DNA of 64,000 bases, taken from positions 24,466-88,465 of the forward strand of contig JBGSRW010000008.1 in NCBI GenBank assembly GCA_041737355.1. Reading direction: 5' to 3'. Origin of the DNA: Patescibacteria group bacterium (GTDB lineage Bacteria; Patescibacteriota; Patescibacteriia; XYB2-FULL-38-15). The translations under genes and the position numbers were made by a program. The notes below the pieces were generated by a model, which was given only the letters and a program-made list of their open reading frames with translations, ran no database searches and had not been told where the DNA came from. This document shows, piece after piece, positions 1 to 64,000 of this stretch. Each line of letters opens with the position of its first letter. Positions within the stretch are counted from its first letter, which is position 1.

Positions 1-234
1 AAAAAGTTTGCCGGCCTAGCATTAAAAATTTTTGTTTACCGTATTCAAAAATATATCGGAGCCTACTCGGCAGTCCTCGGCAAAACTGACGGGGTAGTTT
101 TTACCGGCGGAATAGGGGAGCGGAACCAAACGGTGAGAAATTTAATCGTTAAAAATTTAAAAATTCCTAGTAAGCCAAAAATCTTGGCAATTCCGACCAA
201 CGAGGAATTGATGATCGCGAGAAAAATAAAATAA
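1..234 (+). CDS. ackA: Acetate/propionate kinase, C-terminal fragment (5' end outside window)
   Basis: Frame 1 translation ...VVFTGGIGERNQTVRNLIV...ILAIPTNEELMIARKIK* matches the conserved ASKHA-family C-terminus of acetate kinases (IPTNEELMIA). Stop TAA at 232-234. Confidence 0.55.
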   Translation, partial: KKFAGLALKIFVYRIQKYIGAYSAVLGKTDGVVFTGGIGERNQTVRNLIVKNLKIPSKPKILAIPTNEELMIARKIK

Positions 235-237
235 AAA

Positions 238-1866
238 ATGATTAAAAATTTGCTGAACGGAGAATCTAAAACAATTACCGGGGCTGCTCTTCTTTTGGGA
301 GCAGCTTCTTTGGCGTCCCGTTTTTTGGGAGTTATCCGCGACAGGGTTCTGGCCGGACAATTCGGGGCGGGCGATACTCTCGATGTTTATTACGCCGCCT
401 TCCGTATCCCTGATTTTATTTTCAATCTCCTGATTTTGGGCGCTCTCTCGGCCGGCTTCATTCCAATTTTTACCGCGGCGCTTTCTTCAGCGAAAGAGAG
501 GGGGGATAATTTTGGCAAGGCGTGGGATATCGTGAGCGGACTGATAAACATAATGGGCATTCTTTTAATTTTTCTTTGCGGTTTGTTTATCGTTTTAAGC
601 CCTTTTATTGTTCCGGTTATCACTCCTGGTTTTGGCGCGGAAAAAATGGCACTGACCGTGACAATGACCCAGATCATGATGCTTAGTCCGCTTTTTTTGG
701 GTTTGAGCAATATTTTCGGCGGAGTTCTCCAATCCTTCAAAAGATTTTTTATTTATTCCCTGGCTCCTATTTTTTATAATCTCGGTATTATTCTCGGAGC
801 TTTATTTTTTACCAAATGGTGGGGAATTTGCGGTTTGGCGGTCGGGGTAATTCTTGGGGCGATCGCCCATATGCTGATCCAGCTACCGGCTGTTGTTTCC
901 CTGGGTTACCGTTACCGGTGGATTTTCAATCTTGCCGACCAGAATGTCCGGCAAATCGGCCGGCTTATGATTCCCCGGACTCTCGGTCTGGCCGTTTCTC
1001 AAGTCAATCTGGTGGTGATGACAGTTATTGCCTCGACTCTTGTTCCGGGAAGTCTCGCCGTTTTTAATCTTGCCAACAATCTCCAATATTTTCCGATCGG
1101 AATCATCGGTATTTCTTTTGCCGTCGCCGCTTTTCCGGTTTTGGGGGAATGCGCGGCCGGCGGGCGAAAAGAGGAAATGGTTAAAAATTTTTCCCACTCC
1201 GTCCGGCAGATTTTGTTTTTTATCGTTCCAGCCGCTGTTCTGCTTTTGGTCTTGCGTGCCCAAATTGTTCGCGTTATTTTTGGATCGGGTGAATTTGATT
1301 GGGAGGATACGATTTTGACCGCCGATACTTTGGCTTTTTTTGTTACGAGTTTGTTTGCCCAAGCCCTGGTTCCGCTTCTTGCCAGATTTTTTTACGCGTT
1401 GCAAGATACTAAAACGCCCTTTTTTATTGGTTTATTTTCAGCCGTAGTTAATGTTTTTTTAGCAATATATATGGCCGAAAGATGGGGCGTGATCGGCCTG
1501 GCCGCGGCTTTTTCGGCTTCCAGTATTTTAAATTTTTGTCTTCTTTGGATTTTGCTGCGGGTAAAGTTCGGTTCGCTTGATGAGAAAAGGATTCTCGGTT
1601 CGGCATTTAAAATCAGCGTGGCCGCGGTTCTGATGGCGTTCAGTATCCAGGGCATGAAAGCCGCTCTCGCGCCATTCGTTGATATGCAGACTTTTTTGGG
1701 TATTTTTGGTCAAGGTTTGGGAGCCGGCTTGGTTGGCCTTATTGTTTTCGTTATTTCCGGATTTCTCCTCGGTTCAAGGGAAATGTTCGCGGTCCGCGAC
1801 GCGGTGAAGTACAAATTATTCAAAATAAAAAGGCCGATTATTAATGATGAGGAGGGGCAAAGGTAA
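238..1866 (+). CDS. murJ: Lipid II flippase MurJ (MviN family)
   Basis: 542 aa multi-TM protein. N-terminus AALLLGAASLASRFLGVIRDRVLAGQFGAG...YYAAFRIPDF is the MurJ/MviN signature. Confidence 0.85.
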   Translation: MIKNLLNGESKTITGAALLLGAASLASRFLGVIRDRVLAGQFGAGDTLDVYYAAFRIPDFIFNLLILGALSAGFIPIFTAALSSAKERGDNFGKAWDIVSGLINIMGILLIFLCGLFIVLSPFIVPVITPGFGAEKMALTVTMTQIMMLSPLFLGLSNIFGGVLQSFKRFFIYSLAPIFYNLGIILGALFFTKWWGICGLAVGVILGAIAHMLIQLPAVVSLGYRYRWIFNLADQNVRQIGRLMIPRTLGLAVSQVNLVVMTVIASTLVPGSLAVFNLANNLQYFPIGIIGISFAVAAFPVLGECAAGGRKEEMVKNFSHSVRQILFFIVPAAVLLLVLRAQIVRVIFGSGEFDWEDTILTADTLAFFVTSLFAQALVPLLARFFYALQDTKTPFFIGLFSAVVNVFLAIYMAERWGVIGLAAAFSASSILNFCLLWILLRVKFGSLDEKRILGSAFKISVAAVLMAFSIQGMKAALAPFVDMQTFLGIFGQGLGAGLVGLIVFVISGFLLGSREMFAVRDAVKYKLFKIKRPIINDEEGQR

Positions 1867-3644
1867 TGCGGGAAAAAATTAGAAATTTTTGTATTATTGC
1901 TCATATTGATCACGGAAAGTCGACTTTAGCCGACCGTCTTTTGGAATTTACCGGAACGGTAGCTAGGCGGGATATGAAAGATCAAATGCTTGACATGATG
2001 GATCTTGAACGCGAAAGGGGAATTACCATCAAGCTTCAGCCGGTGCGCATGGATTACAAAGAACATATTTTAAATTTAATTGATACGCCAGGACACGTCG
2101 ATTTCAACTATGAAGTCTCTAGGTCACTTGCCGCCGTGGAAGGCGCGCTTCTTTTGGTTGATGCGACGCAAGGTGTCCAGGCCCAGACGCTCGGTAATTT
2201 ATATTTGGCACTGGAACAGAATCTAACAATCATTCCGGTAGTCAATAAAATTGATCTTAAAAATGCCGAAGTGGAAAAAACCGTCCAGGAAATTACCGCC
2301 CTGATCGGCTGCAAAAAGGAGGAGGTAATTTTGGCTTCGGGGAAAAGCGGGGCCGGAGTTCCGGAAATTTTGGAAGCAGTTGTTAATAAAGTTCCTTCGC
2401 CAAAAGGAGAAATAAGTAAACCGCTGAGGGCGTTGATTTTCGATTCAAAGTACGACGACTACAAGGGAGTCGTCGCTTATGTCAGAGTTGTGGACGGCGA
2501 AGTAAAAAGGGGGGATAAAATATATTTGGCGGCCACCAAAATCGAAAGCGAAGTTTTAGAGGTTGGATATTTTAAACCAAAGTTTGTTCCGGCCGGAAAA
2601 TTATCAGCCGGGGAAATCGGTTATATTGTGACCGGGCTCAAGGAAATAGAAAGATGCCGGGTCGGCGATACTATAACGGTTCACGATCCGGATCTGACAG
2701 TCCAAAGTTTACCGGGGTATAAAGAAGTTAAACCGATGGTTTTTGCCGGAATTTTTTGCAAGGAAGGGGACGATTTTCCGAAACTGCGCGAAGCAATTTT
2801 AAAATTAAAATTGAACGATGCGGCTCTGACTTTTGAAACCGAGCAGTCCAAGGCGCTCGGCTTCGGTTTTCGCTGCGGTCTTTTGGGTTTGTTGCATCTT
2901 GAAATTGTGGAAGAGCGTCTGCGGCGAGAACATAATCTTGACGTGATTGTTACCGTGCCGTCGGTAGCGTACCGTATTACCAACAATAAGGGAGAAGTGT
3001 TGATTATTAAAAGTCCGTCGGAATTGCCCGACATGAGCCATATCAAATTGATCGAAGAGCCGTGGATTAAAATTGATGTGGTTTCTCCGAGCACCTACAT
3101 CGGCGGTATCATGCAAATGGTGCAGGAAAAGAGGGGAGTATATATCGACACGGAATATTTGGATGCCGACCGGGTTATCTTGCATTATGAAATTCCTCTC
3201 TCGGCAATTCTTGTGGATTTTTACGATAAATTAAAAAGTGTGAGCTCCGGCTATGCTTCATTGAATTACGAATTTTTCGGATATAGGGAGGCCGATGTTT
3301 TGAAAATGGATATTTTGGTGGCGACCGAACCGGTTGAGGCGCTCGCGACAATCGTCTACCGCGACACGGCCCAGGATGTCGGGCGGAGAATTGTCCAGTC
3401 TTTAAAAAAAGTTTTGCCGCGCCAGATGTTTGAAGTTAAAATCCAGGCGGCGCTTGGCGGGAAAATTGTCGCCTCGGAACACTTGCCGGCGATGAAAAAG
3501 GATGTGACAGCCAAGCTTTATGGGGGAGATGTAACAAGAAAGAATAAATTGCTTGAAAAACAGAAAAAGGGCAAGAAAAAGATGAAAGCGTTGGGCAAAG
3601 TTGACATTCCACCTGAGGCATTTTTAGCGGTTCTGAAGAAATAG
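1866..3644 (+). CDS. lepA: Elongation factor 4 (LepA)
   Basis: N-terminus IRNFCIIAHIDHGKSTLADRLL with GTPase motifs, 592 aa, LepA-specific C-terminal domain. TAATG overlap with the murJ stop. Confidence 0.95.
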   Translation: MREKIRNFCIIAHIDHGKSTLADRLLEFTGTVARRDMKDQMLDMMDLERERGITIKLQPVRMDYKEHILNLIDTPGHVDFNYEVSRSLAAVEGALLLVDATQGVQAQTLGNLYLALEQNLTIIPVVNKIDLKNAEVEKTVQEITALIGCKKEEVILASGKSGAGVPEILEAVVNKVPSPKGEISKPLRALIFDSKYDDYKGVVAYVRVVDGEVKRGDKIYLAATKIESEVLEVGYFKPKFVPAGKLSAGEIGYIVTGLKEIERCRVGDTITVHDPDLTVQSLPGYKEVKPMVFAGIFCKEGDDFPKLREAILKLKLNDAALTFETEQSKALGFGFRCGLLGLLHLEIVEERLRREHNLDVIVTVPSVAYRITNNKGEVLIIKSPSELPDMSHIKLIEEPWIKIDVVSPSTYIGGIMQMVQEKRGVYIDTEYLDADRVILHYEIPLSAILVDFYDKLKSVSSGYASLNYEFFGYREADVLKMDILVATEPVEALATIVYRDTAQDVGRRIVQSLKKVLPRQMFEVKIQAALGGKIVASEHLPAMKKDVTAKLYGGDVTRKNKLLEKQKKGKKKMKALGKVDIPPEAFLAVLKK

Positions 3645-3766
3645 ACTTAAAAGTTTAAAAGAGAAAAATCACCTGAGAATGGTGATTTTTTGTTTATTTA
3701 TGACAATTTATTTTGGCTAAAATAAGCCAAAAGATAGGATTATTTTAGAAATAGTGTCAAAAGCCC

Positions 3767-3795
3767 TTGACAAAATCTAAGATACGTGTTATACT
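3767..3795 (+). promoter_or_regulatory. Sigma70-type promoter, TTGACA-17-TATACT
   Basis: TTGACA at 3767-3772, 17-nt spacer, TATACT at 3790-3795. Lies in an AT-rich stretch directly upstream of the high-GC island. Confidence 0.5.
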
Positions 3796-3859
3796 TACTT
3801 GTTAAGCTGAAATAGGCTTAAAATAAAAAAAGTGCTTGTCGTGTCAAGTTCTTTACAAA

Positions 3860-4044
3860 GTGCCAGAGAAATTTGGAGGAGGAAGTCTTCGCGGACCATT
3901 TATTGGTAACCGCGTGACTCGGTGTTCGGTTGAGTTAAAGCTCGGTTTTCCCGTTTGGGACTACTAAGATTCAACTCGCCAAAACGCCATTGCTGTTCCA
4001 ATGCTAATTGGAGCGGCGCGCTCACCTCCAAATTCCTCTGGCAC
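3860..4044 (+). other. About 185-nt stem-closed structured element (candidate cis-regulatory leader or small RNA) upstream of ORF 4131
   Basis: GTGCCAGAGAAATTTGGAGG (3860-3879) is reverse-complementary to CCTCCAAATTCCTCTGGCAC (4025-4044) with one mismatch over 20 bp. Internal local hairpins are present (CGCGGACC...GGTAACCGCG). No ORF on either strand. Lies between the promoter at 3767 and the RBS at 4117. Confidence 0.3.
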
Positions 4045-4130
4045 ATCTCCGTGAAAAATCGGAGGGCCAAAGGTCAGACTGTGGATGTTCCCGGTCTGAT
4101 TTTAGTAAACGCAAATAAGGAGGTTTTCTG

Positions 4131-5384
4131 ATGGAGAACGGCAGCAAGGAGATTGTGGTTGGCAAGGAGCCGACGGCTACGGCCGAGGCGTTCCTCGAGC
4201 CGCCGAGCGAGGACGACGAGTGGTTGCTCCTGGATTTCAATCCGGCGGCGACCGAGTCCGCGCCGGCCGTGCCCGAGACGCCGAAGCCCAAGCCGCCGCG
4301 CGTCTGCGCGATCTGCCAGCACCCCTCCGGGAATTCGGTGGGCAAGATCAAGCGCGGGCGGATCGCCGAGGTCGAGCACGAAGGGATGAAGCTGCTCACG
4401 CTCGAACCAATCTGCGAACCGTGCGGCGAGAAGTTGCCGCCCGAGGAGCGGAAGAGGCTCTTCAAGGCGGGGTACCTCATCTCCCTGATCGGCGAGAAGA
4501 ACCGCGAGATGCGCGAGTTCGAGGCGGCCAAGGCCTACTGGGCTGCGGTCTTCGCCGGTACGGCAGAGCGGATGCCCGAGGCTCGCAAGACGCCCGAGGA
4601 GATGCTCTCCTGCGGGGTGCCCGGCTGCCCCCGCTGTCACGATCAGGTCGGCCACAAGGTCGGCCACTTCGTGGCGATGACGATCGGCGGCATGCCGACG
4701 CTTCTCGGGGTCTGCTCCTTCCAGGCCGCGGCCTTGGCACAGTGCGGGGTCGAAAAGAAGGGCATCGTCGTGACGACGAAGTTCTCCGTGGCCGCCCCGA
4801 TCGTCGAGGCGGAGAACGCCAGGCTCCAGGCCTTCGAGAAGGCCAAGAGTTTCTGGCTCGCCGTGGCCGAAGGCGAGGCGGCGGTCGAGGCGCGGGCCGA
4901 GAAGACCGAGCGCGGCGACATCTACCGCTGCGGCGTCCCCGGCTGCAAGTGCCGGGAGCACGGCGACCGGCCGGTCGACTACTTCGTGGTCTTGGACGGC
5001 CAGCCCGAGATGCCCATCGCGGGTGTCTGCCGATACCAGTATGCGGCGCTCCGGACCTCCGGGGTGAAGATCTTCGCCGCGAACAACAACGACGGGATGG
5101 GCCTCGCGCGGTGCGCCAAGCACCGCAACTGGCTCCTCGGCCAGGCCAAGAGGGCCATCCGCGACGTCCGGAGGCCGGACGGAATCGGCGGCGGTCTCTC
5201 CCGTTTCCGCTCGCCCGAAGAACAGGCGCGGATCCGCGAGGAGAAGCGCCGGACGTTCGAGGAGCGCGAGGCCAAGCGCCGCTCCCGGCAACTCGAGCGG
5301 GCCAAGGCCTCCTCCAGCAAGGCCGGCTGCGGCAAGAAGGCCAGCAGCAAGAAGGGCGGCAAGGGCGGCGGCAAGAAGCACTAG
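4131..5384 (+). CDS. Hypothetical high-GC Cys-rich protein with N-terminal zinc ribbon, two tandem CxxxxCxxC...C modules and a Lys/Arg-rich C-terminal tail
   Basis: RBS AAGGAGG at 4117-4123, 7 nt before the ATG. High GC with GC-rich third codon positions. Zinc ribbon CAICQHP...CEPCGEK. Duplicated module CGVPGCPRCHDQ...GVCSFQAAAL and CGVPGCKCREHG...GVCRYQYAAL. Tail KKASSKKGGKGGGKKH. Antisense and alternate-frame ORFs are Arg/Pro-rich artefacts. Confidence 0.6.
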   Translation: MENGSKEIVVGKEPTATAEAFLEPPSEDDEWLLLDFNPAATESAPAVPETPKPKPPRVCAICQHPSGNSVGKIKRGRIAEVEHEGMKLLTLEPICEPCGEKLPPEERKRLFKAGYLISLIGEKNREMREFEAAKAYWAAVFAGTAERMPEARKTPEEMLSCGVPGCPRCHDQVGHKVGHFVAMTIGGMPTLLGVCSFQAAALAQCGVEKKGIVVTTKFSVAAPIVEAENARLQAFEKAKSFWLAVAEGEAAVEARAEKTERGDIYRCGVPGCKCREHGDRPVDYFVVLDGQPEMPIAGVCRYQYAALRTSGVKIFAANNNDGMGLARCAKHRNWLLGQAKRAIRDVRRPDGIGGGLSRFRSPEEQARIREEKRRTFEEREAKRRSRQLERAKASSSKAGCGKKASSKKGGKGGGKKH

Positions 5385-5407
5385 CTGGCCGGCCGCTCTC
5401 CCACCAA

Positions 5408-5542
5408 TTTGTTCTTTTCTTGGAGCAAGTAGTCTGTGCAATGCAGACACTGTTCGTCAATCACTCTAAGGTGAACGGCGACAGGATCTTGCTCCAAGTC
5501 CTTTTCCTCCAAATCAGCGTAAGTTGGTCTGGAGAAAAGGGA
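5408..5542. repeat. Direct repeat copy 1 (135 bp), 24 nt after the stop of ORF 4131-5384
   Basis: Near-identical to 6107-6236 apart from a 5-nt indel. Contains a 10-bp inverted repeat TTGGAGCAAG...CTTGCTCCAA, an inner GTCTG/CAGAC hairpin and a second CCTTTTCCTCCA...TCTGGAGAAAAGG stem. Confidence 0.9.
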
Positions 5543-5597
5543 ATTAGCTCTTTGGCAATTTCGGCGCATAGCGCCGTAGAAAGAAAGGAGATAGTTG

Positions 5598-5930
5598 ATG
5601 GTTCAGGTTCTGATGCTGGCCCTGTTCAGCGTCGCCAAGCGCGACGAACGCGAGGCGAGCGACGAGGGCAGTGAGACCGACGCGGTCGAGCTGCCCGAGG
5701 ATTCGGTCAACTGGCGGGCGGTTCGTTGGCTGGGCGTCGCGAAGATGCCGCGCCGTCGGGGTGGTCGGGCGGCCAACCGTTGCCTTGCCGACATCCCGCC
5801 GCCACCGGTTCGTTTCTCGCGCGAAGGGTTTGACGGACTTCATTCGTGGAAGCGTCAGACTCCGGCCCGCCGTCAGTGGGCCAAGCATCTTCGGAAATCT
5901 TGGGGGCGCGGAAAGAAGGTGGAGGTATGA
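5598..5930 (+). CDS. Hypothetical high-GC small protein (110 aa)
   Basis: RBS AAAGGAG 6-7 nt before ATG 5598. High GC with GC-rich third codon positions in the 5' two-thirds. Stop overlaps the next start (ATGA), indicating translational coupling. No recognisable domain. Confidence 0.35.
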   Translation: MVQVLMLALFSVAKRDEREASDEGSETDAVELPEDSVNWRAVRWLGVAKMPRRRGGRAANRCLADIPPPPVRFSREGFDGLHSWKRQTPARRQWAKHLRKSWGRGKKVEV

Positions 5931-6106
5931 AGAAGGAGTGTCGCAAGAGCGTGCCGGAGGTCAAGACGGGAGAGGGTGTTTACATCCTCCGCGTCATGCC
6001 CCAGCCGTCCGTCTGCGCGCACGAGGCGGTCCGTCCCTCCACCCGGCCGATCATACGCTCCGCCATCAAGATCGTCGGCCAGCACGGCCGCGACTGTCTC
6101 CCATAG
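5927..6106 (+). CDS. Hypothetical high-GC small protein (59 aa), translationally coupled to ORF 5598
   Basis: GGAGG 6 nt before ATG 5927. ATGA start/stop overlap with the upstream ORF. Stop TAG at 6104-6106 is immediately followed by repeat copy 2. Confidence 0.35.
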   Translation: MKKECRKSVPEVKTGEGVYILRVMPQPSVCAHEAVRPSTRPIIRSAIKIVGQHGRDCLP

Positions 6107-6236
6107 TTTGTTCTTGGAGCAAGTAGTCTGTGCAATGCAGACACTGTTCGTCAATCACTCTAAGGTGAACGGCGACAGGATCTTGCTCCAAGTCCTTTTC
6201 CTCCAAATCAGCGTAAGTTGGTCTGGAGAAAAGGGA
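6107..6236. repeat. Direct repeat copy 2 (130 bp), starting the nucleotide after the stop of ORF 5927-6106
   Basis: Near-identical to 5408-5542. Both copies diverge from each other right after ...GGAGAAAAGGGA. Confidence 0.9.
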
Positions 6237-6286
6237 TTCCAAAATTTTTTAGCCATTTTTACGGCTAGTCAGATCCCACGCAAGGG

Positions 6287-6316
6287 CACCGCCAGTTGGC
6301 GGTGTTTTTGTTTTTA
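6287..6316 (+). terminator. Rho-independent terminator closing the high-GC island
   Basis: CACCGCCAGTTGGCGGTG hairpin (7-bp stem) followed by TTTTTGTTTTT. Confidence 0.6.
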
Positions 6317-6319
6317 AAA

Positions 6320-6330
6320 TGTGCTATAAT
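6320..6330 (+). promoter_or_regulatory. Extended -10 promoter TGTGCTATAAT
   Basis: TGnTATAAT with no obvious -35. The same TGTGCTATAAT 11-mer recurs at 8644, 17284 and 26870, with close variants at 10271 and 16112. Confidence 0.4.
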
Positions 6331-6360
6331 AGTCCAATATTTATTTTACGTAATGTTTTT

Positions 6361-6459
6361 ATGAAAAAGAAAAATTTGCAGAAAATAGTATGGATAATTG
6401 TCTCAGCTATTGTAGTTTTTTCCATGGTTGTCTGGACAATCGGGCCAATGCTGTATTAG
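6361..6459 (+). CDS. Possible 32-aa hydrophobic micro-protein (MKKKNLQKIVWIIVSAIVVFSMVVWTIGPMLY)
   Basis: ATG 30 nt downstream of the -10 at 6325-6330. KKK followed by a single TM-like helix. No Shine-Dalgarno. Below the ORF-track length cutoff. Confidence 0.2.
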   Translation: MKKKNLQKIVWIIVSAIVVFSMVVWTIGPMLY

Positions 6460-6489
6460 CCGCGGAGTTTGTAATTTGTTATTAAAAGT

Positions 6490-8220
6490 ATGAAGTGGAA
6501 AGTCGCCGAACCGATCAGCGAAGAATTCAGAAATAAATTTCCGGAGATCGATCCGGTTATTTTGCAATTACTCGCTAACCGTGGGGTAAAAACCCAGGAA
6601 CAGATTGATGAATTTCTGTATCCAGATTACGGGCCTGATATTCACGATCCGTTTTTATTTTTGGATATGGAAAAAGCGGTCGAGCGGGTTTTCCGGGCGG
6701 TGGAGAAAGGAGAAAAAATTACGGTTCATGGCGATTACGACGCCGACGGAGTTTGCTCGGCATTGATCGTAGTCAGTACGCTCGAAGCCATGGGTGCTAA
6801 AGCCGAGGTTTATCTGCCGCACCGCGAACTCGAAGGGTATGGACTGAATATGCAAACAGTTGAAGAGTTGGGGAAAAGAGGGACAAATCTTATTATTACA
6901 ACCGACTGCGGCATCAGTAATCGGGAAGAGATAAAAAGAGCGGTTGAACTTGGAATGGAAGTAATTGTCACCGACCATCATGCCGAGCCGCTTAATTTGC
7001 CCGAGGCAGCTTTGGCAATTATCAATCCCCATTTGGCGCGAGAAAAGTATCCTTTTAAGGAATTGTCCGGGGCGGGAGTAGCTTTCAAATTCGTTCAGGG
7101 GATTTTACATAAAATAAAAACAACGGCGCCAAAAATAGAATTCAGGGAAGACCCGGAGGGATTTGAAAAATGGCTTCTGGATCTTACGGCTATTGCCACG
7201 ATTGCCGACATCATGCCCCTCTTGGGCGAGAACCGGACGATCGTAAAATACGGCTTGATTGTCCTGAACAAAACCAAACGGCTGGGATTGAAAAAAATGA
7301 TTGATTCGCTGGGCTTGAACAAGGCAAAATTGCTTGACGCAAGAAACGTATCTTTTCAGATTAGTCCGCGGCTGAACGCGGCCGGCCGGATCGACCACGC
7401 CAACCAGGCCTATGAACTTTTAAAAACATCGGACGGGAACGAAGTTGATAAATTGGTCGCGGCCCTGAATAAAACCAACGAAGACAGGCAAGCGCTTTCC
7501 GAGCGCGTAACGGCCGAAGCCAAGGAGAAAATAGGAGAAGAGGTTGGCGAAAGAAAAGTTTTGTTCGCCGTGGGTAAGGGTTGGCCGATAGGTATTGTCG
7601 GATTGGTAGCCGGGAAAATAGCCGATAATTTATGGCGGCCGACTTTTATTATGGCAGAAAAAGAGGGGAACATTATGGGGTCGGGAAGGAGTATTCCGGA
7701 ATTTGATATTATGGAAGGGCTCAGGGAGGCGAAAGAATTTTTGTCACATTACGGCGGACACGCCGGAGCCTGCGGATTTACCCTGAAAAATAAAAAAGAT
7801 CTGAAGAGGTTTGAAAAGACCCTGGAGAAATTTGCTGAAAAAAAATTAGCCGGCTCGGAACTTGTCCCAAGCCTGAATATTGACTCGGAAGTTAAACTGG
7901 AAAAAATAAATTGGGAGCTTTTCGAGCTCTTGGAAAAATTTTCACCATTCGGGAAGGGGAATGAGCGGCCGAGATATTTGGGGAGGGGTTTGACGGTCGA
8001 AAGCTTTGAAGGGGTGGGAAATAATGGAAATCATTTACGCATAAATTTGAGCCACGAAAACGGCCAAAAGAAAAAATTTATAGGTTTTTGTTTTGGAAGC
8101 TGGTGCGAGAAATTAAAAGCGGGAGATAAAATTGATGTAGTTTTTGAAATTGATGTTAATGAATGGAACGGGAACAGGGAACTGCAGATGAAAATTATTG
8201 ATTTAAAACATAGCGAATAA
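6490..8220 (+). CDS. recJ: Single-stranded-DNA-specific exonuclease RecJ (DHH/DHHA1)
   Basis: Core GDYDADGVCS...TDHH with DHH and DHHA1 motifs, 576 aa. Confidence 0.9.
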   Translation: MKWKVAEPISEEFRNKFPEIDPVILQLLANRGVKTQEQIDEFLYPDYGPDIHDPFLFLDMEKAVERVFRAVEKGEKITVHGDYDADGVCSALIVVSTLEAMGAKAEVYLPHRELEGYGLNMQTVEELGKRGTNLIITTDCGISNREEIKRAVELGMEVIVTDHHAEPLNLPEAALAIINPHLAREKYPFKELSGAGVAFKFVQGILHKIKTTAPKIEFREDPEGFEKWLLDLTAIATIADIMPLLGENRTIVKYGLIVLNKTKRLGLKKMIDSLGLNKAKLLDARNVSFQISPRLNAAGRIDHANQAYELLKTSDGNEVDKLVAALNKTNEDRQALSERVTAEAKEKIGEEVGERKVLFAVGKGWPIGIVGLVAGKIADNLWRPTFIMAEKEGNIMGSGRSIPEFDIMEGLREAKEFLSHYGGHAGACGFTLKNKKDLKRFEKTLEKFAEKKLAGSELVPSLNIDSEVKLEKINWELFELLEKFSPFGKGNERPRYLGRGLTVESFEGVGNNGNHLRINLSHENGQKKKFIGFCFGSWCEKLKAGDKIDVVFEIDVNEWNGNRELQMKIIDLKHSE

Positions 8221-8226
8221 TTTTTT

Positions 8227-8637
8227 ATGGCACATAACAAGGTGCAAATTTATACCGACGGCGGGGCGCGGGGTAACCCCGGGCCGGCCGGAATCGGTGT
8301 CGTAATCTGGGATGGCAATAATTTGGTTGGAAGATATAAAAAATATTTGGGTGTGGCAACCAACAATCAGGCCGAATATAAGGCGGTAATTTTGGCGCTC
8401 GAGGAGGCGAAAAAAATCGGCGTTTCGGAATTGGAATTTTTTCTGGATAGTGAACTTGTCGTGAAACAGTTACGCCAGGAATACAAAGTTAAAGACAAGG
8501 AATTGGCGCCACTTTTTGTCCAGGCCTGGAATTTGGGTTTTAGTTTCAAAAAAATCACTTATACACATATCCCGCGGGAAAAAAATAAAGACGCGGATAA
8601 GTTAGTGAATGAGGCGATTGACGGCGGGACGCAATAG
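8227..8637 (+). CDS. rnhA: Ribonuclease HI
   Basis: YTDGGARGNPGPAGIG...NNQAEYKA...DSELVVKQ, 136 aa. Confidence 0.85.
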   Translation: MAHNKVQIYTDGGARGNPGPAGIGVVIWDGNNLVGRYKKYLGVATNNQAEYKAVILALEEAKKIGVSELEFFLDSELVVKQLRQEYKVKDKELAPLFVQAWNLGFSFKKITYTHIPREKNKDADKLVNEAIDGGTQ

Positions 8638-8643
8638 TTTTTT

Positions 8644-8654
8644 TGTGCTATAAT
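8644..8654 (+). promoter_or_regulatory. Extended -10 promoter TGTGCTATAAT; start codon 6 nt downstream suggests a leaderless mRNA
   Basis: TATAAT at 8649-8654, ATG at 8661. Confidence 0.4.
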
Positions 8655-8660
8655 ATAGCC

Positions 8661-10220
8661 ATGGAAAAGGCAAGAAAAATCCTTGGCAGCAAAATTTTTA
8701 AATTGGCGCTGATTTTATTTTTTGTATTTTTAATCGGCGCTTTTTTGTTAATTAGGGAAAAAGTAAATGAAGTCAGGGCCGGAGAAGACGATAATGTCGG
8801 AGGATGGGCATGGTCGGAAAATTTCGGCTGGTTTTCGGGAAATTGTTCAAATTTGGGATTGTGTCCGGACGATCCGCCACCGCCCTACAATTACGGATTA
8901 AACGTGGACAGCAGCGGAAATGTCACCGGATACCTTTGGTCGGAACATCTGGGATGGGTTCAGTTTGGCGGACTTTCGGGTATGCCCTCTCCTGGGCAGG
9001 CGTTGTTTGACAACGGGAGCGACCGGGTTTCCGGCTGGGCCAAGATTTTAGCTTTGGGTGACGACGGTTGGCTGAAACTCCGGGGTAATATAGCTGCCGC
9101 GGGAGGCGGCCCCTTAAGGCAATGCCTTGATTGCGACGACGTTCTGGACGGGGAAGGGAACCCGATAGATGTCGCTTGCCGGATTTGTTTCAAATCGGAA
9201 AATTACGGAGGGAGCGGAAACATTTGCAATAATTGTTCCGGGTGCGTCCGCGGAGCGGAGACTCAGTGCGGAAATTGTACCGATTGCAGCGTTTACGGGG
9301 TAGCTATTGACCGGCAGACCGGGAAAATGGTCGGATGGGCTTGGAATGGAAATTCTGATCCGGCCGCGGCCGTCGGAGCGGGGTGGGTAAATTTTTCTCC
9401 GACCGCCGGAGGGCTGGGTTTGGCCGCGCCATGGCTTGAAACGATATACGGAGAAATTTACGGTAAGCCATTCGTCCGGTCGCCCTCTGCGTTCGTGGAA
9501 GTACTCGGAAAATACAACGCGACTTACTGCGTCCTCACTACCAGACAGATAACCCATTTCACTAGTAAAGAAGGATGTCTTATCACGCCTTTTGAAAGTT
9601 TTGATTTTCCAAAAACAAGCAATCTTTACACCAATGTTTTCGGAAAAATTGATTTAGCCGGGATTTTAGCCGAAAAATATGGGACGGTGCAGAATATAAA
9701 CGACGAGTCGGGCATCCAGGATGTTTTAGCCGGAAAAGTTTATTTTCGCGACGGGGACTTAACAATTACCGGAAAAACTTTCAACAACGGAACTGGCGGC
9801 CAAAACGGCGCGGGTTTGATTGTGGTTAAGGGAAATTTGAATATTAACGGAGCTATCGCTTACCAAAATGCCGGAGTAACAAATTTGAAAAATTTGGCCT
9901 CGGTGGGATGGCTTGTCGTAAAACGCGATGACGGAACCGGTGGAAATATTATTATAAATCAGAACGTGGAAAATATGATCGGGGCATTTTACGCGGAAAA
10001 TGAGGTGACGACCGGAACCTCTGGCGACTGGCGGACCGATAAAGCATTAACGGTTCGTGGTTTGATTTTGGCCCATAAATTCAATTTTCAGCGTCTTTGG
10101 CAATCGGCAGCCCGCGGTTCGGAACAGATTGTATACGACGGACGGGTCTTGGCCAATACGCCTCCAGGGATGACGGATCTGATAAGAGCCTTACCGACTT
10201 GGCGGGAAGCGGCGCCATAA
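8661..10220 (+). CDS. Hypothetical signal-anchored surface/secreted protein with Trp/Gly-rich repeats, immediately upstream of the pilus genes
   Basis: N-terminal hydrophobic anchor KIFKLALILFFVFLIGAFLLI. Repeated motifs GGWAWSENFGWFSG, GYLWSEHLGWVQFGG, GWAKILALGDDGWLKLRG, GWAWNGNS...GAGWVNFS. Cys-rich mid region. ORF-track start 8643 (alternative start codon) replaced by ATG 8661. Confidence 0.7.
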   Translation: MEKARKILGSKIFKLALILFFVFLIGAFLLIREKVNEVRAGEDDNVGGWAWSENFGWFSGNCSNLGLCPDDPPPPYNYGLNVDSSGNVTGYLWSEHLGWVQFGGLSGMPSPGQALFDNGSDRVSGWAKILALGDDGWLKLRGNIAAAGGGPLRQCLDCDDVLDGEGNPIDVACRICFKSENYGGSGNICNNCSGCVRGAETQCGNCTDCSVYGVAIDRQTGKMVGWAWNGNSDPAAAVGAGWVNFSPTAGGLGLAAPWLETIYGEIYGKPFVRSPSAFVEVLGKYNATYCVLTTRQITHFTSKEGCLITPFESFDFPKTSNLYTNVFGKIDLAGILAEKYGTVQNINDESGIQDVLAGKVYFRDGDLTITGKTFNNGTGGQNGAGLIVVKGNLNINGAIAYQNAGVTNLKNLASVGWLVVKRDDGTGGNIIINQNVENMIGAFYAENEVTTGTSGDWRTDKALTVRGLILAHKFNFQRLWQSAARGSEQIVYDGRVLANTPPGMTDLIRALPTWREAAP

Positions 10221-10270
10221 AAAGTTCTGGGGATATTAATGCTTGCCAGAGTTGGTGGGCGGTCGGTTTT

Positions 10271-10281
10271 TGTGGTATAAT
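10271..10281 (+). promoter_or_regulatory. Extended -10 promoter TGTGGTATAAT upstream of pilM
   Basis: TGnTATAAT 34 nt upstream of ATG 10315. Confidence 0.4.
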
Positions 10282-10314
10282 ATTAAAAGTAAATTATCAA
10301 TAGTTAATCGATAT

Positions 10315-11400
10315 ATGCAAAAAAGTTATTTAGGCGTTGACCTCGGGGCAACCAGTATCAAAATCGTCGAATTGAAGGAAGAGGCCGGTCGGCCCAGGCT
10401 TCTTACTTACGGTTATACCGAACAGGCCGCCGGTTATCCGGAAAAAGAATTTACCGATACCCCAGAGAGATCAATCGATCTTATCAAACAGGTTTGCGTC
10501 AAAGCCAGAACCGTCTCGAAGCAAGCGGTTGCCGCACTTCCCTCCGCGTCCGTTTTCAGTTCGGTCATAAATATTCCGGCCGCGCCAGGCAAGGATTTGG
10601 CCGCCGCCGTGCAATGGGAGGCCAAAAAAATTATCCCACTGCCTCTTGAGGAAATGATTTTGGATTGGAAAATTTTAACTCCGGAAGGGGAGACGGCCGG
10701 GACCGCAGCGCCCGCTCCGGTAATACCTACGGTTCAGGCGTCCGCTCCGAAAACAACGCAAGTTTTGCTGACCGCCGCTGCAAAAACAATGGTCAAAAAG
10801 TATTTGGATATTTTTAAAGGTGCCGGGTTGAGCCTTGTCAGTCTTGAAACGGAAACGTTCGCCCTGATCAGATCTCTCGTCGGGATCGACAAGTCCACCG
10901 CGATTCTCGTGGATATGGGGGCGGCGAGTACGACTATTTCAATCGTTGAGAGCGGAATTCCATTTTTGAACCGTTCTTTGAATATCGGCGGACTGACAAT
11001 AACAAAAGAAATAGCGGCAAGTTTGGGTATCGATTTGAATCAGGCTGAACAGATGAAGTACGACGTCGGGATGGCGGGAGCGGGAACGGGCGGAGGAGGC
11101 GTACCAAAAATTATCGAGCGCGCCCTTTCGATGCTTTTGAACGAAATAAAATACTGTACCAATATTTATCAAAGCCAGGACAATACCAGGGGGCGCCGGA
11201 TAGAAAAAATCGTTTTGACCGGAGGAGCCGCCCTTTTGCCCGGTTTTCCGGACTATCTAGCCGGGGCGTTGAATACAAGAGTTTTTATAGGCAATCCCTG
11301 GGCAAGGGTTATTTACCCCGAGGAACTGAGACCAATTTTGGACCAGATCGGTCCTAAATTTTCCGTCGCAATCGGTTTGGCGATGAGGGAAATAGAGTAG
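10315..11400 (+). CDS. pilM: Type IV pilus assembly protein PilM (actin-like ATPase fold)
   Basis: MQKSYLGVDLGATSIKIVEL... is the PilM N-terminus. ORF-track start 10243 lies upstream of the promoter, so the start was reassigned to ATG 10315. Confidence 0.85.
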   Translation: MQKSYLGVDLGATSIKIVELKEEAGRPRLLTYGYTEQAAGYPEKEFTDTPERSIDLIKQVCVKARTVSKQAVAALPSASVFSSVINIPAAPGKDLAAAVQWEAKKIIPLPLEEMILDWKILTPEGETAGTAAPAPVIPTVQASAPKTTQVLLTAAAKTMVKKYLDIFKGAGLSLVSLETETFALIRSLVGIDKSTAILVDMGAASTTISIVESGIPFLNRSLNIGGLTITKEIAASLGIDLNQAEQMKYDVGMAGAGTGGGGVPKIIERALSMLLNEIKYCTNIYQSQDNTRGRRIEKIVLTGGAALLPGFPDYLAGALNTRVFIGNPWARVIYPEELRPILDQIGPKFSVAIGLAMREIE

Positions 11401-11435
11401 CCGATAATTCGAGGAAAATTAAAATTTTCGTTTTT

Positions 11436-12416
11436 ATGCCGAACGGCAATAAAAATAACGGAAAGAAGGAGATTGAATTGCTCCCGGCAGAATTCAGGAG
11501 GCCAGAAGAAAAAAAGAGACGGGAGGAAAGGCCGGAAGTGAAATTATTTATTCCTCCGGCGGAAGCTAAATCTCAAAGGGAAACCTTTACGGGGAGGTTT
11601 TTTGGTACAAGAGAAACGCCGAAGCCGGTTGAAAATAAAAATGTTCGTGAAGAAACGGATATGTCGGTCTTCAAAATGCAAAAAGAGCCGAGAAAACCCC
11701 TCCAGCCCCCACCGCCTCCGCCGCCGCCACGTTCGGTTCCGCCTCCGGTCGCTTTGCGCCAAGCTCCTCAGATAAAAAAAGAACCTCTCCCGCCGCCAAA
11801 ATTACCGCCGCAATCAGCCGGAAAAGGTATTGTTTCGTCTAAAAACAGAATGGGAGGGATTACCCTGATTCCCGAAGAAAAAACATCTCCCAAGGAAGCG
11901 GCGAGACCCAAGCAAAAAGTTATTCTTGCGGTAATGGTGATTATTTTGGTCGCCATTTTAGGCGGAGTTTTTGGAATATTGGCGTGGTATTCGGGAGCGG
12001 CAAAAAATGAGTTAGCAAAGATAGAAAAAGATGTCGCCGCGGTAGAACAACAAATCAAAAATTTGGATGAAGCCAAAAATCGCGCCCAGACATTACAAAA
12101 GCAATTTCAAATTGCCGAGAAACTTTTGAATAGCCATGTTTACTGGACCGGGGTTTATTCTTTTCTTGAAAAAAATACCATCCCGGAAGTCTATTTTAAA
12201 AATTTTGTCGGCGGAAGCGACGGGCAGATCAGTATGTCTGGGGTAGCGAAAAGTTACAAGGCGGTTGCCGGCCAGATAGTTTCTTTGCGCGAAGCGGAAA
12301 AAGTGGAAAAAGTTTCCATTACTAGCGCGTCGGCAAGTGTTTCTCCGACAGGGGAGACAGCCGAAGTAAATTTTGACGTCAAATTAAAATTAAATCCGGA
12401 GATATTTTTAAAATAA
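11436..12416 (+). CDS. pilN: PilN-like pilus assembly protein with a long Pro-rich cytoplasmic insertion
   Basis: N-terminal EIELLPAEFRR (PilN-type xxLLP PilM-binding motif), then about 160 aa of Pro/Lys-rich low complexity (PPPPPPPPRSVPPP), a single TM (VILAVMVIILVAILGGVFGILAW), a coiled coil and a periplasmic domain. Position between pilM and pilO supports the call. Confidence 0.6.
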   Translation: MPNGNKNNGKKEIELLPAEFRRPEEKKRREERPEVKLFIPPAEAKSQRETFTGRFFGTRETPKPVENKNVREETDMSVFKMQKEPRKPLQPPPPPPPPRSVPPPVALRQAPQIKKEPLPPPKLPPQSAGKGIVSSKNRMGGITLIPEEKTSPKEAARPKQKVILAVMVIILVAILGGVFGILAWYSGAAKNELAKIEKDVAAVEQQIKNLDEAKNRAQTLQKQFQIAEKLLNSHVYWTGVYSFLEKNTIPEVYFKNFVGGSDGQISMSGVAKSYKAVAGQIVSLREAEKVEKVSITSASASVSPTGETAEVNFDVKLKLNPEIFLK

Positions 12417-12419
12417 AAT

Positions 12420-13004
12420 ATGGCCGAAAAATCGGAAGTAAAAAAAGAAGAAAAATCCAAGGAAAAAACCTCCATCGTTCTTTTTATTTTTTTGGCAGTG
12501 GCGGTTTTCGCAGCTCTTTCATATTTTTTGGTTTGGCCTCAATACGAAAAATTTTCCCAGACTAAAAATAAAATTACGGCGGAAAAGGCTCGGCTTGATG
12601 ACCAAAAAGCAACGCTGGCAAATATAAATAAAATGATTGCCAATTACGAGGCGATCGGTCAGGCGAACCGGGAGAAACTGGCCTCGATGCTGCCGGAAAC
12701 GACAGACGAGCCGGGATTGTTTGTTCTTTTCGAAGCACTGGCAATAAAAAATAAAATGGCGCTTTTGGCCTTGGATATAAGCGAGAAGGACGTTTCGGCT
12801 GATTTAAAAAACTTAGGGGTGAAAGAGGTTAACATCGCCGCCAATCTGACGGGGGGAGGTTACGCCGACTTTAAAAATTTGCTTGCGGATTTGGAAACAA
12901 ATTTAAGGCTTATGGATATTACGGCAATAAATTATACCCCAGACCCTTCTTCGCTGACGCTCAACGTAAAAACTTACCGTCTGAATAATTCTCCGGCTAA
13001 ATAG
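12420..13004 (+). CDS. pilO: PilO-like pilus assembly protein
   Basis: N-terminal TM, coiled coil, C-terminal PilO-like domain. Operon position after pilN. Confidence 0.6.
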   Translation: MAEKSEVKKEEKSKEKTSIVLFIFLAVAVFAALSYFLVWPQYEKFSQTKNKITAEKARLDDQKATLANINKMIANYEAIGQANREKLASMLPETTDEPGLFVLFEALAIKNKMALLALDISEKDVSADLKNLGVKEVNIAANLTGGGYADFKNLLADLETNLRLMDITAINYTPDPSSLTLNVKTYRLNNSPAK

Positions 13005-13019
13005 ATTTAAGAGGCACAT

Positions 13020-13262
13020 ATGAATAAAAAAATTATTTATTTAGCGGGCTTAGCGTTAATTTTAGGAATTGGCGGCTATTTTTTATATAGCTTGCTTCTT
13101 CCGGGCGGAGATATTCCGGCGACCGGAACGGCTAAAAATTTTGAATTCAAGTTTAAAACAAAGATTTTTTCTGATCAGAAATTTTCTGATCTAAAAAATA
13201 ATATAAATTTACCGGTAAAAGCCGGCGAAAAAGGGAAGACTAACCCGTTCATGAAATTTTAG
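13020..13262 (+). CDS. Small membrane-anchored protein in the pilus operon (possible PilP-like)
   Basis: 80 aa, N-terminal TM (IIYLAGLALILGIGGYFLYSLL). Lies between pilO and pilB. Confidence 0.4.
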   Translation: MNKKIIYLAGLALILGIGGYFLYSLLLPGGDIPATGTAKNFEFKFKTKIFSDQKFSDLKNNINLPVKAGEKGKTNPFMKF

Positions 13263-13265
13263 TGT

Positions 13266-14999
13266 ATGGCAAGTCCGTTGCTCAATCTTCTGGTGGAAGA
13301 AAAATTTATAGAGAAGGACACGGCGCAGGCAATTGTTGAAGAGAGCCAGAAAACCGGAAAAAGCGTAGAATCAATCATCGAAGAATCCGGCGCCGTTGAA
13401 GAGGAAAAATTGGCCGAAACAAGGGGCCGGATTTTTAATTTGCCATACGCAAATCTTGTCGGCCGGGAAATAAAATTCGAAGACCTGAATATAATCCCGA
13501 AGGACGTAGCGGAAAATAACCAAGTAATATCTTTTGAACAAATCGACGGGGAAGTCAGTGTCGGCATAGTTGATCCTAAAAATATCTCCGCCATGGAGGC
13601 CTTGCAGTTTTTGGCCAAGGAAAAAAATTTTTCTATAAAATATTTCGCGATATCCCACACAAGTTTCAAGGATGCCGCCAAAAAATATGAAATTTTGAAA
13701 AAAGAGGTTGAAAAAGTTTTGGAAATTGCTAAAGAAAGATTTACGTCGGAGGAAAAGGCTATCGAAGAGGTTCCTTTGGGGCAGATTGAGGAAGTGATCA
13801 AAAAGGCGCCCGTTTCCAAGATGGTCGCGATGATAATGAAGTATGCTGTTGACAATAAGGCGTCGGATATTCACATAGAGCCGGGTTTTAAGGAATCCAG
13901 GGTTCGCTACAGGGTTGATGGTGTTTTGAAAGGGAGATTGGCTCTTCCGGCTTACATTCATGCCGCGGTTGTTGCGAGAATTAAAGTTTTGGCAAATTTG
14001 AAACTGGACGAAACAAGAATTCCCCAAGACGGGAGAATTCGTCAGGCAATCGGAGGGAGGAATGTCGATTTTCGTATTTCAACTCTTCCGTTGATGGATC
14101 AGGAAAAAGTCGTAATGAGGGTGCTCGAAACGGCAAGCCGGGCCGCTTCGCTCGAGAATCTCGGTTTCCGCGGTCGGGCGGTCGAAGTTATTTCGAGAGA
14201 GATAAAAAAACCGCACGGTCTATTGCTTGTGACCGGTCCGACCGGGTCGGGGAAGTCGACAACTCTTTATACGGCCTTAAGCATGGTTAACCGTGAGGGA
14301 ATAAATATAGTAACACTTGAAGATCCTATTGAATATTATATCGAGGGGGTCAACCAATCTCAGATAAGGCCGGAAATCGGTTTTACTTTCGCGGCCGGAC
14401 TCAGGGCGCTTTTGCGCCAGGATCCGAATATTATCATGGTCGGAGAAATCCGCGACAGTGAAACGGCTGAACTCGCGATTCACGCGGCATTAACAGGACA
14501 TTTAATTTTTTCGACTTTGCACACCAACGACGCGGCCGGAGCAATTCCCCGCCTGATTGATATGAAAGTAGAACCATTTTTGCTTTCCTCGACGCTCAAT
14601 GCCATTGTAGCCCAGCGTTTGGTAAGAAAAATTTGCCCTTACTGCAAAGAACAAATCGATGCGCCGGAGGAAGTCGTAGCTGATTTCAGGAAAGAATTGG
14701 TTACTGTGCCAAAAAGATTCGTGCCCAAGGATATAGACATAAGCAAAAAGATTTCTTTATGGCATGGAGTCGGCTGCGCCCGTTGCGGAAACGAGGGATA
14801 CAGCGGACGGGTTGTTATTTCCGAAGTTATTGAAGCAACCGAAAATTTGAGGCAAATCATCGCCACGGGTTTTAATATAAAAAGTCTTAATGAGGAAATG
14901 GAGCGGCAGGGAGTTATTTCCATGAAGCAGGACGGATATCTGAAAGTTCTCGAGGGTTTGACGACAATTGAAGAAGTGATGAGGGCAACCCAGGAATAG
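13266..14999 (+). CDS. pilB: Type IV pilus assembly ATPase PilB (GspE family)
   Basis: Walker A GPTGSGKSTTLY, GspE N-terminal domain, C-terminal tetracysteine CPYC...CARCG. 577 aa. Confidence 0.9.
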   Translation: MASPLLNLLVEEKFIEKDTAQAIVEESQKTGKSVESIIEESGAVEEEKLAETRGRIFNLPYANLVGREIKFEDLNIIPKDVAENNQVISFEQIDGEVSVGIVDPKNISAMEALQFLAKEKNFSIKYFAISHTSFKDAAKKYEILKKEVEKVLEIAKERFTSEEKAIEEVPLGQIEEVIKKAPVSKMVAMIMKYAVDNKASDIHIEPGFKESRVRYRVDGVLKGRLALPAYIHAAVVARIKVLANLKLDETRIPQDGRIRQAIGGRNVDFRISTLPLMDQEKVVMRVLETASRAASLENLGFRGRAVEVISREIKKPHGLLLVTGPTGSGKSTTLYTALSMVNREGINIVTLEDPIEYYIEGVNQSQIRPEIGFTFAAGLRALLRQDPNIIMVGEIRDSETAELAIHAALTGHLIFSTLHTNDAAGAIPRLIDMKVEPFLLSSTLNAIVAQRLVRKICPYCKEQIDAPEEVVADFRKELVTVPKRFVPKDIDISKKISLWHGVGCARCGNEGYSGRVVISEVIEATENLRQIIATGFNIKSLNEEMERQGVISMKQDGYLKVLEGLTTIEEVMRATQE

Positions 15000-15023
15000 T
15001 TTCCGGAAATTGGCGAAATTTTT

Positions 15024-16109
15024 ATGGCGATAGACATAAATTTGGACAAATATTTGGCGAAAATCCCTTTTTTTAACAGGATTCCGCCGAAAGATTTGGT
15101 TATTTTTTCTCGGCAGTTATCTGTTATGATTTCTGCCGATGTTCCGATTGTTCAGGCCCTCAAGGTTCTTGTCCGCCAAACGGCAAATAATAATTTGAAA
15201 ACGGTAGTGGCTAATCTTGCTGCGGACGTCGAGGGGGGCACAAAATTTTCCGCGGCACTTTCGCGTTATCCCGATACTTTCAGCGATTTTTTCATAAACA
15301 TCGTCCGTTCCGGGGAAACGACGGGAAAACTTGATGAAGTTTTGGACTATTTGGCTACCCAACAGGAAAGAGATTACGATTTATCAAGCAAAATAAAAGG
15401 CGCCATGATTTATCCGGCGTTTATTTTATTTGGGCTTATTGCCGTCGGGACGGTGATGATGATTTTTGTTATCCCTAAATTAACCGATATTTTAAAGGAA
15501 ACGGGAGCGACATTGCCTCTCTCGACGAGAATTTTGATTGGAACTTCCGATATTATGAAAAATTACTGGTGGGCGCTTCTGATCGGTTTGGTAGCTTTTG
15601 TCGGCGGATTAAGATATCTAATTGCCCTGCCCTTGGGCAGGAAATATTGGGACACCATGAAATTAAAGCTTCCGATTTTCGGCCAGCTTTTTAAGAGAAT
15701 TTACATGGTCCGTTTTACGCGCGGACTTTCAACCCTCTTGACCGGAGGGGTGGAAATTGTCGGCAGTTTGAAAATAGCCGGAGCAATTGTTGGCAATGCT
15801 GTTTACCAAGATTTGATTTTACAGACTGTCCGCGAGGTGGAAGACGGCAATCCGATAACTACAGTTTTTGCAAAAAGCAAAGAAATTCCCGTGATGGTAA
15901 CCCAAATGCTCGGCATCGGCGAGCAGACAGGCAAAATCGACGCTATTTTGGCCCGCCTGACGGATTTTTACACCCGCGAAATAGAAAACATGGTCAGAAA
16001 TTTAACGACGATCATGGAACCGCTGATCATGCTTTTCATGGGCGTGGCGGTCGGCATCATGGTTGCGGCGATTATTTTGCCGATGTACAATCTGGCATCG
16101 CAATTTTAG
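15024..16109 (+). CDS. pilC: Type IV pilus platform protein PilC (GspF family)
   Basis: Two GspF repeats, three TM segments, 361 aa. Immediately downstream of pilB. Confidence 0.9.
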   Translation: MAIDINLDKYLAKIPFFNRIPPKDLVIFSRQLSVMISADVPIVQALKVLVRQTANNNLKTVVANLAADVEGGTKFSAALSRYPDTFSDFFINIVRSGETTGKLDEVLDYLATQQERDYDLSSKIKGAMIYPAFILFGLIAVGTVMMIFVIPKLTDILKETGATLPLSTRILIGTSDIMKNYWWALLIGLVAFVGGLRYLIALPLGRKYWDTMKLKLPIFGQLFKRIYMVRFTRGLSTLLTGGVEIVGSLKIAGAIVGNAVYQDLILQTVREVEDGNPITTVFAKSKEIPVMVTQMLGIGEQTGKIDAILARLTDFYTREIENMVRNLTTIMEPLIMLFMGVAVGIMVAAIILPMYNLASQF

Positions 16110-16111
16110 AC

Positions 16112-16121
16112 GTGCTATAAT
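16112..16121 (+). promoter_or_regulatory. Extended -10 promoter (GTGCTATAAT) upstream of pilin gene 1
   Basis: TGcTATAAT about 84 nt upstream of ATG 16205. Strong RBS AAAGGAGGTGA precedes the gene. Confidence 0.4.
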
Positions 16122-16188
16122 TTATAAATGTGGATAATTGAATATTTAAATCCTATGCTCGTGACTTAGAAGCTTAAAGCCGCGAGCC

Positions 16189-16368
16189 GAAAGGAGGTGA
16201 AAGAATGTTTAAAAATAAAAAAGGTTTCACTTTGATCGAATTGTTGGTGGTTATCGCCATCATCGGTCTTCTCTCGACTTTGGCGGTCGTTGCCTTGAGC
16301 AGCGCCAGAACCAAAGCCAGAGACGCGAAAAGAACTGCCGACATGAAGCAGGTTCAGACAGCCATGGA
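16189..16368 (+). repeat. 180-bp direct repeat copy 1: RBS plus first ~55 codons of pilin gene 1
   Basis: Near-identical to 16740-16919 (a few mismatches). Covers the SD, signal peptide and conserved N-terminal helix. Confidence 0.85.
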
Positions 16369-16648
16369 GCTCTATTATAATACTAATAGCGCTTATCCTT
16401 CATGCGCCGCCGGTACATTGGTTTCGGCTTGCGCCGCCTTAGCACCTGATTACTTGCCGGGCGTTTTGACCCTGAAAGATCCGGGTGGAGTTGCCGGTGC
16501 TTGCGCCGATCCGGCAGCAGCGAAATGTAACTACGCCTTTGGTACTGCCGCAGCGAACGAAGGCTATAGAATTACTTTCTGGCTTGAAGGAGCGACCGGA
16601 GATTTGGCTGCCGGAGCCCACAGAGTTACGGCTATGGGAATCCAGTAA
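16205..16648 (+). CDS. pilA: Type IV major pilin (prepilin, class III signal)
   Basis: MFKNKKGFTLIELLVVIAIIGLLSTLAVVALS is the canonical G|FTLIE prepilin cleavage and N-methylation motif. 147 aa. Confidence 0.85.
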   Translation: MFKNKKGFTLIELLVVIAIIGLLSTLAVVALSSARTKARDAKRTADMKQVQTAMELYYNTNSAYPSCAAGTLVSACAALAPDYLPGVLTLKDPGGVAGACADPAAAKCNYAFGTAAANEGYRITFWLEGATGDLAAGAHRVTAMGIQ

Positions 16649-16674
16649 ATTTTGTCTCGAAATTTCGAGAAAAA

Positions 16675-16700
16675 CTCCCCGCGAGGGGAGTTTTTGTTTT
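16675..16700 (+). terminator. Rho-independent terminator after pilin gene 1
   Basis: CTCCCCGCGAGGGGAG hairpin followed by TTTTTGTTTT. Preceded by the palindrome TCTCGAAATTTCGAGA (16655-16670). Confidence 0.7.
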
Positions 16701-16714
16701 GGGACATTTTGTAG

Positions 16715-16720
16715 TATAAT
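16715..16720 (+). promoter_or_regulatory. -10 element TATAAT upstream of pilin gene 2
   Basis: TTGTAGTATAAT about 35 nt upstream of ATG 16756. Duplicated RBS AAAGGAGGTGA. Confidence 0.35.
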
Positions 16721-16739
16721 TAATTTAATATACCAAAAA

Positions 16740-16919
16740 GAAAGGAGGTGAAAGAATGTTTAAAAATAAAAAAGGTTTCACTTTGATCGAATTGTTGGTG
16801 GTTATCGCCATCATCGGTCTTCTCTCGACTTTGGCGGTCGTTGCCTTGAGCAGCGCGAGAACCAAAGCCAGAGATTCAAAACGCGTGGCCGACATGAAGC
16901 AGGTTCAGACAGCCATGGA
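16740..16919 (+). repeat. 180-bp direct repeat copy 2 (5' part of pilin gene 2)
   Basis: See 16189-16368. Confidence 0.85.
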
Positions 16920-17217
16920 AATGGTTTTCAGCGAAGCCAACAGCTACGCCTTGGCTGGATGCACAACGGCCGGTAATAAGGTCAGCCTCTGCACCACGCC
17001 GCTCTCAACTTATTTGCCGAACGTCGCCAATCTTAAGGATCCGAAGGGGTTAAGCGCTTGCGCCGTAGCTTGTGATGGAACAATCACCGCGGCCTGCGAT
17101 TACTCGGTTAAAACCGTGCCGACTGCAAGTACTTACGAGTTTTGTTTCTATTTGGAAACAGCTACGGGCGATTTAGCGGCCGGAGCCCATAAAGTTACGC
17201 CAGCTGGGATTCAATAG
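16756..17217 (+). CDS. pilA: Type IV major pilin paralog 2
   Basis: N-terminal 50 aa identical to pilin 1. Divergent central and C-terminal domain with a conserved end ...TGDLAAGAHKVT. 153 aa. Confidence 0.85.
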   Translation: MFKNKKGFTLIELLVVIAIIGLLSTLAVVALSSARTKARDSKRVADMKQVQTAMEMVFSEANSYALAGCTTAGNKVSLCTTPLSTYLPNVANLKDPKGLSACAVACDGTITAACDYSVKTVPTASTYEFCFYLETATGDLAAGAHKVTPAGIQ

Positions 17218-17244
17218 CCGAATTTTTGATGCATCAAAACAAAA

Positions 17245-17275
17245 GCCCTTTTATCAGGGTTTTTGTTTTTTTTAT
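17245..17275 (+). terminator. Rho-independent terminator after pilin gene 2
   Basis: GCCCT-TTTATC-AGGGT stem extended by A/U pairs, then TTTTTGTTTTTTTT. Confidence 0.5.
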
Positions 17276-17283
17276 AAGGTTTT

Positions 17284-17294
17284 TGTGCTATAAT
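17284..17294 (+). promoter_or_regulatory. Extended -10 promoter TGTGCTATAAT upstream of pilD
   Basis: TGnTATAAT 145 nt upstream of pilD ATG 17439. Confidence 0.45.
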
Positions 17295-17305
17295 TTAATA
17301 ATATG

Positions 17306-17437
17306 CCCCGTTAGAAGTCTTTGACGGAAAAATTTTTTAATAAAATTTTTCCTTGTGGCAGAACGGGGATTATACACGAATTTTTTCTTTTTTAAAAGAC
17401 GCAAATAAACATTTAAAATTATAAACTTCTAACGGGG
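17306..17437 (+). promoter_or_regulatory. pilD 5' leader with three mutually exclusive pairing elements (candidate translational attenuator/riboregulator)
   Basis: CCCCGTTAGAAGT (17306-17318) is the perfect reverse complement of ACTTCTAACGGGG (17425-17437), which abuts the start codon and contains the only SD-like GGGG. A middle decoy AACGGGG sits at 17362-17368. The 5' element can pair with either downstream copy. Confidence 0.35.
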
Positions 17438-17438
17438 T

Positions 17439-18224
17439 ATGGCGCTAATTATCGTCTTTATTTTTGGCTTAGTCATCGGAAGTTTTTTGAATGTCGTAAT
17501 CTGGAGACTGCATACGGGGGAATCGGCTCTAAAAGGCCGCTCTTATTGTCCGAAATGCAAGCACCGCTTGGATTTTTTTGATTTATTTCCGGTCATGAGT
17601 TTTGTAATCCAGGGAGGAAAGTGCCGTTATTGCCGCGAGTCAATTTCCTGGCAATATCCGTTTGTTGAATTGGCTACGGCCGCGCTTTTTGTCATGGCTT
17701 ATGTAATTTCCGATTTTTCCGCCGAAGGAGGATTGGTCTTGGGTAGGCAACTTTTAATTCTGCTGAAGTATTGGTTTGTTGTCTCCGCGATGATTATAGT
17801 TTTTGTTTATGACGCTAAACATTATTTGATTTTGGACAAAGTAATCTATCCCGCGGCAGCCGTCGCGTTTTTTGCCAGTCCGCTTCTTTCGGGAGACGTT
17901 TGGTGGCGGGGAATTCCGGACGGTCTTTTAGCGGCGGCGATCGGCGGCGGATTTTTTCTTTTTCAATATGCCGTGTCAAAAGGAAAATGGATTGGCGGAG
18001 GGGACGTAAAATTGGGATTTTTGATGGGTTTATTTTTAGGTGTTAAGGGTTTGCTTGTGGCTTTCTTTTTTTCTTATTGCCTCGGGGCCGTCGTCGGGCT
18101 TGGTCTTGTCGCGGCCGGCAGAAAAAACATGAAAGGCCAGCTTCCTTTCGGGACTTTTTTGGCCGCCGGAACCCTTATCGCTTTATTTTGGGCCGAACCG
18201 ATCTTGAAATGGTATTTAAATTAA
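17439..18224 (+). CDS. pilD: Prepilin peptidase / N-methyltransferase PilD (A24 family)
   Basis: N-terminal tetracysteine CPKCKHRLDFFDLFPV...GKCRYCRESISWQYP, multiple TMs, 261 aa. Confidence 0.9.
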   Translation: MALIIVFIFGLVIGSFLNVVIWRLHTGESALKGRSYCPKCKHRLDFFDLFPVMSFVIQGGKCRYCRESISWQYPFVELATAALFVMAYVISDFSAEGGLVLGRQLLILLKYWFVVSAMIIVFVYDAKHYLILDKVIYPAAAVAFFASPLLSGDVWWRGIPDGLLAAAIGGGFFLFQYAVSKGKWIGGGDVKLGFLMGLFLGVKGLLVAFFFSYCLGAVVGLGLVAAGRKNMKGQLPFGTFLAAGTLIALFWAEPILKWYLN

Positions 18225-18225
18225 A

Positions 18226-18741
18226 ATGAAAAAAGGTTTTACAATAATAGAGCTCCTGGTTGCCCTGGGTGTTTTTGTTGTCGTGACGGCCATGGTCGTT
18301 GCAAATTTCCGGGCCGGCGGCCGGAGCGACGAACTCCGAATCGCCGCCGAGACACTTATTTCCAACCTGAGAAAAGCCCAGAATATGTCCTTAGCCGGCC
18401 AGCTCACGAACGGCGTCAGCCCGCCAGGCGGTTACGGAGTTTATTTCAAATTGTCCGATGCCGATCGATATATTATTTTTTCGGACCTTGACGGAGATTT
18501 GGGATATACCGCGGGCGAAGCTCTTTTAGACGGAACAATAATTTTGCCAAAAGATATCAGAATTTCAAATATCCAGCCGGCAGCCGTCTCAAGTGCAATT
18601 TTTAAACCGCCAAAACCGGTTATTTATATCAATGGGGGAATTTCCGAGGCGACTCTTTCAGTGACCTTACAGCATAATTTGAGTGGCAAGACGCGGACTG
18701 TCACGGTTAAGAGAATTTCGGGACAAATCGGAACCGAATAA
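18226..18741 (+). CDS. Minor pilin / pseudopilin (prepilin-type N-terminus)
   Basis: MKKGFTIIELLVALGVFVVVTAMVVANF is a class III signal. Confidence 0.7.
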   Translation: MKKGFTIIELLVALGVFVVVTAMVVANFRAGGRSDELRIAAETLISNLRKAQNMSLAGQLTNGVSPPGGYGVYFKLSDADRYIIFSDLDGDLGYTAGEALLDGTIILPKDIRISNIQPAAVSSAIFKPPKPVIYINGGISEATLSVTLQHNLSGKTRTVTVKRISGQIGTE

Positions 18742-18747
18742 TTTTTT

Positions 18748-19350
18748 ATGGATTTTAATTATAAAAATTTAAAGTCTGAGACGGGTCAAAGCTTGGTGGA
18801 AATGATTATTGCCATCGCGATTATTTTAACCGGCTTGATCGGCGCGATTGCCTTGACTATCTCAAATTTAAGCGGATCGGCGGAAGCCGGAACCATGGTT
18901 GTCGCGACAAATTTGGCAAAAGAGGGGATCGAGGTGGCAAGAAATATCAGGGACGCGAATTGGTTAAAAAATTTGGCATGGGACAACGGTTTGTCTTCGG
19001 GCGCGGATTACACGGCAATAGCGGTTTTCAATCCGGCGACAAAACAATGGGGCCTCGATTTTTTACCAAACAGTATTTCCGACGCGGCGGCGAAACTTTA
19101 TCTTTCGGCGGATAATTTATATCTTCAAAACTCAACTCCGCCGGTAGGAAATCAGACGATTTATTCCAGAATTTTGACGTTCGGCCAAATTTGTTTTAAT
19201 ACATCAACTAAAACTGAAACTGTAAGCGACAGTCCTTGTGGAGGGGGAGAAAATAAAATCGGTATAAGAATAAAGGCCGATGTGGCTTGGATTTTGAGCG
19301 GGAAGTCGAGGAGTCTGACGGTTGAAGATAAAATTTACAACTGGCGGTAA
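18748..19350 (+). CDS. Minor pilin (PilV-like, prepilin-type N-terminus)
   Basis: GQSLVEMIIAIAIILTGLIGAIAL is a prepilin cleavage/methylation domain. Confidence 0.65.
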   Translation: MDFNYKNLKSETGQSLVEMIIAIAIILTGLIGAIALTISNLSGSAEAGTMVVATNLAKEGIEVARNIRDANWLKNLAWDNGLSSGADYTAIAVFNPATKQWGLDFLPNSISDAAAKLYLSADNLYLQNSTPPVGNQTIYSRILTFGQICFNTSTKTETVSDSPCGGGENKIGIRIKADVAWILSGKSRSLTVEDKIYNWR

Positions 19351-19351
19351 T

Positions 19352-19924
19352 ATGAATAAAAAGGGATTTACCTTGGTAGAAATGATGGTAGTTCTGGCAA
19401 TTTTTTCGGTTGCCACGGTTGTGGTTGTCGATATTTTTATGATGGCGTCGCGCGCCGAACGCCGGACTTTGGCTATTCAAAAAATCCAGTCCGACGCGCG
19501 TTATTCGCTAGAAGCCATGGCGCGGGAAATCAGGATGGACATGATTGATTACGATTATTACAACGGAACAATAAATGAAGTGCCAAGCGGAACTTTGGCT
19601 TTGCGCGACCAGGACGACAACCAGATAATTTTCAAAAAAAGCAATGGGAATTGTCCGATCGGTACGACGAATTGCCTGGTTGTTTCTTTGGATGGTACAA
19701 ACTGGGAAAGCATCACTGCCCCGGGAATTGATGTGCTTGATCTAAAATTTTATATTGATCCGACGGTTGATCCATTTAAACCTAACGCCGGTTTTACTTA
19801 CGATTCGGATAATCATCCCAGAGTAACGATTGTTCTTGTGTCAAAAGGCGTCGGCGGGCGTCCGGACGAGCAGCAGACAGTATATTTGCAGACGACCGTT
19901 TCAAATAGAATTTATAGAAGATAA
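19352..19924 (+). CDS. Minor pilin (PilW-like, prepilin-type N-terminus)
   Basis: MNKKGFTLVEMMVVLAIFSVATVVVV. Start reassigned to ATG 19352, just after the upstream stop. Confidence 0.65.
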   Translation: MNKKGFTLVEMMVVLAIFSVATVVVVDIFMMASRAERRTLAIQKIQSDARYSLEAMAREIRMDMIDYDYYNGTINEVPSGTLALRDQDDNQIIFKKSNGNCPIGTTNCLVVSLDGTNWESITAPGIDVLDLKFYIDPTVDPFKPNAGFTYDSDNHPRVTIVLVSKGVGGRPDEQQTVYLQTTVSNRIYRR

Positions 19925-19930
19925 AAAGCA

Positions 19931-20791
19931 ATGAGAAAAAAAAGATTTAAAAAACAAACGGGCAACGTACTTCTTTTGTCTTTACTCGTCATGGCGGGGA
20001 TTATGACGGCCGGGCTTGGCATTGGTGCGATTATTATAAATGAAATAAGGCAGGCGCGGAATATTGATTTTTCGGCTCTGGCCTATTACGCCGCCGAGTC
20101 GGGAGTCGAACAGGCGCTATACAAACTTCGGAAAGAGGAAGCGCTCCTAAATTGTCCGGCCGGAGTTTGCGGTGGGAACGGTTTTTGCACTACGGGAAAC
20201 CAGGAGCCGTGCTTGAAGAATAGCGAAAATTTGAGTAATCAATCCTCTTGGACAAGAGCCGTAACCGATAAGGAATGGCAAATTTATGGTAAAATCAAAA
20301 AAGACGAAACGCTCCAGGTAGATCTTTACGATCCGGAAGGAACCTCGGCGGCCGGAGTTGAATCGGTCAAGATCCAGTGGACACCGCAATGCGTCCCGCC
20401 GGCCGTTTCAACGATCGAGATTTCCTACATTGCCTGGAATCCGGCAACCGGTTGGTCGCAAGATACGGAAAAGAAATTCAAATATTCCGCCTTGGCAAGC
20501 CCGGTGATTAATAACGGTTTCAGCAACGTTAAATCTTACCGGATGAGAATTAAATCGCTTTACTGCGATATCAGTAATTTGATAGTCACTGCCTGGGGAA
20601 ACGACAATGCCAACGTACCACAGGTACAGATTCCGGCGAGGATTGTTTTGAATTCAACCGGACAGTACAGCAATCTCCGCCAGGCGATTAAAATGACTAT
20701 GCCGCGGAAATCGCCGATGTCGGGATTGTACGACTATGTTTTATTCAGTGAGTGTTCTTTGGTTAAAGGCGAGGCGGCAACTTGTCCGTAA
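19931..20791 (+). CDS. PilX-like minor pilin / pilus-associated protein
   Basis: N-terminal hydrophobic segment QTGNVLLLSLLVMAGIMTAGLGIGAIIINEIRQAR resembles the PilX N-terminal domain. Cys-rich periplasmic part. 286 aa. Confidence 0.6.
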   Translation: MRKKRFKKQTGNVLLLSLLVMAGIMTAGLGIGAIIINEIRQARNIDFSALAYYAAESGVEQALYKLRKEEALLNCPAGVCGGNGFCTTGNQEPCLKNSENLSNQSSWTRAVTDKEWQIYGKIKKDETLQVDLYDPEGTSAAGVESVKIQWTPQCVPPAVSTIEISYIAWNPATGWSQDTEKKFKYSALASPVINNGFSNVKSYRMRIKSLYCDISNLIVTAWGNDNANVPQVQIPARIVLNSTGQYSNLRQAIKMTMPRKSPMSGLYDYVLFSECSLVKGEAATCP

Positions 20792-20796
20792 AAATT

Positions 20797-22872
20797 ATGA
20801 ACAAAGAAGAAGCTAAAAAAAGAATAGAAAAATTAAAAGCGGAAATAGATCACCACCGCTATCTTTATCATGTCCTGGACCGTCAGGAGATTTCCGACGC
20901 GGCGTTGGATTCCTTAAAGCACGAATTGTATAAACTGGAGCAGGAATTTCCCGAATTTATAACTTCCGATTCGCCGACCCAAAGAGTCGGAGGCGAACCA
21001 TTGCCGGAATTTAAAAAATGGCAGCATGGAACGCCGATGCTTTCGATCGAGGATGTTTTTAGCGAAGAAGAATTGCTCGACTGGAAAAATCGGATTCAAA
21101 AATTAACACCGAACGAAGAATTCAATTATTACGCGGAAATAAAAATGGACGGCCTGGCCATGTCTTTGGTTTATGAAAAAGGTTACTTGAAAGTCGGTGC
21201 GACGCGGGGAGACGGGAAGACGGGGGAGGATGTGACTAATAATTTGAAAACAATTGAGGCGATTCCCTTGCAGCTTAGAATTCCTGAAGAAAAGGAAATC
21301 GACGAATTTATAAGAAAATTTGGCAAAGACGGTCTGGACGAGAAAAAATTACGCCAGTCTCTTAAAAAATTGCCGGAAAGAGTCGAAGCGCGCGGCGAGG
21401 CTTTCATGACTAAAAAAGTTTTTGACGGATTGAACAAGGCGCAGGAGGCATCCGGTCTTCCGGTTTTTGCCAATCCCCGTAACGCGGCGGCTGGCAGCAT
21501 AAGGCAGCTCGATTCAAAAATTACCGCCAGCCGGAAACTCGATTTTTACGGCTATGCGCTTTTGACTGATTTTGGTCAGACGACTCATGAGCAAATCCAC
21601 GAAATTTTGAAGTTAATTGGCATTAAAGTTAATCCCCTTAACCGATCTTGCAAAAACCTTGATGAAGTCCTGGCTTATCATGAAGAAATCGGCAAAAAGC
21701 GGCCGCATCTCCCGTATTGGACCGACGGGGTGGTTGTGAATATCAATAAAATTAAAACTTTGGAAAAACTGGGCGTAGTCGGCAAAACGCCGCGCGGCAT
21801 GATCGCTTTTAAGTTTCCCCCGGAGCAGGCGACAACAATTGTCCGCGAAGTGGTTTGGCAGGTCGGGCGGACCGGAGCCGTGACGCCGGTTGCGGTTATG
21901 GATCCGGTTTTTATTGCCGGAACGACCGTAACACATTCGACGCTACATAACATGGATGAAATTGAACGGCTCGGCTTGAAAGTAGGGGACACGGTGATTA
22001 TTGAAAAGGCCGGCGATGTGATTCCAAAAGTGGTAAAAGTTCTGCCCAATCTCAGGACCGGAAAGGAAAAGAAAATCAGCCCGCCTGCGGCTTGTCCGCG
22101 TTGCGAAACAAAACTGGTCCATGAAGACGGCGAGGTGGCGATTTATTGTCCTAACAAAAAATGTTTTGCCCGTTCAATGCGGCAGATCAGATATTTCGTT
22201 TCCAAAAAAGCTTTTAACATAGATGGACTGGGTAATAAAATTGTTGAGCGGTTTTTGGACGAAGGATTGATCCGCGACGCGGCCGACATTTTTGAACTGG
22301 AAGCTGGCGATATTTTGCCGCTGGAGAGGTTCGCGGAAAAGTCGGCGGCTAATTTAATCGAAGCGATTGAAAAAAGCAAAAAAATTCCCCTGAGCCGTTT
22401 TATTTTTTCTTTGGGGATACGCCATGTCGGCGAAGAAACCGCGGTTGATCTGGCCAATTATTTCGGCAGTTTGGAAAAGCTCGAAAACGCAAATCTTGAA
22501 ACGCTCCAGGCCGTGCCAAATATCGGCGGAGTAATGGCCGAAAGTATTTTGGAATGGTTCTGCGACAAAGGTAATGAAGATTTTTTAGAGAGATTGCTAA
22601 AACATGTTTCTATTATCAAGCCCGTCGCTACCAAAAAAATTTGGCAGGGCTTGAAATTTGTTCTGACCGGAAGTCTGGAGAGCCTGACCCGCGACCAGGC
22701 CAAAGAAAAAATAAAGATGATGGGCGGCGATGTGGTAAGCTCGGTATCGCGCGAAACCGATTATGTCGTAGCCGGCAGCGATCCGGGGTCAAAATACGAT
22801 TACGCGCAGCGGCTCGGAGTGAAAATAATTGATGAAAAAGAATTTCTAAAAATGCTGGAAAAGGCTGGTTAA
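20797..22872 (+). CDS. ligA: NAD-dependent DNA ligase LigA
   Basis: Adenylation motif KMDGLA, OB fold, Zn finger CPRCETKLVHEDGEVAIYCPN, HhH and BRCT domains. ORF-track start 20782 (alternative start codon) replaced by ATG 20797. Confidence 0.9.
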   Translation: MNKEEAKKRIEKLKAEIDHHRYLYHVLDRQEISDAALDSLKHELYKLEQEFPEFITSDSPTQRVGGEPLPEFKKWQHGTPMLSIEDVFSEEELLDWKNRIQKLTPNEEFNYYAEIKMDGLAMSLVYEKGYLKVGATRGDGKTGEDVTNNLKTIEAIPLQLRIPEEKEIDEFIRKFGKDGLDEKKLRQSLKKLPERVEARGEAFMTKKVFDGLNKAQEASGLPVFANPRNAAAGSIRQLDSKITASRKLDFYGYALLTDFGQTTHEQIHEILKLIGIKVNPLNRSCKNLDEVLAYHEEIGKKRPHLPYWTDGVVVNINKIKTLEKLGVVGKTPRGMIAFKFPPEQATTIVREVVWQVGRTGAVTPVAVMDPVFIAGTTVTHSTLHNMDEIERLGLKVGDTVIIEKAGDVIPKVVKVLPNLRTGKEKKISPPAACPRCETKLVHEDGEVAIYCPNKKCFARSMRQIRYFVSKKAFNIDGLGNKIVERFLDEGLIRDAADIFELEAGDILPLERFAEKSAANLIEAIEKSKKIPLSRFIFSLGIRHVGEETAVDLANYFGSLEKLENANLETLQAVPNIGGVMAESILEWFCDKGNEDFLERLLKHVSIIKPVATKKIWQGLKFVLTGSLESLTRDQAKEKIKMMGGDVVSSVSRETDYVVAGSDPGSKYDYAQRLGVKIIDEKEFLKMLEKAG

Positions 22873-22888
22873 TTAACAATGACGGTAG

Positions 22889-22894
22889 TATAAT
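22889..22894 (+). promoter_or_regulatory. -10 TATAAT (TAGTATAAT) 8 nt upstream of the gatC ATG; possible leaderless start
   Basis: TATAAT at 22889-22894, ATG at 22903. Confidence 0.3.
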
Positions 22895-22902
22895 AAGCCA
22901 AT

Positions 22903-23196
22903 ATGAAGTTAGCCAAACAAGAAGTCGAACATATTGCAAAATTGGCGAGGCTGGAGTTGACGGAAAAGGAAAAGGAGAAATTTGCTATTCAGCTTTCTTC
23001 CATTTTAGGTTATGTCCAAAATTTGCAAAAAGTAGATTTGAGCAAGGCGGAGCCCACAGCGCAGGTAACCGGACTCCAAAGTGTCAGCCGGCCGGATGAG
23101 GTTAAAAAATGCGATGAGGAAACAATGAAAAAATTGGTTGAAGCCGCGCCCGAGCGAATTGATAATTTGGTCAAAGTAAAAGCGGTTTTTGAATAA
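22903..23196 (+). CDS. gatC: Asp/Glu-tRNA amidotransferase subunit C
   Basis: 97 aa. MKLAKQEVEHIAKLARLELTEKEKEKF is typical of GatC. Confidence 0.85.
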   Translation: MKLAKQEVEHIAKLARLELTEKEKEKFAIQLSSILGYVQNLQKVDLSKAEPTAQVTGLQSVSRPDEVKKCDEETMKKLVEAAPERIDNLVKVKAVFE

Positions 23197-23197
23197 T

Positions 23198-24595
23198 ATG
23201 AAATTGAATGAACTTACAATTAAAGAAGCGCACGAAGGATTGTTGAAGAAAAAATTTACTTCGGTTGAATTGACTGAGGCCTGTTTAGTCGAGATAAAAA
23301 AGCTGAATAAAAAGCTCAACGTTTTTGTTACTGTTACCGAATATGAGGCGATTGAAGCGGCCAAAGCGGTTGATAAAAAAATCGCAAAAGGCGGAAAGAT
23401 AGGAATTCTGGAAGGCATTCCCGCGGCGATCAAAGACAATATTTTGGTCAGAGATATCCGTTGTACGGCGGCCTCAAGGATTTTAGAAAACTATGTCGCT
23501 CCATACGATGCCACGGTTATAGAAAAATTAAAATCGGCCGGGGCAATAATTTTGGGGAAAACCAATCTGGACGAATTTGCCATGGGCGGCTCGACGGAAA
23601 ATTCGTATTTCGGTCCGACAAAAAATCCGCATGATCCGGCGTGCGTTTCCGGCGGATCCTCCGGCGGTTCGGCCGCGGCAGTGGCAGCCAATATGTGCAT
23701 TTGGGCGCTTGGCTCGGACACCGGCGGTTCGGTCCGAGAGCCGGCGTCTTTTTGCGGAGTGACCGGCATGAAGCCGACTTACGGCGCTGTTTCCCGCTAC
23801 GGCCTGATGGCCATGGCTTCGAGTTTGGACCAAATCGGGCCGATTACGAAAAACGCGGAGGACGCGGAGATTATTTTTGAGGCAATCCGGGGCAAGGACA
23901 AGATGGATTCCACAACGGTTGAAAGGGAAATAAAGAAAAATAACAAGATATTAAAAATCGGCTTGCCGAAAGAATATTTTGCCGAAGGGCTGGACAGCAA
24001 AGTGGAAAAGAAAATCAGGGAAGCGGTGGCAAAACTTGAAGGAGTCGGAATAAAAATTCAGGAAGTAAGCTTACCGCACACCGAATATTCGCTGGCGGTT
24101 TATTACTTGATTATGCCGGCCGAGGTTTCCTCAAATCTCGCGCGCTACGACGGGGTAAGATACGGCTACAGCACCAAAAAATCAAAAACACTTCTGGAAA
24201 ATTATTTGAAAAGCCGGGCCGAAGGTTTTGGCGACGAAGCGAAGCGCAGAATCATGCTTGGGACTTACGCCCTTTCGGCCGGATATTATGACGCATATTA
24301 TTTGCAGGCACAAAAGATGCGGACCTTGATTCGGCAGGATTTCGAAAAAGTTTTCAAGGAAGTTGATTGCCTTATCACTCCGACCGCGCCGACAACCGCT
24401 TTCAAAATCGGAGAAAAAATCAATGATCCGCTGACAATGTATCTTGCCGATATTTATACTGTTTCCGCCAATGTTGCCGGAGTCCCGGCCATTTCCGTTC
24501 CCTGCGGCTTAGCCAATAAAATGCCGGTCGGTTTGCAGATTATGGCGTCGTGGTTTAACGAAGAAAAATTATTCCAAGCAGCTAAATTAATTTAA
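23198..24595 (+). CDS. gatA: Asp/Glu-tRNA amidotransferase subunit A (amidase)
   Basis: Amidase signature GGSSGGSAAAVAA and catalytic Ser-cisSer-Lys context. 465 aa. Confidence 0.9.
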   Translation: MKLNELTIKEAHEGLLKKKFTSVELTEACLVEIKKLNKKLNVFVTVTEYEAIEAAKAVDKKIAKGGKIGILEGIPAAIKDNILVRDIRCTAASRILENYVAPYDATVIEKLKSAGAIILGKTNLDEFAMGGSTENSYFGPTKNPHDPACVSGGSSGGSAAAVAANMCIWALGSDTGGSVREPASFCGVTGMKPTYGAVSRYGLMAMASSLDQIGPITKNAEDAEIIFEAIRGKDKMDSTTVEREIKKNNKILKIGLPKEYFAEGLDSKVEKKIREAVAKLEGVGIKIQEVSLPHTEYSLAVYYLIMPAEVSSNLARYDGVRYGYSTKKSKTLLENYLKSRAEGFGDEAKRRIMLGTYALSAGYYDAYYLQAQKMRTLIRQDFEKVFKEVDCLITPTAPTTAFKIGEKINDPLTMYLADIYTVSANVAGVPAISVPCGLANKMPVGLQIMASWFNEEKLFQAAKLI

Positions 24596-24599
24596 AAAT

Positions 24600-25187
24600 A
24601 TGCTTAAACCAGCAAGTTTTAAAAAAGGAAAAACAACCAGCCAATATACGCCAAAAAAATCAAAGGCAGACAAGATAACGGCCGGACATACGCCGCGCGT
24701 TGCCCCGAGCTGGTATGAGGCAGAAGTGAAAAAGAAAAAAACGATCCGGCAATGTTCGCGCTGCGGGGCGGTTTATCTTGATAATCATTGGCACACCATT
24801 CCCGATTTTGCGAAAATTTACGCAATGTCTTTGCTCAAAAAAGAAATCATTAAGGAACTATGTGCCGAGTGCAAGTGGGTTGTCGGAGGCAAGAACAAAA
24901 CCGGCTGGGAAGGGGAGTTGATTTTGGAAAATTTGGTTTCCGAAGAAAAAAGTGAAATTTTAAATCTGGCCAGAAATGTTGGGATCCGCGCTACTTTGCG
25001 CGATCCGGAAGACCAAATTATAAAAATTGAAGATACGGGTGATAAAGTCAGGATTACCACCACGGAGAATCAACTGGCAGTCTCGATCGGCAAGCAAATT
25101 GCGAGCGCTTTCAAGGGTGGGAAGTTGGAAATTATTTGGTCCGACGAAGACGCGCCGGCAAGAGTCAGATGGATGAGAAAAAAATAA
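24600..25187 (+). CDS. Hypothetical zinc-ribbon protein (CxxC...CxxC), possibly NMD3-like fold
   Basis: CSRCGAVYLDNHWH...CAECKWVVGG followed by a beta-rich C-terminal domain. No confident family assignment. Confidence 0.5.
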   Translation: MLKPASFKKGKTTSQYTPKKSKADKITAGHTPRVAPSWYEAEVKKKKTIRQCSRCGAVYLDNHWHTIPDFAKIYAMSLLKKEIIKELCAECKWVVGGKNKTGWEGELILENLVSEEKSEILNLARNVGIRATLRDPEDQIIKIEDTGDKVRITTTENQLAVSIGKQIASAFKGGKLEIIWSDEDAPARVRWMRKK

Positions 25188-25188
25188 A

Positions 25189-25650
25189 ATGGACATAACG
25201 CTTCAATTTAATATTATTACGCTTCTGAAGACGATCGCCGTCGTTGTTGTCGCCGGTATTTTTATTTTTTTTATTTATCGCGGATACAAAGCGATTACAA
25301 TTTTTTTTAAAAGCAAGGAGTATAATCTCGATAAAAAGGGGATTGGGAAAAGGTGGCAGGAGATAGAGGCAATGCTCGGGCAGCCCGGCGAGATGAATTA
25401 TAAATTGGCGGTGATGGAAGCGGACAAACTCCTGGATTTTGTTTTGAAATCAATGTCCATGTCGGGGGGCGATATGGGGCAGAGAATCAGGTTTGCCAGT
25501 TTTAAATATAGACGGCTTAGAAAAGTTTGGTGGGCGCATCTTTTACGGAACCAACTTGTTCATGAAGCGACTTTTTCTCTGAATCACGGTACGGCAAAAA
25601 AAGCGATAAAAACTTTTGAGACGGCTCTTCGGGAGCTGGGTGCGCTATAA
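25189..25650 (+). CDS. Hypothetical membrane protein
   Basis: N-terminal TM (LLKTIAVVVVAGIFIFFIY), 153 aa. Confidence 0.5.
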   Translation: MDITLQFNIITLLKTIAVVVVAGIFIFFIYRGYKAITIFFKSKEYNLDKKGIGKRWQEIEAMLGQPGEMNYKLAVMEADKLLDFVLKSMSMSGGDMGQRIRFASFKYRRLRKVWWAHLLRNQLVHEATFSLNHGTAKKAIKTFETALRELGAL

Positions 25651-25740
25651 AATTATATTATTAGATTTTGAGCAATCTCTGTGAAGTTGAGGTTGCATTT
25701 TTTTGGGTTCGTTGCAATATAAAATGATGGAGGAAGGAGA

Positions 25741-26808
25741 ATGCGAATGCCAAAGGGTAGAAGGCCGCACACTGTGCTTTGCGCTAACCGGCGAGCCGGC
25801 TGGCGCTTTGAACAATGGTCGGAGTTGGACCAGTGGAGCCTCGAGGCCGGCATCAGAACATATGCCCTATCAGAGATCGAAGAGCTCGATCCCGTCATCG
25901 CGAATTTCGATGACGAGACGCTGCTTCTCCTGATTTACGGCGGGGACGGAACCCTGCTTCAGATTATGAACAGCTTGCTCCGGCGCAAACGGCGCAAGGG
26001 CAAGCCAAAGCCGAAAATGCCGATCATTGTGCCCGTCGGAGGAGGCACGATGAAACGCCTGCCGCGCTGGGCGCTTTGGAACGGCACGCCGGCTGAAAAT
26101 GCCATGACAGCCCTTGAACTTTTCGAGGGCAAGCGTCTGCCGTACCTGCCTCTTCCCTTGCTAAAAGTGGAGTGGGGTGGGCAATGCTACTTCGCGGTCA
26201 CTCTCATGGCTGGAGCCTTGGTTCGTATCATGCAGGAGTACTCGCGTTTCAAGACAACGCCGGCAATTGCCGGACTTTTTTCCGCCGGAGCCTTGGCCGC
26301 CGCGGCCTTTGACAGGCCAAAGTTTTTCACCAGACTCTACGGGCAAATCCGGGCCAAGGTGACCTCCGACGGAGAGGTTCTCGGGACCGAACGGTTCATT
26401 GTCGTGATTCGTGACGTTCTCGAGGAATTGATTTTCTCGATCAAACCGTACAAGGGAATCTGCGCGCCGGGCCAGTCCTTCTCTCTGGCCTACGCCATCG
26501 ACTACCACGAGGTGGCGCGAAAGTTTCCTTGGATTGTTGCGGGAGCGGTTCCCGGCAACGACCCCCGGTATTTCAATCGGCCGGCAAGTTTAACCGTAAT
26601 CGAGCCGCACGAGGAGATTCCCTTTACGCTCGACGGCGAATACTTTACGGCCAAGCCGGGCGAGACCATCAAGGTTTCCCAGGGGCCGGAAGTAAGAGTT
26701 GCCGTTAACCCGTTCGTTCATCTGACTCTTCTGAAACGGTTTTTGAATCGCGGCAGAAGCTTGAAGGAGGTCGTGAGTTACATTTTTCCTACGCCGAGAA
26801 AGAACTAG
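25741..26808 (+). CDS. Lipid kinase, diacylglycerol-kinase catalytic domain family (YegS/DgkB-like), high GC
   Basis: Signature LLLIYGGDGTLLQIMNSL (GGDGT motif of DAGK_cat). RBS GGAGGAAGGAG. GC much higher than flanking genes. Confidence 0.7.
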   Translation: MRMPKGRRPHTVLCANRRAGWRFEQWSELDQWSLEAGIRTYALSEIEELDPVIANFDDETLLLLIYGGDGTLLQIMNSLLRRKRRKGKPKPKMPIIVPVGGGTMKRLPRWALWNGTPAENAMTALELFEGKRLPYLPLPLLKVEWGGQCYFAVTLMAGALVRIMQEYSRFKTTPAIAGLFSAGALAAAAFDRPKFFTRLYGQIRAKVTSDGEVLGTERFIVVIRDVLEELIFSIKPYKGICAPGQSFSLAYAIDYHEVARKFPWIVAGAVPGNDPRYFNRPASLTVIEPHEEIPFTLDGEYFTAKPGETIKVSQGPEVRVAVNPFVHLTLLKRFLNRGRSLKEVVSYIFPTPRKN

Positions 26809-26823
26809 GCGTGAGGCCGTATA

Positions 26824-26851
26824 AGCGGATTTGAGGAATCCGCTTTTTTTA
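26824..26851 (+). terminator. Rho-independent terminator after the lipid kinase gene
   Basis: AGCGGATT-TGAGG-AATCCGCT 8-bp stem followed by TTTTTTT. Confidence 0.7.
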
Positions 26852-26869
26852 TTCCTTGCTGTTGTTTTT

Positions 26870-26880
26870 TGTGCTATAAT
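26870..26880 (+). promoter_or_regulatory. Extended -10 promoter TGTGCTATAAT upstream of the two-gene operon 26919-30329
   Basis: TGnTATAAT about 40 nt upstream of ATG 26919. Confidence 0.45.
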
Positions 26881-26918
26881 ATAAATGGATATCTTTATGG
26901 TGATATTATCCGATTTTT

Positions 26919-28322
26919 ATGATCACTATTGATTTTAGTTATTTTGAAACGCTTGGAGCCATGTCGCCCCTCGCGATAATGTGGAGGCTTTTTGCTGACG
27001 GAGGATGGGTAATTGTTTTGTGGGTTTTTGTAGGGGGGTTTTGGGCTATTTTTGTAAACTGGCGGCAGTCTCTTTACGGGGCTAAACGCCGTTTTGTTTA
27101 TTTAGCGGTTGATATTCCCAAAACGTCGGAGGACGAGCCCAGTCAATCTCCTCGTGCTGTAGAAAATATTTTTTCTCATCTAGACGGGGCACATGGCACG
27201 GATACTCTCTGGGAGAAGTACTGGGAGGGAAAGACTCAGGATATTTTTAGTTTGGAAATAGTCAGCATTGAAGGCTACATCCAATTTGTTATCCGCACCC
27301 GCGATAAATATCGCGATTTGGTTGAAGCGGCAATCTATGCGCAATATCCAAACGCGGAAATTACCGAGGTCGTTGACTACACCCAATTCGCGCCTAAAAA
27401 ATTTCCCGATCCGGAATGGGAACTTTTCGGTACCGAGTGGATCAACGTAAAACCCGAGGCTTATCCGCTCCGCACTTACCATGACTTTGAAGATCCGGCG
27501 ACCAAGGAATTCAAAGATCCTCTTGCCGCCATGCTTGAAACCATGTCAAAGATGGGCAAGGGTGAACAAATTTGGTTTCAGATAATTATTACGCCGATCA
27601 GTCAGAAAGAATGGAGTCAAAAGGGAGAAAAATTAGTAAAAAAATTAATCGGCTCCAAAGTCGAATCCAAAAAAACCTGGATGAACACGATTGTTGATTT
27701 GCCGGTTAAAGTTGCCGACACGGCCTTGAACCAGATTTTAAGCAGCGAGGAGGGGGTCAAGAAAAAAGAAGATAAAAAGGAAGCATCTTTGATGCAATAT
27801 CTTTCACCGGGTGATAAAATTATGGTGGAGGAAATTGAAAATAAGATTTCCAAGATTGGTTTTAAGACCAAGATAAGAATGATCTATCTTGCGAAGAAGG
27901 AAATTTTTAAAAAAACACGCGCCGCCCATCCGATGATTGGCGCAATGAAACAGCTCAACACTCTCGACGGCCAAAGCTTGAAACCGGAGTATAAGAAAGT
28001 CGGGACATCTGCTCATTATATCTTGGTTAATAAACGGGTTCAGTGGAAGCAAAACAAAATTTTAAGGGCTTATAAGGGGCGGAGCAACTGGCAGGGTCTG
28101 GGTAAGGGGTTTGTTTTGAATATCGAAGAGCTGGCGACCTTGTGGCACTTCCCGGCGGCCTGGATCAAGGCGCCGTCGGTTAAAACGGTTGAGAGTAAAC
28201 GCGGCGTGCCGCCGGTCAATCTTCCGCTTGAACAACCTAGTTTTATGAAACCGATGACTGAGGTAGAACAGGAGCCCAAGGGAAAACCGGAAGAAGTACC
28301 GCCAGAGCTGCCGGTTGTTTAA
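26919..28322 (+). CDS. Hypothetical membrane-anchored protein, partner of the coupling-protein-like ATPase
   Basis: N-terminal TM hairpin (LAIMWRLFADGGWVIVLWVFVGGFWAIFVNW), about 400-aa Lys/Glu-rich soluble domain, no recognisable motif. 10-nt gap to the next gene suggests an operon. Confidence 0.6.
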   Translation: MITIDFSYFETLGAMSPLAIMWRLFADGGWVIVLWVFVGGFWAIFVNWRQSLYGAKRRFVYLAVDIPKTSEDEPSQSPRAVENIFSHLDGAHGTDTLWEKYWEGKTQDIFSLEIVSIEGYIQFVIRTRDKYRDLVEAAIYAQYPNAEITEVVDYTQFAPKKFPDPEWELFGTEWINVKPEAYPLRTYHDFEDPATKEFKDPLAAMLETMSKMGKGEQIWFQIIITPISQKEWSQKGEKLVKKLIGSKVESKKTWMNTIVDLPVKVADTALNQILSSEEGVKKKEDKKEASLMQYLSPGDKIMVEEIENKISKIGFKTKIRMIYLAKKEIFKKTRAAHPMIGAMKQLNTLDGQSLKPEYKKVGTSAHYILVNKRVQWKQNKILRAYKGRSNWQGLGKGFVLNIEELATLWHFPAAWIKAPSVKTVESKRGVPPVNLPLEQPSFMKPMTEVEQEPKGKPEEVPPELPVV

Positions 28323-28331
28323 AAATACAAT

Positions 28332-30329
28332 ATGAGTCATGAGGAAATAGCACTTTTTGCCGAAACAAATTTCCGCGGTGAGCGGAAGCGTTTCGGTATA
28401 AAGACCGACGACCGCCGCCGGCACGTTTATATTATTGGTAAAACCGGTATGGGAAAATCAACCATGCTGGAGAATTTTATTATTTCCGATATCAGAGCGG
28501 GGCACGGCGTCGGCGTGGTTGATCCGCACGGCGATTTGGCTGAGAAAATTTTGGATTTTATTCCTCCGAACAGGGTGAACGACGTGGTTTATTTTAATCC
28601 GGCAGATCTCGATTGGCCGATTGCTTTTAATATTTTGGAGTCAATCGACCCGAGATATAAGCATCTTGTCGCCTCCGGCATGATGGGAGTCTTCAAAAAA
28701 ATCTGGCCCGATGTCTGGTCGGCCAGAATGGAATATATTTTGAATAATACGATTCTCGCGCTTTTGGATTGTCCGGGGTCAACAATGCTCGGGATTAACA
28801 GAATGTTGGCTGACAAAGATTACCGGAAGAAAGTCATTCTTAAATTAAAAGATCCGGTGGTCAAAGCTTTTTGGGTTGATGAGTTTGCCAAATACAACGA
28901 GCGGTTTGCTACCGAAGCCATCGCTCCAATCCAAAATAAGGTTGGCCAATTCCTCTCGGCATCCATTGTCAGAAATATTGTCGGTCAGGTGAAGTCAACG
29001 ATTGACATGCGCGAGATCATGGATAACCAGAAAATTTTTATAATGAATCTTGCGAAAGGAAGAATTGGTGAAGATGCGAGCGCTCTGTTGGGTAATATGC
29101 TTGTTACAAGACTGCAGCTTGCGGCCATGGCACGGGTCGATGTTCCGGAACCGAAGAGAAAAGATTTCTATCTCTACGTTGATGAATTTCAAAATTTTGC
29201 CACTATAAGTTTTGCCAATATTTTATCTGAGGCGAGAAAATACCGCCTGAATCTTATTTTAGCCCATCAATATATTGAACAGCTGGCTGAAGAAGTCGCC
29301 GCTGCCGTTTTCGGAAACGTCGGCACGATTGCTTCTTTTAGGGTCGGGGCGGCCGACGCTGAAGTTTTGGAAAAAGAATTCTCCCCGACTTTCACGGCCG
29401 AAGACCTGGTAAACCTCACAAAATATGATATGTATTTAAAATTGATGATTGACGGCGTGTCTTCATCGCCGTTCTCTGCTATAGGCTTGCCTCCGGTAAT
29501 CGGTTCGACCGGCAACAGGGATAAAGTGATCAGGGTTTCCCGGGAGAGATACGCCAAACCCAAAGAAATTGTTGAAGAAAAAATTATCCGCTGGAGCGGG
29601 GTGCAGATTGCCGGGGAAGAAGAAAAATCAGACGAAGAGATTGAAGCGGAAATTAAAAAATCCATTGGAGAACAAAAAAAGACGGCAGGGGAATTAATGG
29701 AAAAAAGAACAGAAAAAGGAAGTCATGAAGTGTCCGGAGCCGAACTGGAGGCGCGGGCGATTACCGCCCGTGAGGCGATTCTTGAACGGAATAAAGTCCA
29801 AGCTGTTGATTTTCTAAGCCATTTGGAAGAAAAAAAAGAACCGGCCCCTCCGCAAATAATAGTTGAGCCTGCCCCCGTATTTATCCGTCCAACCAATAAA
29901 GTTGATATTAAGCTCGAGCTTAAAAATGAGGTGACTCCGCCAAAAGAGGAACCAAAAAGAGAACCGGCGCCAATCGTGGAAAAAGAAGTGAAGTCATCGC
30001 CGGTCCAAGTGCTTCCGAAAAAAATAGAAGAACCAAAAACTGCCGTCGTCGCACCGGCGGTTATTCCACAATCAAAAACAACGCAAGCGCCGGCCGCCGG
30101 GCAAAATAAGAAAACCCGCGAAGAACTTTTTCCTTACGAAATTAAATGTTCCGCCTGCGGCAAGCCGGACAGGGTTTCCTTCAACCCCGATCCCAACAGA
30201 CCGGTCTACTGTAAGGATTGTCTGAAAATAGAAAGAGAAAAAGAGAGGCTGGCCAAGAAGAATAAAAACGGACCGGGCGGACCGCCAAAAAAGACGGAAG
30301 AAAAATCAGTGGATAATATAAAAGTATAA
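28332..30329 (+). CDS. Type IV secretion coupling-protein-like ATPase (VirD4/TraD/TrwB family) lacking an N-terminal TM domain, with a C-terminal zinc ribbon
   Basis: HVYIIGKTGMGKSTMLENFI...GVGVVDPHGD (Walker A plus TrwB-type context). Walker B YLYVDEFQNF about 240 aa downstream, consistent with an all-alpha insertion. RKYRLNLILAHQYIEQL motif. C-terminal Glu/Lys-rich region, then CSACGKPDRVSFNPDPNRPVYCKDCL. Confidence 0.6.
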   Translation: MSHEEIALFAETNFRGERKRFGIKTDDRRRHVYIIGKTGMGKSTMLENFIISDIRAGHGVGVVDPHGDLAEKILDFIPPNRVNDVVYFNPADLDWPIAFNILESIDPRYKHLVASGMMGVFKKIWPDVWSARMEYILNNTILALLDCPGSTMLGINRMLADKDYRKKVILKLKDPVVKAFWVDEFAKYNERFATEAIAPIQNKVGQFLSASIVRNIVGQVKSTIDMREIMDNQKIFIMNLAKGRIGEDASALLGNMLVTRLQLAAMARVDVPEPKRKDFYLYVDEFQNFATISFANILSEARKYRLNLILAHQYIEQLAEEVAAAVFGNVGTIASFRVGAADAEVLEKEFSPTFTAEDLVNLTKYDMYLKLMIDGVSSSPFSAIGLPPVIGSTGNRDKVIRVSRERYAKPKEIVEEKIIRWSGVQIAGEEEKSDEEIEAEIKKSIGEQKKTAGELMEKRTEKGSHEVSGAELEARAITAREAILERNKVQAVDFLSHLEEKKEPAPPQIIVEPAPVFIRPTNKVDIKLELKNEVTPPKEEPKREPAPIVEKEVKSSPVQVLPKKIEEPKTAVVAPAVIPQSKTTQAPAAGQNKKTREELFPYEIKCSACGKPDRVSFNPDPNRPVYCKDCLKIEREKERLAKKNKNGPGGPPKKTEEKSVDNIKV

Positions 30330-30330
30330 A

Positions 30331-30358
30331 AACAAGCCCTTGAAGGGCTTGTTTTTAT
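30331..30358 (+). terminator. Rho-independent terminator
   Basis: AACAAGCCC-TTGAA-GGGCTTGTT hairpin followed by TTT. Confidence 0.7.
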
Positions 30359-30376
30359 GTGGTAGGATAGGCTGAT

Positions 30377-30928
30377 ATGAATATCGGAAAACCAAAATTA
30401 TTGCTTCATGTTTGCTGCGGAGTTTGCGGATCGTGGGTTATAAAAAAACTTTCCCGCGATTTCGAAACCTGCCTTTATTTTTTTAATCCGAATATCCATC
30501 CCGAAGAAGAGTATAGGCGGAGGCTTGACGCGGTAAAAAGGGTAGCCGACGAAATTGGCGCGGAATTGGTTTTGGGGAAATACCAGCCCGACGGATGGCT
30601 TACCTTGGTGCGCGGCCGGGAAGCCGACCCGGAAGGCGGTGAGCGCTGCGAAATGTGTTTTGGCCTTCGCCTCGGCGAGGCGGCAAAATATGCCAAAGAA
30701 CACGGTTTTGAATATTTTGCCTCAACATTGACGGTCGGGAGAAATAAAAAGGCATCAGTGATAAATCCGCTGGGTGAAAAATGGGCAAAACAGTTCGGTC
30801 TCACGTTCTTGGCGGAAGATTTCAAAAAACGCGGCGGGCAGGAAAAGACGCACGAAGAATCGCACCGCCTTAATTTATACCGTCAAAATTATTGCGGCTG
30901 TCTCTACTCAATGAGAAAAGGTGCTTGA
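30377..30928 (+). CDS. queH: Epoxyqueuosine reductase QueH (DUF208)
   Basis: LLLHVCCGVCGS N-terminal motif and C-terminal YRQNYCGCLYS. 183 aa. Confidence 0.8.
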   Translation: MNIGKPKLLLHVCCGVCGSWVIKKLSRDFETCLYFFNPNIHPEEEYRRRLDAVKRVADEIGAELVLGKYQPDGWLTLVRGREADPEGGERCEMCFGLRLGEAAKYAKEHGFEYFASTLTVGRNKKASVINPLGEKWAKQFGLTFLAEDFKKRGGQEKTHEESHRLNLYRQNYCGCLYSMRKGA

Positions 30929-30953
30929 CAAAATAAATTTTTTAATATAAAAC
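30925..30953 (+). promoter_or_regulatory. TTGACA-type promoter (CTTGACAAAAT...TATAAA) overlapping the queH stop
   Basis: TTGACA at 30925-30930; TATAAA or TAAAAC at 15-17 nt spacing. Followed by RBS GGAGGAGGGAG. Confidence 0.35.
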
Positions 30954-30971
30954 TCTTCGGAGGAGGGAGAA

Positions 30972-31271
30972 ATGTGGGACGAGGATATTACCGACGAAAA
31001 GTCGGTACGTTGGAAGGATTCCAAAAACGCCGAAATTTTCGGCAGCGATCAGGAACCGTTTCCAGTCGCAAGGGTGCGGGAAGATGAATGCGTTCCCGTC
31101 TGTACTTGCGCCGGCAGGGGCGGCAGTTTATTCAACGGCGGACATAGTCCGCGTTGTGAAATCCGGACGAAAAAAGTCGTGGGGACTTTCGTAACGGTTT
31201 TGATGAACGGCCGGCACCGGTCGTTTCCCGAGGAATTGTTTGAAGTCGCGCCCAGACCGTGGGGGAAATAG
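30972..31271 (+). CDS. Hypothetical small Cys-containing protein (99 aa), stand-alone unit
   Basis: Own promoter, strong RBS and terminator. ECVPVCTCAG...SPRCE. Higher GC than the backbone. Confidence 0.5.
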   Translation: MWDEDITDEKSVRWKDSKNAEIFGSDQEPFPVARVREDECVPVCTCAGRGGSLFNGGHSPRCEIRTKKVVGTFVTVLMNGRHRSFPEELFEVAPRPWGK

Positions 31272-31276
31272 TTTTC

Positions 31277-31306
31277 GCGATGGCTTAAGCGCCGTCGCTT
31301 TTTTTA
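31277..31306 (+). terminator. Rho-independent terminator
   Basis: GCGATGGC-TTAAGC-GCCGTCGC (with one G-U pair) followed by TTTTTTT. Confidence 0.6.
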
Positions 31307-31344
31307 TTTACAAACAAAAGAATTTATTGTAAGATTAGATAAAT

Positions 31345-32406
31345 ATGAAAGAAAAAAAAGGAAAAGTAATAGTTGCTATGTCGGGCGGAGTTGATTCCTC
31401 GGTCGCGGCCGCACTTTTGAAAAAACAAGGGTTTGACGTTGTCGGAATTTTTATGCGGTTTTGGGCGGCGCCGGACGAGGAAGCTTCCGAAGCCACAAAC
31501 AAATGTTGTTCTCTGGAGGCATATAATGATGCGCGGCGGGTGGCGAATAAACTCGGCATTCCGCTTTATACGTTGAACATGAAAGTCCCGTTCAAGAAAT
31601 TGGTTGTCGATTATTTTTTAAAAGAATACCAGGCAGGCCGAACGCCGAATCCTTGTGTGGAATGCAATAGGTTTATAAAATTAGGCGAACTATTGCGCAA
31701 GGCAAAGGCGCTAGGCGCGGATTATGTTGCTACCGGACATTACGCAAAAGTCCGCGGCAAAAAATTGTTGAAAGGAAGAGACCGGGAAAAAGATCAGTCA
31801 TATTTTTTGTATACTTTGACGCAAGATAAACTGAAACATATTCTTTTTCCGGTAGGGGATTATGTGAAACCAAAAGTAAGGCAAATAGCAAAAAATTTCG
31901 GTTTGCCGGTCCACGCCAAAAAAGATAGCCAGGAAGTTTGCTTTGTCGGAGCGAGTTTAAAAAATTTCTTGAAAAAATATTTGAAGGTTAAGAGTGGAAA
32001 AATTTTGGAGACGGCAACTGGTAAAGTTCTTGGTGATCATGATGGACTTCCGTTTTACACAATCGGCCAGAGAAAAGGATTGAAGCTTGGCGGCGGGCCG
32101 TGGTATGTGGTTAGTATGGATAGGAAGCGGAACGCGCTTTTTGTTGGCCGTGACGAAAGGAAGCTGTTGGTAAAAGAACTAACAACTGGAAAAGTGAATT
32201 GGATCGCGGGCGGGGAGCCCAAGCTGCCGCTTCGCGTGAAAGTGAAAATTAGGTACAAACATAAAGAAGCGCCGTGCGTAATCAAAAAAATAAAAAATAA
32301 TTATAAAATAATTTTTAGCAAACCGCAGAGAGCCGTCACGCCCGGCCAGTCGGCTGTATTTTATCGCGGCGACGAGGTACTCGGCGGGGGAATTATAAAG
32401 GGTTAA
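31345..32406 (+). CDS. mnmA: tRNA 2-thiouridine(34) synthase MnmA
   Basis: PP-loop VIVAMSGGVDSSVAA, catalytic Cys residues, 353 aa. Confidence 0.9.
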   Translation: MKEKKGKVIVAMSGGVDSSVAAALLKKQGFDVVGIFMRFWAAPDEEASEATNKCCSLEAYNDARRVANKLGIPLYTLNMKVPFKKLVVDYFLKEYQAGRTPNPCVECNRFIKLGELLRKAKALGADYVATGHYAKVRGKKLLKGRDREKDQSYFLYTLTQDKLKHILFPVGDYVKPKVRQIAKNFGLPVHAKKDSQEVCFVGASLKNFLKKYLKVKSGKILETATGKVLGDHDGLPFYTIGQRKGLKLGGGPWYVVSMDRKRNALFVGRDERKLLVKELTTGKVNWIAGGEPKLPLRVKVKIRYKHKEAPCVIKKIKNNYKIIFSKPQRAVTPGQSAVFYRGDEVLGGGIIKG

Positions 32407-32486
32407 AACCCTGTGTTATCTGCGCTCGTTCGGAAATGGAATTAATATTTCATTTCCCTCGCTCGCTTGATAATAAAATAAAATCT

Positions 32487-34232
32487 ATGACAGCTTCAGA
32501 ACTTAGAAAAAAATATCTGGATTTTTTTAAAGAAAAGAAGCACTCCGTGCTGCCTTCGGCACCTTTGATTCCGGAAAACGATCCGACTGTTTTATTTACT
32601 ACCGCCGGTATGCATCCCTTGGTCCCGTTTTTACTCGGCGAAAAACATCCGGCAGGCAAACGTTTGGCGAGCGTGCAGAAATGCATTCGCACCGGCGATA
32701 TTGATGAGGTTGGAGACAATTGGCATTTAACCTTTTTTGAAATGCTTGGTAACTGGTCGCTTGGCGATTATTTTAAAGAAGAGGCAATTAAATGGAGTTG
32801 GGAGTTTTTAACCGATAAAAAATGGCTTGGGCTTGATCAGAAAAATTTGGCAGTTTCGGTTTTTGCCGGAGACGAAGACGCTCCTTTCGATAATGAAGCG
32901 TACGACCTTTGGCGCGATTTGGGTATTTCCGAAGGGAGAATCGCCAAATTGGGGAAGGAAGATAATTGGTGGGGACCGGCCGGAAAAACCGGGCCGTGCG
33001 GGCCGGATACGGAAATGTTTTATTGGGCAGGCGTTGGCGAAGCTCCGAAGAATTTTGATCCGCAAAATAAAAATTGGGTGGAGATATGGAACGATGTTTT
33101 TATGCAATACAACAAAACCGCCGAAGGAAAATACGAACCGCTGGCTCAGAAGAATATTGATACCGGGATGGGGCTTGAGCGGACAATCGCGGTTTTAGGA
33201 GGTAAAAAAAATATTTACGAAACTGAAATTTTAGCGCCGCTTGTGGCCGAAATTAGAAGAATGGCCGGAGGGGGCGGGGAAGAAAAATCAATCAGAATTC
33301 TTGCCGATCATGTCCGGGCGGCAACTTTTGTGCTTGGCGATCCGATCGGAGTCGTTCCATCAAATATCGGTCAGGGGTACATTTTGCGCCGGTTTATCCG
33401 CCGGGCAATCCGCCATGCCAAAAAACTCGGAATCGACACTAAAGAAAATGTAGCCGTGCCTTTAGCCGAGATAGTGATTGATCTTTACAAGGATGATTAT
33501 CCAGAATTGGCGGAGAAAAAAGATAAAATTTTAAATGAACTGCAGAAAGAAGAGGATAAATTTGATAAAACTCTGGAAAAAGGGCTTAAAGAATTCGAGA
33601 GGTTAGAAAAAATTACCGGCAAAGATGCCTTTAATCTTTTTACCACTTATGGTTTCCCCCTGGAGTTAACAACGGAATTAGCAAAAGATAAGGGCGTGCA
33701 AGTTGATGTTAAAGAGTTTGAAGAAGAATTTAAGAAGCATCAGGAACTTTCGCGTACCGCTTCGGCCGGACAATTCAAGGGAGGTCTGGCTGATTCGTCG
33801 GATGAAGTGAAACGGCTGCATACGGCAGCGCACTTAATGCTCGCGGCCTTGCGTAAAGTTTTAGGCGATCATGTGGAGCAGAGAGGCAGTAACATTACGG
33901 CCGAACGGCTGCGCTTTGATTTTTCCCATCCGCAAAAAATGACGCCGGAAGAAATTAAAAAAGTTGAAGATTTGGTCAATGAGCAAATAAAAAATAATGT
34001 CCCGATTGTTTGTGAAGTCACGACTGTCGATGAGGCCAAGAAAAAAGGCGCGATGGGAATTTTTGGAAATAAGTATGGCGAAAAAGTGAAGGTTTATTCG
34101 GCTGGAGATTTCAGCAAAGAAATCTGCGGCGGGCCGCATGCCAATAGTACCGGGGAGTTGGGGCAATTCAAAGTTATCAAGGAAGAGGCCTCAAGCGCCG
34201 GAATAAGGAGAATTAAAGCCATTTTGTCATAA
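32487..34232 (+). CDS. alaS: Alanyl-tRNA synthetase, short form (catalytic, tRNA-recognition and editing domains; no C-Ala domain)
   Basis: FTTAGMHPLVP...VQKCIRTGDIDEVGDNWHLTFFEMLGNWSLGDYFK catalytic core. Editing motif HTAAHLMLAAL...RLRFDFSH. Ends about 280 aa short of canonical AlaRS. Start taken as ATG 32487 (MTASELRKKYLDFF). Confidence 0.85.
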   Translation: MTASELRKKYLDFFKEKKHSVLPSAPLIPENDPTVLFTTAGMHPLVPFLLGEKHPAGKRLASVQKCIRTGDIDEVGDNWHLTFFEMLGNWSLGDYFKEEAIKWSWEFLTDKKWLGLDQKNLAVSVFAGDEDAPFDNEAYDLWRDLGISEGRIAKLGKEDNWWGPAGKTGPCGPDTEMFYWAGVGEAPKNFDPQNKNWVEIWNDVFMQYNKTAEGKYEPLAQKNIDTGMGLERTIAVLGGKKNIYETEILAPLVAEIRRMAGGGGEEKSIRILADHVRAATFVLGDPIGVVPSNIGQGYILRRFIRRAIRHAKKLGIDTKENVAVPLAEIVIDLYKDDYPELAEKKDKILNELQKEEDKFDKTLEKGLKEFERLEKITGKDAFNLFTTYGFPLELTTELAKDKGVQVDVKEFEEEFKKHQELSRTASAGQFKGGLADSSDEVKRLHTAAHLMLAALRKVLGDHVEQRGSNITAERLRFDFSHPQKMTPEEIKKVEDLVNEQIKNNVPIVCEVTTVDEAKKKGAMGIFGNKYGEKVKVYSAGDFSKEICGGPHANSTGELGQFKVIKEEASSAGIRRIKAILS

Positions 34233-34281
34233 GGCGTTGGGGGAGTATTTGACATTAAATTGGATATCCACTAAAATAAGC

Positions 34282-34310
34282 TTGACACCTTTTAAGGGAG
34301 ATAATATAAT
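34282..34310 (+). promoter_or_regulatory. Canonical sigma70 promoter TTGACA-17-TATAAT upstream of infA
   Basis: TTGACA 34282-34287, 17-nt spacer, TATAAT 34305-34310. About 185-nt leader with GC hairpins (GACGGCG-CT-CGCCGTC, CCGCC-TCA-GGCGG). Confidence 0.55.
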
Positions 34311-34496
34311 AGTTTCAGCGGTAAAACAACTGAATTTTTTGGAACTGGGGACTCGAAAAGAGGATTCCGGGTTCTGCGGTTTTTGTTTTAGTTATCAAAG
34401 ATAAAGAGTATCAAACTCTGTGTTGACGGCGCTCGCCGTCCGCCTCAGGCGGATCTCGCTCGCTTGTCAATAAAATTAAAAAAAGCAAACCGCCTT

Positions 34497-34721
34497 ATGG
34501 TTCAAGACAAAAGTAAGGAGTTTATCGAAGTTACCGGCCAGGTTGAGGAACTTTTGCCGGCTGCCACTTTTAAAATTAAATTGGACGACGGCCACGTGAT
34601 TTTGGGGCATCTTTCGGGAAAGATGAGATTGCACAAAATCAGGCTTCTTCCCGGAGATAAAGTGAAAGTGGAGATGACCCCGTACGACTTAACCAAGGGA
34701 AGGGTTGTTTACAGATTTTAA
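34497..34721 (+). CDS. infA: Translation initiation factor IF-1
   Basis: [63 protein letters not shown] is the S1-like IF-1 fold. Confidence 0.9.
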
Positions 34722-34728
34722 TAAAATT

Positions 34729-34842
34729 ATGAAAGTCAGAGCTTCAGTCAAAAAAATTTGCCCAGCTTGTAAGATTGTTAAACGCGGAAAGCGCATTTTT
34801 GTAATTTGTAAAACCCCTAAACATAAGCAACGACAAGGTTAA
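34729..34842 (+). CDS. rpmJ: 50S ribosomal protein L36
   Basis: [37 protein letters not shown], 37 aa, Zn-ribbon CxxC...C..H. Below the ORF-track length cutoff. Confidence 0.85.
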
Positions 34843-34853
34843 TTATCATACTT

Positions 34854-35246
34854 ATGGTTGTAAGAATAGCGGGATTAATTATCCCTCCGAACAAAAGAAT
34901 AGAAATTGCCCTGGCCTACCTTTACGGGATTGGTCCGTCTCAGGCAAAGAAAATTTTAGCTTCAGCCAAAATAAACCCTGATACGAGAACACAGGCCCTG
35001 ACCGAAGATGAGGTCGGGAAACTGAGAGAAATTATAGAAAAAAATTATAAGGTAGAGGGAGATTTAAAAAGAGATGTTTTTAGCAATATAAAACGGTTGA
35101 AAGAAATCGGATCATATCGGGGCATGAGACACGCCCGCAGCCTTCCGGTCCGCGGCCAGCGTACGAAAACTAATTCACGGACAGTCCGTGGCAACGTCAG
35201 AAGAACAATGGGCAGCGGCAGAAAACCGGCCGGACAAAAAACATAA
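34854..35246 (+). CDS. rpsM: 30S ribosomal protein S13
   Basis: [24 protein letters not shown]...[23 protein letters not shown]. Confidence 0.9.
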
Positions 35247-35256
35247 TTTATAATTT

Positions 35257-35730
35257 ATGACAGACGAACAAGTAAAAAATAATGAAGCGGTGAACACCGA
35301 GGAAAAAAAAGCCTCAGGCAAGGCCGAAACCGCCGAAACAAAAGTCAAGACCGCCAAACCAAGAAAGAAAAAAGTCGTCAGACATGTTCCGATCGGCAGG
35401 GCTTATATTCAGGCAACATACAATAACACTATAGTTACTTTAACCGATCAAAACGGCAATGTGCTCAGCTGGTCGAGTTCCGGAATGTGCGGGTTTAAGG
35501 GACCGAAAAAATCCACCCCATATGCTTCTGGCATTGTGGTTAAAGACGCGGCCGATAAGGTTATTGATTACGGGCTTAAGGAACTAATTGTTTTCGTTAA
35601 AGGCGTCGGCCAGGGCCGGGAAGCGGCTGTAAGAGCTTTGAACGCCAACGGGTTCAATATTTTATCCATTAAAGATATGACTCCGATACCGCATAACGGT
35701 TGTCGGTCTCCTAAACCTAGGAGAGTATAA
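35257..35730 (+). CDS. rpsK: 30S ribosomal protein S11 with N-terminal Lys/Glu-rich extension
   Basis: [30 protein letters not shown] core. About 40-aa N-terminal extension. Confidence 0.9.
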
Positions 35731-35737
35731 CAGAAAT

Positions 35738-36367
35738 ATGGCAAGAAATTTAAAAGCAAGATGCGCAAGATGCCGTAGGGAGGGAGAAAAGCTCTTTTTG
35801 AAGGGTGAGCGTTGCTATATGACAAAATGCGGCGCTGTCCGCCGGCCATTTCCTCCGGGAATGCATGGACCTAAGGGAAAAATCAGGTTAACCGGTTACG
35901 GAATACAGCTCCGGGAAAAACAAAAGGCGAAACAAATTTACGGAATTCTGGAAAGACAATTCAGAAATTATTTTGATAAATCAAGTAAAAAGACCGGCGA
36001 TACGAGCGAATTTTTGCTTCAGCTTTTGGAGATGAGGCTTGATAACACTGTTTATCGCTTGGGTTTTGGAAAATCGCGCCAGCAGGCCAGACAGCTTGTC
36101 AACCACGGCCTTTTCTTTGTAAACGGAAAAAAGGTTTCAATTCCTGCTTATCAGGTTAAGGTTGGCGATATAATCTCAATAAAGCCGAGCGCGGCCAACA
36201 AGAAAGTTTTTCAGAATTTGCCGCAAACTCTTCAAAAATACGAAGCTCCCATCTGGCTTTCCTTGGATACCACCAAGCTTGAGGGCAAGGTTGTCCGCAA
36301 GCCGACCAAGGAAGACGTTAAAACTCAATTTGATATCAAAGTGATCATTGAATTTTATTCTCGCTAA
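35738..36367 (+). CDS. rpsD: 30S ribosomal protein S4
   Basis: CRRCRREGEKLFLKGERC...RLDNTVYRLGF, 209 aa. Confidence 0.9.
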   Translation: MARNLKARCARCRREGEKLFLKGERCYMTKCGAVRRPFPPGMHGPKGKIRLTGYGIQLREKQKAKQIYGILERQFRNYFDKSSKKTGDTSEFLLQLLEMRLDNTVYRLGFGKSRQQARQLVNHGLFFVNGKKVSIPAYQVKVGDIISIKPSAANKKVFQNLPQTLQKYEAPIWLSLDTTKLEGKVVRKPTKEDVKTQFDIKVIIEFYSR

Positions 36368-36397
36368 TAAATTAAAAGAGTTTTTAAAAATTTTATT

Positions 36398-37216
36398 ATG
36401 GAGCCAATCATTTTACCCTCCAAAATAGAAATCAAAAAGGGAAAACTTCCGAACGAAGCGGTTGTTACTGTTGAACCGTGTTATTACGGTTACGGAACAA
36501 CTTTGGGCAACGCTCTCAGGCGCGTTATTATTTCCAGTTTGCCTGGAGCGGCAGCAACAGCGGTTAAAATCAAAGGGGTCCAGCATGAGTTTTCCACTAT
36601 TCCGCACGTCAAAGAAGACGTGATAGAAGTTCTTCTCAACTTGAAACAATTGAGAATGAAAGTCTATTCGACGGAGCCAGTAAGATTGGTTCTTAAAGCC
36701 AAGGGGGAAAAAGAAGTTACGGCCAAGGATATAGAAGATTCGGCCGACGTGGAGATAATCAATAAAGATCTGCACATCGCCGAAATGACAAGCAAAAACG
36801 CCGATCTGGAAATGGAAATTTTTGTAAGCCAGGGCCGCGGATATGTTCCGGTAGAGGCCAGAGAAAAGGAAAAATTGGAGCTTGGGGCGATTGCTATCGA
36901 TTCCATTTTTACTCCGATCAAAAATATCGGCTATAAGGTTGAGAATGTCCGCGTTGGCGATATAACAAACTACGACAAATTAACTTTGAATATTGAAACG
37001 GACGGAACTATTGCGCCGGAGGAAGCCTTGGAACAGGGGGTCAAGCTCTTAACCGATCATTTCAATCTTTTTCTTGGCAAGCCCGCGGCGGAAGAGGAAT
37101 CGGTTAAAGAGGAAACCGCCGAGGAGACTGAGCCGGCTGAAGAAAAAGAAGAGAAAGCGGATGACGCCGGAGAAAAGGCTAAGAAAAAAAGAGGAAGGCC
37201 AAAAAAGGCAAAATAG
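36398..37216 (+). CDS. rpoA: RNA polymerase alpha subunit, N-terminal domain only, with acidic tail ending in an AT-hook (no alpha-CTD)
   Basis: Alpha-NTD (VTVEPCYYGYGTTLGNALRRVIISSLPGAA...) through about aa 228. Then KPAAEEESVKEETAEETEPAEEKEEKADDAGEKAKKKRGRPKKAK. No helix-hairpin-helix CTD. Alpha-operon context (rpsD-rpoA-rplQ). Confidence 0.85.
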   Translation: MEPIILPSKIEIKKGKLPNEAVVTVEPCYYGYGTTLGNALRRVIISSLPGAAATAVKIKGVQHEFSTIPHVKEDVIEVLLNLKQLRMKVYSTEPVRLVLKAKGEKEVTAKDIEDSADVEIINKDLHIAEMTSKNADLEMEIFVSQGRGYVPVEAREKEKLELGAIAIDSIFTPIKNIGYKVENVRVGDITNYDKLTLNIETDGTIAPEEALEQGVKLLTDHFNLFLGKPAAEEESVKEETAEETEPAEEKEEKADDAGEKAKKKRGRPKKAK

Positions 37217-37239
37217 TCCCCGGTACGTAACTAAACCTT

Positions 37240-37590
37240 ATGAGACACAGAAAAAAAGGAAAAACTTTAGACAGGAAAGTCGGACCGCGCAAGGCATTGC
37301 TCAGGAACCTGGCGGTCAGCTTGATTTTGTATGAAAAAATACAAACAACTAAGGCAAAAGCTAAAACGATAAAACCGATCGTAGAAAGATTAATCACCAA
37401 GGGAAAGGTTAATACGCTTGTGGCGAGACGTAATCTTTTGAAATATTTGTACAAGGAGGCTGCCGTGAAAAAGATTCTTGAAGATATCGGACCCAGGTAT
37501 AAAGATAGAAAAGGCGGTTATACGAGAATTTTAAATCTTGGCCGGCGAGCGGGGGACGCGGCGGAAATTGTCCAAATTGAATTAGTGTAA
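37240..37590 (+). CDS. rplQ: 50S ribosomal protein L17
   Basis: MRHRKKGKTLDRKVGPRKALLRNLAVSL, 116 aa. Confidence 0.9.
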   Translation: MRHRKKGKTLDRKVGPRKALLRNLAVSLILYEKIQTTKAKAKTIKPIVERLITKGKVNTLVARRNLLKYLYKEAAVKKILEDIGPRYKDRKGGYTRILNLGRRAGDAAEIVQIELV

Positions 37591-37594
37591 ATTT

Positions 37595-37960
37595 ATGCCG
37601 AAAGCAACAATAAAAAGACAAACCCATACGATAGACGCGTCCGAGTTTACTCTCGGCAGATTGGCGGCAAAAGTCGCCCTACTTTTGCGTGGTAAGGGAA
37701 GGGCTTCTTTCCGTTTTGATCTTGATCAGGGAGACTTTGTCAATGTTATTAACGCCGCAAAAGTAAAATTTACGGGAAAAAAGTTTGTCCAGAAAAAATA
37801 TTTTTGGCATACATTTTATCCGGGCGGAGTAAAACAGCCTACCTTGAAAGAACTTTTTGAAAAAAGTCCGAAAAGAGTTATCTGGAAAGCGGTTTGGGGC
37901 ATGATTCCGAAGAACAGAACGCGAGAGAAAATAATCAAGAGGTTAAAAATCACTGAATAG
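37595..37960 (+). CDS. rplM: 50S ribosomal protein L13
   Basis: LGRLAAKVALLLRGK...VWGMIPKN, 121 aa. Confidence 0.9.
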   Translation: MPKATIKRQTHTIDASEFTLGRLAAKVALLLRGKGRASFRFDLDQGDFVNVINAAKVKFTGKKFVQKKYFWHTFYPGGVKQPTLKELFEKSPKRVIWKAVWGMIPKNRTREKIIKRLKITE

Positions 37961-37967
37961 ATAAAAT

Positions 37968-38519
37968 ATGACAGCGGAAACTAAAAAACCAAAAAAGACA
38001 ATAAAGGCGGTAAAAGCGGTAAAACCGGCGAAGAAAGCCGTGAAGAAAAAAATAATTCCGGCTAAAGCGGAAGTGGTTGAAGAAAAAGAAATAATACTTG
38101 AAGAAGAAAAAATGACCGAAGAAAAAAAATCTGGATATCTTTACGCGGTCGGCAGGAGAAAACAGGCGATTGCCACCGTTAAACTTCATAAAAATGGTAA
38201 GGGCAAAATAACCGTTAACGGAAAATTTTATACAGAATATTTCCCGACAGACGATTTAGAGCAGATTGTTTCCGCGCCTCTGAAATCGGTAGGCCAGGCA
38301 GATAAAGTCGATATTGAAGCAAAAGTTTTATCCGGCGGTAAGCACGGCCAAGCCGAAGCGGTCCGTTTGGGAATTTCCAGAGCTTTGGTGCTTCTAAACA
38401 TTAATTTTAAAAAAAATTTGAGAAAAGCCGGATTTTTGACCCGCGATCCGAGATCCAAAGAAAGAAAGAAACCGGGTTTAAAGAAGGCAAGGCGGGCGCC
38501 ACAATGGCAGAAACGTTAA
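37968..38519 (+). CDS. rpsI: 30S ribosomal protein S9 with about 55-aa Lys/Glu-rich N-terminal extension
   Basis: C-terminal GGKHGQAEAVRLGISRALV...RDPRSKERKKPGLKKARRAPQWQKR. Confidence 0.85.
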   Translation: MTAETKKPKKTIKAVKAVKPAKKAVKKKIIPAKAEVVEEKEIILEEEKMTEEKKSGYLYAVGRRKQAIATVKLHKNGKGKITVNGKFYTEYFPTDDLEQIVSAPLKSVGQADKVDIEAKVLSGGKHGQAEAVRLGISRALVLLNINFKKNLRKAGFLTRDPRSKERKKPGLKKARRAPQWQKR

Positions 38520-38541
38520 AGAAAAAAATGCTATAATAAAA

Positions 38542-38565
38542 GGGACGTTAATCCGTCCCTTTTTC
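38542..38565 (+). terminator. Hairpin plus T-run after rpsI, immediately before the queA start
   Basis: GGGACG-TTAATC-CGTCCC followed by TTTTT. ATG of queA 3 nt downstream, so partial readthrough is likely. Confidence 0.5.
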
Positions 38566-38567
38566 GT

Positions 38568-39584
38568 ATGAAGCTATCCGAATTTGATTTTAATCTCCCG
38601 AAAAATTTGATTGCCCAAAAACCGGCCTCGCCGCGCGATGCCTGCCGGCTCATGGTGCTTGACCGTGAAAGGGAAACTATCCGGCACGATCGGTTTTATA
38701 ATCTCGGGAAATATTTGCAGCAAGGCGATGTTCTAGTTTTAAATAATTCCAAGGTTCTGCCGGCAAGATTATTGGGTAAAAAAGCGACGGGCGGCAAGGT
38801 GGAAATATTACTCCTGAAACAAGTTTCGTCGGCCACGTGGCAGTGTTTGGTCGGTTTTGTGCCGATAACTAAACAGGTTGGTTTGAAAATAAAGTTTAGC
38901 GGAAAATTAAGCGGTGAAATTATCAAAAGAGCAGGGGATACGGCCGTTATTAAATTTAATTTGAGCGGTACGAAATTAATGGAGAAAATTTTTGAAATCG
39001 GCCAGCCGCCGACCCCGCCGTATATAAAACGATTGGCTAAAAGTGCGGAATATCAAACTGTTTACGCGGAAAAGTTAGGATCGGTTGCCGCGCCAACCGC
39101 TGGAATGCATTTTACGAAACCCTTGATGAATCAATTAAAAAAGATGGGTGTGCAGATCGAATATATAACACTCCATGTCGGACTTGGCACTTTTCAACCG
39201 GTGAAAGAGGAAGATATTACGAAACACAAAATTCATAGCGAATATTTTGAACTAGATAAAAAAACCGCCGAGCGGCTGAACGAGGCCAAGCGCGCCGGCC
39301 GACGGATTATTGCCTGCGGAACAACTACAGTGCGGGTTTTGGAATCGAGCGTTCGCAGCGGAAAATTACGCGCCAAAAGCGGTGAAACAAGTATCTTCAT
39401 TTACCCCGGCTACAAATTAAAAGTCATCGACGCTTTAATTACAAATTTTCACGTGCCAAAATCAACGCTCATCATGCTCGTCGCCGCTTTCGCCGGAAAG
39501 AAATTCGTTGATTGTGCTTACCAAACCGCCATTAAGAAAAAATATAGATTCTATTCCTTCGGCGATTCAATGCTAATTTTATAA
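38568..39584 (+). CDS. queA: S-adenosylmethionine:tRNA ribosyltransferase-isomerase QueA
   Basis: MKLSEFDFNLPKNLIAQKPASPRDACRLMVL...VLNNSKVLPARL, 338 aa. Confidence 0.9.
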   Translation: MKLSEFDFNLPKNLIAQKPASPRDACRLMVLDRERETIRHDRFYNLGKYLQQGDVLVLNNSKVLPARLLGKKATGGKVEILLLKQVSSATWQCLVGFVPITKQVGLKIKFSGKLSGEIIKRAGDTAVIKFNLSGTKLMEKIFEIGQPPTPPYIKRLAKSAEYQTVYAEKLGSVAAPTAGMHFTKPLMNQLKKMGVQIEYITLHVGLGTFQPVKEEDITKHKIHSEYFELDKKTAERLNEAKRAGRRIIACGTTTVRVLESSVRSGKLRAKSGETSIFIYPGYKLKVIDALITNFHVPKSTLIMLVAAFAGKKFVDCAYQTAIKKKYRFYSFGDSMLIL

Positions 39585-39585
39585 A

Positions 39586-39614
39586 TTGACTAATACGCAG
39601 AAATAGTTCTAAAT
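39586..39614 (+). promoter_or_regulatory. Possible promoter TTGACT-17-CTAAAT upstream of small high-GC ORF
   Basis: TTGACT at 39586-39591. Weak -10. RBS GAAGGAGGG 6 nt before ATG 39636. Confidence 0.3.
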
Positions 39615-39635
39615 AAAACTAGAAGGAGGGTAGCT

Positions 39636-39821
39636 ATGGCAGAAGAAAATAGCGGGAAACCGCGGGATGATCGAAGTGATCGCGACCGTGATGTTCCAGG
39701 AATGCCCAAGGGATGGCGGCCCGGAGACCTGATCGTGATTCCGCTTGGACCTGAAGACGAATTTCCTGAGAGCAGGATGGATTTCTCTCTCCCGTTCTGG
39801 GTGGGAACGCCCGTGGAGTAG
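39636..39821 (+). CDS. Hypothetical high-GC small protein (61 aa)
   Basis: Strong SD, high GC, followed by terminator. MAEENSGKPRDDRSDRDRD... Confidence 0.4.
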   Translation: MAEENSGKPRDDRSDRDRDVPGMPKGWRPGDLIVIPLGPEDEFPESRMDFSLPFWVGTPVE

Positions 39822-39856
39822 CTCGGCCCAATCTCCACTACTGCTTGTGCCATCAT

Positions 39857-39887
39857 CGGCGCCGAGCTCCGCTCGCGCCGTTTTTTT
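39857..39887 (+). terminator. GC-rich hairpin plus T7 terminator
   Basis: GGCGCCGAGC-TCC-GCTCGCGCC followed by TTTTTTT. Confidence 0.5.
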
Positions 39888-39947
39888 ATCCATTGATTTT
39901 TTATATTAGTATGGTAAGGTAAATCGATTTCCTAAAGGAGGGAGGGA

Positions 39948-40814
39948 ATGCAAAAAAAGGAGATGTCTCCTGAAAGTGTGAGCGAGTGCGCTCGTCTGAC
40001 TGAAGCGGAACTGGCCAACTTGGGCGTTGTCCTTTCCGCCTACCGTTCTTTCCGAGGCGACCGGCGTCGACATATCGCCTACGTCACGATGCCGATCACG
40101 ACCGGCCGGCGGTTGCGCGACATCCTGACAACGCGCCACGCGAAGAGCGCCGCAGAACTTGCGGCCAAAATCGGCAGAGAGGCCTTTTTTGACCTCGTGA
40201 TCAGACCAAACATCGCGGAGGGAATTGCTTTTGCCGACAGAGTCGCAGCAAGGGATTCACTGCTTTGCGTTGCGCCTTCGGTGTTCAGTGCCAGGTGCTG
40301 GCAATGGTCGCAGGATGCCTACATGTCCCTTTGGTACCGCGTTCTGGGAGAAATGGCCGGAGCGCATTATCTCATGGACGGCTGGGAATACTCCGTCGGC
40401 GGCGTGAAAGAAGCGATGTTTTCCATGGCCATGCAGTGGCGCATCTTCCGGCGCTACAACATCCACAAGATGGCGCAGGCCTGGGGTCTAGAGAATTTTC
40501 ATCCCGGCATGAGCCCGCAAGCGGAAATAGCCGAGCTTGAGCGCATGTGGAGCATCCGCCTTTACGACGAACAGGGCAAGGAACTTCGCATCGATCAAAT
40601 CCTGGCGATGGTTGTTCGCGCAATCAAGGAGCTGGCAAAAAACGGCTTGCCGTACGAGGATCTGCTCGGCCCCGCCCGGAACCTGAAGGGGATGCCCATA
40701 CTGTCACCGCTTATCGGCGGCGGCAACCGGTATGACGAGCCGTTTGTTCCGGAAGTGACGGATGCGTACGTGATGGCGGCAGATGAGCTCGTGGCATTCG
40801 AGGCCGCCCATTAA
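39948..40814 (+). CDS. Hypothetical high-GC protein (288 aa), unknown function
   Basis: RBS AAAGGAGGGAGGG. Very high GC. Alternate frames are Arg-rich artefacts. No recognised motif (YVTMPITTGRR...). Confidence 0.6.
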   Translation: MQKKEMSPESVSECARLTEAELANLGVVLSAYRSFRGDRRRHIAYVTMPITTGRRLRDILTTRHAKSAAELAAKIGREAFFDLVIRPNIAEGIAFADRVAARDSLLCVAPSVFSARCWQWSQDAYMSLWYRVLGEMAGAHYLMDGWEYSVGGVKEAMFSMAMQWRIFRRYNIHKMAQAWGLENFHPGMSPQAEIAELERMWSIRLYDEQGKELRIDQILAMVVRAIKELAKNGLPYEDLLGPARNLKGMPILSPLIGGGNRYDEPFVPEVTDAYVMAADELVAFEAAH

Positions 40815-40919
40815 CGCGGCAGGAGTCGCTCATAGTCGAGATAACGACGCGGACAGCAGTTTGCGTCGTTCTTTTTATTGATTTTTTCTATAAATCGCGG
40901 TAAAATTGGATAATTACTT

Positions 40920-42401
40920 ATGGCGTATGAACCCGGAAAAATAGCGAAAAATACGATATACCTGACGATTGCCACAGTCGGACAGAAAGTCCTGGCTTTT
41001 TTGTATTTTATAATGATTGCTCGCCTCGCCGGAGTTGAAGGCACGGGCAAGTATTTTTTCGTTGTTTCCTTTACGACGATTTTTTCTATTTTTGTAGATC
41101 TCGGACTATCCTCGGTTCTCATTCGTGAAACAGCCAAAAACAGGGAAGTGGCCGGAAAATATTTGGGAAATATCTTAGGGGCTAAATTGATTCTTGGCGT
41201 TTTTACTTATCTGGCGGTTGTTTTGACAATCAATATAATGGACTATCCGTCAGCGACTAAATTGATGGTTTATCTTTCCGGTATCGTTATGTTATTAGAT
41301 TCGTTTAATGTAACTTTTTACGCCATTTTCCGCGGCCGGCAGAATTTGCGTTACGAATCGGTCGGAGTTGTCGCGAGTGAAGCTTTAATTATAATTTTCG
41401 GCGCCGCGAGTTTATTTCTTCACGCGCCTTTATATTTTTTGCTTCTTGCCCTGATGTCGGGAAGCATTTTTAATTTCTGTTTTTCTCTGATTTTACTTTT
41501 TAAAAAAACCGACGTCCGGCCACATTTTTCTTGGGATAAAAGTATTTTGATGACGTTGTTTAAAATCGCTTATCCCTTCGCCTTGGCCGGTCTCTTCGTG
41601 AAAATTTATTCTTATCTCGATTCGGTGCTGCTTTCAAAAATGGTTGGCGACACGGCGGTCGGTTTTTGGAGCGTGGCTTATAAACTCACTTATTCTTTTC
41701 AATTTATCCCTATGGCTTTTGCCGCGGCGATGTTCCCGGCTATGAGCGCCTATTTTTGCTACGACAAAAGCCGGCTGAAACAGACTTTCGAGCGGGCGAC
41801 TTTTTATCTGGCTCTTTTGGCTGTTCCTATCGCTTTTGGGATTTTTTCCCTGGCAAGACCGATCGTTCTGACTCTTTACGGATCAGATTACCTATCTTCG
41901 GTTTTACCGCTCCGGGTTGCCGTTTTTACCGTAATTTTTATCTTTTTGAATTATCCGGTGGGCTCGCTCCTTAACGCCTGCGACAGGCAAATGACGAACA
42001 CTCTGATCATGGGGGCGAGCATGGTCTTGAATATTATTTTGAATCTTGTTCTGATTCCGCGTTTAAGTTTTGTCGGGGCGGCAGTTTCCACTCTTGTTTC
42101 CCATTCGTTTCTCTATATTTTGGGGATGATTTTTGCCAATAAGATTGTGGTTTACGGGAAAAGTTTTATTTTTGGATCGTTGGCTAAAATAATTTTTTCA
42201 GCCAGTTTGATGAGCGCATTAATTATATTTTTGAATAAATTTATTTCTTTCTGGTTTTTGGTTCCAATTGGCGGGGCGGTTTACTTCGGATTTCTTTATA
42301 TTTTGCGGGGTATTAGTAAAGAAGATTTCTCGGGAATTTTAAAGTCTTTGAAGAAAAAGCCGGCCGCGGAAATGATCGAAGGAGAAAAGGAAAAAGTATG
42401 A
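40920..42401 (+). CDS. Polysaccharide/oligosaccharide flippase (Wzx/MOP superfamily)
   Basis: 493 aa, 12-14 TMs. N-terminus NTIYLTIATVGQKVLAFLYFIMIARLAGVEGTGKYFF is typical of Wzx/RfbX. Confidence 0.75.
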   Translation: MAYEPGKIAKNTIYLTIATVGQKVLAFLYFIMIARLAGVEGTGKYFFVVSFTTIFSIFVDLGLSSVLIRETAKNREVAGKYLGNILGAKLILGVFTYLAVVLTINIMDYPSATKLMVYLSGIVMLLDSFNVTFYAIFRGRQNLRYESVGVVASEALIIIFGAASLFLHAPLYFLLLALMSGSIFNFCFSLILLFKKTDVRPHFSWDKSILMTLFKIAYPFALAGLFVKIYSYLDSVLLSKMVGDTAVGFWSVAYKLTYSFQFIPMAFAAAMFPAMSAYFCYDKSRLKQTFERATFYLALLAVPIAFGIFSLARPIVLTLYGSDYLSSVLPLRVAVFTVIFIFLNYPVGSLLNACDRQMTNTLIMGASMVLNIILNLVLIPRLSFVGAAVSTLVSHSFLYILGMIFANKIVVYGKSFIFGSLAKIIFSASLMSALIIFLNKFISFWFLVPIGGAVYFGFLYILRGISKEDFSGILKSLKKKPAAEMIEGEKEKV

Positions 42402-43528
42402 AAAAATTATTAATTGCGACAATAGAATTCCCGCCGCAAAGAGGGGGTGTGGCAAATTACTTGGCTGGATTAGCTGGGGCGCTGCCGTGCGATAAAGTGG
42501 CGGTTTTAGCGCCCAAAGCGGTTGGTGTTGAACAATCCGACAATGCCAGGCCTTATAAAATTTATAGAAAAAATTTGATAAGCCGTTTGCCATTTATTTG
42601 GCCAAGATGGTTGCCGTTATTTTTTCATCTTTGGCGGACAGCGCGCCGTGAAAAAGTTGAAGCGATTTTTGCCGGACAGGTTTTGCCTGTCGGCACGGCA
42701 GCGTATTTGCTCAATAAGATTTTTGTTTTGCGATATTTTATTTCCTGTCACGGTATGGATATTTTAACCGCCGCCGGGTCGCCACGCAAGAAAAAGTTGA
42801 TGAATAAAATTTTTGAACAAGCATCGGGTATCATAGCGAACAGTGAATTTACAAAAAAAGAACTTATAAAAATAGGTATTCCGGAAAATAAAATCACGAT
42901 TATCTATCCCTGTCCCGGCGAAGAAGAGGGGATTGGCCAAGAAAAAGTTGAGGAAATTAGAAAAAAACTTGGTTTAGCCGATAAAAAAATAATCCTTACC
43001 GTCGGCCGGCTTGTGGCGAGAAAGGGGCACGACAGACTAATCGAGGCGATACCGCAAATTTTGGCGCGCGTACCAAACGTGATTTACGTTATAATCGGCG
43101 ATGGTCCGGAACGGGAAAGGTTGCAAGCCATAAGTTCCAAATTACAAATTGAAAATAATATTTTATTTACCGGAGAAATTTCAGAAGCTAAAAAGACGGC
43201 GTTTTATCAGCTCTGTGACGTTTTTGCCATGATTCCTCGCCAGATCGGACAGGACGTGGAAGGTTTTGGTACGGTCTATCTAGAAGCAAACCATTTTGGC
43301 AAACCGGTTATTGCCGGCCGAAGCGGCGGCGTAGCCGAAGCGGTACTTAATGGAGTTACGGGATTAGTTGTTGATCCGGAAAATACAGATCAGGTTGTCG
43401 AAGCAGTTATTAAATTATTGATAGATAAAGAATTGGCTAATAAATTTGGAGAACAGGGAAAAACAAGGATTGAAAAAGAATTTAATTGGAAAACACAGAC
43501 AGCAAAATTGGAAAAGCTGATTGGTTAA
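42398..43528 (+). CDS. Glycosyltransferase family 4
   Basis: LTVGRLVARKGHDRLIEA...GDGPERERL and E-x7-E context. 376 aa. 4-nt overlap with the flippase gene. Confidence 0.8.
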   Translation: MKKLLIATIEFPPQRGGVANYLAGLAGALPCDKVAVLAPKAVGVEQSDNARPYKIYRKNLISRLPFIWPRWLPLFFHLWRTARREKVEAIFAGQVLPVGTAAYLLNKIFVLRYFISCHGMDILTAAGSPRKKKLMNKIFEQASGIIANSEFTKKELIKIGIPENKITIIYPCPGEEEGIGQEKVEEIRKKLGLADKKIILTVGRLVARKGHDRLIEAIPQILARVPNVIYVIIGDGPERERLQAISSKLQIENNILFTGEISEAKKTAFYQLCDVFAMIPRQIGQDVEGFGTVYLEANHFGKPVIAGRSGGVAEAVLNGVTGLVVDPENTDQVVEAVIKLLIDKELANKFGEQGKTRIEKEFNWKTQTAKLEKLIG

Positions 43529-43545
43529 TTAGTAATTAAATAAAA

Positions 43546-43580
43546 TAAAAAACCTCCCTGCGTTTGGGAGATTTTTTATT
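43546..43580. terminator. Bidirectional terminator between convergent genes
   Basis: A-run, CTCCC-TGCGTTT-GGGAG, T-run. Functional orientation on both strands. Confidence 0.5.
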
Positions 43581-43587
43581 TATAAAG

Positions 43588-44540
43588 TTAGCCTTTGATA
43601 ATCAGGAAGGCAACGTAAGCAATATAGATAAAAATAAAGAGCACGCCCTGCCATCGTTCAAGCAGCTTTTTTTTGCCAATAAACATAAAAGCAAAGAGAG
43701 CTAAACTTGCAGCGATGGTCATGAGAATATCGATATTGTTGCTTATACTGAAAGGAAGAGGCCGGATAATCGAGCTTACTCCAAGAATCAGAAAAATATT
43801 AAAAATATTTGAACCGACAATATTTCCGACCGCGATGTCGGCATTCTTTTTGTAAGCGGCGACTGCCGAGGTGGCCAGTTCCGGAAGCGAGGTCCCAGCC
43901 GCGACAATTGTCAGGCCGATTAACGATTCGCTGACGCCTAATGAGATTGCAAGCTGTACTGCGCCATCAACAATCCATTTTCCTCCTAAGACTAGACATG
44001 TTACACCAAGCCCAATAAGCAATAACGATTTTTGAATCGATATTTCTTTTATTGGCACCTCTTCTTCGTCGCCGCCCTTGGATATGCCGTAAATATACCA
44101 CATGAAAATAGCGAAGAATGCCAAAAGCATCAGGCCGTCGATTCTCGTTATGGCTGATGAATTAGCGTGATCTATCAGGGCGTCGTTGGCCATAAGGCCG
44201 ATAGTAATTGCCGCCAGGAGGGAAAGGGGAATTTCTTTCCAAACGGTATTTTTTTGACGGCGAGGGGAAAGATAATAGCCGAAATGCCGAGAATTAGGAA
44301 GATATTAAAAATGTTGCTGCCCAGGATGTTACCGATGGCGATGTCCGTCCGTCCCTGGGCGCTCGCGAAAATATTAACGACCATTTCCGGAGCTGAAGTC
44401 CCGAAAGCGACAATTGTTAGGCCGATCACAATAACTGGAATTTTTAATTTTTTAGCTAGAGACGAGGCTCCGTCAACCAGCCAATCCGCGCCCCTGATCA
44501 GGATTCCGAAACCGACAATAAAAAGCAGATAAGTGAGCAT
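43588..44540 (-). pseudogene. Na+/Ca2+ exchanger (CaCA/YrbG family) split by a frameshift
   Basis: ORF 44175-44540 encodes the alpha-1 repeat half (GTSAPEMVVNIFA...GNILGSNIFNIFLILG). ORF 43588-44193 encodes the alpha-2 half (GTSLPELATSAVAA...GNIVGSNIFNIFLILG). They lie in different frames and overlap near an A7 homopolymer around 44252-44258. Confidence 0.55.
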
Positions 44541-44555
44541 AGTTAAGATTATTTA

Positions 44556-45503
44556 TTATTTCTTTTTAGCAAAATAAATATCCGCTTCAATCATTTTATC
44601 ATCCTTGAAAAAATGATGTGTGAAATAAACATTTCCTTCGTTGTCGGTTGAAGCTTCTCCCGCCAGGGGGGAGAACATCAATTCAGGCTTTTGCCATTCT
44701 CCGTTATTTTTTTTCGATCTCCATATTCCGTAGTCTCTTGTAATCCAAAGTTCGCTGTTGTCGGGGCTTAGGGCCGGATAACCGTCATCTCTTTCGGTAT
44801 TAACAGCCGAGACATTGGCGGGCTCTTGCCATTCTCCGTTTACTTTTTTTGACATCCAAATATCCCTGCCCCCCTTTCCACCGGCCTTGTTATCCGCGTG
44901 AAAATATAATTCCTGGCCGTCGCTTGATATATGTAACTCTCCCGTTTTGTATTCTTCGGTTTTTAGTTCTTCGTCGGCAATCCTCCAGTTTTGCCATTTC
45001 CCGTTAATATAATCAGCTTTGAACCAATGAATTCCCTCGTACCCCTCTCTAACGGTGCAAAAATACATTAGGTCATTTTGGACAAATTCACAGCCGTCCC
45101 CGTTTGCCTTATTGGCTTTTTGCAAAAGCACTCTTTCTGGTTTTTGCCACTCTCCATTGATTTTTTTTGCAAAATAGATTCCGGTTACGTTATCCGAAAC
45201 TTGTTTTTCGACAGGAACTCTTACGTCCGGAGTGAAAAAGAAATAAAGCGTTTGGCCGTCCGGCATAATAAAAGCTGAATCCTCGGCACCAGCCGTATTG
45301 ACCGGTGAGGGAAGGGGAGCGGGATCTTCGTAATCCGCAGAGAGCGACTTTACCGGAGCGGCGTCGGTTTTGGGAGTCATTTTGACCGCTTCGACGGGAA
45401 TTTTACTTTCTCGGGTTGGCAATTCGGTTGGCGTTTGTTCACATCCGGCGCCAAGAGCGGCGACGCTGATTATCGCGGCGCAAAGCGATAAGAGTTTATT
45501 CAT
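44556..45503 (-). CDS. Lipoprotein with TolB-like (PD40) beta-propeller repeats
   Basis: Lipobox MNKLLSLCAAIISVAALGAGC. Repeated GEWQKP/NGKWQNW/NGEWQEP blades. Start taken at the MNKLL methionine. Confidence 0.6.
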   Translation of the reverse strand: MNKLLSLCAAIISVAALGAGCEQTPTELPTRESKIPVEAVKMTPKTDAAPVKSLSADYEDPAPLPSPVNTAGAEDSAFIMPDGQTLYFFFTPDVRVPVEKQVSDNVTGIYFAKKINGEWQKPERVLLQKANKANGDGCEFVQNDLMYFCTVREGYEGIHWFKADYINGKWQNWRIADEELKTEEYKTGELHISSDGQELYFHADNKAGGKGGRDIWMSKKVNGEWQEPANVSAVNTERDDGYPALSPDNSELWITRDYGIWRSKKNNGEWQKPELMFSPLAGEASTDNEGNVYFTHHFFKDDKMIEADIYFAKKK

Positions 45504-45963
45504 TTTTTGATTTTTCGTATTTATATTTAAATTTATTGAATTCTTCTTCATATGCATCGTCGCTGATTTTTTTAAAACCGGCTCGCTCGTGGGAAACAAT
45601 TGACGGGCGGTTTTTTCTATCGATGGTAGCTATTAATGTGTTTAACCCCTCTTTGCTCATCAGCGCTTCGTAGAATTTTGGCACCAGCTCCTTACCGCGG
45701 TGTTTCGGGTCAATGACAATATGGGTAACATTTTGTTCATCTTCGGTATCGTAAACGCCAACAATGCCAAGTTTTTCTCCATCCTCGCCGATAACCGTGT
45801 GGTACTTCTGGTTTTTGCAGTTTTCCTGGCCAAGAGCAATCCAGCCATCTTCTCCTTCGAGAGTTTTAAAATAGTCCGCATCGAAATCAGCCAGTTCTTC
45901 AACTTTTATTTCTTTTTTTTCTTGCATTTCTATCGTCGGTCCGTTTGCTTCAGGATTTGTCAT
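45496..45963 (-). CDS. GNAT-family N-acetyltransferase (weak)
   Basis: HIVIDPKHRGKELVPKFYEAL...NRPSIVSHERAGFK resembles GNAT motifs A and B. 155 aa. Confidence 0.5.
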   Translation of the reverse strand: MTNPEANGPTIEMQEKKEIKVEELADFDADYFKTLEGEDGWIALGQENCKNQKYHTVIGEDGEKLGIVGVYDTEDEQNVTHIVIDPKHRGKELVPKFYEALMSKEGLNTLIATIDRKNRPSIVSHERAGFKKISDDAYEEEFNKFKYKYEKSKNE

Positions 45964-45964
45964 A

Positions 45965-46345
45965 TTATTTGATTTTTAGAAATGACTTAACTTTGGCGAA
46001 TAGAAGGGGATAGGTTTTCTTAATTCGCGGAGCGGACAAGACCTTCTTGATTGATACAGCGGTTCCTTTTGGAATGATGACGTTTTTTGGGAATTGGTCG
46101 CTGGTAAAATCAATTTCTTTACCGTTTGGCAGGCGATTCCAGAAGTGGGACATAAACGGCCGTTTTCTGATGACGGCGTAAAGGATTTTTCCGCCAAGTA
46201 ATTTTTGGACAACCGCAGAGGTTACCCGGCATTGGTCGGCGGCAGGATTTTTAGGATTAAACCTTCCGGTCCAGGAAGTTTCTTTGCCCCAAGAGGCCCG
46301 AAGCGCCAGACCAAGTTTTTTTTGATTTATTTTTCCAGAAGCCAT
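45965..46345 (-). CDS. YunG-like hypothetical protein
   Basis: ASWGKETSWTGRFNPKNPAADQCRVTSAVVQKLLGG resembles the Bacillus YunG family (AWSxETS...NPxxGQCxVT). Confidence 0.4.
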   Translation of the reverse strand: MASGKINQKKLGLALRASWGKETSWTGRFNPKNPAADQCRVTSAVVQKLLGGKILYAVIRKRPFMSHFWNRLPNGKEIDFTSDQFPKNVIIPKGTAVSIKKVLSAPRIKKTYPLLFAKVKSFLKIK

Positions 46346-46381
46346 TTAAAAATATAATTAATTGACCTTTAAATTTAAATT

Positions 46382-46390
46382 TGCTATAGT
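46382..46390 (+). promoter_or_regulatory. Extended -10 TGCTATAGT upstream of GC-rich noncoding element
   Basis: TGnTATAGT. Lies in the divergent intergenic region. Confidence 0.35.
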
Positions 46391-46396
46391 TTAATC

Positions 46397-46652
46397 AACT
46401 TGGAGCAGTCAGACTGGCAAGGGCTGCTCGCGCGCCGCGAAGCATGTTTCGGGCGCCAAGTTCTGCTAACCACCAGTTGCGGGGCTAAGTAGCGACGAGC
46501 GAAAAGCCTGCAATACCGCCCGCAGCGACCCGCTGAACCTCGCGGATCGCGAGCCGAGCATCCCTGCGCACCATGGGTAAAGTCCGACGTCACGTCGACG
46601 CGGTACCGTGGCTGAGCGCGAACTAATGCTCACTGGTGGTTTATTTTTTTTG
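46397..46652 (+). ncRNA. Candidate stand-alone structured ncRNA (about 255 nt, about 60% GC), identity unresolved
   Basis: No ORF. GC-rich island in an AT-rich genome. Long-range inverted repeat ACCACCAG (46470s) / CTGGTGGT (46634-46642). Local hairpins GAGCAG...CTGCTC and CGACG-TCA-CGTCG. Ends in GGTGGTTTATTTTTTTT. Upstream -10, and a separate promoter for the next gene follows. Confidence 0.3.
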
Positions 46653-46670
46653 GCTTAATTAAAATTTTTA

Positions 46671-46679
46671 TGTTATGAT
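46671..46679 (+). promoter_or_regulatory. Extended -10 TGTTATGAT upstream of the helicase-nuclease gene
   Basis: TGnTATGAT 43 nt before ATG 46722. Confidence 0.35.
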
Positions 46680-46721
46680 TTCTTAAAGAATTTTAGCAAA
46701 AATCAGGCTAAAAAGCAATTT

Positions 46722-49640
46722 ATGGCCGAGGATTTGTTGAAGGATTTAAACCAGGCGCAAAAGGAGGCGGTATCCCATGAAGAGGGGCCGCTTTTGATTG
46801 TGGCCGGCGCGGGGACAGGGAAAACAACCGTCATCACGCGGCGGCTGGCTTTTTTGATTTTGGAAAAGAAAATAAAGCCGGACGAAGTATTGGCACTCAC
46901 TTTTACGGAAAAGGCGGCCGGAGAAATGGAAGAGCGGGCCGACCAGCTTTTGCCTTACGGTTATGTTGATCTCTGGATTTCAACTTTTCATTCTTTTTGC
47001 GAGCGGATTTTAAAAGACCACGCGATCGAGATCGGTTTGCCGGGTGATTTTAAATTATTAAACCAGACCGGGCAATGGTTGCTCGTGCGCCAGAATCTGG
47101 AAAGGTTCAATCTTGATTATTACCGGCCGCTCGGCAATCCGACAAAATTTATCCATACCCTACTGAAACATTTTAGTCGGGCCAAGGATGAAGAGATCTG
47201 GCCGGAAAATTATCTTGATTACGCGGAAAATTTAAAACTTAATAAAGACAGCGCAATTGCCGAAGACAAAGACCGCCTCCTTGAAGTTGCGAGCGCCTAT
47301 CACGCTTACCAGCAATTGCTTTTGGAAAATAATGCCTTGGATTTTGGCGACCTGATAAATTATACCTTAAAACTTTTTCGTACCCGGCCGGCTATTTTGG
47401 AAAAATACCGGCAAAAGTTTAAGTATATTTTGGTCGACGAATTTCAGGATACCAATTGGGCGCAGTACGAGCTGATTAAAATGCTTGCCGCGCCCAAGAA
47501 CAATTTAACCGTGGTGGGCGACGACGATCAGTCGATTTATAAATTCCGTGGCGCCTCTATTTCCAATATTTTGCAATTTAAAAACGATTATCCGGATTGC
47601 CGAGAAATTATTATCACCGACAATTATCGCAACAAACAGAATATTCTCGATCTGGCTTATAAATTTATCAAACAAAATAACCCCAACCGGCTTGAGGCAA
47701 AATTGGGAATTGTAAAAAAGCTTGAGGCGAAGAGAGGGGGGGAGGGAATTGTTGAACATCTTCACGCCAAGACGGCCGACCAGGAGGCACGTACCGTTGC
47801 CGAAAAGATTTTGGAACTTAAAAAATCCGATAATTCTATAGGCTGGCAGGATTTTGCTATTTTGGTCCGGGCGAATAATCAGGCCGAAGCTTTCATGCAA
47901 GTTCTTGATCAATACGGAATTCCGTATCACTTTCTGGCTTCAGCCGGGCTTTATTCCAAGCCGGTGATTCTGGACATCATCGCTTATTTGAAAATGCTGG
48001 ATAATTATCACGAATCGACCGCGCTTTACAGAATTTTAAATATGCCGCTCGTCGATCTGCCTTATGACGATATTGTCGCCCTGAATTATTCTGTACGAAA
48101 AAAGAATTGGTCGCTGTATGAGGCGATGAAAAACGCCGCGGTGGTCGGAGTTTCCGGGGAAAGTTTGCGGAAAATCAATAAACTTCTCGGATTTGTTGAA
48201 CGGCATACGGGAATTGTCCGCGAACACGGCGTGAGTAAAGTGGTTTTCAAGTTTTTGGAGGATTTTAATTATTTGGCCAGTTTGACTAAAAAAGCGGAAA
48301 AAGACGATTTACGGGCGGTGGAAAAAATAAGTTATATCAATCAATTTTTAAAAAAGATAGATGACTTCGAACGGGTAAATACAGATAAATCCGTTAAAAA
48401 TTTTATTCTTGAACTTGAGATGGCGCTTGAATCCGGAGAGGAGGGATCACTGGCTTCGGAATTCGACGAGGGACCTGAAACCGTAAAAATCCTGACGGTT
48501 CACGGGGCAAAGGGTCTGGAATTCAAATATGTTTTTATTGTTAATCTAGTGGACCTTCGTTTTCCGTCTACCGACCGGAAAGAGCCGATAGAATTGCCGA
48601 ACGCCCTGGTAAAAGAAGTCTTGCCCGAGGGTGATATTCATCTTGAGGAAGAGCGTAGATTATTTTATGTCGCCGTGACTCGTGCTAAGGATGGAATATT
48701 TTTTACTTCGGCGGCCGATTACGGCGGCCAGCGGAAAAAGAAATTGTCCCGCTTCCTGGTCGAGCTTGGATTTGTCGCGCCGGAAATAAAAAATCCGACC
48801 GGCAATGTTTATTTCGACGAGGATACTGCCGTAAAGACAGAGGGCGTGGTCAAAAAAAGAATCTGGATTCCAAGCAAGTTCAGCTTTACCCAGCTTAAGG
48901 CGTTTGAAACCTGTCCGCTGCAATACAAATTCGCCCACGTGTTGGTCGTGCCGACGCGCGGTAAGTTTACTTTCAGTTTTGGGAAAACCATGCACGGGAC
49001 CTTGCAGAAATTTTTCGACCAGATAATTAAAAAAACAAATCATCAGCAGACAAGCTTGTTCGGAGAAGTTCCGGCGGAAGAAACAAACGGGTTATCGGTT
49101 GAAAGTCTTATTAAGCTTTACGATGAAAGCTGGATCGGCGATTGGTATGAAAGCAAAAGCCACGAAGAGGAATATAGGAAACTTGGCCGGGACAAACTCA
49201 AGGAATTTTATAAAATTCACGAAGGCAAATGGCCAAAAACAAAATTCCTAGAAAAGGGATTTAATCTTAAGATAGGGGATTACACGGTGCGTGGCGTGAT
49301 TGACCGGATTGACGAGATTCCCGGCGGCGTAGAAATTGTTGATTATAAAACTGGCAGCGTGCCCAAGGACGAAAAATTTTTGGATAAAGACCAGCTTTTG
49401 ATTTATCAGGCCGCAGCGAGCGAAGTATTGGGCGAAAAGCCGGCTCTTTTGAGTTATTATTATCTTGGAGCAAATCAAAAAATGTCTTTTATCGGCACGG
49501 ATGAGGAAGTCGGGGAAATAAAAGAAAAAATAATTGAAACTATCGAGGAAATTAAAAAAAGCGATTTTTCTCCCAAGCCGAGCTTGTTCAGCTGCAAGAA
49601 TTGCGATTTTAAGGATATTTGCGAACATCGAATCCTCTAA
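46722..49640 (+). CDS. UvrD/PcrA-family helicase fused to a C-terminal RecB/Cas4-like PD-(D/E)xK nuclease with 4-Cys cluster (AddA-like)
   Basis: Helicase motifs GAGTGKT, DEFQDT, QNYRS. C-terminal domain has FETCPLQYKF...GVIDRIDEI...DYKTG...QLLIYQ...CKNCDFKDIC. 972 aa. Confidence 0.8.
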   Translation: MAEDLLKDLNQAQKEAVSHEEGPLLIVAGAGTGKTTVITRRLAFLILEKKIKPDEVLALTFTEKAAGEMEERADQLLPYGYVDLWISTFHSFCERILKDHAIEIGLPGDFKLLNQTGQWLLVRQNLERFNLDYYRPLGNPTKFIHTLLKHFSRAKDEEIWPENYLDYAENLKLNKDSAIAEDKDRLLEVASAYHAYQQLLLENNALDFGDLINYTLKLFRTRPAILEKYRQKFKYILVDEFQDTNWAQYELIKMLAAPKNNLTVVGDDDQSIYKFRGASISNILQFKNDYPDCREIIITDNYRNKQNILDLAYKFIKQNNPNRLEAKLGIVKKLEAKRGGEGIVEHLHAKTADQEARTVAEKILELKKSDNSIGWQDFAILVRANNQAEAFMQVLDQYGIPYHFLASAGLYSKPVILDIIAYLKMLDNYHESTALYRILNMPLVDLPYDDIVALNYSVRKKNWSLYEAMKNAAVVGVSGESLRKINKLLGFVERHTGIVREHGVSKVVFKFLEDFNYLASLTKKAEKDDLRAVEKISYINQFLKKIDDFERVNTDKSVKNFILELEMALESGEEGSLASEFDEGPETVKILTVHGAKGLEFKYVFIVNLVDLRFPSTDRKEPIELPNALVKEVLPEGDIHLEEERRLFYVAVTRAKDGIFFTSAADYGGQRKKKLSRFLVELGFVAPEIKNPTGNVYFDEDTAVKTEGVVKKRIWIPSKFSFTQLKAFETCPLQYKFAHVLVVPTRGKFTFSFGKTMHGTLQKFFDQIIKKTNHQQTSLFGEVPAEETNGLSVESLIKLYDESWIGDWYESKSHEEEYRKLGRDKLKEFYKIHEGKWPKTKFLEKGFNLKIGDYTVRGVIDRIDEIPGGVEIVDYKTGSVPKDEKFLDKDQLLIYQAAASEVLGEKPALLSYYYLGANQKMSFIGTDEEVGEIKEKIIETIEEIKKSDFSPKPSLFSCKNCDFKDICEHRIL

Positions 49641-49646
49641 AACAAT

Positions 49647-49943
49647 ATGTCATTCACTCCGCTCAGAAGTATTTTAGCCCAGAACGTCCGCGAGGCGGGA
49701 ATCGGCCACCAGGTTTTAGCCGCCCGGATAATTGAAACATTCAATCAAATTATTGAAGAAACTTTCGGATTGGGATTTTCAAAAAAAGCCAAGGCCATGT
49801 CTTTGCGCAGCAAGACTTTGGCTGTTAGTTGTCTTTCCTCGGTTATTGCTCAGGAAATCTATCTGAAACGCAATAAAATTATCAGGGAGTTGAACCGGCG
49901 GGTCGGCGGGGAAGCAGTAGAGGCGCTAAAATTTAAGATGTAG
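49647..49943 (+). CDS. DUF721/DciA-like small protein
   Basis: 98 aa. LAARIIETFNQ...KTLAVSCLSSVIAQEIYLKRNKIIRELN pattern resembles DciA. Immediately downstream of the helicase gene. Confidence 0.4.
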   Translation: MSFTPLRSILAQNVREAGIGHQVLAARIIETFNQIIEETFGLGFSKKAKAMSLRSKTLAVSCLSSVIAQEIYLKRNKIIRELNRRVGGEAVEALKFKM

Positions 49944-49948
49944 AAAGG

Positions 49949-49977
49949 GTTGACAAAGAGTCAAAAATATGTTAGAT
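49949..49977 (+). promoter_or_regulatory. Sigma70-type promoter TTGACA-17-TAGATT (with TGT extension)
   Basis: TTGACA at 49949-49954, TAGATT at 49972-49977. Confidence 0.45.
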
Positions 49978-50096
49978 TTATATAAGGCATAATTAAGTGC
50001 CAAAAAGTCTTTTTTAACTTAAAATAACACTAATTGTCACGCCGGCTCGATCTTCGCTATAAGCGATTTTCAGGCCAAAATGTGACTTATAAAATT

Positions 50097-50432
50097 ATGA
50101 GAGAAGGAATGGGAACGTCTGAACGAGTAAGGGAGCAGATGGGCTTGCCTAAAGACGCCGAAGAAACGGTTAAAATGTTAAGGGAGGCGTTTGAGGGCCC
50201 AGAGTCGAAACGAGAGCAAAGAGTCCAAATTTTGAAAGAACAAATTGACAATTTACTGGAATCGGCTTTTGATACGAATTCCGGTTTGAATGATGGACAG
50301 AGAAATAGTCTCAAAACGACAGCGAAAGAGTTGCAAGATCAGCTGGATGGCGAAGAGCAAAAATGGAATGATCTCAAAAATCAACTTACGGAAATAGGGT
50401 GGTTTGGAGAAGAAGGGCACACTCTTCACTAA
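50097..50432 (+). CDS. Hypothetical acidic coiled-coil protein (111 aa)
   Basis: Start taken at MREGMGTSERV. Higher GC. Followed by bidirectional terminator. Confidence 0.45.
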   Translation: MREGMGTSERVREQMGLPKDAEETVKMLREAFEGPESKREQRVQILKEQIDNLLESAFDTNSGLNDGQRNSLKTTAKELQDQLDGEEQKWNDLKNQLTEIGWFGEEGHTLH

Positions 50433-50440
50433 AAGAATTT

Positions 50441-50484
50441 AAAAAAAGAGAGGCGTTTGTCTTACGGGACAGGCGCCTCTTTTG
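50441..50484. terminator. Bidirectional rho-independent terminator between convergent genes
   Basis: AAAAAAA-AGAGGCG-18 nt loop-CGCCTCT-TTTG. A T7 run on the minus strand serves gene 50503-50931. Confidence 0.6.
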
Positions 50485-50502
50485 TTGCGCTATTTCTACC
50501 TC

Positions 50503-50931
50503 CTAATGTACTTCTTGCCGCAGGAAAATTCGAAGTTTTTCGTCGCACAGGACGAAATGAAGACGTTCTCTTTCACCTTCGGCTGCGATATCGATGCAGT
50601 TGACGGCCTCTTCCCTGAGGTCAGTCCAGAGTTTTTCTTCGTGTCCGGGACTCGGCGTCAGGCCGAGGAAAAACCATTTCCGTTTGATCTCCTTCACTTT
50701 GTCGACGTTGCAGACGATTGTCGTGCCGTCGGCCAGCCAGAGGGTCACGAGAAAACCCTCGAACCAATCGAGCGGAAAGATTTCACCGTCTCGTTCGAGG
50801 CGGACGATGAGTTCTTTGATTGCGCCGCCGGTGCGAACAGAAAACATCAATCTATCGATGAGTTTCCCGCCGATCCATTCGGCTCTCTTTTGAGGGAGGG
50901 TTTTCTGCCCTTTGAAGATATTTCGGCTCAT
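50503..50931 (-). CDS. Hypothetical high-GC protein (142 aa), minus strand
   Basis: RBS AAGGAGG 6 nt upstream of the start. High GC. Own promoter and terminator. No recognised motif. Confidence 0.55.
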   Translation of the reverse strand: MSRNIFKGQKTLPQKRAEWIGGKLIDRLMFSVRTGGAIKELIVRLERDGEIFPLDWFEGFLVTLWLADGTTIVCNVDKVKEIKRKWFFLGLTPSPGHEEKLWTDLREEAVNCIDIAAEGERERLHFVLCDEKLRIFLRQEVH

Positions 50932-50985
50932 CGCACACCTCCTTGCGGTGGGCGCGATGCGTATTTCCTGGCTGAAGATTCCCCC

Positions 50986-50999
50986 TTGACTTCAGTCAA
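50986..50999. promoter_or_regulatory. Operator-like inverted repeat TTGACT-TC-AGTCAA in the leader of gene 50503-50931
   Basis: Perfect 6-bp arms with a 2-nt spacer. Lies between the promoter at 51030-51051 and the RBS. Confidence 0.3.
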
Positions 51000-51029
51000 A
51001 GCCACACGCTTCGCAGCCGTTTACCTTAT

Positions 51030-51051
51030 ATTATATCAAAGATTTTGTCAA
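51030..51051 (-). promoter_or_regulatory. Promoter on minus strand: CTTGACAAAATCT followed by TGATATAAT
   Basis: Extended -10 TGaTATAAT (51030-51038). The TTGACA at 51046-51051 is only 10 nt upstream, too close for a standard -35, so it may instead be a shared binding motif. The same 13-mer CTTGACAAAATCT is present at 3766-3778. Confidence 0.4.
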
Positions 51052-51086
51052 GAGATGAGGTGCGATTTGCGGAAATAGCTTTATTT

Positions 51087-51095
51087 TGCTATACT
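51087..51095 (+). promoter_or_regulatory. Extended -10 TGCTATACT upstream of membrane protein gene
   Basis: TGnTATACT about 35 nt upstream of ATG 51129. Confidence 0.35.
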
Positions 51096-51128
51096 TTTTA
51101 TGAAATATAACTGTAAACTTAAGGCTTT

Positions 51129-51509
51129 ATGACCCTAAGGCAATATTTGATTTTAATGACAATCAGCGCCATTTTTTGCTGGGCTATCTGGATTTTCGTT
51201 CTTTTCACCATCGATCCGACAACAGCCGGGGTTTTGGGCTTTAGCTTCTTCTATCTTAGTTTATTTTTATCGCTCGCCGGGACGATGTCCGTTTTGGGGC
51301 TGATTTTCCGGATGAAATTCGGAAAAGATGAAGCTGTTTTCCGGACGGTGACAACCTCTTTCCGCCAAGCAACAATGCTCAGTCTTTTGCTAATCGGCGG
51401 ATTGTTTTTGAAGAGTAAAAATCTTCTGGCCTGGTGGAATATAATTCTTTTGGTTTTAGCCCTGACTATCCTGGAGATGTTTTTTGTCTCATACCAAAAA
51501 AGGAAATAA
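51129..51509 (+). CDS. Hypothetical integral membrane protein (4 TM)
   Basis: 126 aa, hydrophobic. Confidence 0.5.
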   Translation: MTLRQYLILMTISAIFCWAIWIFVLFTIDPTTAGVLGFSFFYLSLFLSLAGTMSVLGLIFRMKFGKDEAVFRTVTTSFRQATMLSLLLIGGLFLKSKNLLAWWNIILLVLALTILEMFFVSYQKRK

Positions 51510-51529
51510 TTTATTTTAAATAAGTTAAA

Positions 51530-52786
51530 ATGCTACAATCAAAACTTTTTTATAAAACGTCGAAAGAAATTTCTGGGGAAGAAAAAAGCGCGAACGCCCA
51601 GCTTCTGGTTCGGGCCGGGTTTGTTGATAAATTGATGGCCGGAGCCTATACATATCTGCCGCTCGGGCTTAGGGTTTTGGATAAAATAAAAAAAATTATC
51701 CGCGAGGAAATGAACGCTATCGGCGGTCAAGAGATTTTAATGCCGGCGCTTACTCCTAAGGAAAATTGGATGAAGACGGGACGCTGGGAGGGGATCGATG
51801 TTCTCTTCAGATTCAAAGGGGCGGGAGACAAGGAGTATGCCCTGGGTTCAACTCATGAAGAAATAGTTACGCCTCTTGTTAAAAAAATGATAAATTCCTA
51901 CAAAGATTTGCCGGTGGCTGTTTATCAGATTCAGGATAAATTTAGGGACGAGCCGAGAGCTAAATCCGGTTTACTTCGCGGGCGGGAATTCTCCATGAAA
52001 GATCTTTACAGTTTCCATTCCGACGAGGCCGATCTCGATGTTTATTACGAAAAAGTAAAAGAATCATATCTCAGAATTTTTAAACGCTGCAATCTTGACG
52101 CCATCGTTACCGAGGCTTCGGGAGGAACTTTTTCAAAATATTCTCACGAGTTCCAGATTTTGACGGAAAGCGGTGAAGATATTATTTTTTATTGTAAAAA
52201 ATGCTTCTACGCCCAAAACAGGGAAGTCGCCGAGTACAAAAAAGGAGACAATTGTCCGAAATGTGGCGGTGAAATGGATGAGGGCAAGGCTATAGAAATA
52301 GGAAATATTTTTAAATTGAAAACAAAATTTTCCGAAGCCTTTGATTTGAATTTTTTGGATAAAGAAGGTAAAAAAAGGTTGGCAATCATGGGTTGTTATG
52401 GCATAGGGCCGAGCCGGGTGATGGGCAGTATTGTGGAGGTTTCACATGACGACAGGGGAATTATTTGGCCGGAAGAGATAGCCCCTTTTGACGTTCACCT
52501 CATTGCCCTTTATGGCAAAAATGAGAAAAGCAACGGGGAGATAAGAAAGCAGGCAGAAAGACTTTTTGAGTCTTTACAAAAAGAGGGTTTTGACGTATTA
52601 TATGATGATCGCGAAGAAGTAAGCGCCGGGGTAAAATTCGGCGAAGCCGACCTTTTCGGCATTCCGTTGAGGCTTGTAATAAGCGAAAAAACCTTGTCCG
52701 CGGAAAGCGTTGAACTGAAGAAAAGATCCGGTCTTGAGCCGGAAATAGTAAAGCTAAGTCAGATTATAAAGAAAATAAAAAAATAA
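51530..52786 (+). CDS. proS: Prolyl-tRNA synthetase, short form lacking the INS editing domain
   Basis: LLVRAGFVDKLMAGAYTYLPLGLRVLDKIKKIIREEMNAIGGQEILMPAL...YQIQDKFRDEPRAKSGLLRGREFSMKDLYSFH matches bacterial ProRS motifs 1 and 2. About 40-aa CxxC...CxxC insert replaces INS. 418 aa. Confidence 0.85.
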   Translation: MLQSKLFYKTSKEISGEEKSANAQLLVRAGFVDKLMAGAYTYLPLGLRVLDKIKKIIREEMNAIGGQEILMPALTPKENWMKTGRWEGIDVLFRFKGAGDKEYALGSTHEEIVTPLVKKMINSYKDLPVAVYQIQDKFRDEPRAKSGLLRGREFSMKDLYSFHSDEADLDVYYEKVKESYLRIFKRCNLDAIVTEASGGTFSKYSHEFQILTESGEDIIFYCKKCFYAQNREVAEYKKGDNCPKCGGEMDEGKAIEIGNIFKLKTKFSEAFDLNFLDKEGKKRLAIMGCYGIGPSRVMGSIVEVSHDDRGIIWPEEIAPFDVHLIALYGKNEKSNGEIRKQAERLFESLQKEGFDVLYDDREEVSAGVKFGEADLFGIPLRLVISEKTLSAESVELKKRSGLEPEIVKLSQIIKKIKK

Positions 52787-52787
52787 C

Positions 52788-53843
52788 ATGTTTAACAAGC
52801 TGCTGGGCCGGTTTTCCCGCGATTTAGGGATAGATCTCGGTACGGCCAATACAAAGGTATATGTTAAAGACAAGGGTATCGTCATCAACGAACCCTCGGT
52901 TGTCGCGGTGAATACCCGGACCGGACAGATTTTGGCGATAGGCGAAGACGCAAAGAAAATGTTGGGAAAAACTCCTCCCCATATTGTCGCTTCGCGTCCG
53001 ATTGTTGATGGTATTATTTCCGATTTTGAAGTAACGGAAAAAATGCTCAAATATTTTATAGACAAAGTTCATCAGGATGGATTTACAATTTTGCCGCGTC
53101 CTCGGGTGGCGATCGGCATACCGCTTGACATTACCGAAGTTGAGAGAAAAGCGGTTGAAGATGCGGCTCTTTCCGCCGGCGCCCGTGAAGTTTTTCTGAT
53201 TGAAAAATCAATGGCCTCGGCAATCGGCGCAAGGTTACCAATAGCCGATGCCATAGGCAATATTATTATTGATATTGGGGAGGGAACTACGGAAATAGCG
53301 ATTATAGCTCTTTCGGGAGTTGTTACCTGGAAAACCTTGAGAATCGCCGGCGAGGAAATGAACAAAAATATTATTCAATATGGCCGGGACGTTTTTAGCC
53401 TGCTTCTGGGGGAGAAGATGGCCGAAGAAATTAAAATTAAAATTGGTTCAGCTTCGGAGCTCAAGGAACCAATGGCGACGGAAATGCGCGGAAGAGATCT
53501 GATAACCGGTTTACCGAAATCAGTAACCGTGAACGATCATCAAATTAGGGATGCTCTCGGTCGGTCGACCAAGCAAATTATTGATGGAATCAAAGCGACC
53601 CTGGAAGTAACTCCGCCTGAACTTTTAGCCGATATTTTTGAAAGAGGTATGGTTCTGACCGGCGGAGGAGCTTTGCTTCGCGGAATTGACCAGGCCATCA
53701 CCCGGGCAACCGGTATCCCGGTCAGGATTGCCGACGATCCGGTAACTTGTACCGTGCGGGGGACCGGTCTACTTTTAGAAAATTTGCCCCTGTTGCAAGA
53801 GATCGCCATCCCTTCAACCCAAGAAGAGGGAAAGAGAAGGTAG
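52788..53843 (+). CDS. mreB: Rod shape-determining protein MreB
   Basis: DLGIDLGTANTKVYV... actin fold, 351 aa. Confidence 0.9.
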   Translation: MFNKLLGRFSRDLGIDLGTANTKVYVKDKGIVINEPSVVAVNTRTGQILAIGEDAKKMLGKTPPHIVASRPIVDGIISDFEVTEKMLKYFIDKVHQDGFTILPRPRVAIGIPLDITEVERKAVEDAALSAGAREVFLIEKSMASAIGARLPIADAIGNIIIDIGEGTTEIAIIALSGVVTWKTLRIAGEEMNKNIIQYGRDVFSLLLGEKMAEEIKIKIGSASELKEPMATEMRGRDLITGLPKSVTVNDHQIRDALGRSTKQIIDGIKATLEVTPPELLADIFERGMVLTGGGALLRGIDQAITRATGIPVRIADDPVTCTVRGTGLLLENLPLLQEIAIPSTQEEGKRR

Positions 53844-53912
53844 TTTTACATATTTAATTTTTTTACGCAGTTGTCTAATATCTTTGATTATTAGGTTTTT
53901 TTATTTATAAGT

Positions 53913-54707
53913 ATGCGGTGGAAAATTCCAAAATCTGGTTTAATCGTCTTGCTTTTTTTAGTGAGTATTTTAATTCTGTATTACAGCGGAATACTTGTTC
54001 CCGCAGAGAATTTGGCGATAAAAATATTGAGCCCCGTGGGTGGTATTTTTTACCGTTTTGGACAAAAAGTGGAGTCTTTATGGACGCCTCGTATTTCGGA
54101 AGAAGATTACGCCAAGCTTGAATCGGAGAGAAACAAACTTACGGCAAAAAATGTAGAACTGCAATTTCTAAGCCAAGAGAACGAAGAATTGAGAAAAGCT
54201 CTGGCTTTTTCCAAGGAAAACCAAAATAAATTCCTTATAGCCGATATAATCGGGAGGGATCCTCTCTCTGCGGGTTATTTTGTTCTGAATATAGGTCGGG
54301 ACAACGGAGTGCTGGAAAATTATCCAGTTGTTTCGCCGGAGGGAATATTGGTCGGTAAGATTGTCAAGGCCGAAGCGTCCGTTTCCGTTTTTTTGGTTCC
54401 TACGGATATGAATTTTCAAACCGCCGCCACGATTCTCGGCAAATCAAAAAGGGGAACCTCTGGGCTGGTTAAGGGGGAAAAGGGGTTGGGTATAAGCATG
54501 GAGTTTATTCCTCAGGATGAATCAGTAGAAAAGGGAGACATTGTCGCTACCTCAGGCATAGAGCTTAACATGCCGAAAGGGCTTGTTATTGGGCAAGTCG
54601 CCGACGTCCAGAAAGAGGCCAGAGATATTTTTGGCAGAGCAACGATTAGCCCGATGCTTACTTACAATAATCTGAGCATTGTGATGGTTATAGTTCCGCA
54701 GCAATAA
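53913..54707 (+). CDS. mreC: Rod shape-determining protein MreC
   Basis: N-terminal TM, coiled coil (NKLTAKNVELQFLSQENEELRKAL), beta-domain. Operon position. Confidence 0.75.
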   Translation: MRWKIPKSGLIVLLFLVSILILYYSGILVPAENLAIKILSPVGGIFYRFGQKVESLWTPRISEEDYAKLESERNKLTAKNVELQFLSQENEELRKALAFSKENQNKFLIADIIGRDPLSAGYFVLNIGRDNGVLENYPVVSPEGILVGKIVKAEASVSVFLVPTDMNFQTAATILGKSKRGTSGLVKGEKGLGISMEFIPQDESVEKGDIVATSGIELNMPKGLVIGQVADVQKEARDIFGRATISPMLTYNNLSIVMVIVPQQ

Positions 54708-54716
54708 TATTTTTTT

Positions 54717-55265
54717 ATGCCAAGAATGGAAAGATTAGAACATTTTTTAAGAATTTTGTGGAACGCCCTTGGCGTTATTTTTTTTGGGATAATGCAGGCG
54801 GGGTTTTTGCAAGCCTTGCCTTGGCCGTTCGACTATTTGAATATAGTTTTTCTAGCGGGTGTTTTTATAACTTTTGCCATAGGATATAGCCAAGGTTTAT
54901 GGTTCGCCTTTTTTTGCGGTCTAGCTATGGATTTTTTTTCCTATCTGCCTTTCGGTACAATGACGCTGTTACAGGTACTCTCGGTTATCGCCATCAATTT
55001 TATGTTCATTAATTTTTTTACGAACCGTTCGTTGTACTCTTTGATTTTTCTTGGTTTTTTGGGAAATATAATCTATATAATCGGTTTGCTGACGTTTAAC
55101 TTTATTTTTTTCGTTTTGAATTTGAATAACAATTTGGATAAATTTTTACTATGGCCAAATTTGGCGGGACTGATGTGGCAAATTTTATTCAGCGTTATTG
55201 TTTTGGGAATATCCTTTTTCGTTTTTAGTTTTTTTGGTAAAAAAATAAAAAAAATCTTCTACTAA
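54717..55265 (+). CDS. mreD: MreD-like membrane protein
   Basis: 182 aa polytopic membrane protein between mreC and the PBP2 gene. Confidence 0.5.
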   Translation: MPRMERLEHFLRILWNALGVIFFGIMQAGFLQALPWPFDYLNIVFLAGVFITFAIGYSQGLWFAFFCGLAMDFFSYLPFGTMTLLQVLSVIAINFMFINFFTNRSLYSLIFLGFLGNIIYIIGLLTFNFIFFVLNLNNNLDKFLLWPNLAGLMWQILFSVIVLGISFFVFSFFGKKIKKIFY

Positions 55266-55281
55266 AATATCACTGGGGAAT

Positions 55282-57261
55282 ATGGATATATTTAAGAAAA
55301 AAAATATAAAAAATTACGGAGACCCGTTCGTGATACAGGATGTTTCCGGAAACGGTTTGCGTCTCGGGGACGACAGAAATTTGGATTGGGTTGAGGACAA
55401 TATGGAATTTGGCAGCGCCGAAAAGGAAACGGGGGGAGGAATCGAGGGGCGCCAAACCAAGGAGTTTTTAGGTTTAGCCCTGAGTGCTAAACGACTGATG
55501 TTTTTTCTACTTTTTATAATTGGAGTGCTCGCAATTTTATTGGGCAAGGCGGCCTACCTGCAGATTGTCAGAGGGGGATATTATAAGGATATTGCCGAAG
55601 GAAACAGGATCAGAACAATACCAATCGGCGCTGAACGAGGTATTATTTATGATAAAAATATGAAGCCGCTCGTTTATAACGTTCCGACTTTTTCGTTATA
55701 TCTGATTCCCAGTGATTTTCCTAAAAAGGAAACCGATCGTCTATCGGCGGTTGGCCGTTTGGCTGAAGTAATAAAAATCGATCCAGTGGAAATTGAAAAA
55801 GTTTTGTCGGAAGCTTCCCCGTACTCGTACGCCCCGGTTTTACTCAGAGAAAATATCGATTACGAAGAAGCAATCAGACTTAAAATTGAAAGTTCGCTCT
55901 TGTCCGGCGTCGATCTGAAACTCGAAAGCAGGCGTGAATATCTGAAGGGTGACAACGACAGTGTCAAAAGTTTATCCCATATTCTTGGCTATGTCGGAAA
56001 AATTAGTGACAAGGAACTCGAAGAACGGAAAGATTATAGTTCGACTGATTCCGTAGGCAAAACCGGCCTGGAACTATTTTATGAAGATTTATTGAGAGGA
56101 AAAATTGGTAAAAAACAGATAGAAGTCGACGCCCTCGGAAAGGAAAAGAGTGTTATTGCCAAAGAAGATCCAGTTGCCGGAAAAAATATAATTTTGACAA
56201 TCGACGCTGATTTGCAGAAAAAGACCGAAGAAATTTTGGTCCGCCATCTCGTGAGCTGGAAGAAAACGCGCGGAGCCATGATTGTTATGAATCCGCAGAA
56301 CGGAAAAATTCTATCCATGGTCAGTTTGCCGGCGTTTGATAATAATCTTTTCGCCAGAGGCATTTCTTTGAAAGATTATGAGTCCCTGATAAACAATCCG
56401 GACAATCCTTTGTTCAACAGAGCGGTAATGGGTGAATATCCATCCGGCTCAACCATAAAACCGGTAATCGCTTCCGCCGCCCTAGAAGAGGGAATTATAA
56501 AAAAAAGCACCTCATTTTTGAGCACTGGCGGCCTTCGGGTTTCTAGCTGGTTTTTCCCGGACTGGAAGGCCGGGGGGCACAGTTGGACAAATGTTACCCG
56601 GGCTATTGCCGAATCAGTTAATACTTTTTTCTACATCATTGGTGGCGGTTATGAGGATTTTCAGGGTCTTGGCGTGGAAAAAATCGTTGAATACGCCAGA
56701 CTGTTCGGTTTCGGCGGAAAGTTGGGAATAGACTTACCAAGCGAAGCGGAAGGTTTTTTGCCGAGCAAGGAATGGAAAGAAAAAACAAAGGGTGAGCAAT
56801 GGTATATCGGCGATACTTACCATTTAGCCATCGGCCAGGGAGATCTTACTGTTACCCCTCTTCAAATTTGTGCTGCCACGGCGGTTTTTGCAAACGAAGG
56901 AACTCTCCATGAGCCTCATTTTTTTGACGCGGTTGAATTGGCGGATGTTCCGGAAAAAGATTATTCGATCAGAAAAGATTTTATCAAAAAAGATAATATC
57001 GATATCGTGCGGGCGGGGATGCGTCAGACGGTTGTTTCGGGAAGCGCCCAGAAATTGCTTGATTTGCCGGTTACTTCCGCCGCAAAAACCGGTACGGCCC
57101 AGTGGCAGACGGATAAGCCGCCTCATGCCTGGTTTACCGCTTTTGCCCCCTTTGAAAACCCCGAAGTTGTAGTTACGGTCCTGGTTGAGGAGGGGGAAGA
57201 GGGGAGCCGCGTGTCGCTTGATGTGGCCCATGAATTTTTACAATGGTATTTCAGCCGGTGA
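55282..57261 (+). CDS. mrdA: Penicillin-binding protein 2 (elongasome transpeptidase)
   Basis: Dimerisation domain plus transpeptidase motifs SGSTIKP (SxxK), SWF, KTGTAQ (KTG). 659 aa. Confidence 0.85.
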   Translation: MDIFKKKNIKNYGDPFVIQDVSGNGLRLGDDRNLDWVEDNMEFGSAEKETGGGIEGRQTKEFLGLALSAKRLMFFLLFIIGVLAILLGKAAYLQIVRGGYYKDIAEGNRIRTIPIGAERGIIYDKNMKPLVYNVPTFSLYLIPSDFPKKETDRLSAVGRLAEVIKIDPVEIEKVLSEASPYSYAPVLLRENIDYEEAIRLKIESSLLSGVDLKLESRREYLKGDNDSVKSLSHILGYVGKISDKELEERKDYSSTDSVGKTGLELFYEDLLRGKIGKKQIEVDALGKEKSVIAKEDPVAGKNIILTIDADLQKKTEEILVRHLVSWKKTRGAMIVMNPQNGKILSMVSLPAFDNNLFARGISLKDYESLINNPDNPLFNRAVMGEYPSGSTIKPVIASAALEEGIIKKSTSFLSTGGLRVSSWFFPDWKAGGHSWTNVTRAIAESVNTFFYIIGGGYEDFQGLGVEKIVEYARLFGFGGKLGIDLPSEAEGFLPSKEWKEKTKGEQWYIGDTYHLAIGQGDLTVTPLQICAATAVFANEGTLHEPHFFDAVELADVPEKDYSIRKDFIKKDNIDIVRAGMRQTVVSGSAQKLLDLPVTSAAKTGTAQWQTDKPPHAWFTAFAPFENPEVVVTVLVEEGEEGSRVSLDVAHEFLQWYFSR

Positions 57262-57346
57262 AACGCTTGCCTAGATTTTTTAAATAGTTTATACTTACCA
57301 ATATTAAAACCTAAGGGGGTCCCTTTTTCGGGATTAAAAGCAAACT

Positions 57347-57811
57347 ATGCAAGATCAAAAAATGTACGTTTCTAAGGAAGGTTTGGAAAAGTTTAAACAG
57401 GAACTGAGCGAATTAATAAATGTTAAGCGCGGAGAAATTATTGAACGTATTGAGAGAGCCAAAGAATTAGGAGATCTTTCGGAAAACGCCGAATATTCGG
57501 CGGCCAAAGACGAGCAGGCTTTCACAGAGGGAAGAATCATCGAGTTGCAGGAAATGGTTTCCAAAGCGGAAATTATCAACGGTGGTGGCAGGATAGACAA
57601 TGTCCACGTCGGTTCAAAAGTAAAAGTGAAAAGCGACGGAACCGAAGCGGAGTATGAAATTGTCGGCGTTGCTGAAGCGGACCCACTGACCGGAAAAATT
57701 TCCAACGAATCTCCCCTCGGCCGGGCATTCCTTGGCCGTAAGGTAGGGGACAAAGTGCAGATTCAGATTCCCAAGGGAATGGTTGTTTATACGATTTTAG
57801 AAATAAAATAA
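57347..57811 (+). CDS. greA: Transcription elongation factor GreA
   Basis: N-terminal coiled coil with DLSENAEYSAAKDEQ, C-terminal FKBP-like domain. 154 aa. Confidence 0.9.
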   Translation: MQDQKMYVSKEGLEKFKQELSELINVKRGEIIERIERAKELGDLSENAEYSAAKDEQAFTEGRIIELQEMVSKAEIINGGGRIDNVHVGSKVKVKSDGTEAEYEIVGVAEADPLTGKISNESPLGRAFLGRKVGDKVQIQIPKGMVVYTILEIK

Positions 57812-57827
57812 GAGTAACGAATAATTT

Positions 57828-57854
57828 GCCAGGCCGTAAGGCCTGGCTTTTGTT
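57828..57854 (+). terminator. Rho-independent terminator after greA
   Basis: GCCAGGCC-GTAA-GGCCTGGC followed by TTTTGTT. Confidence 0.75.
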
Positions 57855-57858
57855 ATAC

Positions 57859-57887
57859 TTGACAAAAAGGCGTAAATGTTTTAAGTT
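57859..57887 (+). promoter_or_regulatory. TTGACA-17-TAAGTT promoter (CTTGACAAAAA) upstream of high-GC ORF
   Basis: TTGACA at 57859-57864. RBS GGAAGGGAAAAG precedes ATG 57931. Confidence 0.4.
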
Positions 57888-57930
57888 ATAAAATCCTCAA
57901 TTTCGAGGAAAAGAAGTAGGAAGGGAAAAG

Positions 57931-58257
57931 ATGGGACCGGAAATTGCGATCCAGTTGGCCTTGCGCCAGAAGCTGGCAGCTTTCGGCATCAGGAACCACG
58001 TCGAGCCGGAGGTGATTCCGAACGCTTTGAATGCGGTTCGACTTCTGGGTCACAGCCAGATTCTTGTCTTGGGTAGCTGTAGCGCGTCTTCTCCATGGTC
58101 AAAGACCACGGATGAGCCGATCGTGGCTCTGACTTGCAGGATGATCACGGACATGCAGCTCAAGGGAGAGAGGATCGAAATCACAACCACGCCCGACACG
58201 TCCGAGGAACGCGAGAAGACTGGCTTCCGCCGGATCGACCTGCGCCTCAAGAAGTAG
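57931..58257 (+). CDS. Hypothetical high-GC protein (108 aa)
   Basis: Own promoter, RBS and terminator. High GC. No recognised motif. Confidence 0.5.
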   Translation: MGPEIAIQLALRQKLAAFGIRNHVEPEVIPNALNAVRLLGHSQILVLGSCSASSPWSKTTDEPIVALTCRMITDMQLKGERIEITTTPDTSEEREKTGFRRIDLRLKK

Positions 58258-58287
58258 ACGGCCCGCGCGCCGCTTTCCCGGAAACCC

Positions 58288-58316
58288 GACACAGACCACA
58301 AATCGGTGTCTTTTTT
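58288..58316 (+). terminator. Weak hairpin plus T6 terminator
   Basis: GACAC-13 nt loop-GTGTC followed by TTTTTT. Confidence 0.45.
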
Positions 58317-58382
58317 ATTTTGACATTAATTTATTTTTAAGTTAAAATTAAGGCAACAAATTACTTTAAAACCAAATAAAAT

Positions 58383-59855
58383 ATGGAAAAATCAACCGAC
58401 GAACGGCAAGCCAGATTGGAAAAATTAAAAGAAATTAAGGGCCAGAAAGTCAATCCTTATCCTTCGGCCGGCAAGAGAACCCATACGGTTGCCGAAGCTT
58501 TGGGCGATTTCGATAAACTGGTCGAAAAAAAGAAGACTGTTTCCCTTGTTGGACGCCTGAAAAGCGTCCGGCTTCATGGCGGATTGGCTTTTGCCAATCT
58601 GGAAGACGAAAGTGGGACAATCCAGGTAATGTTGAAAAAAGACGCGGTCGGCGATAAGGTTTATAATTTTTTTGAGAATCTCGTCGACATGGGCGATTTT
58701 ATTCTGGTCAAAGGCACGCTTTTTATTACTAAAACCGGGGAAAAAACGGTTGTTGTTGAATCGCTGAAGCTACTAACCAAAACTCTGGCGCCGCTGCCCG
58801 AGAAATGGCACGGCCTTTCCGACGTCGAGGTCCGTTACCGCCAGCGATATTTGGATTTGATAGCCAACCCCAGCGTCCGAGAGATTTTCAAAAAACGCAG
58901 CCTTATTGTCAAAACCATCCGGGAATTTTTTGAGAAAGAAGGGTTTATGGAGGTGGAAACTCCGATACTCCAGCCGATTCCCGGCGGAGCCACGGCCAGG
59001 CCATTTATAACACATCATAACGCCCTTGATTCGGATTTCTATCTCCGCATTGCCCCAGAACTTTATTTGAAGCGTCTGGTTGCCGGCGGATTCGAAGGAG
59101 TTTACGAAATTGCCAGATGTTTCAGAAATGAAGGAATTGATTGGTCGCATAACCCGGAATTTACCCAGATCGAACTTTATAAAGCTTATGCCGATTACAA
59201 CGACTTGATGAAAATGATGGAAAAATTTTTCGTTCACCTCATGAAAAAAATAAGCGACGGAGAAATGAAGGTGGCATACGAAAAAATGTCGATTGATTTT
59301 ACTCCGCCGTACGAGAGGATTTCTTTCCGGGATATTTTAATGAAGCTCGGCAATTGCGATATTGAAAAATATCCTGACCGCGAGAGTATTGCGAAAAAGG
59401 CGCGGGAGCTTGGTCTTGATATTTTGCCGTCCGACGACCGAGGAAAAATTATTGACGAAATTTTTAAAAAGATTGTCCGGCCAAAAATTATCAATCCTAT
59501 TTTTGTAATCAACCATCCGATTGAACTTTCGCCCTTGGCCAAAAAAATTCCGGAAGATCCGCGCTATACGGAAAGGTTTCAAATTCTTGTGGCCGGCACG
59601 GAATTGGCTAATGCTTTTTCCGAGCTTAACGATCCTTTAGACCAGCGCGAGAGATTCGTTGCCCAACAGCAAATGCGCGAGGCCGGAGACGCTGAAGCCA
59701 TGCGAATCGACGAGGATTTTATCACGGCGCTTGAACACGGGATGCCTCCAACCGCCGGACTCGGTATGGGAATAGACAGATTGACCGCGCTTTTGACCAA
59801 TTCGCATAATATTAAAGAAGTTATTTTATTTCCAACTCTTAAGCCGGAAAAATAA
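58383..59855 (+). CDS. lysS: Lysyl-tRNA synthetase (class II)
   Basis: OB anticodon-binding domain plus class II motifs (FRNEG, GGLGMGIDRL). 490 aa. Confidence 0.9.
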   Translation: MEKSTDERQARLEKLKEIKGQKVNPYPSAGKRTHTVAEALGDFDKLVEKKKTVSLVGRLKSVRLHGGLAFANLEDESGTIQVMLKKDAVGDKVYNFFENLVDMGDFILVKGTLFITKTGEKTVVVESLKLLTKTLAPLPEKWHGLSDVEVRYRQRYLDLIANPSVREIFKKRSLIVKTIREFFEKEGFMEVETPILQPIPGGATARPFITHHNALDSDFYLRIAPELYLKRLVAGGFEGVYEIARCFRNEGIDWSHNPEFTQIELYKAYADYNDLMKMMEKFFVHLMKKISDGEMKVAYEKMSIDFTPPYERISFRDILMKLGNCDIEKYPDRESIAKKARELGLDILPSDDRGKIIDEIFKKIVRPKIINPIFVINHPIELSPLAKKIPEDPRYTERFQILVAGTELANAFSELNDPLDQRERFVAQQQMREAGDAEAMRIDEDFITALEHGMPPTAGLGMGIDRLTALLTNSHNIKEVILFPTLKPEK

Positions 59856-59857
59856 TT

Positions 59858-60733
59858 ATGATAGACAGAGAAACATCGTTTGCCGAGTCTGAGGCGAGAG
59901 AACAATTTATAGCCGATCGCTTTCTGCGCGCCGGCCTGGATATTCGTTCTTATCCCGATTTATTTGACAGGTTCAATCGTTTACACGGTCCGGAGTCGCG
60001 TCATTTTGAAGATGCGGCGCAAATGGCGGAAATTATCGACGCGATTTGGCCCGAGCTCGAGGCCGAACTTCCTTTCAAATTAGACAAAGAAAAACTTTTG
60101 CAGGCGACTCTTTTGCATGATGTTGGCAAATCAGGACCGAACGAAGCTTCACCCGAAGAACAAGAACTGGTTATCTCGCTTTTTAATCCAAATCATTACT
60201 CGAAAATCAAGGAGTCCGGAAGACGGATAGAACAAATGACGGTAATTGATGTTCTAAAGGAATCGGACCTCGATTTGTCTTTGCAGGTTAGGATTGCCAA
60301 TTATTTGAAACAATTGGATATTAATTTCGAAACGGAAAAAATGATCGATCTTTGGCGGCGCCATGCCGATTGGACATTTGATGTATTGTCGCAAGTTAAT
60401 GATGAGAGAATAACAAAAGAACTTATTGCCGCTGCCGCATCGCACCACATTCTAGATGGTAAAAATCCCGCTCAGCTTAACCCGGAGAATATTCCCGGAG
60501 AAGCAAAGACACTCGAGATTGCCGAGTCCTATGAGATTCTAACAGTTGTTGATAAATTTCAGGCATTTGTAGCGAGGAGTGGTTTATCCCACGTTGAATC
60601 CGTAGTTGTTTTGCGTAAGATAGTTGATCAGCAAAAGCTGCCAGATAAAGTAAAAAGTGATTACAGGGCCATTATAGGTGTTATCGAACGATCAGGGGAT
60701 AAACTACGGAATATTTTAAGAGGACAGCCATGA
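59858..60733 (+). CDS. HD-domain phosphohydrolase-like protein
   Basis: LLHDVGK and ASHH motifs. 291 aa. Confidence 0.55.
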   Translation: MIDRETSFAESEAREQFIADRFLRAGLDIRSYPDLFDRFNRLHGPESRHFEDAAQMAEIIDAIWPELEAELPFKLDKEKLLQATLLHDVGKSGPNEASPEEQELVISLFNPNHYSKIKESGRRIEQMTVIDVLKESDLDLSLQVRIANYLKQLDINFETEKMIDLWRRHADWTFDVLSQVNDERITKELIAAAASHHILDGKNPAQLNPENIPGEAKTLEIAESYEILTVVDKFQAFVARSGLSHVESVVVLRKIVDQQKLPDKVKSDYRAIIGVIERSGDKLRNILRGQP

Positions 60734-61128
60734 AAAAAGTAATGGTTTTTGGCACGTTTGCGATTTTGCACCCAGGCCATCTTTATTTTTTTAATCAGGC
60801 GAAAAAACACGGAGACTATTTAATCGCGGTGATAGGGAGAGACTCAACCGTAGAAAAGATAAAAGGCGCTAAACCAAAGATGGACGAGAATGCCCGCCGT
60901 CAAATGGTTGAGGCTTTAAAAATTATTAATAAGGCAGTTCTCGGGGATAAAAAAGATTGGTATAAATTAATTGTAAAATATAAACCAGATATAATTTGTC
61001 TAGGGTATGATCAGACTGAGCCGGAAAATTTTCGAGAAGAGCTAGGGAAGAGGGGAGTGGCGGCAAAGGTTATAAGGCTGAAAGATTATCAGCCAAAAAA
61101 ATATAAATCATCGAAAATTTTAAAATAA
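60730..61128 (+). CDS. Cytidylyltransferase-like nucleotidyltransferase (HxGH family, RibL/PPAT-like)
   Basis: VMVFGTFAILHPGHLYFF is the (T/H)xGH nucleotidyltransferase motif. 132 aa. ATGA overlap with the upstream gene. Confidence 0.55.
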   Translation: MKKVMVFGTFAILHPGHLYFFNQAKKHGDYLIAVIGRDSTVEKIKGAKPKMDENARRQMVEALKIINKAVLGDKKDWYKLIVKYKPDIICLGYDQTEPENFREELGKRGVAAKVIRLKDYQPKKYKSSKILK

Positions 61129-61136
61129 AATAATTT

Positions 61137-62426
61137 ATGATGGACATAAAATTTATCCGGGAAAACGCAGAATTAATTAAGGAGGTTGCAAAAAATAAAA
61201 ATAGCAAGGTCGATATTGGCAAATTGCTGGCGGTTGACGATAAGCGCCGTAGTCTGATTTCCGAAGTAGAAAATCTTAAAGCGGATTTGAATAAAAGATC
61301 GAAAACCAAACCTGGTCCGGAGGAAATTTCCGCACTGAAAGAGTTAAGTACCAAAATAAAAGAGCTGGACGCCGAGCTTGTCGGGGTGGAAAAAGAATAC
61401 CGAGATTTGATGTTTTTGGTGCCGAATATTTATTCAAAGGATACTCCGGTCGGCGCCGACGAAACCGCCAATAAAGAAATTTCCCGCTGGGGCAAGCCGC
61501 CAAAGTTTGATTTTGCGCCGAAAGACCACATTGCTCTCGGTAAAGAGTTGGATATTTTTGATCTTGAGGCAGGGGCTAAAACTTCCGGCTACCGCGGCTA
61601 TTATCTGAAAAACGAGGCCGTGCTGCTTCATTTTGCCGTTTTATGGCACGCAATCAATAAAATGAAGGAAAAGGGCTTTACTTTGATGTTAACCCCGACT
61701 TTACTTCGCGAATTTGCGCTGGAAGGAAGCGGACATTTTCCGGAGGGCAAGGATGAGATATACCAGATTGGAAATCCTGGACGGCTGGCCGATGGAAGCG
61801 CCAAGGAACAAATGTTTTTAGGCGGAACATCGGAGCCGTCATTACTCGCTTATTTTGCCGACAAAACTCTAAAAGAAGAGGATCTCCCGGCAAAAGTTTG
61901 TGGATTTTCACAATGTTACCGTTCGGAAATCGGCAGTTACGGCAAAGATACGAAAGGACTTTACCGCATCCACGAATTTATGAAAGTTGAACAGGTAGTT
62001 TTGTGTAAAAACGATCTCATTGAATCGAATAAATGGCTCGAAACTTTCAGGGAAATCGCCGAAGAGGTTTTGCAGGATTTGGAACTTCCTTATCGGGTAA
62101 TTCAGCTTTGTACCGGCGATATGGGTACGGGAAAATATAAAATGTACGATCTGGAAACGTACATGCCATCAATGGCGTCAAAGAATTTTTACGGTGAGAC
62201 ACATTCGGATTCTAATTTAACCGACTGGCAGGCGCGTCGGATGAACATTAAATACAAAACTAAAGAAGGGAAAACAGAGTTTGTTTACACCCTGAACAAT
62301 ACGGTTATTGCTTCGCCAAGAATTTTAATTGCCATTTTGGAAAATTATCAGCAAAAAGACGGCAGCGTAAAAATTCCAAAAGTTTTGCAAAAATATTGCG
62401 GAGTGAAGGTTATCAAGAAAAAATAA
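61137..62426 (+). CDS. serS: Seryl-tRNA synthetase
   Basis: N-terminal coiled-coil arm plus class II core. 429 aa. Confidence 0.9.
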   Translation: MMDIKFIRENAELIKEVAKNKNSKVDIGKLLAVDDKRRSLISEVENLKADLNKRSKTKPGPEEISALKELSTKIKELDAELVGVEKEYRDLMFLVPNIYSKDTPVGADETANKEISRWGKPPKFDFAPKDHIALGKELDIFDLEAGAKTSGYRGYYLKNEAVLLHFAVLWHAINKMKEKGFTLMLTPTLLREFALEGSGHFPEGKDEIYQIGNPGRLADGSAKEQMFLGGTSEPSLLAYFADKTLKEEDLPAKVCGFSQCYRSEIGSYGKDTKGLYRIHEFMKVEQVVLCKNDLIESNKWLETFREIAEEVLQDLELPYRVIQLCTGDMGTGKYKMYDLETYMPSMASKNFYGETHSDSNLTDWQARRMNIKYKTKEGKTEFVYTLNNTVIASPRILIAILENYQQKDGSVKIPKVLQKYCGVKVIKKK

Positions 62427-62434
62427 AATAAATT

Positions 62435-63562
62435 ATGAAAACGTGGGTTGAAGTCAGCCGGGAGGCTTTGAATTATAATTTGGACCAGTTTAGAAAATTG
62501 GTTGGTGTAAAACCTAAAATCATGGGCGTGGTCAAGGCTAACGCCTATGGGCACGGCCTCACCGAAGTGGCTGGCGTTATTTCGGACCAAATTGATTGGT
62601 TTGGGGTTGACTCTTTGCCGGAAGCCTTAAAATTGCGCGAAATTGGCATTAAAAAGCCAATTTTAATTTTGGGTTATTCCGAACTTGCTGATTTACGGGA
62701 AGCAGTAAAAAATAACATCAGTTTGACGGTTTATAACAAAGAAACAATCGAACGGCTGGGGAGGATCCAAATACAAAATCCCAATTTAAATCCCAAGATT
62801 CATATCAAGGTGGAAACCGGCACATCAAGGCAGGGTGTTCCGGAGTCAGAAATTTTAGATTTTATAAAATACGTAAAGGGTTATCCGTCAATAGAAATTC
62901 AAGGACTCTCCACTCACTACGCAAACATTGAGGATACGACCGATTCGAGTTTTGCCATGATGCAGCTTGAAACTTTTTCCCGCGTGATGGAAATTTTTAA
63001 AAAAGAAGGCGTGGAGCTGCTCCGGCACACGGCCTGTTCAGCGGCAACAATTTTATTTCCCGAAACTCATTTTGATATGGTCCGGCTCGGGATCAGTATG
63101 TATGGGCTCTGGTCTTCCAAAGAAGCGCAAGCCGTGGCGAAAAATAAAGGAATTGATTTTGATCTTAAGCCGGTTTTGACTTGGAAAACGATTGTAGCCC
63201 AAATAAAAAACGTAAAAGCGGGCACTCCAATAGGCTACGGCCTGACCGAGCGTACGAGCAGGGATTCGAAAATAGGCATTTTGCCAATAGGTTATTACGA
63301 CGGATATGACAGAAAACTTTCGGGCGTCGGAAATATTCTGATCCGCGGCAGGCGTTGCAAAATTTTGGGTAGAGTCTGCATGAATATGGTTATAGTTGAC
63401 CTGACCGACTTGGAAAAAGTTGAATTGGAAGACGAAGCCGTTTTACTCGGTCGGCAGGGGAGGGAAGGAATAAGCGCTGAAGAGTTAGCCCAAAAAATTG
63501 GGACAATTAATTACGAGATTGCTACAAGAATTAACCCATTAACTCCGAGAATTGCCGAATAG
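62435..63562 (+). CDS. alr: Alanine racemase
   Basis: PLP-binding VVKANAYGHG. 375 aa. Confidence 0.85.
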   Translation: MKTWVEVSREALNYNLDQFRKLVGVKPKIMGVVKANAYGHGLTEVAGVISDQIDWFGVDSLPEALKLREIGIKKPILILGYSELADLREAVKNNISLTVYNKETIERLGRIQIQNPNLNPKIHIKVETGTSRQGVPESEILDFIKYVKGYPSIEIQGLSTHYANIEDTTDSSFAMMQLETFSRVMEIFKKEGVELLRHTACSAATILFPETHFDMVRLGISMYGLWSSKEAQAVAKNKGIDFDLKPVLTWKTIVAQIKNVKAGTPIGYGLTERTSRDSKIGILPIGYYDGYDRKLSGVGNILIRGRRCKILGRVCMNMVIVDLTDLEKVELEDEAVLLGRQGREGISAEELAQKIGTINYEIATRINPLTPRIAE

Positions 63563-63606
63563 CCAGAGATGGGTGCCTCTATATTTTACGACGTATAATC
63601 TATCTT

Positions 63607-64000
63607 ATGAGGAGGATCAAGGACTACCATCGGAAAAAATACAATAATCCTTTTTTTCAAAGACGCTCCGGTCGTGGATATAATTTTCGTTTAGCTAAAA
63701 GGTCAATATCGTGGCGGGGAAAATTTATTTTTATTTTTTTGCTGGCTGTTTTGGGCGGTGGAATATATTTTATCTTTTACTCTCCATACTTTTCTATAAA
63801 TAAAATTGAAGTATTGGGAACAGAAAGGATAAAATCAGAAGATGTGAGAAGCACCGTTGAGGAACATCTATCCAAACAGAGGTTCTTGTTTTTTTTGCAA
63901 AGGAATATCTTTATTTTTGACGAAAATTCAGCTGGAGAAAATATCAACGATAAATATGTTCTCAAATCATGGAAGATAGACAAGAGACTGCCCGGGACAC
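63607..64000 (+). CDS. ftsQ: Cell division protein FtsQ/DivIB-like, 5' partial (continues beyond window)
   Basis: RBS GAGGAGG overlapping the ATG at 63607. Basic N-terminus, TM (FIFIFLLAVLGGGIYFIF), POTRA-like IEVLGTERIKSEDVRSTVEEHL...WKIDKRLPGT. No stop before the window end. Confidence 0.55.
   Translation, partial: MRRIKDYHRKKYNNPFFQRRSGRGYNFRLAKRSISWRGKFIFIFLLAVLGGGIYFIFYSPYFSINKIEVLGTERIKSEDVRSTVEEHLSKQRFLFFLQRNIFIFDENSAGENINDKYVLKSWKIDKRLPGT

Follow-up and report, generated by a model that had tools for sequence, protein, structure and literature searches.

A GC-rich orphan operon framed by two conserved RNA structures between lepA and recJ in Patescibacteria

Between the housekeeping genes lepA and recJ of tiny-genome Patescibacteria lies an operon that appears to be old, despite its look of a freshly imported foreign island. 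Its three open reading frames (ORFs) are held at the codon usage of a high-GC organism (GC3 ~0.9) by a force confined to the translated segments, and base pairing in the coding RNA exceeds what its own codon usage alone would give. The ORFs are framed by two predicted structured RNA elements, both supported by covariation. The reading that we favor, with a probability of roughly 0.4, is that of an ancient clade-specific orphan operon with a hyper-structured mRNA, a leader acting as an SD/anti-SD switch, 3′ RNA modules, and products that are zinc-ribbon nucleic-acid binders.

The window that we analyzed is a stretch of 64,000 nucleotides, within which positions 3767-6316 comprise a single transcription unit of 62-72% GC in a backbone of 42-47% GC (Table 1). 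Pfam identifies the flanking genes as lepA (1866-3644) and recJ (6490-8220), the site given in the first-pass annotation, and the elements listed there are all present, either in place or a few bases off. The high-GC segment that it described in low-GC surroundings is clear. In 300-nt windows the GC fraction is 0.62-0.72 over 4051-5400 and 0.53-0.64 up to ~6150, with 0.33-0.48 in the flanks, and in 1-kb windows the island kilobases reach 0.657 and 0.632, the remaining 62 kb lying at 0.384-0.558. A chimeric mis-assembly, raised as a concern at the time, is rejected because independent assemblies from JGI, ENA, Logan and NCBI show the same low-GC/high-GC junctions. The unit is self-contained, as had been claimed, with its own promoter, a structured leader, a repeat for each ORF unit, a terminator and orphan proteins.

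Table 1. Features of the transcription unit (positions in the window)
Feature	Position	Strand	Description
Promoter	3767-3795	+	-35 TTGACA 3767-3772, 17-nt spacer, extended -10 TGtTATACT 3790-3795
Two small 5′-proximal hairpins	3802-3821, 3829-3854	+	MFE fold; predicted transcript 5′ end
Leader RNA core	3862-4042	+	18-bp closing stem P1 around multi-helix junction P2 to P4
Hairpin P5	4047-4064	+	CUCCG-loop-CGGAG; small, covarying
Hairpin P6, terminator-like	4070-4103	+	AAGGUCAGACUG ... CGGUCUGAUUUU; ~14 nt upstream of SD
SD and start of large ORF	4117-4133	+	AAGGAGG 4117-4123; ATG 4131-4133; read from sequence
Large ORF, 417 aa	4131-5384	+	From ORF list; GC 0.69, GC3 0.93
3′ element R1	5417-5542	+	Direct repeat, 126 nt; covariance model hit 136.9 bits
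Linker 5′ of s1	5562-5600	+	Hairpin CGGCGC-AUA-GCGCCG 5562-5576; SD AAGGAG 5585-5590; ATG 5598
s1, 110 aa	5598-5930	+	Very basic, R/K/W-rich; GC3 0.73
s2, 59 aa	5927-6106	+	Start overlaps s1 stop (ATGA); GC3 0.87
3′ element R2	6111-6236	+	126 nt, 100% identity with R1, limited to this genome
3′ end of unit	6249-6315	+	Hairpin AGCC..GGCU 6249-6268; intrinsic terminator 6287-6315

The promoter had been called perfect. Both hexamers and the spacing are as described, but a consensus scan gives 11 of 12 matches together with the upstream TG, so that it is near-consensus. It is conserved across all aligned loci, and the -35 context CCCTTGACAAAATCT is shared with the region upstream of a distant homolog in L103. 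In the region of the 5′ hairpins TTAAGCTGAAATAGGCTTAA and AGTGCTTGTCGTG are conserved or covary in the alignment, and relatives have a variable extra hairpin at this position.

The stem-closed leader, put at 185 nt in the first-pass annotation, has a core of 181 nt; 20-nt arms (3860-3879 and 4025-4044, with 145 nt between them) are 95% complementary, and the fold has a z-score of -8.8. Stem P1 is invariant across the aligned loci. It pairs an SD mimic, UUUGGAGGAGG, with UCACCUCCAAAU, and 8 nt are identical to the 3′-end motif of 16S, UCACCUCC. Analysis of eight loci by RNAalifold and pair counts, taking in the entire leader with the 4070-4103 hairpin, gives 73 pairs, of which 24 have compensatory changes; 96.6% are paired, compared with 32-50% in slid controls. 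P5 occurs in alignment A7 as CUCCG/CGGAG, UCCGU/ACGGA and CCCGG/CCGGG. P6 contains 12 pairs (98.9% paired over eight loci) and retains a (G/A)UUUU tail in all eight, GAUUUU in seven and GGUUUUU in L097, and is a candidate attenuator. GGAGG-spacer-ATGGA is conserved at the start of the large ORF. In folds omitting the 5′ strand of P1, the P1 CCUCC is predicted to pair with the GGAGG of the real SD in three of the four loci folded, the exception being L097.

The near-identical ~130-bp element reported behind both ORF units measures 126 nt. It is predicted to fold into a three-way junction (P1 CUUGGAGCAAG/CUUGCUCCAAG, P2 with a GCAAU loop, and P3) plus a hairpin P4. Among 17 distinct sequences there are 36 pairs, 24 of them compensatory, and 96.9% are paired against 36-40% when slid. 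The many G-U pairs and the weak minus-strand score (~100 bits lower) indicate that the element is a plus-strand RNA. It is very unlikely to be a generic REP sequence repeated genome-wide, another possibility raised earlier: we found no third copy in the 64 kb and, in 80 further loci from Patescibacteria, no copy at all. In L001, L007 and L094 the R1 and R2 copies are diverged paralogs, so those in the window have been homogenized by gene conversion. In alignment A4 the s1 linker is conserved in the R1 rows, and the final hairpin and terminator in the R2 rows; the terminator noted earlier is a hairpin with a T-run, folding as CACCGCC-AGUU-GGCGGUG plus UUUUUGUUUUU. The leader is present once per island locus and nowhere else in the 1.15 Mb searched, and an Rfam search with both leader and 3′ element gave no match, for the leader even at E ≤ 10. 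Judged by covariation in aligned sequences, these are two previously undescribed conserved RNA structures confined to these loci.

The large protein is Cys-rich as claimed, with 15 Cys. It begins with an acidic disordered N-terminus, continues with three zinc-ribbon-like modules of four Cys, a long helix standing before each, and closes with a C-terminal tail that is basic and K/G-rich; Cys residues are conserved in alignments of its homologs. The AF2 model has a pLDDT of 73.7 and gave no fold match; there was no sequence match, and neither Pfam nor the model revealed an enzymatic domain, signal peptide or membrane segment. No entry in Pfam, NCBIfam, PHROG, PADLOC, PDB or BFVD matches any protein of the unit. 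This agrees with the earlier failure to assign a domain family. A search of 1.84 billion representatives, which stand for ~15 billion proteins, yielded just 18 representative clusters of homologs. Homologs of s1 number only four among 5.8 billion clusters, every one from these loci. The small ORFs s1 and s2, described earlier as translationally coupled, have a 4-nt overlap, which is retained in L001, L007 and L094. The C-terminal motif VCAHE..RP..IKIVG of s2 is conserved, and its relatives have an extra N-terminal CxxC ribbon. Values of pN are 0.27-0.53 in the unit (0.29-0.39 for s1) compared with 0.05-0.10 in lepA.

GC3 is 0.87-0.96 in the main ORF alleles of the unit and 0.42-0.54 in neighboring genes, the genome having 45% GC; for the unit in the window GC1, GC2 and GC3 are 0.64-0.69, 0.47-0.49 and 0.93. 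Fourfold-degenerate sites contain 1-3% A and 3-7% T. Their identity between alleles is 0.53-0.66, where 0.42-0.49 is expected at random, pS is 0.32-0.54, and synonymous divergence is about equal to that of lepA. The synonymous sites have turned over with GC3 still high, and thus the bias toward G and C is actively maintained. High GC begins at the ATG and stops ~20 nt past the stop codon; the structured RNAs have a GC fraction of 0.44-0.52, and variable non-coding inserts, as we read the alignments, are not GC-rich. The codons are not host-optimal, since ribosomal-protein genes in the window have GC3 of 0.39-0.48 and codon fractions differ from those of the backbone: AAG 99% versus 27%, CAG 99% versus 57% and TTC 96% versus 26%. 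NNA codons are nearly abolished (AAA and CAA 1%; ATA, TTA, CTA and TCA 0%).

Fold energy per 150 nt is -69 kcal/mol in the coding region and -35 kcal/mol in neighboring genes. Compared with dinucleotide-preserving synonymous shuffles, all nine large ORFs are more stable (z from -1.7 to -10.7), with -3.7 for that of the window and -10.7 for the L103 homolog; the controls lepA, recJ and murJ gave -1.2, -0.9 and +0.9. An unrelated ORFan (25741-26808) of moderately raised GC has z = -3.8 in the same test, and since the controls do not come from a high-GC genome, GC-rich coding sequence in general may account for part of the folding z-score.

The order murJ-lepA-[unit]-recJ-rnhA is common to L001, L004, L007, L090, L097 and L099, and in L100 and L102 the large-ORF gene lies upstream of recJ or of a conserved peptide gene. 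All related assemblies that we retrieved carry the unit at this site. Contigs from different samples are identical across it, which argues against hypermutation. LepA is 83-93% identical among the hosts, the large protein just 28-59%. Of 80 more distant Patescibacteria, 55 have recJ immediately behind lepA, mostly across a gap of 100-300 bp, and none of these 55 has a high-GC island or homolog; relative to this ancestral state the unit is an insertion, as had been supposed. The distant homolog in L103 is at a different locus and has GC3 of 0.87 in a backbone of 0.41-0.44 GC. That in L100, a relative of 35% GC, is not GC-rich (GC3 0.33, flanks 0.25), so high GC is not obligatory for the family.

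The content of the site varies between s1-s2, none, a fusion protein (P0008) and a sigma-70 gene, with a DUF559/Vsr-like nuclease gene adjoining. The sigma gene within the L090 unit is intermediate, with GC3 of 0.64; its assignment as MzaA was rejected, as the similarity is generic to sigma-70 and RpoD models score higher. Public data supply only ~12 independent alleles, and the distribution of allele classes does not follow the genome tree. The leader core of L004 is nearest that of L099 (84%), and its post-leader segment and ORF are nearest the window class; leader core, post-leader segment and ORF thus have different nearest relatives, giving mosaic phylogenies. L004 also has the appearance of an R1×R2 deletion that removed the small-ORF cassette. 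The cassette-like architecture proposed earlier holds insofar as the repeats are homogenized, such a deletion seems to have occurred and the phylogenies are mosaic, but hardly in the sense of mobile integron-type cassettes.

The first-pass annotation took the GC contrast to mean recent acquisition from a high-GC donor. An island acquired recently, or repeatedly, would keep the composition of its donor unameliorated, and both GC by position and the preference for GGC, CGC, CTC and AAG are as in a ~70%-GC genome; the empty junction in distant Patescibacteria and the incongruence of ORF and flank phylogenies would fit too. However, the unit keeps its synteny in every relative sampled, and GC3 has remained at 0.87-0.96 in highly diverged alleles with synonymous sites near two-state saturation. 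No integrase, transposase or other mobility gene, tRNA or att site was found at the unit. The edges of high GC are start and stop codons, and the linked leader and 3′ elements are backbone-like with many A-U and G-U pairs. We found no high-GC reservoir in the 1.84 billion protein representatives, GTDB representative genomes, IMG/VR, or phage and plasmid collections, and all of the 18 clusters with retrievable DNA have a low-GC Patescibacteria-like backbone. The donor is thereby largely refuted, and we consider it very unlikely. We can practically dismiss the ideas that the 126-nt element is a DNA-level repeat (REP or MITE) or an attC with mobile ORF cassettes, or that variability is due to a diversity-generating retroelement. 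The element does follow each ORF unit, chromosomal integron repeats have a similar length of ~120 nt, and the proteins are hypervariable. But the paucity of copies, the covariation and the strand preference point to an RNA fold, and the RYYYAAC/GTTRRRY ends of attC are not seen in the element. No integrase or reverse transcriptase adjoins the unit, there is no template/variable repeat pair anywhere in the window, and variation between samples is zero.

GC-biased gene conversion could drive third positions through G/C-biased repair at a recombination hotspot, with no selection on RNA or translation. This would be consistent with the homogenization of R1 and R2 over 126 nt, the L004 element, the mosaic relationships, the intermediate L090 sigma gene, and a gradient of GC3 > GC1 > GC2, the product of any directional fixation bias. 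It is less easily reconciled with the lack of GC enrichment in the non-coding inserts and just outside the ORFs or with the equally GC-rich L103 homolog at an unrelated locus, and it leaves the excess folding stability over synonymous shuffles unexplained. Moreover, the GC3 shifts reported for it in bacteria amount to a few points, not 45, and so we regard it as quite unlikely. We give similarly little weight to tRNA-linked control, whereby non-optimal G/C-ending codons throttle or condition translation, for example by making it depend on C34 tRNAs or on the queuosine state, or let it survive nucleases aimed at tRNA or at A/U; in an extreme form, a high-GC host cell would decode the message with its own translation apparatus. 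Patescibacteria live as episymbionts on other microbes, the bias is restricted to translated sequence, opposes that of ribosomal-protein genes and almost eliminates NNA codons, and the window has a queA gene. Yet the 64 kb contain no tRNA gene by which decoding capacity could be judged, GC1 and GC2 are shifted too, which pure codon choice does not require, nothing points to export of RNA or DNA, and promoter and SD are ordinary bacterial signals common to neighboring genes. A conflict module in a core-gene hotspot, whether anti-phage defense, a toxin/immunity pair or host-interaction effectors, is compatible with any reading of the composition. It would account for the very fast protein evolution seen in pN and for the variable accessory genes, and the incongruent allele classes are in keeping with it. 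Against it are the lack of PADLOC matches for the three proteins, a large protein devoid of enzymatic, secretory or membrane features, the generic nature of the MzaA match of the L090 sigma, and a unit that is universal in the clade rather than patchy. We consider it doubtful, while granting it some credence.

An ancient operon with a hyper-structured message remains our preferred reading. A single insertion into the ancestral lepA-recJ junction would have been kept since, its ORF alleles diverging very fast with occasional reshuffling by recombination. The strong constitutive promoter would give a polycistronic mRNA selected for hyper-structure, and thus probably RNase-resistant and long-lived. 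The leader may be a cis switch in which invariant P1 pairs the SD mimic with an anti-SD-like strand; if neither a ligand nor the encoded proteins kept P1 closed, the latter strand could sequester the real SD, and the terminator-like hairpin before the SD may attenuate too. The three-way junction after each cistron might protect or define the 3′ end or bind the encoded proteins, and as a by-product provide a recombination substrate for gain and loss of the s1-s2 cassette. The large product, a repeat protein of zinc ribbons ending in a basic tail, and the two small basic ones would be rapidly evolving nucleic-acid binders, possibly of their own RNA elements. On the other side, an aim of maximal stability would be expected to yield a GC-rich leader and 3′ elements, and these are actually ~0.48 GC; the mosaic phylogenies show that the locus recombines, with which biased gene conversion is compatible.

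The operon resembles acquired genomic islands in its sharp discontinuity of GC and codon usage, its orphan genes, its insertion between core genes and the empty site in distant relatives. It differs in having no mobility genes or att sites, in being fixed in a whole clade, and in that its composition has not ameliorated but has persisted through saturating synonymous divergence. Like integron cassettes with attC, such as the Vibrio chromosomal repeats, it has an ORF followed by a ~125-nt structured element, repeated per ORF unit, and signs of cassette loss or gain by recombination between elements. Unlike them it lacks an integrase, attI and R′′/R′ core sites, the fold of its element is of an RNA type, a three-way junction formed by the coding strand and including G-U pairs, and it has at most two units, the first always encoding the same family. 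As in the bldA/TTA regulon of Streptomyces, certain genes deviate from the codon usage normal for the genome, which might gate their translation, but here the shift affects nearly every codon, runs the opposite way in composition and extends to GC1 and GC2, and no dedicated tRNA was found in 64 kb. There is a likeness to mRNA-stabilizing structures (ompA-type 5′ stem-loops, REP and 3′-UTR hairpins) in the 5′-proximal hairpins and the stable structure behind each cistron, followed by a terminator, although the 3′ element goes beyond a simple hairpin, being a specific three-way junction that is conserved, loops included. There is also one to engineered "superfolder" coding sequences, in that the coding region is predicted to be twice as stable as its neighbors, beyond synonymous shuffles; it would achieve this through wholesale recoding to G/C-ending codons, for which we know of no natural precedent in bacteria. 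With translational or attenuating riboswitches and protein-binding mRNA leaders, such as those of ribosomal proteins, the leader shares its 5′-UTR site, a long P1 closing a compact multi-helix junction, strong covariation, a terminator-like hairpin before the SD, and an anti-SD-like strand able to pair with its P1 partner or the real SD. It differs from these in matching no Rfam family and belonging to one locus of one small clade, and in that its P1 itself mimics the SD:anti-SD duplex.

All the elements of the unit that the first-pass annotation had described, that is the GC contrast, promoter, leader, ORFs, repeats and terminator, were located, and the description is accurate. The GC content is 0.33-0.48 in the flanks, 0.62-0.72 over 4051-5400 and 0.53-0.64 from there to ~6150. 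In 1-kb windows the two island kilobases have values of 0.657 and 0.632, and the remaining 62 kilobases lie within 0.384-0.558. The composition is therefore atypical, with a GC content of 0.62-0.72 vs 0.42-0.47 and a GC3 of 0.93 vs 0.48.

Features of the unit, in window coordinates
Feature	Position	Strand	Description
Unit	3767-6316	+	between lepA (1866-3644) and recJ (6490-8220), both assigned with Pfam; all genes on + strand
Promoter	3767-3795	+	near-consensus, extended: TTGACA-17-TATACT with TG
5' hairpins			two, small, upstream of leader
Leader	3862-4042		181 nt, closed by 18-20-bp stem; inverted arms; fold z=-8.8
Small hairpin	4047-4064
Terminator-like hairpin	4070-4103		followed by SD and ATG of large ORF
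Large ORF	4131-5384	+	417 aa, 15 Cys
R1	5417-5542		126-nt element, followed by conserved linker carrying its own SD
s1	5598-5930	+	overlaps s2
s2	5927-6106	+
R2	6111-6236		100% identical to R1
Intrinsic terminator	6287-6315

Between the terminator of the unit and recJ there is a gene for a 32-aa hydrophobic peptide (MKKKNLQKIVWIIVSAIVVFSMVVWTIGPMLY; window 6321-6459, ATG at 6361). It has normal low GC and its own extended -10 element (TGTGCTATAAT, 6321-6331), and is conserved at the homologous loci L001, L097, L099, L100 and L102 from other assemblies. Directly after rnhA lies a 525-aa ORFan (8643-10220) that has Cys- and Gly/Trp-rich repeats and a 0.56-GC stretch at ~8850-9450. Proteins of 518-537 aa occupy the same position in all relatives, and the type IV pilus genes pilM, pilO and T2SSE lie downstream.

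Database searches agree with the earlier view that none of the three proteins of the unit can be assigned to a domain family, there being no usable match in Pfam, PHROGs, PADLOC or NCBIfam. The large protein has no sequence or fold relative, PDB included. Homologue alignments together with an AF2 model (pLDDT 73.7) give it an acidic N-terminus that is disordered, a ribbon of the form CxxC...CxxC in its N-terminal part, between one and three modules in which a long helix (AFEAAKAYW-like) precedes CGVPxCxC...C, and a disordered basic K/G tail. The s1 protein is very basic, and just four homologues of it were found; s2 in relatives carries a zinc ribbon. The composition of the proteins suggests that they bind nucleic acid. 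Full-text searches of the literature returned no description of the locus, its RNAs or the phenomenon.

Homologues of the large protein number nine in 5.8 billion clusters, and 18 representative clusters in 1.84 billion; the family is absent from the GTDB representative genomes. The surrounding DNA was obtained from independent JGI, ENA and Logan assemblies. The order murJ-lepA-[unit]-recJ-rnhA, with the same ORFan and pil genes after it, is found in L001, L004, L007, L090, L097 and L099, and in L100 and L102 the homologue likewise precedes recJ or the conserved peptide gene. At all loci but L100 the unit has a GC content of 0.62-0.73 in a backbone of 0.40-0.47. Recurrence of the same placement across independent assemblies rules out a mis-assembly. 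A scan of JGI metagenomes gave four loci, of which two duplicate known contigs, L090 is linked to lepA and L091 is too short to place.

The host relatives have LepA proteins that are 83-93% identical and RecJ proteins that are 79-90% identical, yet between the same genomes the large protein reaches only 28-59% identity. We also examined more distant Patescibacteria (LepA at most 67% identical; Magasanik-, Falkow-, Buchanan- and Uhrbacteria and others), where recJ directly follows lepA in 55 of 80, mostly with a gap of 100-300 bp. No high-GC segment, family member or 3' element was found at those distant junctions. The lepA-recJ junction itself is the ancestral site, and since it is empty in distant Patescibacteria the unit entered it a single time, at the base of a small, poorly sampled clade. 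Unrelated insertions of 1-3.4 kb are present in the gap in 11 of the 55, suggesting a general insertion hotspot, and L004 has a DUF559/Vsr-like endonuclease gene (8971-9306, GC 0.35) between the terminator of the unit and recJ.

Recent acquisition from a high-GC donor, as originally proposed, does not survive this comparison. The unit occupies the same site in all the relatives with LepA 83-93% identical, and its alleles are widely diverged at synonymous sites (pS 0.32-0.54) as well as in protein sequence. The neighbours are lepA, the 32-aa peptide gene and recJ, with no integrase or transposase among them; the 64 kb contain no tRNA, and no repeats flank the unit.

The content of the locus is variable. 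R1 and R2 are clearly diverged paralogues in L001, L007 and L094, and are identical over 126 nt only in the window, which points to recent gene conversion there. The s1-s2 pair is missing from L004 and L097, and the single element of L004 has an R1-type core with R2-type downstream sequence, which is what recombination between R1 and R2 is expected to produce. In the homologue P0008 the N-terminal half of the large protein is fused to s1, and in L090 a gene for an RpoD-like sigma-70 factor of 431 aa (4194-5489) follows the 3' element, replacing s1-s2. This sigma gene has an intermediate GC3 of 0.64, its GC rising from 0.46 to 0.61 along the gene; as a test of GC gain driven by the locus we sought a normal-GC orthologue, and there was none among the sequences compared. 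The L004 leader core is nearest to that of L099 (84%), with the post-leader segment and ORF nearest the window class, and its lepA is nearest that of L097 (92%), yet their large proteins are 33% identical. From these mosaic affinities and the variable content we conclude that modules pass between relatives at the locus. The orphan operon is ancient, specific to the clade and subject to recombination.

The composition of the ORFs is actively maintained. GC3 is 0.87-0.96 in the large ORF, compared with 0.42-0.54 in lepA, recJ, rnhA and murJ; the exception is L100, from a relative with 35% GC, where the homologue has a GC3 of 0.33 and the flanks 0.25. At fourfold-degenerate sites of conserved residues the large ORF has 1-3% A, 3-7% T, ~37% G and ~55% C. 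Identity between alleles at these sites is 0.53-0.66, where 0.42-0.49 is expected from composition alone, and the normalised fourfold divergence is about that of lepA. The Nei-Gojobori pS is near the ceiling for two-state sites, and pN is 0.27-0.53 vs 0.05-0.10 for lepA. The synonymous sites have thus been repeatedly substituted, ending on G or C each time. Mutation in bacteria is AT-biased, and therefore the composition must be held by a bias in fixation, through selection or through biased conversion. Such maintenance also contradicts recent acquisition.

The bias is confined to translated sequence. GC-richness starts at the ATG and stops ~20 nt past the stop codon, and the leader and 3' elements have a GC content of 0.44-0.52 with many A-U and G-U pairs. 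Lineage-specific non-coding inserts within the transcript, such as an extra pre-leader hairpin in L001 and L004 and insertions in helix P4 of the 3' element in L001 and L096, are not GC-rich when read by eye. It is the translated RNA that is under pressure, and not the region. Read codon for codon in antisense, the large ORF is free of stops in eight of nine alleles, giving in the window a 458-aa ORF on the minus strand (4074-5450). This antisense frame is open because TTA, CTA and TCA codons are wholly absent, and we treat it as a probable by-product rather than an overlapping gene. Three more ORFans in the window have moderately raised GC3 in a backbone of 0.45 GC, at 25741-26808 (0.68), 39948-40814 (0.69) and 57931-58257 (0.74). 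None has a convincing Pfam family (a weak DAGK_cat match for 25741-26808), a leader or a 3' element.

The coding RNA is also structured to excess. Folding energies per 150 nt are ~-69 kcal/mol for the large ORFs and ~-35 kcal/mol for lepA and recJ. All nine large-ORF alleles are more stable than synonymous shuffles that keep protein, codon usage and dinucleotides (z from -1.7 to -10.7); the controls, none from a true high-GC genome, gave -1.2 for lepA, -0.9 for recJ and +0.9 for murJ. The lowest value belongs to a very distant homologue of 646 aa at a different locus (L103), which has a GC3 of 0.87 in a backbone of 0.41-0.44 GC and the same -35 context as the unit. With the caveat that the unrelated window ORFan at 25741-26808, with moderately raised GC, likewise has z=-3.8, we read the bias and the folding of the large ORFs as gene-family-specific selection for heavily base-paired coding RNA.

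Several other processes could account for the composition. Codons of the unit are AAG (99%), CAG (99%), GAG (89%), TTC (96%), ATC (94%) and GGC (66%), with TTA, CTA, TCA and ATA at 0%; this is the codon table of a ~70%-GC organism. Recurrent import from an unsampled high-GC reservoir would explain it, and we consider this very improbable; no high-GC or mobile reservoir was found in GTDB representatives, IMG/VR (searched with protein patterns and two RNA patterns), phage or plasmid collections. The ribosomal-protein and rpoA genes of the window have a GC3 of only 0.39-0.48, so the codons of the unit are not those preferred by the host, and translational optimisation is ruled out as the cause. 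Codon- or tRNA-gated translation, including a speculative decoding in a high-GC host, is a further explanation to which we give little credence. Biased gene conversion is one of the two forms that a fixation bias could take, and the locus does recombine; the GC-richness nevertheless follows the reading frames and not the region, and we think this explanation equally improbable.

The leader is a structured RNA supported by covariation. In an alignment of eight loci RNAalifold gave 73 pairs, 24 with compensatory changes, and 96.6% of cells are paired, a figure that falls to 32-50% once the partners are shifted by 1-3 columns. The closing helix P1 is invariant at 14 of 18 pairs, and joins UUUGGAGGAGG, a mimic of the SD, to UCACCUCCAAAU; eight nucleotides of the latter strand match the conserved 16S 3'-end motif. 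When the 5' strand of P1 is omitted, CCUCC pairs with the real SD in three of four loci, by thermodynamic prediction only. On this modelling the two alternative pairings would work like a translational ON switch. The tail of the hairpin before the SD, (G/A)UUUU, is conserved, with GAUUUU at seven loci and GGUUUUU at L097, and this terminator-like hairpin may attenuate transcription. The 5' strand of P1 (AUUUGGAGGAGGAAGUCUU, 3871-3889) is 79% complementary to the start of P4 (AAGUCCUUUUCCUCCAAAU) in both 3' elements (5496-5514 and 6190-6208), more weakly so in the R2-type elements of other loci; a 5'-3' interaction inside the transcript is conceivable from this complementarity. L100 has no leader upstream of its non-GC-rich homologue; repeats resembling GACGCAGACT stand there in tandem (520-985), along with a 106-aa ORF whose GC is raised (0.47).

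The 3' element is the second new structured RNA with covariation support. A covariance model built on 11 sequences finds it after each ORF unit at every island locus, including loci outside the model; it has exactly two matches in the window and, across 1.09 Mb of Patescibacteria DNA, none at any other place. In 17 distinct sequences 36 pairs were counted, 24 of them compensatory, and 96.9% are paired vs 36-40% on sliding. The element folds into a three-way junction, which has a conserved GCAAU loop, and an additional hairpin. Since it contains G-U pairs, and minus-strand scores are ~100 bits lower, the element is an RNA of the coding strand. In L100 it is degenerate, lacking P2 and scoring 33 bits.

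Taking these observations together, we favor a reading, with a probability of about 0.4, in which the mRNA has been selected for heavy structure and long life, the leader would work as an SD/anti-SD switch, and the 3' elements would protect or mark each cistron, possibly bound by the encoded proteins. An RNA-centred extension makes the message itself the selected object: a naturally evolved 'superfolder' mRNA, almost wholly recoded to G/C-ending codons. By means of the leader and the 3' junction element of each cistron it would be packaged by the zinc-ribbon and basic proteins that it encodes, and the particle would then be stored through dormancy, or passed on to the high-GC host cell of the episymbiont and decoded there. 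We regard this as highly unlikely; if true, the host-discordant codons would be an adaptation to a different intracellular environment. A role in conflict or host interaction is compatible with every explanation of the composition and is somewhat less remote, though still unlikely. The unit is conserved, strongly promoted and hypervariable, and is therefore a candidate for host-interaction or dormancy functions in Patescibacteria.

We have compared the unit with known systems. It had been called cassette-like, which holds insofar as an element follows each ORF unit and L004 looks like an R1 x R2 product; the features of an integron cassette are absent. No recombinase ORF lies beside it, and the 3' element ends in CUUGGAGCAAG/CUUGCUCCAAG, not R''(RYYYAAC)...R'(GTTRRRY), and has a strand-specific structure with G-U pairs. 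A dispersed repeat of the REP or MITE type, a generic REP element included, is very improbable, with exactly two copies in the 64 kb, both inside the operon, and none in 80 other Patescibacteria loci. A diversity-generating retroelement is rejected, as there is no RT beside the locus and the unit resembles nothing else in the window, hence no template repeat; hypermutation is rejected because the unit is identical in contigs that come from different samples. ARAGORN gave no match that would make the 3' element tRNA-like or a tmRNA. Rfam 15 gave no matches in the 64 kb at gathering thresholds, and when searched also at E<=10 the best within 3600-6500 were 9.7-22 bits, far below family thresholds; neither the leader nor the 3' element is in IMG/VR.

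The unit is a member of no known family among those tested. In annotation, atypical GC and codon usage are routinely taken as a sign of recent horizontal transfer. Here a GC3 of 0.93 vs 0.48 at a fixed locus survives saturating synonymous divergence, confined to translated sequence and accompanied by excess mRNA folding. The unit thus offers a clean example in nature of strong, gene-specific directional pressure on the synonymous sites of a few genes in a small-genome bacterium. To RNA biology it adds a leader closed by a stem that mimics the SD:anti-SD duplex and a three-way-junction 3' module that recurs behind each cistron; a further contribution is an orphan fold of zinc-ribbon repeats.

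Follow-up and report, generated by a model that had tools for sequence, protein, structure and literature searches.

The window analyzed here, a 64,000-nucleotide stretch of DNA from a Patescibacteria group bacterium, carries between lepA and recJ a gene for a cysteine-rich protein of 417 amino acids, termed X in this report. The coding sequence occupies positions 4131–5384 of the forward strand, on which the other features of the locus also lie; its GC content is 0.69 overall and 0.93 at third codon positions (GC3). The locus raises the question of what kind of protein X is, how it is expressed, and how a gene of such composition is maintained.

Gene X and its reading frame

X is a genuine, lineage-restricted gene, read in the correct frame. 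The first-pass annotation had delimited the cysteine-rich frame exactly, and several features back it: a Shine–Dalgarno sequence, AAGGAGG, at 4117–4123 ahead of the ATG; GC contents of 0.64, 0.49, and 0.93 at the three codon positions, which give strong three-base periodicity; and retention of the start codon and all module cysteines in homologues down to 25% identity. Several homologues vary in length, yet their reading frames are open.

Several long open reading frames overlap X in other frames, and the X mRNA folds somewhat better than its synonymous shuffles (z = −2.85), as might be expected if the GC-rich stretch were an assembly artefact or encoded a structured RNA and no protein, its long ORFs being due to chance. 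However, the long antisense ORF at 4074–5450 is open in every synonymous shuffle of X and is thus a by-product of high GC3. The long +2-frame ORF at 4220–5674 carries one to five stop codons in most close homologues, so it does not represent a conserved overlapping gene. An overlapping gene in either frame is accordingly rejected, and the contrast between GC3 and the GC content of second positions, the conserved start codon and cysteines, the open frames of homologues of differing length, and the presence of the locus in more than 15 independent assemblies effectively refute a spurious ORF.

Domain architecture of X

X begins with an acidic region (residues 1–55; 4131–4295) that is predicted to be disordered, with pLDDT values below 50 for residues 1–50. 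A putative C4 zinc ribbon follows (4305–4424), in which the knuckles C59-x2-C62 and C95-x2-C98 flank the two strands (residues 75–83 and 86–94) of a β-hairpin in the AlphaFold2 (AF2) model. In an alignment of 19 family members, C95, C98, and C300 never vary, and at least 90% of the sequences have C59 and C62. The AF2 models have a pLDDT of 74 for the whole of X and 83 for module 2 modeled by itself.

Two modules of like build make up the center of the protein. Module 1 (residues 105–215; 4443–4775) consists of a long helix and a Cys knuckle, C161-x4-C166-x2-C169, with C195 at the start of a helix; module 2 (residues 216–330; 4776–5120) repeats this plan with C267-x4-C272-x1-C274 and C300. The two align by BLASTP with E = 2e-15 and 37% identity over 93 residues, showing that the internal duplication is real. 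The Cx4Cx1-2C...C module, with its preceding 30-residue helix and in tandem duplicate, is previously undescribed; no further copies of it were found in the window. The C-terminal part (residues 345–417; 5163–5381) is a basic helix rich in Arg, Lys, and Glu that continues into a Lys/Gly tail ending in ...KKASSKKGGKGGGKKH.

This anatomy largely agrees with what had been proposed at first sight. The acidic N-terminus and the basic Arg/Lys/Glu-rich C-terminus stand as described; the ribbon is present with a spacer of 32 residues and not 34, and the duplicated modules are about 106 residues apart (DNA repeats spaced 315–318 nucleotides) and not about 95. Taken together, these features mark X as a probable zinc-binding protein with a C4 ribbon, two tandem Cx4Cx1-2C...C modules, and a disordered basic tail.

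A rare family outside known domains

The X family comprises about 25 members among billions of proteins, with 9 sequence matches in 5.8 billion proteins and 18 in 1.84 billion representatives. Searches of Pfam, PHROGs, NCBIfam, and PADLOC with X, ORF2, ORF3 (two small downstream ORFs), and distant X members returned no family. A PDB profile search with X gave best E-values of at least 0.2, with eL24/TRASH and eL34 at 0.2–0.5, and in Foldseek comparisons the full X model (searched against PDB and BFVD) and the module model (searched against PDB) yielded nothing below E = 0.07. The suspicion that X lies outside any known family is therefore borne out, and the structure prediction and fold search once recommended for it returned no significant match. 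The accompanying search for homologues and neighborhoods reveals a rare family at a fixed lepA–recJ locus. A link to Actinobacteria found no support, as all X members with readable DNA reside in genomes of about 44–50% GC.

DUF6788 (PF20586) contains a short CG.P.C.C..HG knuckle that aligns with residues 265–281 in module 2. Its score against X is 15.7 bits (E = 0.017), below the gathering threshold of 27.2, over 17 residues only, and matches occur in 4 of 19 family members; membership of X in DUF6788 is rejected on the score and the length of the alignment. A WhiB-like Fe–S protein (C-Xn-C-X2-C-X5-C) is likewise rejected, as the X spacing is Cx4Cx1-2C...x25C and there is no Pfam match.

Searches of phage and plasmid collections with tblastn and blastn gave no matches, and viral contigs scanned with specific patterns for both RNA motifs of the locus (described below) gave none; more than 120 viral-contig matches to a looser pattern for the 3′ motif were judged to be chance, the pattern being under-specified. 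A scan of a genome collection returned a single 5-kb contig labelled Gammaproteobacteria, probably a mislabelling. Literature searches turned up no description of protein X, DUF6788, either RNA, or the compositional anomaly, and no described system with the arrangement of this locus was found.

A free-standing small RNA upstream of X

The gene order murJ–lepA–unit–recJ–rnhA is constant in all related loci. The only promoter-like site on the forward strand between lepA and recJ is a σ70-type promoter at 3767–3795 (TTGACA-17-TATACT with an extended −10 TG; 11 of 12 matches), which is kept in all related loci, including those without X. It precedes a small RNA (sRNA). The 5′ part of this RNA (approximately 3803–3858, from leader comparison) combines a small hairpin that is conserved (UUAAGCUGAAAUAGGCUUAA) with a linker that varies, and some relatives have lineage-specific insertions in this part.

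The core of the RNA, which is novel, lies at 3859–4046; a closing stem of 20 bp (GGAGGAGG with CACCUCC) and a set of three hairpins together form a four-way junction. Across relatives, its 60 pairs are 96% paired and 22 of them have changed on both sides, a level that none of 500 shuffles matches; the fold has a z-score of −7.4 and alifold gives a consensus structure. A small hairpin, CUCCG-UGAAAAAU-CGGAG, with compensatory changes in the alignment, follows at 4047–4064. At 4070–4103 (alifold pairs 224–258) lies a terminator-like hairpin with a U4 tract, the counterpart of the sRNA's own terminator and the presumed point of read-through. This hairpin is kept with U4–5 where ORFs are present and with U7 in loci that lack them.

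Three related loci (L016, L021, and L030) contain promoter, sRNA, and terminator, and neither X nor the 3′ motif; after the U7 terminator, a mini-ORF and recJ have a separate promoter. The four-way-junction RNA of about 190 nucleotides is a gene of its own, promoter and terminator included. Its free-standing occurrence in these three loci excludes a riboswitch or cis-regulatory leader. No Rfam 15 family matches the region 3500–6600 at E ≤ 1, and the single match at E ≤ 10 is a 17-bit chance CRISPR-DR. A resemblance of GGAGGAAGUC to the CR-I element of RNase P RNA is not conserved among relatives, and 6S, SRP, and tmRNA are rejected for lack of Rfam or ARAGORN matches and for wrong topology. 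TRF detects no tandem repeats in 3600–4130.

Downstream ORFs and a duplicated 3′ RNA motif

A second structured RNA follows X at 5412–5548. This 3′ motif (covariance model score 138.6 bits) is a three-way junction closed by an invariant UUGGAGCA/UGCUCCAA stem and followed by a long hairpin. Its 41 pairs are 95.6% paired, with 23 changed on both sides and none of 500 shuffles matching, and the fold of this copy has a z-score of −7.1. A second copy at 6106–6242 scores 136.8 bits; a 126-nucleotide core is 100% identical between the two. The motif is found solely after ORF groups.

Between the copies lie two small ORFs. ORF2 (5598–5930; 110 amino acids; GC3 0.73) is an orphan with an upstream Shine–Dalgarno sequence, AAGGAG; it is 46–57% identical among relatives, and in one of them (P0008) it is fused in frame to half of X. 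ORF3 (5927–6106; 59 amino acids; GC3 0.87) overlaps ORF2 in an ATGA start/stop junction and has a conserved motif, P-P-[VI]-C-x-H-E. An intrinsic terminator recognized by sequence at 6286–6316 (CACCGCC-AGUU-GGCGGUG and a U-run) would end the transcription unit; it is missed by a simple scan and is conserved in two related loci (L001 and L010). The number of such cassettes differs between loci.

Rapid and mosaic evolution of X

Identity among relatives is 89–93% for LepA and 80–89% for RecJ, against 25–57% for X. The dN/dS ratio of X is 0.6–0.9, compared with about 0.04 for its neighbors, and its dS is 0.3–0.5, compared with 1–2.7, indicating that synonymous sites are more constrained in X. The X tree is incongruent with that of RecJ, N- and C-terminal types of X reassort, tail types are shared in mosaic fashion, sRNA variants reassort with X types, and X is missing from close relatives. 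Constraint on X is very weak or diversifying, and lineages exchange X alleles with one another. This pattern points away from housekeeping and toward a presumed role in genetic conflict or another dispensable accessory function. Hypervariable loci at fixed addresses usually mark conflict between host and parasite or symbiont and host; to our knowledge, almost nothing is known of such conflicts in these uncultivated bacteria.

Defence genes typically evolve in this fast and mosaic way, and ToxIN loci have the order promoter, structured RNA, terminator, toxin gene that is also seen here, including a conserved hairpin and U-tract behind the RNA gene. The locus might accordingly be a type III toxin–antitoxin-like or abortive-infection module, in which the structured RNA would neutralize X as a basic RNA-binding toxin and the intervening terminator would set the RNA:protein ratio. 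We consider this highly improbable: the RNA is single-copy and not tandemly repeated, it is kept in genomes without X, X matches neither a ToxN/CptN/TenpN endoribonuclease nor any other PADLOC or Pfam model, and the 3′ motif, ORF2, and ORF3 would be left without a role.

The same rates bear on a histone-like function. The Lys/Gly-rich tail, the long basic helix, the zinc modules, and the strong upstream promoter would suit a nucleoid protein that binds DNA, and a GC-rich gene might escape AT-preferring binding by such a protein. However, abundant architectural proteins normally evolve slowly, whereas X has a high dN/dS ratio and is absent from close relatives. X also shows no Pfam, NCBIfam, PDB, or fold match to HU/IHF, H-NS, Lsr2, Hc1, or any DNA-binding family, and its codon usage is unlike that of the highly expressed pilin gene, all of which makes this reading improbable.

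Extreme base composition confined to coding sequence

X and the two small ORFs have GC3 values of 0.73–0.93, compared with 0.48 for the genome, and the edges of the GC excess are sharp at the start and stop codons. Within X, GC is higher at each codon position (0.64/0.49/0.93 versus 0.53/0.33/0.48), and third positions are poor in A (3%) and T (4%). The excess goes with the ORFs: ORF2 and ORF3 are unrelated to X and also GC3-rich, and GC3 is 0.77–0.87 in distant relatives of X that lie in other contexts. A distant homologue of the sRNA adjoins rpoB, with unrelated ORFs of GC3 0.93–0.95 behind it; at rpoB, homology is weak for the sRNA as well as for the motif (29, 20, and 15.8 bits), and it comes from a search pattern that had pre-selected the stem sequence. 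Further orphan genes of the window are intermediate, with GC3 of 0.68–0.74.

On the favored reading, the extreme GC3 of these ORFs is actively maintained. As the excess ends exactly at ORF borders, it is attributed to selection on translated regions, and selection at the codon or mRNA level of this transcript would keep GC3 extreme. The preference for AAG, GAG, and CAG codons differs from the usage of the pilin gene, the only gene of the window that is presumed to be highly expressed, so ordinary translational optimization is rejected as the form of this selection.

Recombination offers another route to such composition. At a hot spot under diversifying selection, GC-biased heteroduplex repair could drive both GC3 and amino-acid change, the protein composition of X being a by-product. 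Such repair operates at polymorphic sites alone and could therefore raise GC here, whereas the conserved RNA motifs, with few such sites, would escape the bias. Reassortment of sRNA type, X type, and flanks, the elevation of GC at all codon positions inversely to constraint, and the low dS and high dN of X are in keeping with this explanation. It is nonetheless unlikely: a 47-nucleotide lineage-specific, presumably unconstrained insertion in the 3′ motif has only 47% GC, the variable linkers of the sRNA 5′ part are AT-rich, and a shift from 0.48 to 0.93 exceeds any precedent for biased conversion in bacteria that we know of.

Alternatively, the ORFs could be foreign cassettes, repeatedly imported through recombination at the RNA motifs. 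Their donor would be some unseen GC-rich source, be it a mobile element, a phage, or a GC-rich partner of the organism, and their GC content would simply be that of the donor. The mosaic alleles and their incongruence with the RecJ tree, the cassette-like pairing of ORF and 3′ motif, the varying cassette count, and the intermediate GC3 of other orphans in the window would fit. Against this stand the 44–50% GC background of every X member with readable DNA (none is GC-rich), the absence of a recombinase among the genes that directly border the unit, namely murJ and lepA on the upstream side and recJ and rnhA on the downstream side, and the lack of matches in phages, plasmids, and viral contigs. 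GC3 is, moreover, equally high in all lineages despite lepA dS values of 1–2, which would call for continuous replacement. We regard foreign origin as distinctly unlikely.

A proposed mode of expression and function

We favor, with confidence just short of even, the reading that X is a cargo protein that binds zinc and nucleic acid and is expressed when transcription of the sRNA continues past the terminator. The strong promoter would drive the conserved sRNA, and a fraction of transcripts may pass its weakened terminator, as the sequence of the hairpin and U-tract suggests. The read-through transcript would then comprise X, the 3′ motif, ORF2 and ORF3, and the second motif copy, ending at the strong terminator; X would come first among the cargo ORFs of this compound transcription unit. 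The presumed ligand of X is nucleic acid, with RNA the likeliest kind and the conserved RNA elements on the X transcript itself the most plausible targets. Contact would be made through the zinc modules, and the Lys/Gly tail would add affinity of a non-specific kind. A tight, specific ribonucleoprotein is not required, given that X changes faster than its supposed RNA targets and that the sRNA occurs without X.

A broader reading, possible but on the unlikely side, is that the sRNA, the ORFs of extreme GC3, and the 3′ motif constitute a new cassette-bearing genetic unit of small-genome, candidate-phyla-radiation-like bacteria. The conserved, strongly transcribed sRNA gene would serve as an expression platform for interchangeable, unrelated cargo ORFs, of which X would be the commonest. 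A dedicated RNA motif with its own structure would mark off each ORF, and the ORFs would be diversified and exchanged. A unit-specific process would keep the codon usage of the cargo unlike that of the genome. Candidates are selection for translation while tRNAs or ribosomes are in a special state, selection for translation in a different cell altogether, and an undescribed mechanism of biased conversion or copying.

If these readings hold, the locus would be one in which synonymous sites are more constrained than amino-acid sites across unrelated ORFs, and it would offer an exceptionally clean setting in which to ask what fixes codon usage apart from ordinary translational selection and mutation bias. 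It would add two new classes of structured RNA, both strongly supported by covariation and one of them a free-standing sRNA that a lineage of uncultivated bacteria has conserved, and a new zinc-binding module with no fold relative among solved structures. The locus itself is mosaic and hypervariable while its place in the chromosome is fixed.

Comparison with known systems

At the protein level, X resembles the eL24/TRASH-type and eL34 fingers of small basic RNA-binding proteins. Like them, it has a CxxC...CxxC ribbon on a β-hairpin, a Cys knuckle and helix-start Cys that would form a C4 site, and basic helical and disordered tails. Unlike a member of these groups, it has no significant sequence or fold match to them, and its spacing is not that of a described domain.

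At the level of the locus, a diversity-generating retroelement is rejected, as the 3′ motif copies are 100% identical and non-coding and the third codon positions of X are depleted in T as well as in A; the Pfam list of the syntenic locus L001 contains no reverse transcriptase, RVT_3 (RNase H-type) occurring on rnhA only. ToxIN shares the series of promoter, structured RNA, partly passed intrinsic terminator, and gene for a fast-evolving protein, but here the RNA is conserved without the protein, additional ORFs and 3′ motifs are present, and X is unrelated to ToxN. Co-transcription of an sRNA and an ORF, as in the 6S RNA operon ssrS–ygfA of E. coli and in dual-function sRNAs, likewise places a structured RNA 5′ of a protein gene. 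In this locus, however, the RNA matches no Rfam family (6S, SRP, tmRNA, or RNase P), and the ORFs downstream of it are hypervariable and GC-shifted.

Integron cassettes and attC clusters without integrase offer a further parallel, with variable, compositionally deviant ORFs that are each followed by a conserved structured element, one upstream promoter, and a cassette number that varies between relatives. The locus does not match an integron, as no IntI lies next to the array, whose neighbors are murJ and lepA upstream and recJ, rnhA, and pil genes downstream. Whereas attC is a single imperfect hairpin with RYYYAAC...GTTRRRY core sites, the 3′ motif is a three-way junction with a separate hairpin and UUGGAGCA/UGCUCCAA ends, and the ORFs at each position of this locus are homologous between genomes.

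Gene structure and family of the Cys-rich protein

X is a Cys-rich protein of 417 aa encoded on the plus strand at 4131–5384, with its start 7 nt past the Shine-Dalgarno sequence AAGGAGG. The ORF is present as the first-pass annotation described it, apart from slightly wrong spacings. Its frame, which that annotation had left open to challenge, is correct: GC at codon positions 1, 2 and 3 is 0.64, 0.49 and 0.93, the start and all module cysteines are kept in homologues down to ~25% identity, and the ORF remains open although homologues differ in length. An antisense ORF over X (458 aa) is open in all synonymous shuffles and is thus a trivial consequence of missing A/T-ending codons. An overlapping +2-frame gene was rejected, as this frame is broken in most close homologues. 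Stop codons in the +2 frame of the homologues are ~2.3-fold rarer than in synonymous shuffles (42 observed against ~96 expected, summed over 12 homologues), which probably reflects codon-boundary dinucleotide bias.

The acidic N-terminus (residues 1–55, predicted disordered) and the Arg/Lys/Glu-rich C-terminal region, which terminates in KKASSKKGGKGGGKKH, are both confirmed. Between them lie a C4 ribbon, C59-x2-C62-x32-C95-x2-C98, and two modules (residues 105–215 and 216–330). The CxxC pairs of the ribbon had been recognized correctly, with a spacer of x34 instead of the actual x32; the proposed internal duplication likewise holds (module 1 versus module 2, BLASTP E=2e-15, 37% identity), with the modules ~106 rather than ~95 residues apart. 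Both share the pattern ...F-x-A-A-K-x-(Y/F)-W-x-x-V-x-x-G ... C-G-V-P-G-C-x(1,2)-C ... F-V ... G-V-C-x-x-Q-x-A-A-L. An AF2 model of whole X (pLDDT 73.7) places the ribbon hairpin before two successive units, each a 30-residue helix followed by a small beta-sheet and a further helix; a long basic helix comes after them. Module 2, modeled with 24 module sequences as input, reaches a pLDDT of 83 and a pTM of 0.70.

The earlier failure to place X in a known family is borne out by searches of Pfam, PHROGs, NCBIfam, PADLOC and PDB, none of which gives a significant match. Pfam yields a single sub-threshold match (DUF6788 at the module-2 knuckle, 17 residues, 15.7 bits versus 27.2), PHROGs, NCBIfam and PADLOC yield zero, and the X family profile against all PDB sequences returns only matches at E>=0.2, to eL24/TRASH and eL34. 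A word-indexed search of 5.8 billion proteins recovers 9 proteins, and 18 emerge when 1.84 billion cluster representatives are searched exhaustively with a profile. Module number in these ranges from one to three; the N-terminal ribbon is usually present, and a Lys/Gly tail is missing only rarely. The comparison shows X to be a real orphan protein of zinc-finger type.

On a 3.4-kb JGI contig, the X homologue P0008 consists of the N-terminal half (ribbon and module 1) fused in frame to ORF2, a small ORF that otherwise follows X. The arrangement implies that a deletion took out module 2 together with the tail and copy 1 of a structured 3' motif, and suggests that a single polypeptide can combine X and ORF2.

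A structured RNA upstream and a repeated motif downstream

A sigma-70 promoter upstream of X (3767–3795; 11/12 match, extended -10) precedes a conserved structured RNA (sRNA). Its core (3859–4046) comprises a 20-bp closing stem, in which GGAGGAGG pairs with CACCUCC, and three hairpins. Over 12 distinct sequences, pairing holds in 96% of cells, and 22/60 pairs have changed on both sides; none of 500 shuffles and no slid register comes close. Next come a hairpin (4047–4064) and, at 4070–4103, a second hairpin that resembles a terminator and carries four U. The sRNA has zero matches in Rfam 15. ARAGORN finds no tRNA gene in the whole window (1–64000), where Rfam families are likewise absent at gathering threshold.

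A metagenome pattern scan for the sRNA identified 21 loci, and X-like, GC-rich ORFs occur in seven further loci from the scan. Three loci (L016, L021 and L030; LepA 81%, RecJ 69%) keep the murJ-lepA-...-recJ synteny, the promoter and the sRNA (160–163 bits), and lack X, ORF2/3 and the 3' motif. In these, a U7 terminator closes the sRNA and the recJ-proximal promoter lies directly after it. Presence of the sRNA without the other elements indicates that it is encoded by an independent gene.

The cargo ORFs X, ORF2 (5598–5930) and ORF3 (5927–6106) lie between the sRNA and a second terminator (6286–6316). Since no further promoter-like site for them was found on the plus strand, they would be expressed by transcription from the sRNA promoter past a weakened sRNA terminator.

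A 126-nt repeat, 100% identical between its copies, follows X (5417–5542) and ORF3 (6111–6236). Across loci this 3' motif folds as a three-way junction, whose invariant closing stem is UUGGAGCA/UGCUCCAA, together with a long hairpin. Covariation is extensive (23/41 pairs changed on both sides, 95.6% of cells pairing, reached by 0/500 shuffles), and the fold z-score is -7.1. In every X locus, a covariance model detects the motif (93–142 bits) immediately downstream of X and, at loci that have ORF2/3, downstream of these as well; it has no other match in the 64-kb window, in X-less loci or near distant X family members. In the minimum-energy fold, the stretch ahead of the motif is predicted to base-pair with the Shine-Dalgarno region of ORF2, which hints at possible translational coupling. 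On its 5' side, the sRNA closing stem (AUUUGGAGGAGGAAGUCUU, 3871–3889) is 79% complementary to the 5' strand of the motif hairpin in both copies (AAGUCCUUUUCCUCCAAAU, 5496–5514 and 6190–6208), so the two could pair at long range or in trans.

Two small plus-strand ORFs elsewhere have their own signals. A conserved, hydrophobic mini-ORF of 32 aa just upstream of recJ (6362–6460; MKKKNLQKIVWIIVSAIVVFSMVVWTIGPMLY) has its own extended -10 promoter and also occurs in L001, L010 and the X-less L021. At 30925–31310, upstream of mnmA, a TTGACAAAA promoter precedes a small stand-alone ORF with CVPVCTC and its own terminator; this ORF does not match the X module profile.

Allele exchange at a fixed locus

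The order murJ-lepA-[unit]-recJ-rnhA-...-pilM is found in every fetched homologue locus of this lineage. Identity to the window proteins is 89–93% for LepA, 78–89% for RecJ (70% in L009), 79–92% for RnhA and 61–90% for an orphan 525-aa neighbor; for X it is 53–57%, 37% or 25%, depending on the locus. By Nei-Gojobori, X has a dN of 0.34–0.44 and a dS of 0.42–0.52 (dN/dS 0.7–0.9; closest pair 0.6), and lepA and recJ have a dN of 0.05–0.15 and a dS of 1.1–2.7. These rates show near-neutral or diversifying evolution of the X protein.

Similarity in X is decoupled from that in RecJ: against the window, L012 scores 88% for RecJ and 29% for X, and L001 scores 89% and 54%. N- and C-terminal types of X recur in different combinations, and two upstream sRNA variants combine freely with X types. 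Together, these mismatches and reshufflings show that alleles are exchanged at the locus by recombination. In L005 (8790–9125) and L006 (3999–4334), a DUF559 gene (Vsr-like very-short-patch-repair endonuclease fold) lies between the X cassette and recJ; this lineage lacks ORF2/ORF3 and the second 3' motif.

Maintained GC bias of the cargo ORFs

GC is 65–73% at 4125–6110 and 45% for the window. GC3 is 0.93 in X, 0.73 in ORF2 and 0.87 in ORF3, against 0.48–0.49 in murJ, lepA and recJ and 0.52 in rnhA. X uses AAG 35 times and AAA 0, TTC 14 and TTT 0, and ATC 15 and ATT 1; adjoining genes favor A/T-ending codons 2–3 fold. In related loci, X GC3 is 0.88–0.96 on backgrounds of 41–50% GC. Because the amino-acid sites of X are almost free and its synonymous sites tighter than those of housekeeping genes, the extreme GC3 is shown to be actively maintained, rather than a mark of un-ameliorated foreign DNA.

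In L022 and L026, a pattern with the stem sequence fixed in advance picked up a distant homologue of the sRNA (20 and 29 bits), which has an extended closing stem and is oriented divergently from rpoB. Downstream lie, in order, a 127-aa ORF (GC3 0.95), a spacer of 46% GC and another ORF (GC3 0.93); rpoB of this genome has a GC3 of 0.52. Homology of this unit is weak: its ORFs match neither the X-family nor the module profile, and the spacer is the top match to the 3' motif model among six loci scanned unfiltered, at a weak 15.8 bits (E 0.03). Three-module X relatives elsewhere (truD-X'-deoC; RNase J-X') have a GC3 of 0.77–0.87 in hosts of 0.40–0.50. The bias is therefore tied to the ORFs of such units and to the X family, not to one chromosomal address.

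Possible rival explanations are that repair is GC-biased because the locus is a hot spot of recombination, or that the ORFs are imported again and again from a GC-rich pool not yet seen. Selection on translated regions is favored because the GC shift is sharp at the start and stop codons of the cargo ORFs, with intervening non-coding elements at 46–50% GC; because a lineage-specific 47-nt insertion of GCGAAT-like repeats in the 3' motif hairpin loop (L001 11385–11432) has 47% GC; and because the structure of X mRNA is only a little stronger than that of synonymous shuffles (z=-2.85). Such selection would differ from usual codon optimization, which is excluded: in the pilin gene, codons ending in C are elevated and those ending in G are not (0.53 and 0.37; X 0.91 and 0.91).

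Three orphan or poorly annotated plus-strand genes (25741–26808, 39948–40814 and 57931–58257) have intermediate GC3 (0.68, 0.69 and 0.74) and prefer G/C-ending codons; the gene at 57931–58257 is served by a separate TTGACAAAA promoter (57859) and a terminator. Acquisition followed by partial amelioration is one possible origin of the three genes, a related phenomenon another.

Proposed role and comparison with known systems

The sRNA, the cargo ORFs and the 3' motifs together make up a compound unit. X would bind zinc at three C4 sites and would also bind nucleic acid. RNA is the favored ligand, as the transcript itself has conserved structures and X combines a build like that of ribosomal proteins with a basic tail. 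Because X is dispensable (absent from close relatives) and hypervariable in a mosaic manner, it may have an accessory, conflict-related role. Judging by gene content and sample types, the source may be an uncultivated bacterium with a small genome; nearly all genes in the window (1–64000) are on the plus strand, and cumulative GC skew rises steadily.

The unit resembles type III toxin-antitoxin loci in its order of RNA, terminator and protein, but lacks tandem RNA repeats and a ToxN-like protein. Like integron cassettes, it places a variable ORF and a structured element behind one promoter; however, the 3' motif has neither attC geometry nor core sites, and the immediate flanks contain no integrase. 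No reverse transcriptase is present at the syntenic L001 locus, and adenine-specific variation is absent. The layout is also reminiscent of sRNA-ORF co-transcripts such as ssrS-ygfA; the RNA has no Rfam match. As all testable defining features of the compared systems failed, the unit is classed outside every described kind.

Follow-up and report, generated by a model that had tools for sequence, protein, structure and literature searches.

Stem-loops placed after a cistron are known from the REP sequences of malE-malF, the T7 RNase III sites, the cry retroregulator of B. thuringiensis and the puf hairpins, and the definition and protection of 3' ends is a plausible role that these structures may share with the element described here. 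Generic stabilisers may change in sequence provided that pairing is kept; REP sequences are dispersed and the other stabilisers are simple, variable hairpins, whereas the element is composed of several helices, contains an invariant helix and an invariant loop, and is confined to one protein family. In the systems formed by rsr and Y RNA, or by TnpB/IscB and their omega/reRNA, a protein gene adjoins a structured RNA, which is sometimes present in two copies, and the conserved closing helix of this RNA is the protein-binding site. The locus analysed here is like them in these adjoining and duplicated RNAs, in the conserved closing helix and in the phylogenetic co-variation of protein and RNA. 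However, no similarity between its protein (X) and Ro, TnpB or IscB was detected, the element matched none of the models for Y RNA or omega-RNA, and a released RNA is a property of those systems, whereas the element is known here from sequence alone. The xrRNA and dumbbell modules of flavivirus 3'-UTRs are also duplicated in tandem and diverge by compensatory changes or are homogenised, as the element does, but the latter lies in a bacterial chromosomal operon and has no known xrRNA fold signature.

Integrons combine an IntI tyrosine recombinase, attI and Pc with many cassettes, the content of which varies between strains, and their attC sites, of which the folded bottom strand is the substrate, carry L''/L' boxes and the core sites R''(RYYYAAC)...R'(GTTRRRY). 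The VCR attC sites of Vibrio cholerae resemble the element in being imperfect palindromes of ~120-130 nt that share a single orientation, are highly similar within a genome and directly follow small ORFs, which are often orphans. In contrast to the attC sites of chromosomal integrons, the element is accompanied by no integrase, attI or Pc, has no R''/L''/L'/R' boxes, is present in no more than two copies at one conserved locus with the same gene content in all genomes, is conserved between species and not only within an array, and forms a sense RNA structure. The resemblance to an integron array is superficial. By analogy, the element appears to be most like the intercistronic or 3' mRNA elements and the protein-adjacent cognate RNAs (rsr-Y RNA, TnpB-reRNA), but it is a member of no described family: it is an undescribed structured RNA module linked to a gene family, and literature searches retrieved no earlier description. 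To our knowledge, few regulatory RNAs have been characterised in Patescibacteria; the 3' element and the large 5' leader described here are two further RNA structures that are supported by covariation, lack a counterpart in Rfam and are linked in these bacteria to a very small family of orphan proteins.

The DNA analysed ("the window") comprised 64,000 nucleotides from a Patescibacteria group bacterium, and all the parts of the X operon described below were on its + strand. Both copies of the element were located in a 2-kb island of ~69% GC inside a 45% GC genome, flanked by lepA (1866-3644) and recJ (6490-8220). The wider neighbours were murJ and lepA upstream and, in this order downstream, recJ, rnhA, an orphan gene, pilM, a T4P ATPase gene, pilC, pilin genes, and the genes for a prepilin peptidase, ligA and gatA. 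A putative promoter (3767-3795; TTGACA, a 17-nt spacer and TG-TATACT, with 11 of 12 matches plus an extended -10) was kept as TTGACAAAAT...TATACT in the nine full-length orthologous loci (9/9). It was followed by the structured leader, by ORF X (4131-5384, a 417-aa orphan with the strong RBS AAGGAGG at 4117-4123), by copy 1 of the element and by a linker (5543-5597), read directly, in which a small hairpin (GGCGCAUAGCGCC) and the ORF2 RBS were located; this linker was conserved in loci L001, L007, L019 and L024. ORF2 (5598-5930, a 110-aa orphan, GC3 0.74) and ORF3 (5927-6106, a 59-aa orphan, GC3 0.86) overlapped by ATGA and were followed by copy 2 and by a 3' tail (6237-6316), in which a small hairpin (UUAGCCAUUUUUACGGCUAG) preceded a predicted intrinsic terminator (CACCGCC-AGUU-GGCGGUG, 6287-6304) and its T run. 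In every locus, the last element was followed by this conserved tail. On the basis of the promoter and terminator sequences, from which transcription, the ends of the transcript and its processing are deduced, the island would constitute one transcription unit. A long antisense ORF (4074-5450) was discarded as a gene, its frame having S at every first codon position.

A repeat finder detected 126 nt that were 100% identical between 5417-5542 and 6111-6236, with a spacing of 694 nt, and reading of the sequence extended both copies 5' with TTTGTTC (5408-5414 and 6107-6113) across a 5-nt indel, TTTTC, present in copy 1 only. The element spanned 5408-5542 in copy 1 and 6107-6236 in copy 2, with A5542 and A6236 as the last bases. 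Copy 1 began 24 nt past the stop of X (5382-5384) and copy 2 at the base adjoining the stop of the ORF2/ORF3 pair (6104-6106). The initial annotation had described near-identical copies that differ by a 5-nt indel, at 24 nt from the stop of the 417-aa ORF and directly after the coupled ORF pair, and all these details proved accurate. The perfect inverted repeat that it reported was also present, although with 11 bp (CTTGGAGCAAG/CTTGCTCCAAG) and not the 10 bp indicated; two hairpins were enclosed by the repeat and a third lay beyond it.

The core pattern of the element gave two matches in the window (0.00 in 100 shuffles), and the covariance model, run over the 64 kb with filters off, detected the two copies only (143.5 bits for copy 1 and 139 bits for copy 2), the best unrelated match having 12.5 bits. 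In two contigs of 567 kb and 150 kb, pattern matches were confined to the X locus; the element was present at one locus per genome, in no more than two copies. REP/BIME, ERIC, BOX and Correia/MITE sequences have many copies scattered genome-wide, and a dispersed extragenic repeat of this kind was ruled out by the presence of two copies in 64 kb, both at the X locus.

The fold of the element was three-way-junction-like. The inverted repeat formed the closing helix P1 (11 pairs), in which CTTGGAGCAAG (5419-5429) pairs with CTTGCTCCAAG (5488-5498) in copy 1 (6113-6123 and 6182-6192 in copy 2). P1 enclosed the hairpin P1a (5432-5448, loop GCAAU) and the hairpin P2/P2a (5450-5485), and was followed by the hairpin P3 (17 pairs; 5499-5542 in copy 1 and 6193-6236 in copy 2). 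Folding of both strands, proposed in the initial annotation, was more favourable for the + strand of 5400-5560 (-62.1 kcal/mol, z -6.1) than for the - strand (-52.3 kcal/mol, z -3.9).

The element was a conserved structured RNA, with compensatory changes above those of the controls. In an alignment of 18 copies to the model, with 41 pairs, 98.0% of the cells were paired (93.2% in shuffled alignments, 39-49% with partners slid). Changes on both sides were present in 18 of the 41 pairs, compared with 6.6±1.6 in shuffled alignments (none of 500 reached 18) and 1-8 with partners slid, although the shuffle control overstates significance, the sequences being phylogenetically related and including paralogous copies. 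An independent MAFFT/RNAalifold version with 14 copies showed compensatory changes in 16 of 41 pairs. The P1a helix, for example, changed from GUCUGU/GCAGAC to GUCCGC/GCGGAC and, with new compensatory changes, to GGUUCGU/GCGAACC in L023, and two compensating insertions lengthened P1 in L004. U-G/G-U pairs recurred at four positions (35:41, 117:223, 105:235 and 114:226), where the opposite strand would have C-A mismatches, indicating that the pairing is that of the sense strand; together with the better fold of the + strand, these pairs identify the element as a sense-strand RNA. A coding function was ruled out by the insertions seen at the P3 tip (34 nt and ~85 nt). The GC content of the element was 42-48%.

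In P1, 9 of the 11 pairs never varied among the 18 copies, and the GCAAU loop was invariant. Other invariant unpaired bases were the AAU junction between P2 and P2a and the GAU before the 3' strand of P1, and several copies had GNRA loops in P2a. No conserved AUUGC that could act as a kissing or pseudoknot partner of the GCAAU loop was present within the same transcripts. Pairing between CCAAC of the 5' flank and GUUGG of P3 was seen in many copies, but inconsistently, and is not claimed here. Rfam 15 gave no matches in the window at gathering thresholds, and the sub-threshold matches in 3600-6500 had at most 22 bits and E values of at least 2, none of them on the elements in sense; with no match at gathering thresholds or at E values up to 10, a known RNA family was ruled out. 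Searches for tRNA and tmRNA were negative.

The contigs with X, from related Patescibacteria, shared the synteny murJ-lepA-X-recJ-rnhA. Across the genome and metagenome collections the core pattern matched 15 stretches, 12 of them true elements, each 6-40 nt past the stop of a GC-rich X homologue, and three chance matches with no such context. The common form was X with one element, the tail and the terminator (L004, L009, L012, L014, L016, L018 and others); the window, L001, L007 and L019 had two units (X, element, linker, ORF2, ORF3, element). The association held for distant relatives: in L023, whose X homologue is 36% identical, the covariance model scored the element with 111.8 bits, and in L026, with a distant X homologue, with 32.1 bits (E 6e-7), P1 and P3 being retained and the inner hairpins being different. 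The element was associated exclusively with the X family, distant members included. The initial annotation would have been contradicted by a lack of additional copies in related genomes; copies were found there, and with covariation. The viral contigs of IMG/VR contained neither a relative of X nor the element, and a phage origin was ruled out on this basis and by the lack of PHROGs and PADLOC matches.

X was an orphan, Cys-rich protein with three zinc-ribbon-like Cys modules and a Lys/Gly-rich C-terminal tail. Only 9 relatives were found among 5.8e9 proteins, and 18 clusters among 1.84e9 representatives. Its AF2 model (pLDDT 73.7) had no match in PDB or BFVD, Pfam gave one sub-threshold match (DUF6788, E 0.017, 15.7 bits against a cut-off of 27.2), and PADLOC and PHROGs gave none. 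ORF2 had only four homologues, all at two-unit loci, and its third positions contained G 48, C 33, T 22 and A 7 times; orthologues of ORF3 were present in L001, L007, L019 and L024. Neither ORF2 nor ORF3 matched a family in Pfam, PADLOC or PHROGs. The possibility that both were decayed duplicates of X, with the repeat as a by-product of a duplication of the gene in tandem, was ruled out by BLASTP, which gave nothing better than E 0.01.

The history of the two copies differed between genomes. Copy 1 and copy 2 of the same genome were 64-71% identical in L001, L007 and L019, but 100% identical in the window. Between genomes, orthologous copies 1 were 77-95% identical and orthologous copies 2 were 67-98% identical; the duplication therefore predates these species. 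Copy 2 of the window was closer to copy 1 of L019 (95% identity) than to copy 2 of L019 and L001 (only 70%), and had therefore been replaced with the sequence of copy 1 by gene conversion. The replaced tract (~130 nt) coincided with the extent of the element, and the tail downstream kept its "copy 2" context. This pattern indicates that the identity of the copies in the window reflects a recent gene conversion; an assembly artefact is unlikely, because the equivalent copy 2 of sister genomes is only ~70% identical to copy 1 and reads would not map across. The locus constitutes a clean natural example of concerted evolution in an RNA module, with copies diverged by compensatory changes in three genomes and homogenised in a fourth.

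The initial annotation had considered three interpretations for this layout, namely a structured 3'-UTR/sRNA module duplicated with its cassette, an integron-like array of gene cassettes and an att site duplicated by serial insertion. The first is supported by covariation, strand asymmetry, position and phylogenetic distribution, and the other two were abandoned. A role of the element in DNA recombination, whether as an attC-like site of a small integron in the chromosome or as an att site that became duplicated on insertion of ORF2-ORF3, is now regarded as extremely improbable. The order ORF, repeat, ORF, repeat would fit such a site, as would the variation in unit number between one (L004, L009 and others) and two (window, L001, L007, L019), the possibly rearranged array of L024 (see below), and the 694-bp unit that homologous recombination between identical direct repeats could excise. 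Against it, the element was confined to a single conserved locus, never exceeded two copies and was accompanied by the same genes in all genomes: the alternative cassettes expected between the repeats were not found among the related loci, which always consisted of X with or without ORF2/ORF3, ORF2 being present at the X locus only. No recombinase was found among the 19 ORFs of the window to which the scan was restricted (upstream, three of four, the other one being short; downstream, over 24 kb, the fifteen with a length of 250 aa or more, but not six shorter ones), nor an integrase in L001, L004 and L014, which have the same synteny. The sequence of the element was nearly invariant between species, and its borders (TTTGTTC...AAAAGGGA) contained no GTTRRRY/RYYYAAC core sites, GTTCTTT being unlike GTTRRRY; the pairing needs G-U pairs of the sense strand; and no copies were present in viral contigs. 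The three testable features of an integron, an integrase with attI/Pc, core sites and a variable array, were all lacking (3/3). The duplication of an att site is characterised by integrase or mobility genes within the inserted segment and by a repeat reduced to a short crossover core; here, the 560 nt between the copies (5543-6106) contained only ORF2/ORF3, with no integrase, and the repeat was a whole folded domain of 130 nt.

The second structured RNA of the operon was the 5' leader. Its main domain (3860-4044) consisted of a closing helix of ~20 bp around four helices; the closing helix (3860-3883/4022-4044, GCCAGAGAAAUUUGGAGG/CCUCCAAAUUCCUCUGGC) was nearly invariant. In the whole leader (3860-4133, ~270 nt), RNAalifold on 9 loci gave 75 pairs, 21 of them with compensatory changes (10.5±2.0 covarying pairs in shuffled alignments, none of 500 reaching the observed number), and 98.2% of the cells were paired, compared with 32-51% with partners slid. 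One small hairpin separated this domain from a terminator-like hairpin with a U run (4070-4107, AAGGUCAGAC...GGUCUGAUUUU). The latter, helix 7 of the leader, had 12 pairs, 100% paired, 5 of which varied on one side (U-G to C-G); it was missed by a simple terminator scan, its loop being longer than 8 nt, and its T run was read directly. The leader also carried an SD-like sequence, GGAGGAGGAA. It resembles a regulatory leader of the attenuator type, the hairpin at 4070-4107 being a possible attenuator.

The coding regions of the operon had a GC3 of 0.74-0.96, compared with 0.35-0.53 in the host genomes. In X, GC1, GC2 and GC3 were 0.64, 0.49 and 0.93 (average GC3 of the window genes, 0.48±0.07), all 35 Lys codons were AAG and 84% of the Glu codons were GAG (27% and 29%, respectively, in background genes), and the protein was enriched in Gly, Ala, Arg and Pro. 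All the X orthologues examined had a GC3 of 0.88-0.96; distant members were less uniform, one having 0.80 beside an RNase J gene at 0.48, and L026 having 0.58. The shift ended sharply at the ends of the coding regions, neighbouring genes and untranslated elements having 35-50% GC. At fourfold sites of conserved amino acids, pairs of X orthologues mostly differed at 33-55% of third positions (20% in one close pair), and 57-82% of these differences were G<->C in the pairs tallied; lepA fourfold sites differed by 42-67% between the same genomes. These sites appear to be saturated. X has therefore been diverging at this position as long as the adjacent genes have, with G or C retained at nearly every synonymous site. 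Codon bias due to high expression was ruled out, as G- and C-ending codons both increased, and GC1 and GC2 too. Recent horizontal transfer was also ruled out, given the conserved synteny and untranslated regions and the apparently saturated fourfold sites. Candidate explanations are that selection acts on the RNA, that the locus is prone to recombination and subject to biased gene conversion, or that the message is decoded by a GC-rich partner organism. Once explained, a GC constraint limited to coding regions could inform the open debate on the drivers of bacterial GC content.

Beyond the structure, strand, conservation, exclusive association with X and duplication history observed here, the element of the X operon would be transcribed, bound by a partner and active on its mRNA, probably as a binding, stability or processing site. 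The reading judged probable is that of a sense-strand 3'-UTR/intercistronic RNA module tied to X and recognised in cis. The ancestral unit would have consisted of a strong promoter, a ~270-nt leader with an attenuator-like hairpin, GC-rich X, the element, a small hairpin and the terminator, the ~130-nt element opening the 3' untranslated region of X-family genes with P1 closing two hairpins and P3 following. In one subclade, the linker-ORF2-ORF3 module is set between two elements, so that copy 1 became intercistronic, and in the genome of the window copy 1 has recently overwritten copy 2 by gene conversion, which accounts for the identity of the copies. The element would be a specifically recognised RNA at the 3' end of each cistron block, and the likeliest recogniser is predicted to be X itself, with its zinc-ribbon-like modules and basic tail, which makes it the most economical candidate as a binding partner. 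The module, bound by X or by some other factor, might set the fate of the mRNA through protection or processing of its 3' end, possibly with feedback on X. The element is a sense-strand domain of the 3' end of each cistron block, accompanies the X family over large evolutionary distances and does not vary in its closing helix and GCAAU loop despite the apparent saturation of synonymous sites; with this combination, specific recognition fits better than a generic hairpin, although the invariance of P1 could also reflect an alternative pairing partner or a role at the DNA level. The "stability" part of the role is weakly supported, because a simple exonuclease block needs less sequence conservation.

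The alternatives are, in decreasing order of likelihood, a non-coding RNA partner of X, a generic hairpin for stabilisation or RNase III processing, an RNA that cleaves itself or resists exonucleases, and the recombination site discussed above. By analogy with Y RNA and rsr (Ro), the element might be the precursor of a stable non-coding RNA, released from the intercistronic region or the 3' UTR and acting in trans as the RNP partner of X, not in cis on the mRNA. This is unlikely, though it would account for the exclusive co-occurrence with X down to its distant members, for an invariant closing helix and loop of the type found in protein-binding non-coding RNAs and for the two copies per operon of one subclade, and the conserved hairpins and terminator past the last copy make a 3'-UTR-derived RNA of ~200 nt conceivable; but neither copy is preceded by a promoter of its own, no processing signal was identified, and the RBS of ORF2, directly after copy 1, suggests an intercistronic role in cis. 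Distinctly less probable is a generic stabiliser of mRNA 3' ends or an intercistronic hairpin of the RNase III type, with no dedicated partner. The invariance of 9 of 11 P1 pairs and of several loops and junctions, despite the apparent saturation of synonymous sites, speaks against such a structure, as does the ordinary terminator hairpin already located downstream, whereas its position between a stop codon and the RBS or terminator that follows, its long stable helices (17 pairs in P3 and 11 in P1) and the RNA-stable appearance of the operon, with its structured leader bearing the SD-like GGAGGAGGAA and its GC-rich coding regions, are what would be expected.

A catalytic or nuclease-blocking RNA, that is, a new self-cleaving ribozyme that would cut the polycistronic transcript behind each cistron block or an exoribonuclease-resistant structure that would shield the RNA downstream in the manner of the tandem xrRNAs of flaviviruses, is very improbable. 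The three-way-junction-like fold with unpaired invariant GCAAU, AAU and GAU, the GNRA loops in P2a of several copies and the presence of one copy after each cistron block are suggestive of it, but no Rfam ribozyme or xrRNA matched, even at E values up to 10, and no conserved pseudoknot partner was found.

The cis-recognised module might also be part of something larger: it is conceivable, as a long shot, that the X operon is a self-contained "protected mRNA" RNP, Gag/Arc-like or Ro/Y-like, whose message is bound by X. Were this so, the ~70% GC of the coding regions (GC3 above 0.9) would be kept by selection on the RNA itself, and the covarying 5' and 3' domains would be the handles for X on its own message. 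In its most daring form, the hypothesis would have the message or the particle passed on to a GC-rich partner of these episymbiotic bacteria and decoded there, and the element would be a packaging or recognition signal for each cistron block.

Identical direct repeats such as those of the window could, in principle, lead to loss or amplification of the 694-bp unit. In L024 the locus was rearranged, with an X::ORF2 fusion, ORF3, the element, the linker and ORF2 again; the repeated stretch was 100% identical and reached the end of the contig, so an assembly loop is possible.

The X operon, named after its first gene, which encodes the 417-aa orphan protein X, had a large, covariation-supported 5' leader (3860-4107; 75 pairs, 21 of them compensatory). 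The closing helix of this leader, of about 20 bp, was nearly invariant and consisted of an SD-like sequence, GGAGGAGGAA, paired with an anti-SD-like sequence, UCACCUCC, and a terminator-like hairpin lay 3' of the closing-helix domain. The leader had no match in Rfam and is a candidate for a new attenuator or riboswitch-like leader.

The coding regions of the operon showed GC3 values of 0.74-0.96 vs. 0.35-0.53 in the host genomes. These values cover X (4131-5384), ORF2 (5598-5930) and ORF3 (5927-6106) in the window, together with the X genes of ten other loci (L001, L004, L007, L009, L012, L014, L016, L018, L023 and L025). When the coding regions of orthologues were compared, fourfold sites appeared to be saturated, with differences that were mostly G<->C, and the high-GC3 zone stopped sharply where the coding regions ended. 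Three other ORFs of the window (25741-26808, 39948-40814 and 57931-58257), none of which had a Pfam match above threshold, showed a moderate rise in GC3 (0.68-0.74; genome mean, 0.48). Two of them, those at 39948 and 57931, were inspected, and both had their own promoter-like and terminator-like sequences. All three may be foreign genes, or may represent a weaker form of the composition effect seen in the X operon.

The stop codon was TAG in every X gene examined (5382-5384 in the window), preceded by a conserved ...KK(R/H) C-terminus, and no conserved read-through frame was found downstream of it in the loci examined. In three different genomes, a MITE-like inverted repeat, GTCATTGCGAG...CTCGCAATGAC, separated the X or ORF3 stop codon from the structured RNA element that follows these genes (L023, 1053-1075; L024, 2942-3026; L026, about 1095-1160), which suggests that this gap is a hotspot for insertions or that the genomes share a small mobile palindrome. 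Two hairpins of the operon, each in a different genome, carried short-repeat insertions rich in (A/G)CGAAT at their tips: P3, the long 3' hairpin of the element, in copy 1 of L001 (7386-7430), and a leader hairpin in L014 (about 3925-4000). In L024 (1752-3370), an X::ORF2 fusion ORF (P0008) was also present, and after it came ORF3, an element, the linker and then the start of a second ORF2. This second ORF2 stretch was 100% identical to the fused part as far as the contig end, and the layout reflects either a genuine tandem rearrangement of this unit or a loop in the assembly.

Between the terminator of the X operon and recJ, a conserved hydrophobic small ORF of 32 aa (6361-6459; MKKKNLQKIVWIIVSAIVVFSMVVWTIGPMLY) had a separate promoter, TGTGCTATAAT, and was found in all the orthologous loci examined. 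Elsewhere in the window, a 180-nt direct repeat (16189-16368 and 16740-16919, 95% identical), which is unrelated to the element, corresponded to the RBS and the conserved N-terminal part of two type IV pilin paralogues that lie in tandem.
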